The notes: a model not told the origin generated them from the letters alone. A stretch of 33,317 bases of DNA from Octopus bimaculoides (GCF_001194135.2 NC_068989.1:42145268-42178584), one strand, 5' to 3'. Shown: positions 1 through 33,317, counted from the stretch's first letter. Numbers and translations: made by a program.

Positions 1-12350: not shown

Positions 12351-12865
12351 AATATACCTTATATATTGATCTGTCTAATTTGCTTATCCCCACATTTTTT
12401 CTATTCCTTCTCAACTTTGTATCTTTTGAGCACTATTAAGTGTATTGAACACAGAAAATATCTGGATCTCATCTATGAACTATATACATTTTGCTCGGCC
12501 GAGCACTACTAAGAGGTAACACTCATGGATAAGCAATTTTTATGCACGTCTACAAAGAATATCCCAATCCCACCAAGGGATCTCTACATGGAACTCTTAC
12601 AACAGAAAACTAATGACTTCATCACTCGAATGAGGTGGAGAACCGTCAACTACCTTTTGATATGTATACATATATATATACATATTTTGTATTTCGTGTA
12701 TTTAATATACTTTATATATTGATATGTCTAATTTTCTTATCCTCAAGTTTGCTTCTTTGTGAGTATATTTTTATGTATACAGTCCGACGATGGCTAAGCT
12801 GGCCGAAATTTTGAAGTCGCTGACAACTGCATTTTTGGTTAAGAATAATAAATTTGTACTCTGCA
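12351..12865 (+). mobile_element. Penelope-like retroelement relic (ORF N-terminus between ~50-bp direct repeats, followed by hammerhead motif and AATAAA)
   Basis: 12525-12656 encodes STKNIPIPPRDLYMELLQQKTNDFITRMRWR, resembling the recalled KNIPIP...KRMRWKA N-terminus of Penelope-type ORFs. The repeat gtatttaatatac.ttatatattgat.tgtctaattt.cttatcc lies on both sides. Confidence 0.7.
12780..12822 (+). ncRNA. Hammerhead-like motif (U4C variant), stem III relic of ACTTCGAAGT, GUC site
   Basis: CAGT-CCGACGA-T-GGCT(5)GGCC-GAAA-TTTTGAAGT-C-GCTG; sister copy near 17810-17840 keeps GAAACTTCGAAG. Confidence 0.55.
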
Positions 12866-12986
12866 AAAGTATAGAGTAATCCACCTGATTAATGTAAAAT
12901 TGTTTTTCTTATAACTGAACATAAAAAACAAACATTAATATACATATTCATATACATACACACTTTCACACACACTTTCACACACA

Positions 12987-13042
<56 letters not shown>

Positions 13043-13046
13043 TATA

Positions 13047-13287
13047 TGAGAGAGACGGAAGATAGAAAATGCAAGAATATTGACCACTACAGTTGCTTCG
13101 ACCCATCTAGCATCGATTCTTCGCGGGTGGGATACTGAATAATTGATTTAGGTGACACATCTACACCGAGGGGTACACCTAAACCAGTTACTCAGTATCC
13201 CACCCGCAAAGGTTCGATGCTAGATGAGTCGAAACAATTGTAGTGATCAATGAAGATTATCGCATCTTTTATCTTCCATCTCTCTCA
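13047..13287. repeat. ~240-bp palindromic element (arms 13047-13154 and 13176-13287, 21-nt loop)
   Basis: Arms are clearly reverse-complementary over ~110 bp with scattered mismatches and one 5-nt indel. Confidence 0.9.
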
Positions 13288-13595
13288 GTAATCAAATACC
13301 CAACGAACACTGAGCCAGTGAACGTGGCTTTACCAGCAAACTACAAGGTATACAATACGATTTATTAACACACACACACATGTCACCAATTCTATGTATT
13401 ATGTAACGTGTGTTTATGGCTGTTTTTATGTCTGTCTATGTATTTTTTTTTTTTGCAGAGCATCACGAGAGCAACCAATCGTAAGACGCAGCACTGTGAA
13501 AAGACATTTCTATCTTTTAAGAAGACAATTCCAAAATTCTAGTAACCAACATTGATAAATAGATTAAGGAGACGAATCCTGGGAAATCACTGACA

Positions 13596-13656
13596 ATGGA
13601 CACCTGTTATGAAAATGAGATAATCTCACCCAAATCAAAACAGACAGCTTTAATTC
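13596..13656 (+). CDS. First coding exon of uncharacterised coiled-coil gene (MDTCYENEIISPKSKQTALI); exon probably 13459-13656
   Basis: Poly-T-GCAG acceptor ending 13458; ATG in ACAATGG context; in-frame TAG upstream at 13560; C|GTATGT donor, phase 1, joining the 17466 exon in its open frame. Confidence 0.7.
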
Positions 13657-13775
13657 GTATGTGTACTGGCCTTACAGTTTTGTTTCTCTTTGTATTCACA
13701 TTGATTTGAGCAATAACTGTGGGAGCATGCGCGCGCGCACGAGTGTGTGTGCGCGTGCGTGCATGTGTGTGTGTG

Positions 13776-13810
<35 letters not shown>

Positions 13811-13832
13811 AGATTACGTATTAAGATATATA

Positions 13833-14109
13833 TGAGGTAGATTCCAGAAGTTTTGAGACTTCCCTTCACCCGCCTTACAATCCATATCTCGCACTCTGTA
13901 ACTTTTGATTGTTCCCCAAGCTAAAGGAGAACATCAGGGGCAGTCGTTCTTAAAATGAAGGAGGCTTTGACAAGGGTCCTGGACACCTTCATTGTGGAGA
14001 ACTTCCATAGGTCCTTCATGAAGTAGCTGGAGCGCTGCAAGATGTCCATTGCAGTTAGAGGTTAGATGTCACTTTTGACAAAGTCTGAAAATTTCTGTAA
14101 TATGCCTTG
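13833..14109 (+). mobile_element. Internally deleted mariner derivative
   Basis: Imperfect TIRs with TA flanks; encodes HPPYNPYLALCNF*LFPKLKENIRG (YSPDLAP-region relic). Confidence 0.8.
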
Positions 14110-14922
14110 TATGTATACATACATGGATACATGCTTATACATACATACATACATACATACATACATACATACATGCTTATACATACATATACATACACAC
14201 ATACACATGTATATGTATACATATGCGCATACATATATATATATATACATATATATNNNNNNNNNNNNNNNNNNNNNNNNNNNNNNNNNNNNNNNNNNNN
14301 NNNNNNNNNNNNNNNNNNNNNNNNNNNNNNNNNNNNNNNNNNNNNNNNNNNNNNNNNNNNNNNNNNNNNNNNNNNNNNNNNNNNNNNNNNNNNNNNNNNN
14401 NNNNNNNNNNNNNNNNNNNNNNNNNNNNNNNNNNNNNNNNNNNNNNNNNNNNNNNNNNNNNNNNNNNNNNNNNNNNNNNNNNNNNNNNNNNNNNNNNNNN
14501 NNNNNNNNNNNNNNNNNNNNNNNNNNNNNNNNATATATATATATATATATATATATATACATGAGTGTTTGTGAGTTTTTAGTTCTTCGTTCCTTCGTTC
14601 TTTCAGTTTACTATACTCTGTAATTATCGATTTAATTAAATATCTATTTTCTTTATCTTATCTTACATACACACGCACGCACACATGCACGCGCACACAA
14701 ATATATATGCATGCATGCATACATACATACATACATACATACATACATACACATACACGTATATATAATACACACGCACACACATATGCTAGTTAGTGCG
14801 GTACGTTTATTTAAATATTGGTATACGATTACCAACCCAAGTTATTTCTGATTGTTTTTCACGTAACACTTAACGCTGCTGTTTAATTAATATTCTATCT
14901 CAAATTATTTGACCTCATATTT

Positions 14923-15153
14923 ATTTCTTTATTGCCCACAGGGGGTTAAACATAGAGGGAACAAACAAAGACAGACAAAGGGATTAAGTCGATTACATCG
15001 ACCCCAGTGCGTAACTGGTGCTTATTTAATCAACCCCGAAAGGATGAAAGGCAAAGTCGAACTCGGCGGAGTTTGAACTCAGAACGTAACGGTAAATGAA
15101 ATGTCGCTAAGCATTTCGCCCGGCGTGTTAACGTTTCTGCCAGCTCGCCGTCG
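14923..15153 (-). mobile_element. tRNA-derived SINE (GGCGGCGAGCTGG family) with candidate 8-bp TSD
   Basis: Full head-to-tail match; TCATATTT at 14915-14922 and 15154-15161. Confidence 0.88.
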
Positions 15154-15536
15154 TCATATTTCGTTATTTTAACTATTATGGATGGAATTTGTTCCAAAAT
15201 GTTCGATACATGAAGAAACGTTTTGAAATAACTACATTTATAGATTTAAAAAAAATAATAATTTCCGAAGAACTCCTGGAATTAATGAAAGCTAAGATTC
15301 TTTTTTAGCGCAATAAACCAATAAAATGTAACTATATACAACTATTTATCCATACGTCATTGCTGTGAACTCGTAGACGGGTGTGACAATTGCTGACAAA
15401 TCATTGTATCCGAGACGCGAAAGACAATGTCTATCAGTAATGGCCGTGCTGAATTTTAAAGCTAATAACGGCTGGCTCAGTAACACTAAGACTCTAATCT
15501 CCCTCCAAAGCTAAGTAGTTCAGAAACAATCTAGAA

Positions 15537-16155
15537 CAGTGTTTCTCAACCGGTGTTTGTATAAGATTTTGGGATGGGGGGTGGTCTATACAGCAAAATA
15601 GTAAAGTGGGGATCCACAATAGTATTTTAAGGAACCCCAGAAAAATTTTGCTTTAGATGTATGTATTGATATGTATTGCAAGAAACAGCTAGGTTTCTTT
15701 CTCTAACACTATACATAGATCAACCTAGACAAGTGAATGTGTGAGAAACAAAATAGGAATTTTGTAAGAGGCTTTAAAACTAGTTTTTAAACATCAAATG
15801 GCTATGGGGGTCCACCAGAGTAAAGTAGTAAAGAAACGGATCAATAGATTAAAAAATGGTCGAGAACAGCCGATGCAAGACTTTAGGAAATCCACACGGG
15901 AATACACAAGAGTTCATCAATGATCCATGTAAGAATTTTGCCTTAGATGATTTATAGCAAGAATCAACTGGGTTTATTTCTCCAACGTTTAACATAATTC
16001 AACCTGCACAAGTTAATGTGGGGAAAACAAAATAGAAATTTCGAAAGAAGTTCCTATAAAACCACTTTTTAATCATCGAATGACTATGAGGAGTCCCCCA
16101 GGATAAAAAAATAATTAAAGGGGTTAGTAGATAAAAAAATGATTGAGAATCCTTG
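15537..16155. mobile_element. hAT-like MITE (15537-15872) followed by a second, 5'-truncated tandem copy
   Basis: Ends CAGTGTTTCTCAACC / GGTCGAGAACAGCCG; internal blocks (aattttgc.ttagatg, caacct...caagt, aaaatag.aattt) recur at ~15930-16155. Confidence 0.65.
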
Positions 16156-17040
16156 ATTTCCTACTTCACAATGAGGCGGCTGTTACTTCAGAATTTTCCT
16201 CTCCCAGAGGGATATCTAGATAAAGACTTGGGTCTCTCACTCTCAGCTGTTCGACTCCACTGTGATATAATTAGCCCTTCGTTCTGCAGGGGTTCCGAAA
16301 ACCGTCCTCCTTATTAAGCAGACTTAGTAAGGTTGCCGGTTTAGTGTAGTCATCGACGGCCCGACCATGCAACGAGTTGCACTGGGTTACATGTTACCAA
16401 TAGCACTAACAGTAACCTGACCCATACATACACACATACAGACGGGCAGACAGACACACGCACACTCATACACACATGCACAGATATGCATGTATGTGTG
16501 TATGTATGTACTATGCCCTGTATATAGTTCAGGTTGACTGGGATATTAAGATGCCCAGCCACCTGTTAAACCAATCTGAATGTCAGTAGTGTTCAAATAC
16601 ACATACACACTCACACTCACACACACTCACACTCACACACAAATAATTATAAGTTGAGCAAGCTAGTGGGTTAAACTTGAAGTGATCCTCAGTTAAGACT
16701 TAGCAATACCTACCTACCTACCTACCTGCCTACCTACCTACCTACCTACCTACCTACATACATACATACATACATACATACACACATACATACATGTACA
16801 CACACATACACACACTCATATATATACATACATATATGTATGCATACGTACGTATATACATACATTTGTACATGCATACATGCATGCATACATACATACA
16901 TACATACATACATGCATACATACATACATACATTCATACATACACACACATGCATGCATATATACATATATGTGTGCGTATGCAGGTACATATGCATATA
17001 TGTATATGTGTATGTACATATGTATATGTACATATATGTA

Positions 17041-17227
17041 CGAGGGGGTGCTGAAAAGTTCCTGGCTTTGGGCAAAAGGAAATGCGGGCGGATCAGTTAA
17101 TTATGATTTTATTCAACACATTCCCCTTTTAGATTCAAACACTTATTGCAGCGGTTCTACCGTTTTTCTACGCCCTGCAAAAGAAGTCGGAAGGCTTGGC
17201 TTCCAGGGACTTCTCAGCACCCCCTCG
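17041..17227. mobile_element. Mariner-type MITE, 187 bp
   Basis: TIRs CGAGGGGGTGCTGAAAAGTTCCTGG / CCAGGGACTTCTCAGCACCCCCTCG, TA on both sides. Confidence 0.92.
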
Positions 17228-17316
17228 TATATTTTTGTAGTATGTATACAATGAGAGTGTGCAAATGTGTGTAATTGGATGTATTTAAAAGGGTGAGTGA
17301 GAGAGAGAGCGAGAGA

Positions 17317-17351
<35 letters not shown>

Positions 17352-17465
17352 AGTGTGTATTTGTGTGTGTGTGTGTGCGTCTGTGTGTGCACGTGTGTTT
17401 TAAGTGTGTATTTATGTTTGTATACATTTAGAGTACTGATGCTCAGAATCTTTACTCCCATACAG

Positions 17466-17612
17466 AACTAATAGAGTACATGAGTAACAAACTATCAAAG
17501 TACAACATTGAAAACGAAGCTTTCGAAGAGGAACTGACTAGCGTTGAAAAAGAATTGAGTATAAAGAAGGAAATCATTAGTAAACACCGTGAAAATATGG
17601 TTCAAGTTGATA
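17466..17612 (+). CDS. Coiled-coil gene exon 2 (147 nt, phase 1-1): LIEYMSNKLSKY...NMVQVD
   Basis: TACAG acceptor, A|GTAAGT donor, open frame, E/K-rich heptad pattern. Confidence 0.85.
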
Positions 17613-18151
17613 GTAAGTACATATATATATCTTATTGCTATCACCAGCTTCTTTTGAAGTCTATACATGGTAAAGCTAACGGAGGGAGCTGCTATTTGGT
17701 CCCACAAAATTTTTAGAAACGTATTAATGTTTGTTTTTTTATGTTCAGTTACAGTAAAAACAATTTTACATTAATCTAATGGTTTATTCTAGATTTTTGT
17801 AGAATCGAATCGACGATAGCTTAGCTGGCCGAAACTTCGAAGGTACCGTCAACAAAATTCTTGTTTAAGAATGATAAATGTTTTTAGAAATAGCTCCAAA
17901 AACTCCTTCACATCATTCCATATTGACTAAAAAAAAATCCCCCAAAACAGTATATGTCTGTATGTGTATGGGTGTGTGTGTGTATGAGTGTGTGCGTGTG
18001 TGGATTGAGTGTGTATACATATGTACATAATACGTACCTGCAAATACTTTCATACATACATACATACACACACACACATGTGTGTGTGTGTATGCATGTA
18101 TAACCAGGCCTATTCCCCATTTTTTAGGAGGGGGTAACCACAACAAAACAT

Positions 18152-18897
18152 ATGCTGGTTTACCCCTGCTGCATCATGCTAGTTCATACCCCTTTGAGCA
18201 ACGTTAGTATTCACTCATCTGTCCACCAACACTCTCGAAGCATTCCTATCATTTATAAAGTTTCTTGCCTCTCTCACTCCAACACCTCTAGCCACCAAAG
18301 CTTTCCTCATTCCATCCATCCACACAAACCGAAATCTGCCTCTGGTTCTGTTGCTTACCACTTCTACCTTCATCATCCTCCTTACCATCCGCTCCTCATC
18401 CATCCTCTCCATGTGGCCAAACCACCTCAACATTTGTCTATCCACTTTGCTTGTTAGTTTTTCTCTCATTCTTGCTCGCCTTCACACCTCCTCATTCCTC
18501 ATCCTGTCCATCCGTGTCACACCAACCATAGCCCTTAGACATCTCATCTCAAACACATCCAGTCGCCTCCTTTCCGCCTCTCTCAGCCCTCACATCTCTG
18601 CACCACATAACATTGTCGGCACAATCACGCCCTCAAACACACCTCTTTTCGCTTTCATACTCAACCTTTTATCTCTCAGCATACCTTTCACAACTTCAAG
18701 TGTCTTACTCCCCTCCCTCACTCTGCTGTCACGTGTGATCCCACATGCTTAAAAAACACTCATCTCCTCTAACATCTCACCATTTATACTCACATCCATC
18801 CTACCAGCCATTCCATCTCTCGAACATTTCATCACCTTACTCTTAGCTATATTCACTTTCAGTTTCCTCCTCTCACACACTCCAAACTCCACCAAAT
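18152..18897 (-). mobile_element. RTE-clade LINE, 5'-truncated ORF2 3' end
   Basis: KLKVNIAKSKVM...VIVPTMLCGAEM...LDVFEMRCLRAM...MLRWFGHMERM...RGRFRFVWMD with stops. Confidence 0.9.
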
Positions 18898-19624
18898 ACA
18901 TATAATATACATATATGTTCGAATATATTTTGTGTACACAATGTCTGTGTGTATGTATGTATCTTCTATACCATGATAAGGAAATCTTCTTATTAGTTAG
19001 TTGTAATCATATAACTTTTACCAAAGGAAAACAATTATTGAAGTCTCCACTGTCTAAAAAATTCCAATTTCAATACATTTTTATCAAAATATGGTTTTTG
19101 AAATTCTTTTATTAGTGAAGATTTCAACTACACACTAACCAGAAGATACATTTTTTTTTCACTGCGATATGCGTTTTTAACGTCTTACATTTTTCTCCTG
19201 TTTCCTAGCAACTTTCTCTTCCCTCTCTCTCTCCTCTCTTTTCATCTCTTTGTTTACATCTTGTTTCTGCTTGTCTTTCTATTTTTATATCCATGCAGCG
19301 TTGTCTCTCTAACGCTTATGCTCAACTTTTATTTGTTTTTCAAGGACCTTCTCCATTCAGTTTTCGTCTCTTCTCTCTCCCATATCCCCCGCCATATTTG
19401 CTTCTTTTAAACTAAGTTTGTATCCCTTCCTTTCTTATTTCATTTAATACTTTCTCCTCCGCACTATTAGTTTCATTTTCTTAGCAACACTTTCCTCTTT
19501 CTCTCTTTCTCTCTTCCTATCTCTCTCTCCCCCTCTCTCTCTCGCTCTGTGTCTTTTACTCTCTGTCTTTCTACCACCCTTATTCAATTTCTTTTCAGGA
19601 AAAATAAGTCATGACAAAGTTCTT

Positions 19625-19658
<34 letters not shown>

Positions 19659-20054
19659 TCTCTTTCTCTCTCTCCTCTTTTGTCTTTTTCTCTCTCTCTC
19701 CTCTTTTGTCTTTTTCTATCTCTATCTCTCTCTGTCTTTCTTTCTCTCTCTCCCTCTCTCTCCCTCTATCTCCCTCTCTCTTTTTCTCTCTCTGTCTTTC
19801 TCTCTACCACCGTTATTCAATTTTTTTTTCAGGAAAAATAAGTCATGACAAAGTTTTTCTTTCAGATACTTTGAGAATATTGGTGAAAATTTTTACATTA
19901 TATCTATTTACCCTACCAGAATCACATAGAAATTTTATGTTTCAAGTTTCATTCGGTTATACACAAATGTGTATAATATAATATATACACTGCGCTATCA
20001 GTTTTCGCAATAGGATTTTTCAATTCAACATTATACCAGCAGAAATCCACCAGG

Positions 20055-20085
<31 letters not shown>

Positions 20086-20144
20086 GTGTATGTATGTATA
20101 TGTAAGTATTTATTCATGTGTGTGTGTGTATATATATATATGTA

Positions 20145-20321
20145 AGAGAGGGTGGTGAAAAGTTCCTGGCTTTAAGAGTATCACAATAGGCTTGGCTGGA
20201 GGTCCAACCTTCCGAGTTCTTTTACAGGGCTTAGAAAAACTAAAGGGCCGCTGCAATAAGTGTGTTAATCCGAGAGAGGAATGTTACGGATAAAATCATA
20301 ATTAACTGATCCTCCTGTATT
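20145..20321. mobile_element. Truncated copy of the 17041 MITE, opposite orientation
   Basis: One TIR plus interior reverse-complementary to ~17085-17190. Confidence 0.8.
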
Positions 20322-20334
20322 CATGTTTTTATTA

Positions 20335-21402
20335 ATGCCTGTTTTCAATCTGATGATCTGTGGCCCAGACACTACTGATAACAAGAAACAATCAACCACC
20401 AACAAATATTTCGTTCGGTATTTGTGCATACTCTCGTTCAAATGCTGCCCTCAATTCGTCGACTGTAACCGGTTTTCTATTATAAGCTTTATCCTTTAAG
20501 TAACTCCATAAAGCGTCTTGTGATGTGAAGTCTTGAGAAAGCTGAGGGTATTCTACTGAGGGTAGGTATTCTATTGAAACTTTACGTTCAATCTACCTGT
20601 TTGGCTAAAATCTAAACAATGTAGGTCCCTACATTACTATAGTACTATGAGAGTGGTCCATCTTTCTTGAAATAAAACTCTACATCTTCAAGTCCTCTCC
20701 AGTGCTTGGTATGACAGAGTGTCGCAGAAAACTTAAATGGGACCGATCGCAGTACCATCAAAAGCCGCACCATTATTTAACTCCAGCTAAATTAAAATAC
20801 TGTTCCTCCATAATCGGATTAATTGATCCATTTAATTTAAATGTAGCCTCATCATTTCAAACAGTCTCTGTTGCAAAGCGTGCATCTTCTACGTTTCTTG
20901 CAAGGTACAACTCGCAAAGCTACACTCTTCGGTCCGAAAGTCCTTACTGAGAGCGTGGACCATTCTTAAAAGGTGACTTCTCCAGTGACAGCGCTTCGAC
21001 ATGTAGCAGACACGTGATTTTTTACCTTTCTCAAGACTCGCTGACCGAACTGGTTTTCTTCAACTCTGGCAATACATTACTAGTATCCTTCTTTGATTTG
21101 TGAAGCTCATTGATGTTCGCCGTCTTCCGGAACGCTTCTTGTGAACATTCTGAACACTCTCATCTGCTCTAAACTTGCATCTAATTCGAGTGACAGCTAA
21201 TCATATAAGTGGATCTGTTTGAAATTCCATTGTTAACTGATACCTAGAACTTCGGCTTCCAGTTTCACTTGAGTATAAATTTCCGTTGTTCAAGGCTTAG
21301 TCTGACTCTTTTCATTATTTCTAGTGGGTTAACTCTAAAAAGAAATGAAAATTATGTGTTATTACTTGTTAAAGTGTGCTAATATTTTTAGGGTACACCA
21401 TG
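20335..21402 (-). mobile_element. Decayed Tc1/mariner-superfamily transposon, rosa (DD41D)-like
   Basis: Minus strand [37 protein letters not shown] ([11 protein letters not shown] motif), YFKKDG, and degenerate downstream catalytic region; TIR-like end near 21370-21402. The exact D-D spacing is not measurable because of frameshifts. Confidence 0.75.
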
Positions 21403-21561
21403 TGTGTGTGCGTGCATATATATATGTATGTATATATATATATAGCCATTCTTTACCCCGTGGAATTGATCCTCTGTAAAGACATCGGAATCTAAGTTTG
21501 AATCTTTGGAGCACTAAGTTTCTTCTATACTGAGAATCGTTGGATCTCATCAGTGGACTAT

Positions 21562-21570
21562 ATATATACA

Positions 21571-21637
<67 letters not shown>

Positions 21638-21672
21638 TTATCTATCTATCTGTCTGTCTGTCTGTATGTCTA

Positions 21673-21753
<81 letters not shown>

Positions 21754-21775
21754 ATATATATATATATATATATAT
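21562..21775. repeat. Compound microsatellite (TATC)n-(TGTC)n-(TC)n-(TATC)n-(TA)n
   Basis: Direct reading. Confidence 0.95.
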
Positions 21776-22047
21776 GACGGTGGGGGTGTATATGTATGTA
21801 TGCCTGTATGTATGTATGTTTGTTTGTGTGTATGTATGACGGCAGCACCATCTTTGATGCTTGAAATTTACTCTAGCATTGGTCACATTTGTGGTAGGAA
21901 ACAAAAAAGTTCCTTGCACTAAATTAAATCTTTTGGTACCTTTCATTTAAGTAGCATATTGTCCATCCTAATTACTGCTCAAGCGCGCATTAGTGTATGA
22001 ATATACGTGTATGAAGGCGTGTATATACAAACGTGTGTATGTGTATA

Positions 22048-22088
<41 letters not shown>

Positions 22089-22178
22089 ACAATGGGGTCT
22101 CGGAATTTCTCGAGCCGATGGATCANNNNNNNNNNNNNNNNNNNNNNNNGTGTGTGTGTGAGTGTGTGTGTGTGTGTG

Positions 22179-22219
<41 letters not shown>

Positions 22220-22728
22220 ACAATGGGGTCTCGGAATTTCTCGAGCCGATGGATCATTCGGCCCGAAAATAAACGTAGCAACGAAGGGGAAGTACCCTAT
22301 CCAGTCCTTGAAATGTGCTAGAAATAGTAACCAAACGTCTCTTAACTCATATCCTACTGTCCTTAATAAGGCTCCTGTTGATAAACGTTGTCTGTAACAT
22401 ACAAGCGAAATGATGGACACAACTGGAACACATTTGGTCACACATGTGATTCAGCAGGAATGACAGGTCATGGGGCAAAACAACAACAACAACAACAACA
22501 ACAGCAACAGCCAACAGCAACAGCAACAGCAGCAGCAGTGATTCTTAACTAAACATTCTCAGTATTCAATGCTTTCATTTAAAAAACGAAAACCCTTATA
22601 ACATTCAATTCTTTTATATTCTATTTCCCTTATAGCATTCAGTTCTTTTATATTCTTTGGTTCTGTTTATTCTGTTATTCTGTCAGTTTGTTATACTCTT
22701 CGTGTTTTTTTTTTCTCAACCCATCAAG

Positions 22729-22875
22729 ATCACATCAATAGTTTAACTCGTAGACTGACAGAGATGTCTGTTGAAATAGCTCCATATCGAGTAAAGTACA
22801 GTAACTGCGTGCGCTCTATAGAACCTCTTGAAGATTCCGTACAGAGAAAATCAAAAGCAGTTGAGCAGTTAGAAG
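22729..22875 (+). CDS. Coiled-coil gene exon 3 (147 nt, phase 1-1): HINSLTRRLTEM...KAVEQLE
   Basis: Poly-T tract plus CAAG acceptor, AAG|GTGAGT donor, open frame continuous with exons 2 and 4. Confidence 0.88.
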
Positions 22876-23098
22876 GTGAGTATCCGCTAGTATTTCTGCG
22901 TGCGTGTGTCTATATACAGGGTTGACCAAAAGTCACCCGACAGTAAATCAAATTTCCATAAATACTATCTGAAATTTTGTATTGACTCGAATGGAAAAAA
23001 TATGTCGCTCAAGAAGGACATAAGTTTGAAGAATTTTCATGATCATTATTTACATTATTTACGATTGACGGATATTTGTCCTCATCTTGTTTGATGTT

Positions 23099-23144
23099 AG
23101 CACAACGTTTCGGCTGATATACCTTCTAGCCTTCATCAGGTGTC
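23099..23144 (-). ncRNA. Minimal type I hammerhead ribozyme (left arm)
   Basis: GACAC-CTGATGA-A-GGCT...AGCC-GAAA-CGTT-GTGCT; intact core, palindromic ACGT stem III, GUU cleavage triplet. Confidence 0.75.
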
Positions 23145-23250
23145 TTGGGGAAATTTCGAACCTGGGTTTTCATTCGTAAGGCATTTTTCGATGTTGTTAT
23201 TGTCGTTATTATTATTATTATTATTATTATTATCATCATCATCATCATCA

Positions 23251-23325
<75 letters not shown>

Positions 23326-23638
23326 TCACTGCCTGGAATCGAACTCGGAATCTTGGGGTTAGTAGCCCGCGCTCTTAACCACTACACCATATGCCTGGGG
23401 TTAGTAGCCCGCGCTCTTAACCACTACGCCATATGCCCGTGGGCATATGGTGTAGTGGTTAAGAGCGCAGGCTACTAACCCCAAGATTCCGAGGGCATAT
23501 GGCGTAGTGGTTAAGAGCGCGGGCTACTAACCCGAGTTCGATTCCAGTTCGATTCCAGGTAGTGACCTGAATAATAATAAGAAGAAGAACATCGAAAAAT
23601 ACCTTAGGAATCAGAACCCAGGTTCGAAATTTCCCCAA

Positions 23639-23684
23639 GACACCTGATGAAGGCTGTAGGGTATATCAGTCGAAATGTTGTGTT
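23639..23684 (+). ncRNA. Minimal type I hammerhead ribozyme (right arm)
   Basis: GACAC-CTGATGA-A-GGCTG(10)CAGTC-GAAA-TGTT-GTGTT; ACGT has become ATGT (CpG decay). Confidence 0.7.
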
Positions 23685-24099
23685 AACAACAAACAAAATG
23701 AGGACAAATATCCGTCAATTGTAAATAATGTAAATAATGTACATAATTCCTCATCTCTTAAATATAGAGCTGAATTTTCATGATGTTTCATATTTAGTTG
23801 CTTTTATTAAATTCAATCACTTGTTAAACATAAATAAATCTTGGAATCAAATGGTTTTGATTTACTGTCAGGCGACTTTTGGTCAACCCTGTACGTAAGT
23901 GTGAATGGAGGACTGCGTTTCTTTCGGTTCTTTACGTCCTGATTGCAAATCCCGCCAAAGATAAGCCGTACTTTTCATCCTTTAGGGTTCGATAAAATAA
24001 AGTAGCAGTCAAGTACTAAGGTCGGTAGTATCGACTAACCCGCGTTCCCCTAAATTTCTGGCCTTGTAAATAAATTCAGTTTACTGATTAGAAATTTGT

Positions 24100-24310
24100 A
24101 TTTTTCCTTCTCCCTGTTTCATTCATTAAACTGCGGCCATGCTGGAGCATCCTCTCGAAGAATTTTAGTCGAGCGAATCGTAGCCAGTGCTTTTTTTTGT
24201 TTAAGCTTGGTACTTATGCTATCATTCTCTTTTGCCGAACCGCTAAGTTACGGAAACTTAAACACATTAAGATCGTTTGACAAGCGGTGGCGGGGACAGA
24301 TACAAAGACA
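24100..24310 (-). mobile_element. SINE 3' tail (3357 family)
   Basis: ctgcggccatgctggagca...gtacttat...ccgctaagttacgg...gacaagcggtgg, reverse complement of ~3570-3780. Confidence 0.75.
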
Positions 24311-24504
24311 CACACACACGCACACACATACAAACACACTCACTCACTCACACATACACGCAAACACGCACACATTTCATTAAAAGTAAACTCCCACACT
24401 TTACGTCTGTCTTTGTATCGTCCCCCTCATCCTTCGCCCTGGTGGCACATAAATGAAATCCATTATTATCATTATTATTAATATATATATATTTGTTTTT
24501 CCAG

Positions 24505-24633
24505 AAAAATTGAACGAGGAACGTAAACGTGTCAAGAAATTGACGGAACAGATTGCAAGCATGCAGGGCAATCTTTTAAAATGTGTGAGGACACAGCAGG
24601 AAGCCAGTTGTGACACCTATAACGGAACTACTA
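24505..24633 (+). CDS. Coiled-coil gene exon 4 (129 nt, phase 1-1): KLNEERKRVKKL...CDTYNGTT
   Basis: TTTTTCCAG acceptor, A|GTATGG donor (alternative donor after 24584 possible), in-register similarity to exon 3. Confidence 0.8.
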
Positions 24634-24754
24634 GTATGGAGCAAATAATTTTATGCCTACTTATTTTAATCTATGTTTTGTTTTGCTGTGTATTTTGCCT
24701 TTAGTACATTTGTTATTTAATATTTTCCATCATCATCATCACCACCACCACCAA

Positions 24755-24787
<33 letters not shown>

Positions 24788-24826
24788 CGCCACCATTTTT
24801 GGATTTGTTATTAACATAACTACTCA

Positions 24827-25037
24827 AGCGGCAGCTGGTGGAATCGTTAGCACACTGAATGCTTAGCGGTATTTCGTCCGTCTTTACGTTCTGAGTTCAA
24901 ATTTCGCCGAGGTCCACTTTGCCTTTCATCCTTTCGGGGTCGATAAAATAAGTACTAGTTGAATACTGGGGTCGATGTGATCAACTTAATCCCTCTTCCG
25001 AAATTGCTGGCCTTGTATCAAAATTCGAAATCGTTAT
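24827..25037 (+). mobile_element. tRNA-derived SINE (GGCGGCGAGCTGG family)
   Basis: Collinear with 6375-6595. Confidence 0.85.
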
Positions 25038-25524
25038 TAATAGTACTACTATTACTACAACCACCACCACTACCCCCACCATCGCTAGTAAACCCCATTA
25101 CTTAAACAAGTAATTTAATGTATCATGGCCCCGAATGGATGAAAGGCAAGGTTCACCTTGATAGGATTTGAACACAGAAAACAACACATTTTCCCAACGC
25201 TCTAAACCTTCTCCTCCCCCCACTTCTTCCTCTTTCTCTTTCCTCTTTGTCCGCCTTTCTTCTTCTTCTTCTTCTTCTTCTTCTTCTTCTTCCCCCCCCT
25301 CTTCCTCTGCTCCGCTCTAACTTTCCCCACTACTCGTCACCCACATACAGAGGGAAAGAAGAATCGATTATATTTTAAAGAATATATTAAAGTACGAATG
25401 AATGAGCGAATGAAAGAATGAAAGATTAAAGGAAGATGTTACCATAGATACGTCGGCATGCATTTGTTTCTGGTTAAACATTTTGCAAACGTTTGTGAGA
25501 GAGAAACCTAGTGTGGGGTGAGGT

Positions 25525-25599
<75 letters not shown>

Positions 25600-25787
25600 A
25601 AGAAAAATAGAAAGAAAGAAAGAAAGAAATAAAGAAAGAAAGAAAGAAAGAAAGAGATGATATATGGAACAGAAATATAAAATGGTGAGCGGCGTGGACA
25701 GAAGTGGTAAGAAAATAGAGATTGTGGCGGACGAAATTATAGGAAGTGGTGACAGAAGAAAGATAGAGGGAGGGAGAGTTACAGAGG

Positions 25788-25788
25788 A

Positions 25789-25829
<41 letters not shown>

Positions 25830-25900
25830 CGATGATGATGACGACGATGACGATGATGACGACGATGACGATGATGATGATGATGATGATGATGAGAATG
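25788..25900. repeat. (GAT)n/(GAC)n microsatellite
   Basis: Direct reading; source of the poly-Met and poly-Ser ORFs. Confidence 0.95.
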
Positions 25901-26492
25901 TAGGAGGGAGTGGTGAGAGAGAAAAGATAAAGTTACAGAGGAGATGATGGCGATGATGTTGATGATGATGATGATGATGATGATGATAGCAGTGTTGGTG
26001 GTGTTGGAAGTAGTGATACTGATGTTGGTGTTGGTTGATGTGATAAATGTGGTGGTGAAGATGGCGGTAGTGGCGTGAAGTTGAAAATTTTTGCTTTTTT
26101 AGCCCCAGGTCAGCCTTCATGGACAAGACTTATGATCAAAAAGCATTCCAGCCGAGAGCATCCAATCTATTTTCTTATATATAAAGAATCCAGGACCACA
26201 ATATCCGGTCTGCCCTTTTCTATCTCAGTAGAGGGTGATTTGAAAGAGATTTGGCTGCTATTTCTTGCAGATCACACGACTTAATAGAGCAAGTATAAGC
26301 AACCTTTTCCGAGAAGCGGGCCGCATAATACATGGTTCATTATTAGGCGGGCCGAACTTTTCATGGTAATTTTTCATTAAGTGCGCCATTCAGAAACTCC
26401 TGTTGGCTGCCGTTTGCCCATGACTGCCACAGAGGCTTCGTCGTTGGCTCGTGTGTAGTTGATTTTGGTAATAACGGTGTAATGATGCTGCT

Positions 26493-26538
<46 letters not shown>

Positions 26539-27016
26539 GTGCTTAATGTGAATGTATGACGTGTGTTTCATATACCTGTGTATGTGTGCACGTGTATGGA
26601 AGGTTTATTTGCAATTTTCGAGTTTGAATTTAATGTATTTGAGTTTAAACAATAACTCAAACTGACTGTATCATGAAACGATTGATCAGTCCATTCATAG
26701 TTCGGTTATTGTCATTGTTTAGTTCCCCGTCAGCCCTGATACAGCAAATTTATAATCAAATACGTTGTAACTGAAGCTATCCTATGTTCAATGAAGCTTC
26801 CACCAGAATGCAGAGGTATACAAAATCAAACTGAACCATGAACCAAAAGTACGATAACCTGTTGGTCTTCTGCACTGCTTGGCGCATTGGACGGCAAGCA
26901 GCATCTCTATAATACCACACTGCATTTCATATGATAAATCACTGAGAACAAGAACATACAATATGGTCTTCAAGAATCCTCAGTATGGACCTGAAGGGCA
27001 CAAAAAGGGTCTTTAA

Positions 27017-27293
27017 CCCATTACCTCCCATAATTCTATTAACTAGAATTTTTTTATGAAACTTTGATTTCTAGCATAAAACAGCCTTAGAAGCACACTG
27101 GAATGATCAAAATAACATTTTAAATAGAAATAAGCGAGATATTGGGTGAAAAATTAGCAAACCTCATTTGAATATCAGAGAAATATACCTAGTAGATATA
27201 GCAAAAAGGTTAGACATGTGTAAATATTGACAGATAATTAAGAAATTTGTAATTTTTAAGTGATCTCATATGAGATCACTGGTAGGTAATGGG
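27017..27293. mobile_element. piggyBac-like MITE, 277 bp
   Basis: TTAA at 27013-27016 and 27294-27297; TIRs CCCATTACCTCCCA / TGGTAGGTAATGGG (13/14). Confidence 0.85.
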
Positions 27294-27994
27294 TTAATAT
27301 GGTATTCAAGAAAAGGCACAGTAAATATCTGAAACAACGGATCTTCGGATTGTATTTGTCGTACCATGGGTGTGCTCGATTAATTTGAAAGGGGGTACNN
27401 NNNNNNNNNNNNNNNNNNNNNNNNNNNNNNNNNNNNNNNNNNNNNNNNNNNNNNNNNNNNNNNNNNNNNNNNNNNNNNNNNNNNNNNNNNNNNNNNNNNN
27501 NNNNNNNNNNNNNNNNNNNNNNNNNNNNNNNNNNNNNNNNNNNNNNNNNNNNNNNNNNNNNNNNNNNNNNNNNNNNNNNNNNNNNNNNNNNNNNNNNNNN
27601 NNNNNNNNNNNNNNNNNNNNNNNNNNNNNNNNNNNNNNNNNNNNNNNNNNNNNNNNNNNNNNNNNNNNNNNNNNNNNNNNNNNNNNNNNNNNNNNNNNNN
27701 NNNNNNNNNNNNNNNNNNNNNNNNNNNNNNNNNNNNNNNNNNNNNNNNNNNNNNNNNNNNNNNNNNNNNNNNNNNNNNNNNNNNNNNNNNNNNNNNNNNN
27801 NNNNNNNNNNNNNNNNNNNNNNNNNNNNNNNNNNNNNNNNNNNNNNNNNNNNNNNNNNNNNNNNNNNNNNNNNNNNNNNNNNNNNNNNNNNNNNNNNNNN
27901 NNNNNNNNNNNNNNNNNNNNNNNNNNCCACCACTACCATCACAATCATCATCATCATTATCATCATCATAGTCGTTGTCGTTCTCGTCGTCATC

Positions 27995-28230
27995 GTCTGG
28001 CAGAATCCTTAGCACGTCAGGCAAAAAAAAGGCGGTGAAACGCTTTGTGGTATTTTTTTCTTTTTTTCTATTCCTTACGTTCTGAGTTCATTTTCCACCG
28101 ATGTCGGTTTTACCTTTCATCTTTTTCGGATCGACGGAATAAGTACCAATTGAACGCTGGATTCGATGTAACCGACTTTCCCTCGCCACTAAAATAGTTG
28201 GCCATGTATCAAATTTGAAACCATTATTGT
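27995..28230 (+). mobile_element. Diverged tRNA-derived SINE (GGCGGCGAGCTGG family)
   Basis: ctggcagaatccttagcacg...ttacgttctgagttca...aataagtacc...gaaaccattatt. Confidence 0.75.
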
Positions 28231-28232
28231 AG

Positions 28233-29290
28233 TGTGTTTCCCGTTTGTAAGACACGTCTTTCAATCGCTCATCTCTTTAACGGAACTGCAATCGTGGGTA
28301 AAAAAAAAACAACAATAAAATTAGGTGCCTGGCATCTTAAATGTCGTTCGATGCTCACTGCCTTGTACCAGTCGGGCAGTACGGACGGTGGAAGTTCTAT
28401 GCTATCAATATATAGAAATCTGGTGGCGTGTAAGAGCGATGATGTTGTCGGGGAAACTCTAGACGTCGACGAGGATGAACTAATTAGTCTGTTTCAGAGG
28501 ACTTGTAGATCCAGTACTATCATGAATAACTTCCAGAAATCCCTAGCCTAGTAGTGCTACCGAAAAGCACTGCTAGTTCGAGATAAATTCTACAGGCACG
28601 GAAGCGCTGCCATGTGGGACTGTCAGAGATGCGCGCAGGGGTACGAAACCGTTCTGCACGCACTCGTGCAAGTGCCCGAGTATTGCTGACCTGTCGAACA
28701 GCTGTTATCGAGTGTGAGACGAATCGGACTATCGGTCGAATCCACCGTGAGGATTGCCCTATCATCCACCTTTAACAAAGCAGGGCAAGCGGTGTTCCTC
28801 TGTCTAGTGGCCACGGCGAAAAAGATTATGTCGTGGACGAGGCTGAAGGGATTGAGCAAAGACACCTTCCTCTTCGGTCAAGCCCTCATCAACTTGTTTC
28901 AAGTCCCACTTGGAAAGGAAAGTGAGGATTGAGAGAGAAGTGAATTTGTGAAAAAATGGATGAAGGAGGCAAAAATGATTAGAGTGAATGAAATTTCTCT
29001 AAACATCCTATAAATTGGAGAGCAAGAGTTGCGAGGGGGCTCGTGACTTTTGCTGTGAGGGTAATCCTTGATTTGTGGGATTTCATGATTTGTCCTTGTT
29101 GGAGTTTCTCCTGTTTCAGGACTGTGCCATTCATGTTATCACATATACTATATATACTTTTATCGCATTTCACTATCTTCTCCATTTCTTTCTCGTCGTC
29201 CTGTTTATAAATTCCCACGCAAGTTGTTGCCCGTCCTTATGCCCGTCCTTATGACATCTCTGTTGGTAAATAAAGAAATTATCATTATCT
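28233..29290 (+). mobile_element. Tx1/L1-clade LINE 3' end (zf-RVT region plus 3' UTR)
   Basis: NNFQKSLA**CYRKALLVRDKFYRHG...CQRCAQGYETVLHAL (CxxC..ET..H motif, 28621-28665); ends AATAAAGAAATTATCATTATC. Confidence 0.8.
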
Positions 29291-29608
29291 TCAATGTCGT
29301 TTCCATTTCTTGCCGATTGTCTTCCCGACACCTAGGGCAAGGAAATTTATTGTATACCTAAAAATAAACACACCAGATTATTCATTTACAAAATCAAATT
29401 ATACAAAATAGAAGAAAATGTTTACATGGAAGGTTATCGTTTCCCGTTATCATCATCATCGTCGTCGTCGTCGTCGTCGTCGTCATCATCATCATTATCA
29501 TCATCATCATCACCACCACCGCCATCACTCAATAAGTAATTTCTTTGATTGTAATTCAAGTTTTTATATTTTTGGAGACCTTAGGCAATCATTCTTTATA
29601 TTCTTCAG

Positions 29609-29685
29609 TGTCCAATGAAGGAAGATCGAGCTTATACAAAGAAAAATCCAAAGCGAATACTAAGAAGATCTCAATCAAAGAATAA
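29609..29685 (+). CDS. Probable terminal coding exon 5 (phase 1: MSNEGRSSLYKEKSKANTKKISIKE*)
   Basis: CTTTATATTCTTCAG acceptor; open in phase 1 to TAA 29683-29685 (also open in phase 0 to TGA 29696-29698). Hidden exons in gaps cannot be excluded. Confidence 0.5.
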
Positions 29686-29898
29686 CCAAAGTTTGTGAAT
29701 ATATACATATATAAATATATATGGATAAGTATTATCTATGAGTTCTGATATTATATATATATATATNNNNNNNNNNNNNNNNNNNNNNNNNNNNNNNNNN
29801 NNNNNNNNNNNNNNNNNNNNNNNNNNNNNNNNNNNNNNNNNNNNNNNNNNNNNNNNNNNNNNNNNNNNNNNNNNNNNNNNNNNNNNNNNNNNNNNNNN

Positions 29899-29930
<32 letters not shown>

Positions 29931-30116
29931 TGTAGTGTAAGATATGGATTCAGAGAATCGTGTGGCTATCACAGAAAGGTCCGGTTACGGACTCGGCTAA
30001 CAGTTCACATAATAATCCAGTACAAAGAAGTGTAATGTATAGTGTCCATGCAGTTGAATCCCAGAAGATCCGGTGAATGAAATTATCTTAAGAGGAGTAT
30101 ATAGACAATAAAAATA

Positions 30117-30451
30117 ATTTATTTAACCAATTGAAATCCTTGGGATTACAGCCGTTTCGCAACATTCTTTATGAAATGATAATTTCATTGTAGAAGGAAT
30201 TATGTTTACATGTTTGCATTAATATGCATGCTCAGCATTATACAATATAATTGTATATGCACAGAACAATGCAGATAAAGAAACCTAGCTCTTGAGATCA
30301 CCGGAACATCATAGTTACACCAGCGATTGTACTCATTGGATTGTATAGTGCCAAGAATGCAAGTATAATTTCTTCTACACTAAAATTACTACTACATGAG
30401 GCTGGTTGCGAAACGGCCGTAGCCCCAAGGATGTCACGCGGTTAAATAAAT
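30117..30451. repeat. Old diverged palindromic element (~140-bp arms)
   Basis: Both arms share gcat..tatacaat, tgtagaag.aattat, ttgcgaaacggc.gta..cccaaggat and ggttaaataaat in inverted orientation. Confidence 0.75.
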
Positions 30452-30860
30452 ATATATTCATTTCTCCTACCACCTAACTTTTACGGGTTATGCGCGCGTG
30501 TGTGTGAGTGTGTTTGAAAAAATAATGAGAATAACTTTTCTAATATTGTTTCTGCTTTAACAATTAGATATTTACAAACCGTTCGATTCTTACAAATCGT
30601 ATCGTGATCGCGTGATATCAGTGTGTTTGCGCTTCATTATAGACAGGTAGCCACAATTTCTGTCGCTGTCAAACCTTGCTTCCATTGCTATATACAAAAA
30701 TAGTGACTAATAAGACACCACTACCTGGTGAACTGAATAAAAATCGGATATTAGCTACGGAAACAGTAGAACTATAGAATAGCAATCTTTATATCCTTCT
30801 TAACGTGGCTGTGTTGTAAGAAAGCCGTAATACTACAGTATTACGGCTTTCTTATATTAA

Positions 30861-30898
<38 letters not shown>

Positions 30899-30903
<5 letters not shown>

Positions 30904-31679
30904 ATATGAATATATGCATATATATGTACATGTATGTATATACCTTCATCCACATGTACATATAGATACATAACTGGGTACATGACGTGGCAAAAGAACA
31001 TGGACAAAATGGTGAACAAGGTGCAACAAACAAGCAGGCCAAATAGAAACATTTCCTTCATCAGCTGCCACCATTAAAACCCCGGCGTTTCGAAGAATAA
31101 AAGCAGTACGCATCGTTAAAATGGTTCTTCCCACGAACACAAATTAAATTGTTTTCATGGAGAGTAGTGGCGGACGGAAAACAAGACAGGAAAACGAAAC
31201 GGTGAAGTGTGTATGTATTGAACGCTGTGAGGCACGAACTGGAGGAGCAAAGAAGTACGTGCGAGCTTGAGGAGTCCAAGAACGAAAATGAGCAACGAGA
31301 CGTAGAGAGGGAGAGAGATAATAGTAGTAATAGTGAGAGGCGAAAGACGAGCAGCGAGAGAGAGAGAGAGATAGTAGTGACAGGGAGAGGCGAAGAACAG
31401 TAGAGGGAAGAATGAGAGGGGAGATAGATATAGAGATAGAGAGAGTCGCGTTAGAAAAATAGTTAAAACATACTGTATAAAGGTTAACGCGTGCGTTCTG
31501 TCGTGATACAAACAATATATGAGTATATGCATATATATGTACATGTATGTATATACCTTCATCCACATGTACATATAGATACATAACTGGGTACATGACG
31601 TGGCAAAAGAACATGGACAAAATGGTAAACAAGGTGCAACAAACAAGCAAGCCACATAGAAACATCTCCTTCATCAGCT
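30899..31679. repeat. 168-bp direct repeats (30899-31066, 31512-31679) bounding a 445-bp core
   Basis: 5 mismatches in 168 bp by manual alignment; period 613 bp. Confidence 0.9.
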
Positions 31680-31802
31680 CACATACATATGCATATATAT
31701 ACATACATATAAATATATGTATATATACATATATATACATAATTACATAATTACATACATATATACACACACACACATCATATATGCTTCACGATTTGTT
31801 GT

Positions 31803-32236
31803 TGGCACTCCGTCGCTTACGACGTCGAGGGTGCCAGTTGATCCGATCATCGGAACAGCCTGCTCGTGAAATTAACGTGCAAGTGGCTGAGCACTCCACA
31901 GACACGTGTACCCTTAACGTAGTTCTCGGGGATATTTAGCGTGACACAGTGTGACAAGGCTGACCCTTTGAAATACAGGTACAACAGAAACAGGAAGAAA
32001 GAGTGAGAGAAAGTTGTGGTGAAAGAGTACAGCAGGGTTCACCACCATCCCCTGGCGGAGCCTCGTGGAGCTTTAGGTGTTTTCGCTCAATAAACACTCA
32101 CAACGCCTGGTCTGGAAATGGAAACNNNNNNNNNNNNNNNNNNNNNNNNNNNNNNNNNNNNNNNNNNNNNNNNNNNNNNNNNNNNNNNNATGACCGCGAG
32201 TCCGCTGCCCTAACCACTGGGCCATTGCGCCTCCAC
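31803..32236 (-). mobile_element. tRNA-derived SINE (OR-like), spans a small gap
   Basis: Minus head GTGGAGGCGCAATGGCCCAGTGGTTAGGGCAGCGGACTCGCGGTCAT; tail shared with 1233-1410. Confidence 0.85.
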
Positions 32237-32369
32237 TCACGATTTGTACCTGAAGACAAAAACACAAAAATTGCTTATGCCCTTTCTAAACGATATACAC
32301 TTAAGAAATGTCATAAGCATTGAATCACTTTTACAACTTTAACATCTTTATTATATATCTATATCTATA

Positions 32370-32410
<41 letters not shown>

Positions 32411-32952
32411 GTGTGTGTAAGTATTTGTGTGTGCGTGCGTGTGTGTGTGTGTGTGTATGTATGTGTGTATGTGTGTGTGAGTGTTTGCGTGTGTGTGAGT
32501 GTGAGTGTGAGTGTGTATGCATAAATACATTATAAAAGTGTATAAACATATATAAACATATGCATATGTACAATGTGAATTGAAAGGTAGACATGGAAGC
32601 AAAAAATGAAGACAACAAAACAGCATGCACTTTGCCTTACATTTCTTTATTTCGTGCTCAATATCCCTTCGTCAGGAGAAATATGGGGGATGGTGTAATC
32701 TTGGGTTGGAAATTGAGCAGAACAGTTGGAACTCTAATGTCAGAAGAGTGTCCGATATCAAAATCTGTCAACATTGTTGAATTTGTGATATACATTGATG
32801 GTCAACCTGGAGAAATTAGCATTAGGATGTATTCCATATACATGGAGTAGAAAACGCAGGTGTACCAAGCGTTATGTCTTCTAGTGTAATTTCATGCCGA
32901 TCAAAGCCTTGTAAGTAGGGAATTTGGTTGACAGAAACTGAAAGAAGCCCGT

Positions 32953-32991
<39 letters not shown>

Positions 32992-33317
32992 ATTATATGT
33001 ATTTATTTTCTCCAAGTAAAAAATAACTCGGATAAAATAAATTGGTTGATAGATACCGGGGTAGCAAAGATCACAAAATAACCGTGGTGTAACTCCTGTT
33101 TATGAGGTAGAAACTCCTTGATATTTTGGGTATTTGAGTATATATAAATTTAAAGAATAGAGTAAACGCATATTATAACTGCATACTTTTATTCCGACAT
33201 ATGTTTCGAAGAATTACAATTTATGCGATCCATAGGAATCGGCGATGTTAAAAATGTAAACTTACTATGAGAACCAGCTTAAACGTAAGACATTATAATC
33301 GAATATGAGAACTATAG

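What the first reader, a model, noticed from the sequence alone, without database searches (positions are those of the whole stretch)
23044..23771. Zero-spacer palindromic retroelement: two tRNA-headed units fused head-to-head, inserted as one event
Seen: the insertion is bounded by a 13-bp TSD (GAATTTTCATGAT) and splits an otherwise intact MITE, so it arrived as one unit. Its arms (23044-23438 minus, 23441-23771 plus) are reverse complements around a 2-nt loop (GCCC-GT-GGGC). Each arm reads outward: tRNA-like head (A box TGGCGTAGTGG, CTACTAA loop, B box GTTCGATTCC), then (AAT)n, hammerhead, (GTAAATAAT) tail. The right arm has 32 extra nt at its 3' end. Neither arm has a TTTT run on its sense strand, which fits divergent Pol III transcription from the centre. 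Both arms also carry a tandem duplication of the head's 5' half. Established: variable-length TSDs indicate target-primed reverse transcription, and Penelope-like elements often carry inverted terminal repeats and hammerheads. Inference: a SINE-like parasite of a Penelope-type RT whose cDNA folds back at the tRNA head and is integrated as an opened hairpin, or whose genomic unit is itself a bidirectional Pol III cassette. I cannot place this architecture in a named family; it may sit unclassified in repeat libraries.
Basis: partly seen in the sequence, partly recalled or inferred. Interest (0 to 1): 0.9.

Follow-up and report, generated by a model that had tools for sequence, protein, structure and literature searches.

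The report
Head-to-head SINE pair, one insertion
Two copies of a short tRNA-promoter retroposon (SINE) went into this octopus-type genome head-to-head in one insertion event, and related copies elsewhere show the same pattern, which suggests (without proving) a Penelope-type reverse transcriptase that copies RNA from both cut DNA ends.

Summary
The structure is real. A 728-bp insertion (23044-23771) sits between perfect 13-bp target-site duplications and splits a 238-bp TA-flanked MITE. It consists of two SINE copies joined head-to-head around a 2-nt filler. Each arm has Pol III A and B boxes, an (AAT)n tract, a ~130-nt body and a (GTAAATAAT)n tail. Only the right arm carries 32 extra 3' bases.

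Two details fail. The "hammerhead" is not recognised by Rfam, breaks hammerhead rules and has no covariation support. The head is not detected as a tRNA.

I recovered other copies, including one from Octopus bimaculoides. Five of six loci of this family with a visible 5' side carry an inverted partner, of any length, and where duplications are legible a single one flanks the whole composite (10 and 13 bp; 14 and ~8-13 bp in two related-family loci). The 32-nt extension belongs to the element, is present in about half of the 3' ends, and is better conserved than the body.

These features match published Penelope-like element (PLE) insertions: inverted partners, an optional 30-40-bp tail, and cleavage plus extension of both strands. 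The best reading is reverse transcription primed from both target strands, probably by a PLE enzyme. Neither a folded-back cDNA nor a bidirectional cassette fits. No autonomous partner was found.

The parts
22915..23893 (.). Host MITE-like element. Without the insertion it is 238 bp, with 38-nt terminal inverted repeats (22915-22952 / 23856-23893) and TA flanks. It is split by the SINE pair.
   Evidence: I7; (joined flanks; no other copy in the window)
23031..23043 (.). Left target-site duplication, GAATTTTCATGAT
   Evidence: D8
23772..23784 (.). Right target-site duplication, GAATTTTCATGAT
   Evidence: D8
23044..23062 (-). Left arm, short 3' end: (GTAAATAAT)2 plus G, with no extension
23063..23193 (-). 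Left arm body, which includes the conserved central domain with the hammerhead-like box
23194..23321 (-). Left arm internal microsatellite: (AAT)n with an embedded (GAT)7
23322..23395 (-). Left arm complete head. The B box is at 23335-23345. The A box carries a CpG-to-TpG change.
23396..23438 (-). Left inner partial head (element positions 1-43, with an exact A box at 23421-23431)
   Evidence: D4/I3/I4
23439..23440 (.). GT filler at the centre of the palindrome
   Evidence: I4
23441..23492 (+). Right inner partial head (element positions 1-52)
   Evidence: D3/I2
23493..23569 (+). Right arm complete head. The A box is at 23500-23510. The B box is duplicated at 23535-23545 and 23546-23556. Nine bases are deleted relative to the other copies.
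23570..23589 (+). Right arm short microsatellite, (AAT)3(AAG)3AA
23590..23720 (+). Right arm body. The hammerhead-like box has CTGATGA at 23644-23650 and GAAA at 23672-23675.
23721..23747 (+). Right arm tail: three GTAAATAAT-type units, the third being GTACATAAT
23740..23771 (+). The 32 bases present only on the right arm. They are an optional 3' extension that belongs to the element.
   Evidence: unique in the window. Searches show the same sequence at the 3' end of copies in other loci, and 91% identity to L016 over tail plus extension.
5401..5618 (-). Second copy of the same SINE in the window. It runs from the head down to ...GATGAGGACAT and lacks its own tail.
5614..5671 (+). The missing 3' end of the second copy (ATGAGGACAAAT...(GTAAATAAT)3) in the opposite orientation, abutting the head. 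The two pieces overlap by 7-9 nt. An assembly gap follows.

Best explanation
The insertion is the product of one integration event of a Pol III-type SINE.

Proposed mechanism (inferred from the structures, not observed):
1. The target was cut with a 13-bp stagger.
2. Each of the two 3' OH ends primed reverse transcription on the 3' module of a SINE RNA. The top strand started inside the (GTAAATAAT)n repeats. The bottom strand started 32 nt further downstream.
3. Both cDNAs ran to the RNA 5' end.
4. There the enzyme switched template, adding a partial second head of 43 or 52 nt to each cDNA.
5. The two cDNA ends were joined with two untemplated bases, so each cDNA served as the template for the other's second strand.

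The enzyme is most likely that of a Penelope-like element (reverse transcriptase plus GIY-YIG endonuclease). The only PLE protein characterised in vitro cleaves and extends both strands and starts at two sites 30-40 nt apart. This identification is an inference from the insertion signature, because no autonomous partner was identified.

After insertion the arms diverged by about 9% in the body, and the microsatellites changed length.
For: One event: a perfect 13-bp duplication flanks the whole pair, and there is no internal duplication.

Two separate primings: the arms have different 3' ends.

The pattern recurs:
- Window copy 2 is inverted at its 3' part.
- L001 has two 5'-truncated copies head-to-head.
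- L003 has a copy that begins at the element's 5' end (its head is internally deleted) plus an inverted 75-nt 3' piece, under a 10-bp duplication. The same structure appears in L004, from another sequencing run.
- L010 and L013 have two nearly full-length copies, each missing a few 5' bases, head-to-head.
- L016 (related family) has arms 96% complementary under a 14-bp duplication.
- L008 (related family) has a full copy facing 2.7 head-to-tail units. Its two ends differ by 35 nt, and it has an 8-bp exact duplication (11 of 13 by eye).
- Only L007 is solitary.

The extension belongs to the element and is optional:
- It appears in P0006 (Octopus bimaculoides), P0011, P0025, P0015, P0026, P0035, L006 and L007.
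- It is absent in roughly half of the 3' ends.
- Tail plus extension is 91% identical to a distant genome, against 74% for the body.

The head duplication is found only in this palindrome.

Literature:
- PLE insertions have an inverted 5'-truncated copy at the 5' end and a 30-40-bp tail, often at one end only (PMC8557442).
- In rotifer PLEs, inverted repeat units lie under 8-10-bp duplications, a 31-bp tail is present, and palindromes occur at the inverted junction (PMC3846280).
- The PAc protein cuts and extends both strands, is predicted to be a dimer, and has two reverse-transcription start sites that explain the tail (PMC11167929).
Against: - No autonomous element sharing the 3' module was found. 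The reverse-transcriptase fragments seen in the window (18218-19006) and in L008 look like LINE fragments and share no tail with the SINE.
- The sample is small: six loci of this family and two of a related one. They were found through spurious ORFs, not by a genome census.
- PLE partial tandems are normally a 3' part followed by a full copy. Here the repeated piece is a 5' part.
- The canonical PLE hammerhead is absent.
- At least three classes of 3' end are seen, not two.
- The template-switch steps are inferred from one locus. The crosswise C/T pattern of the four head units rests on a single CpG site and could be chance.
Confidence: 0.55

Rival explanations
1. The SINE depends on a LINE. 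The inverted structures come from L1-style twin priming, in which the second-strand nick primes on the RNA, followed by ordinary end joining. No PLE is involved.
For: - Window copy 2 is a textbook twin-priming product. Its inverted and direct pieces are complementary parts of one RNA and overlap by 7-9 nt.
- Tails made of short tandem repeats are typical of SINEs that depend on LINEs (from knowledge; PMC4758252).
- LINEs, including Dong-R4 and CR1, are abundant and active in Octopus (PMC13282606).
Against: - Classical twin priming does not duplicate the element. In the palindrome and in L001, L003, L010, L016 and L008 each arm has its own 3' end, so two separate initiations on the 3' module are required.
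- Five of six loci with an inverted partner is far above what I would expect for a ~300-nt SINE; my recollection (not checked here) is about a quarter for much longer L1 insertions.
- An optional, conserved 32-40-nt extension beyond the repeats is described as a signature unique to PLEs (PMC11167929).
Confidence: 0.25
2. Either one cDNA folded back at the head and was integrated as an opened hairpin, or the palindrome itself is the transposing unit, a bidirectional Pol III cassette.
For: - The near-zero spacer, and the palindromic CATATG at the very 5' end of the head.
- A and B boxes face outward in both arms, and there are no T4 runs on the sense strands.
- Self-priming has been proposed for PLE palindromic junctions (PMC3846280).
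Against: - A fold-back gives mirror-image arms. Here the 3' ends differ by 32 nt and the inner heads by 9-10 nt.
- In other loci the partners are of very unequal length, and fillers of 2-36 nt separate them.
- Junctions differ at every locus and a solitary full-length copy exists, so the dimer is not inherited from a master copy.
Confidence: 0.07
3. Two independent insertions, the second landing exactly at the 5' end of the first. Or a later inverted duplication. Or an assembly artefact.
For: The window is a gapped draft assembly with nine runs of N.
Against: - There is no second duplication around either arm.
- The flanks are direct repeats, not inverted ones.
- The arms differ by 13 substitutions in 150 nt plus indels, which a mirrored-read artefact would not produce.
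- The same kind of composite was assembled independently from different sequencing runs (L003/L004 and L010/L013) and in contigs of hundreds of kilobases (267 and 421 kb; L008, L016).
Confidence: 0.05

Closest known systems
Complex insertions of Penelope-like elements (Penelope/Poseidon, Naiad, rotifer Pen families)
   Same: - An inverted 5'-truncated or full partner abuts the 5' end.
- A palindrome lies at the inverted junction.
- One short, variable target-site duplication flanks the whole composite.
- An optional 30-40-bp tail is present, often at one end only.
- Head-to-tail partial tandems occur (seen in the related family in L008).
- AT-rich targets.
(PMC8557442, PMC3846280, PMC11167929)
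   Different: - There is no reverse transcriptase or GIY-YIG ORF.
- The 5' end is a Pol III A/B-box head.
- No canonical hammerhead is present.
- The repeated piece in this locus is a 5' part of the element, not a 3' part.
- Sequence similarity to any PLE was not testable here.
L1 twin priming (5' inversion of LINE-1 insertions)
   Same: Both strands of the staggered break prime cDNA synthesis. The inverted segment and the direct segment sit under one duplication. Window copy 2 (5401-5671) fits this exactly.
   Different: Twin priming splits one RNA into two non-overlapping pieces. The palindrome has two complete copies, each with its own 3' end.
tRNA-derived SINEs of cephalopods (OK, OR1 and OR2 of octopus; Ceph-SINEs)
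   Same: The layout of head, body and short-repeat tail, and the very high SINE load of octopus genomes: 11.6% of the O. vulgaris genome, mostly unclassified families (PMC13282606). A central domain is shared between distant genomes, as in the SINE superfamilies.
   Different: I could not obtain the published consensus sequences, so whether this family has a name is unknown. An inverted-dimer insertion habit is not mentioned in any paper I could read.
Hammerhead-bearing non-autonomous elements (animal non-LTR retrozymes; from memory, the schistosome Sm-alpha SINE-like element)
   Same: They are short, non-coding and thought to depend on PLEs. The related family in L008 forms short head-to-tail arrays. 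A CUGAUGA...GAAA box is present.
   Different: The box does not form a hammerhead by any test. There are no long tandem arrays in the window and no evidence of circular RNA.

Membership tests
Pol III (type 2 promoter) SINE | Internal A box (TRGCNNAGTGG) and B box (GGTTCGANNCC) at tRNA-like spacing near the 5' end | tested here: met
   An exact A box and a B box with one mismatch in both arms. Copy 2 has the A box only.
Pol III (type 2 promoter) SINE | Head demonstrably derived from a tRNA (cloverleaf or sequence match) | tested here: inconclusive
   ARAGORN finds nothing at default settings. At relaxed settings it calls two of three heads with conflicting identities, Val and Ser, and nothing in the third. 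Rfam finds no tRNA, even on 80 nt alone.
Pol III (type 2 promoter) SINE | Short, non-coding, dispersed in many copies, flanked by target-site duplications | tested here: met
   Three units in the window. Independent copies in O. bimaculoides, in contigs assembled from public sequencing runs (Logan) and in ENA contigs. Duplications of 10-14 bp.
Pol III (type 2 promoter) SINE | 3' end shared with an autonomous partner | not testable with these tools
   No cephalopod genome or repeat library could be searched. Scans of metagenome, genome and viral contigs found nothing.
Hammerhead ribozyme | Match to a curated hammerhead covariance model | tested here: not met
   No hammerhead family at gathering score in the window or in L008. 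None at E<=10 on 1 kb or on 551 nt.
Hammerhead ribozyme | Core CUGANGA...GAAA with stem II directly after A9, an A15.1-U16.1 pair, a cleavable H17, and a stem I | tested here: not met
   Read directly:
- There is an extra A between A9 and stem II.
- A faces A at positions 15.1/16.1.
- No stem I partner exists.
- Copy 2 has GTGAAGA in place of the core.
- The minimum-energy fold does not form the motif.
Hammerhead ribozyme | Stems supported by covariation | tested here: not met
   Across 17 copies, 75.4% of cells pair, against 74.6% in shuffles. The covariation score is reached by 172 of 500 shuffles.
PLE-type (Penelope-like) insertion | Inverted 5'-truncated or full copy abutting the 5' end, with the whole composite under one target-site duplication | tested here: met
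   Window palindrome (13 bp), L003 (10 bp), L016 (14 bp) and L008 (8 bp exact; 11 of 13 by eye). L001 and L010 are also inverted, but their duplications are not legible.
PLE-type (Penelope-like) insertion | Optional 30-40-bp 3' tail that belongs to the element and is often present at one end only | tested here: met
   - 32 nt on the right arm only.
- The same sequence occurs in about half of the other 3' ends.
- 35 nt at one end only in L008; L003 has it on one arm only.

PLE-type (Penelope-like) insertion | Partial head-to-tail tandems (pseudo-LTRs) | tested here: inconclusive
   The related family in L008 has 2.7 head-to-tail units of 129 nt. In the window the repeated pieces are 5' parts of the head, which is not the usual form.
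PLE-type (Penelope-like) insertion | Sequence shared with an element that encodes a PLE reverse transcriptase and a GIY-YIG endonuclease | not testable with these tools
   No such ORF is present in the window or in the fetched loci. The only Pfam hits among the ORFs scanned are a mariner transposase fragment, a weak sub-threshold HAUS1-like match, and a precomputed RVT_1 hit on an L008 ORF that looks like an RTE-type LINE.
L1-type twin priming | The inverted and direct segments are adjoining parts of one RNA, with only a small overlap or deletion at the breakpoint | tested here: not met
   This is met by copy 2 at 5401-5671 (7-9-nt overlap). It is not met by the palindrome under review, whose arms are two complete copies.
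Tc1/mariner-type MITE (host element) | Terminal inverted repeats, a TA duplication, small size and no ORF | tested here: met
   38-nt repeats at 95%, TA on both sides, 238 bp once the insertion is removed. Multi-copy status could not be tested, since there is no other copy in the window.

The most novel reading that the evidence does not exclude
A superfamily of Pol III-headed SINEs is mobilised by Penelope-like elements rather than by LINEs. Its members share a conserved central domain and a conserved 3' module, and they occur in Octopus and in at least one distant invertebrate genome. As far as the papers I could search go, this would be a first clear SINE-PLE partnership. It would help explain the very large load of mostly unclassified SINEs in octopus. 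It would also mean that this machinery routinely plants long perfect hairpins inside introns, where they are ready-made double-stranded RNA for ADAR editing and small-RNA pathways.
Probability: 0.4. Interest if true: 0.75.

Novelty: new variant of a known kind. Interest (0 to 1): 0.55.

Why it matters
SINEs are generally taken to be parasites of LINEs, and I found no paper describing a Pol III-headed SINE that uses a PLE. The known non-autonomous PLE derivatives are hammerhead tandem repeats and copies bounded by PLE terminal repeats.

If the PLE reading holds, three things follow:
- The insertion signature seen here (inverted partner, optional tail, one duplication) would be a simple way to recognise such SINEs in other genomes.
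- These short elements would give clean, easily read examples of PLE integration products, whose mechanism is still poorly understood.
- It would link an abundant class of octopus repeats to the formation of intronic hairpins. This one would fold at about -470 kcal/mol as RNA.

If the partner turns out to be a LINE, the finding reduces to an unusually high rate of double-ended priming in one SINE family.

Tried and rejected
Searches that found nothing:
- Exact-pattern scans for the SINE body and head in metagenome contigs (two scans), prokaryotic genome contigs and viral contigs.
- A word-indexed protein search with the antisense SINE ORF.
- Exact look-up of ten window ORFs; none is in the collection.
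- A search with the mariner transposase fragment, meant to reach octopus contigs; the best hit was only 46% identical.
- A full-text search for the head sequence, and a search of the supplement of the O. vulgaris repeat paper.

Look-ups that were wasted:
- P0023 (O. bimaculoides dystrobrevin): the gene range was too long, so no DNA was returned.
- P0032: it turned out to be a bacterial protein, giving locus L009.
- A paper search for the sequencing-run accessions did not identify the organism.

What did work: a full HMMER scan with the 70-aa sense-frame ORF of the right arm found spurious ORFs lying over other copies. Their contigs were then fetched.

Ideas rejected:
- Hammerhead.
- The crosswise head pattern as proof of reciprocal template switching. 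It rests on one CpG site, and I estimate that two independent CpG changes would produce a crosswise pattern about one time in three.
- A stem between AUGAGGA and UCCUCAU that would enclose the tail. It appears in the minimum-energy fold, but the z-score is only -1.2.
- The weak Rfam hits to mir-885 and mir-2013 at the centre. They reflect hairpin shape only: 34 bits against a gathering score of 66.
- The LINE-like fragment at 18218-19006 as the partner. It shares no tail with the SINE.

Full report
**What is there**

The stretch 23044-23771 is an insertion bounded by a perfect 13-bp direct repeat, GAATTTTCATGAT, at 23031-23043 and 23772-23784 (D8). It interrupts a small element with 38-nt terminal inverted repeats that are 95% complementary (22915-22952 / 23856-23893) and TA flanks. 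With the insertion removed and one repeat kept, that element is 238 bp, a Tc1/mariner-style MITE by structure.

The insertion is two copies of one SINE joined head-to-head around a GT dinucleotide (I4). A three-way alignment with a further copy at 5401-5671 gives the unit:
- a ~75-nt head;
- an (AAT)n tract;
- a ~130-nt body;
- a tail of two or three GTAAATAAT units.

An exact A box and a B box with one mismatch are present in each arm, and neither arm has a T4 run on its sense strand. The right arm alone has 32 further bases before the repeat.

**What fails**

The hammerhead does not hold up.
- No hammerhead family matches at Rfam's gathering score, or at E<=10 on 1 kb.
- Read by hand, the CUGAUGA...GAAA box needs an extra base after A9, has A opposite A at positions 15.1/16.1, and has no stem I.
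- Copy 2 has GTGAAGA in place of the core.
- The minimum-energy fold does not form the motif.
- Across 17 copies from five sources, the two hairpins pair no better than column shuffles: 75.4% against 74.6%.

The box does belong to a sequence domain that is conserved between distant genomes. It is a conserved SINE domain, not a demonstrable ribozyme.

The head is called tRNA-like only on the strength of its promoter boxes. ARAGORN and Rfam do not recognise a tRNA.

The partial second head on each arm is real. The two differ in length, 43 nt against 52 nt, and every other head I could see is single. The duplication therefore belongs to this insertion event, not to the element.

**Getting other copies**

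Direct DNA scans of the public collections found nothing. A full HMMER scan with the sense-frame ORF of the right arm found 22 small predicted proteins that are translations of other copies.
- One is a UniProt entry of Octopus bimaculoides.
- Another is a SINE-derived stretch in an O. bimaculoides dystrobrevin isoform.

I fetched contigs for the others. Some are contigs from several sequencing runs of an unidentified, evidently related animal. The others are two long contigs of an ENA assembly (ERZ21867824) that shares nothing with the window except this SINE domain and tail.

**The pattern across loci**

Six loci of this family have a visible 5' side:

| Locus | Structure | Target-site duplication |
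|---|---|---|
| Window 23044-23771 | Full copy against full copy, 2-nt filler | 13 bp |
| Window 5401-5671 | Inverted main copy plus its own missing 3' end in direct orientation, 7-9-nt overlap; a classical twin-priming product | Not readable (assembly gap) |
| L001 | Two 5'-truncated copies head-to-head | Not legible |
| L003 (also L004, another run) | Copy starting at the element's 5' end (head internally deleted) plus an inverted 75-nt 3' piece, 15-nt filler | 10 bp |
| L010 (also L013, another run) | Two nearly full-length copies (a few 5' bases missing) head-to-head, about 18 nt between the arms | Not legible |
| L007 | Solitary | None clear |

Two loci of a related family in the distant genome show the same features:
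- L016 has two truncated copies that are 96% complementary, under a 14-bp duplication. One arm is 63 nt longer at its 3' end.
- L008 has a full copy facing 2.7 head-to-tail units of 129 nt. The arms are 97-98% complementary, and one 3' end is 35 nt shorter than the other. The duplication is 8 bp exact, or 11 of 13 by eye.

Two further predicted proteins, P0035 (the L016 locus itself) and P0037, read antisense tail followed by sense body in one ORF. P0037 therefore points to one more inverted junction.

**The 32-nt extension**

The same sequence (GTACATAATTCCTCATCTCTTAAATATAGAAC...) ends copies in O. bimaculoides and in L001, L003, L006, L007 and L016. About half of the 3' ends I tallied by eye stop inside the GTAAATAAT repeats instead.

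Tail plus extension is 91% identical between the window and L016, while the body is 74% identical. So the extension is the true, conserved 3' end of the element. The short ends are internal starts of reverse transcription.

**Mechanism**

These facts require two cDNAs, one primed from each strand of the staggered break, each starting on the 3' module of a SINE RNA and each free to stop anywhere.

- A folded-back single cDNA would give mirror-image arms with equal ends. That is not seen.
- A palindromic master copy would give the same junction everywhere. That is not seen either.

The young pairs are 96-98% complementary. The 9% difference between the window's arms (13 differences in 150 nt, 9 of them transitions) is therefore most simply decay since insertion. 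By hand count from the alignment, each of the three window units has about 6% private changes. That is close to the SINE burst at Jukes-Cantor distance 0.065 reported for O. vulgaris (PMC13282606).

Three steps are inferred from this one locus alone: the switch to a second template that added the partial heads, the two untemplated bases at the centre, and the use of each cDNA as the other's second-strand template.

**Which enzyme**

The published hallmarks of Penelope-like elements match point by point:
- an inverted 5'-truncated copy at the 5' end, partial tandems, and a 30-40-bp tail often at one end only (PMC8557442);
- inverted repeat units under 8-10-bp duplications, a 31-bp tail, and palindromes at the inverted junction (PMC3846280);
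- a purified PLE protein that cleaves and extends both strands, is predicted to be a dimer, and starts reverse transcription at two internal sites whose spacing explains the tail. The authors call this signature unique to PLEs (PMC11167929).

Octopus genomes carry active PLEs, and SINEs make up 11.6% of the O. vulgaris genome, mostly unclassified families.

Against this, I found no autonomous partner. The usual PLE hammerhead is missing. The sample is small, and it was reached through ORF artefacts rather than a census.

A LINE partner with frequent twin priming remains a serious rival. Copy 2 is exactly such a product, but that mechanism does not explain duplicated 3' ends or the conserved optional extension.

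**Verdict**

The hammerhead and the fold-back and cassette models are wrong.

I found no description of a Pol III-headed SINE with this insertion habit in the papers I could search. I rate it a new variant of a known kind, of moderate-to-good interest, pending a genome-wide census and identification of the partner.

Noticed in passing
window 5401-5671: A second copy of the same SINE. The head-to-body part is in minus orientation and lacks its tail. The missing tail piece follows in plus orientation, directly against the head, with a 7-9-nt overlap (ATGAGGACA). This is a clean twin-priming-type inversion. An (AT)n run and an assembly gap follow, so its target-site duplication cannot be read.
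   Followed up: yes
L008 9700-10400 and L016 10000-10340 (ENA ERZ21867824): A distant genome shares no other repeat with the window, yet has SINEs with a different head, the same central domain (CACCTGA[AT]GAAGGCYGGAGG...CGAAACGTTGTG) and nearly the same tail. The central domain therefore behaves like the conserved core of a SINE superfamily. I could not check whether it matches a named domain such as the Ceph domain.
   Followed up: partly
P0023 = XP_052825882.1 (O. bimaculoides dystrobrevin beta isoform X1): A 94-aa annotated isoform contains the peptide GEGWRVYQPKCCVNNKQDEDKYPSK, which is the sense translation of this SINE's body. This is either exonisation of a SINE or an annotation artefact.
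   Followed up: no
window 17432-17713, 22731-22877, 24504-24590 (+): Likely exons of a plus-strand coiled-coil gene. There is a weak HAUS1-like Pfam match (E=0.006, below cutoff) at 17432-17713. The stretches at 22731-22877 and 24504-24590 have splice-site-like boundaries. If these are exons, the MITE and the SINE palindrome lie in an intron, and the pre-mRNA would contain a hairpin of several hundred base pairs (about -470 kcal/mol).
   Followed up: partly
window 7706-8729 (-): A decayed mariner-type transposase in three ORF pieces. One piece has a Pfam Transposase_1 hit (E=9e-8).
   Followed up: partly
window 18218-19006 (-): A 5'-truncated fragment that resembles the C-terminal part of a LINE reverse transcriptase (...LRWFGHMERM...). 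It has no Pfam hit, and its 3' end shows no similarity to the SINE tail.
   Followed up: partly
window 23895-24075 (+): Directly after the MITE lies a fragment that resembles, from memory, another abundant octopus SINE family (...GGTTCGATAAAATAAAGTAGCAGTCAAGTACTAAGGTCGG...). It was not checked against any library.
   Followed up: no
window 30117-30451: Another inverted-repeat element: 100-nt arms, 76% complementary, 135 nt apart. It is probably an unrelated MITE.
   Followed up: no
window 23407-23472: Rfam gives sub-threshold hits to mir-885 (34 bits, gathering score 66) and mir-2013 on both strands at the palindrome centre. These reflect hairpin shape and are not evidence of a microRNA.
   Followed up: yes
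window 23737-23780 and the tails of other copies: An ATG in the third tail unit opens a frame (MYIIPHLLNIE...) that runs through the conserved 3' extension. In PLEs the ORF starts inside the terminal repeat, near the reverse-transcription start sites, so this frame could be a remnant of a partner's N-terminus. This is pure speculation.
   Followed up: no
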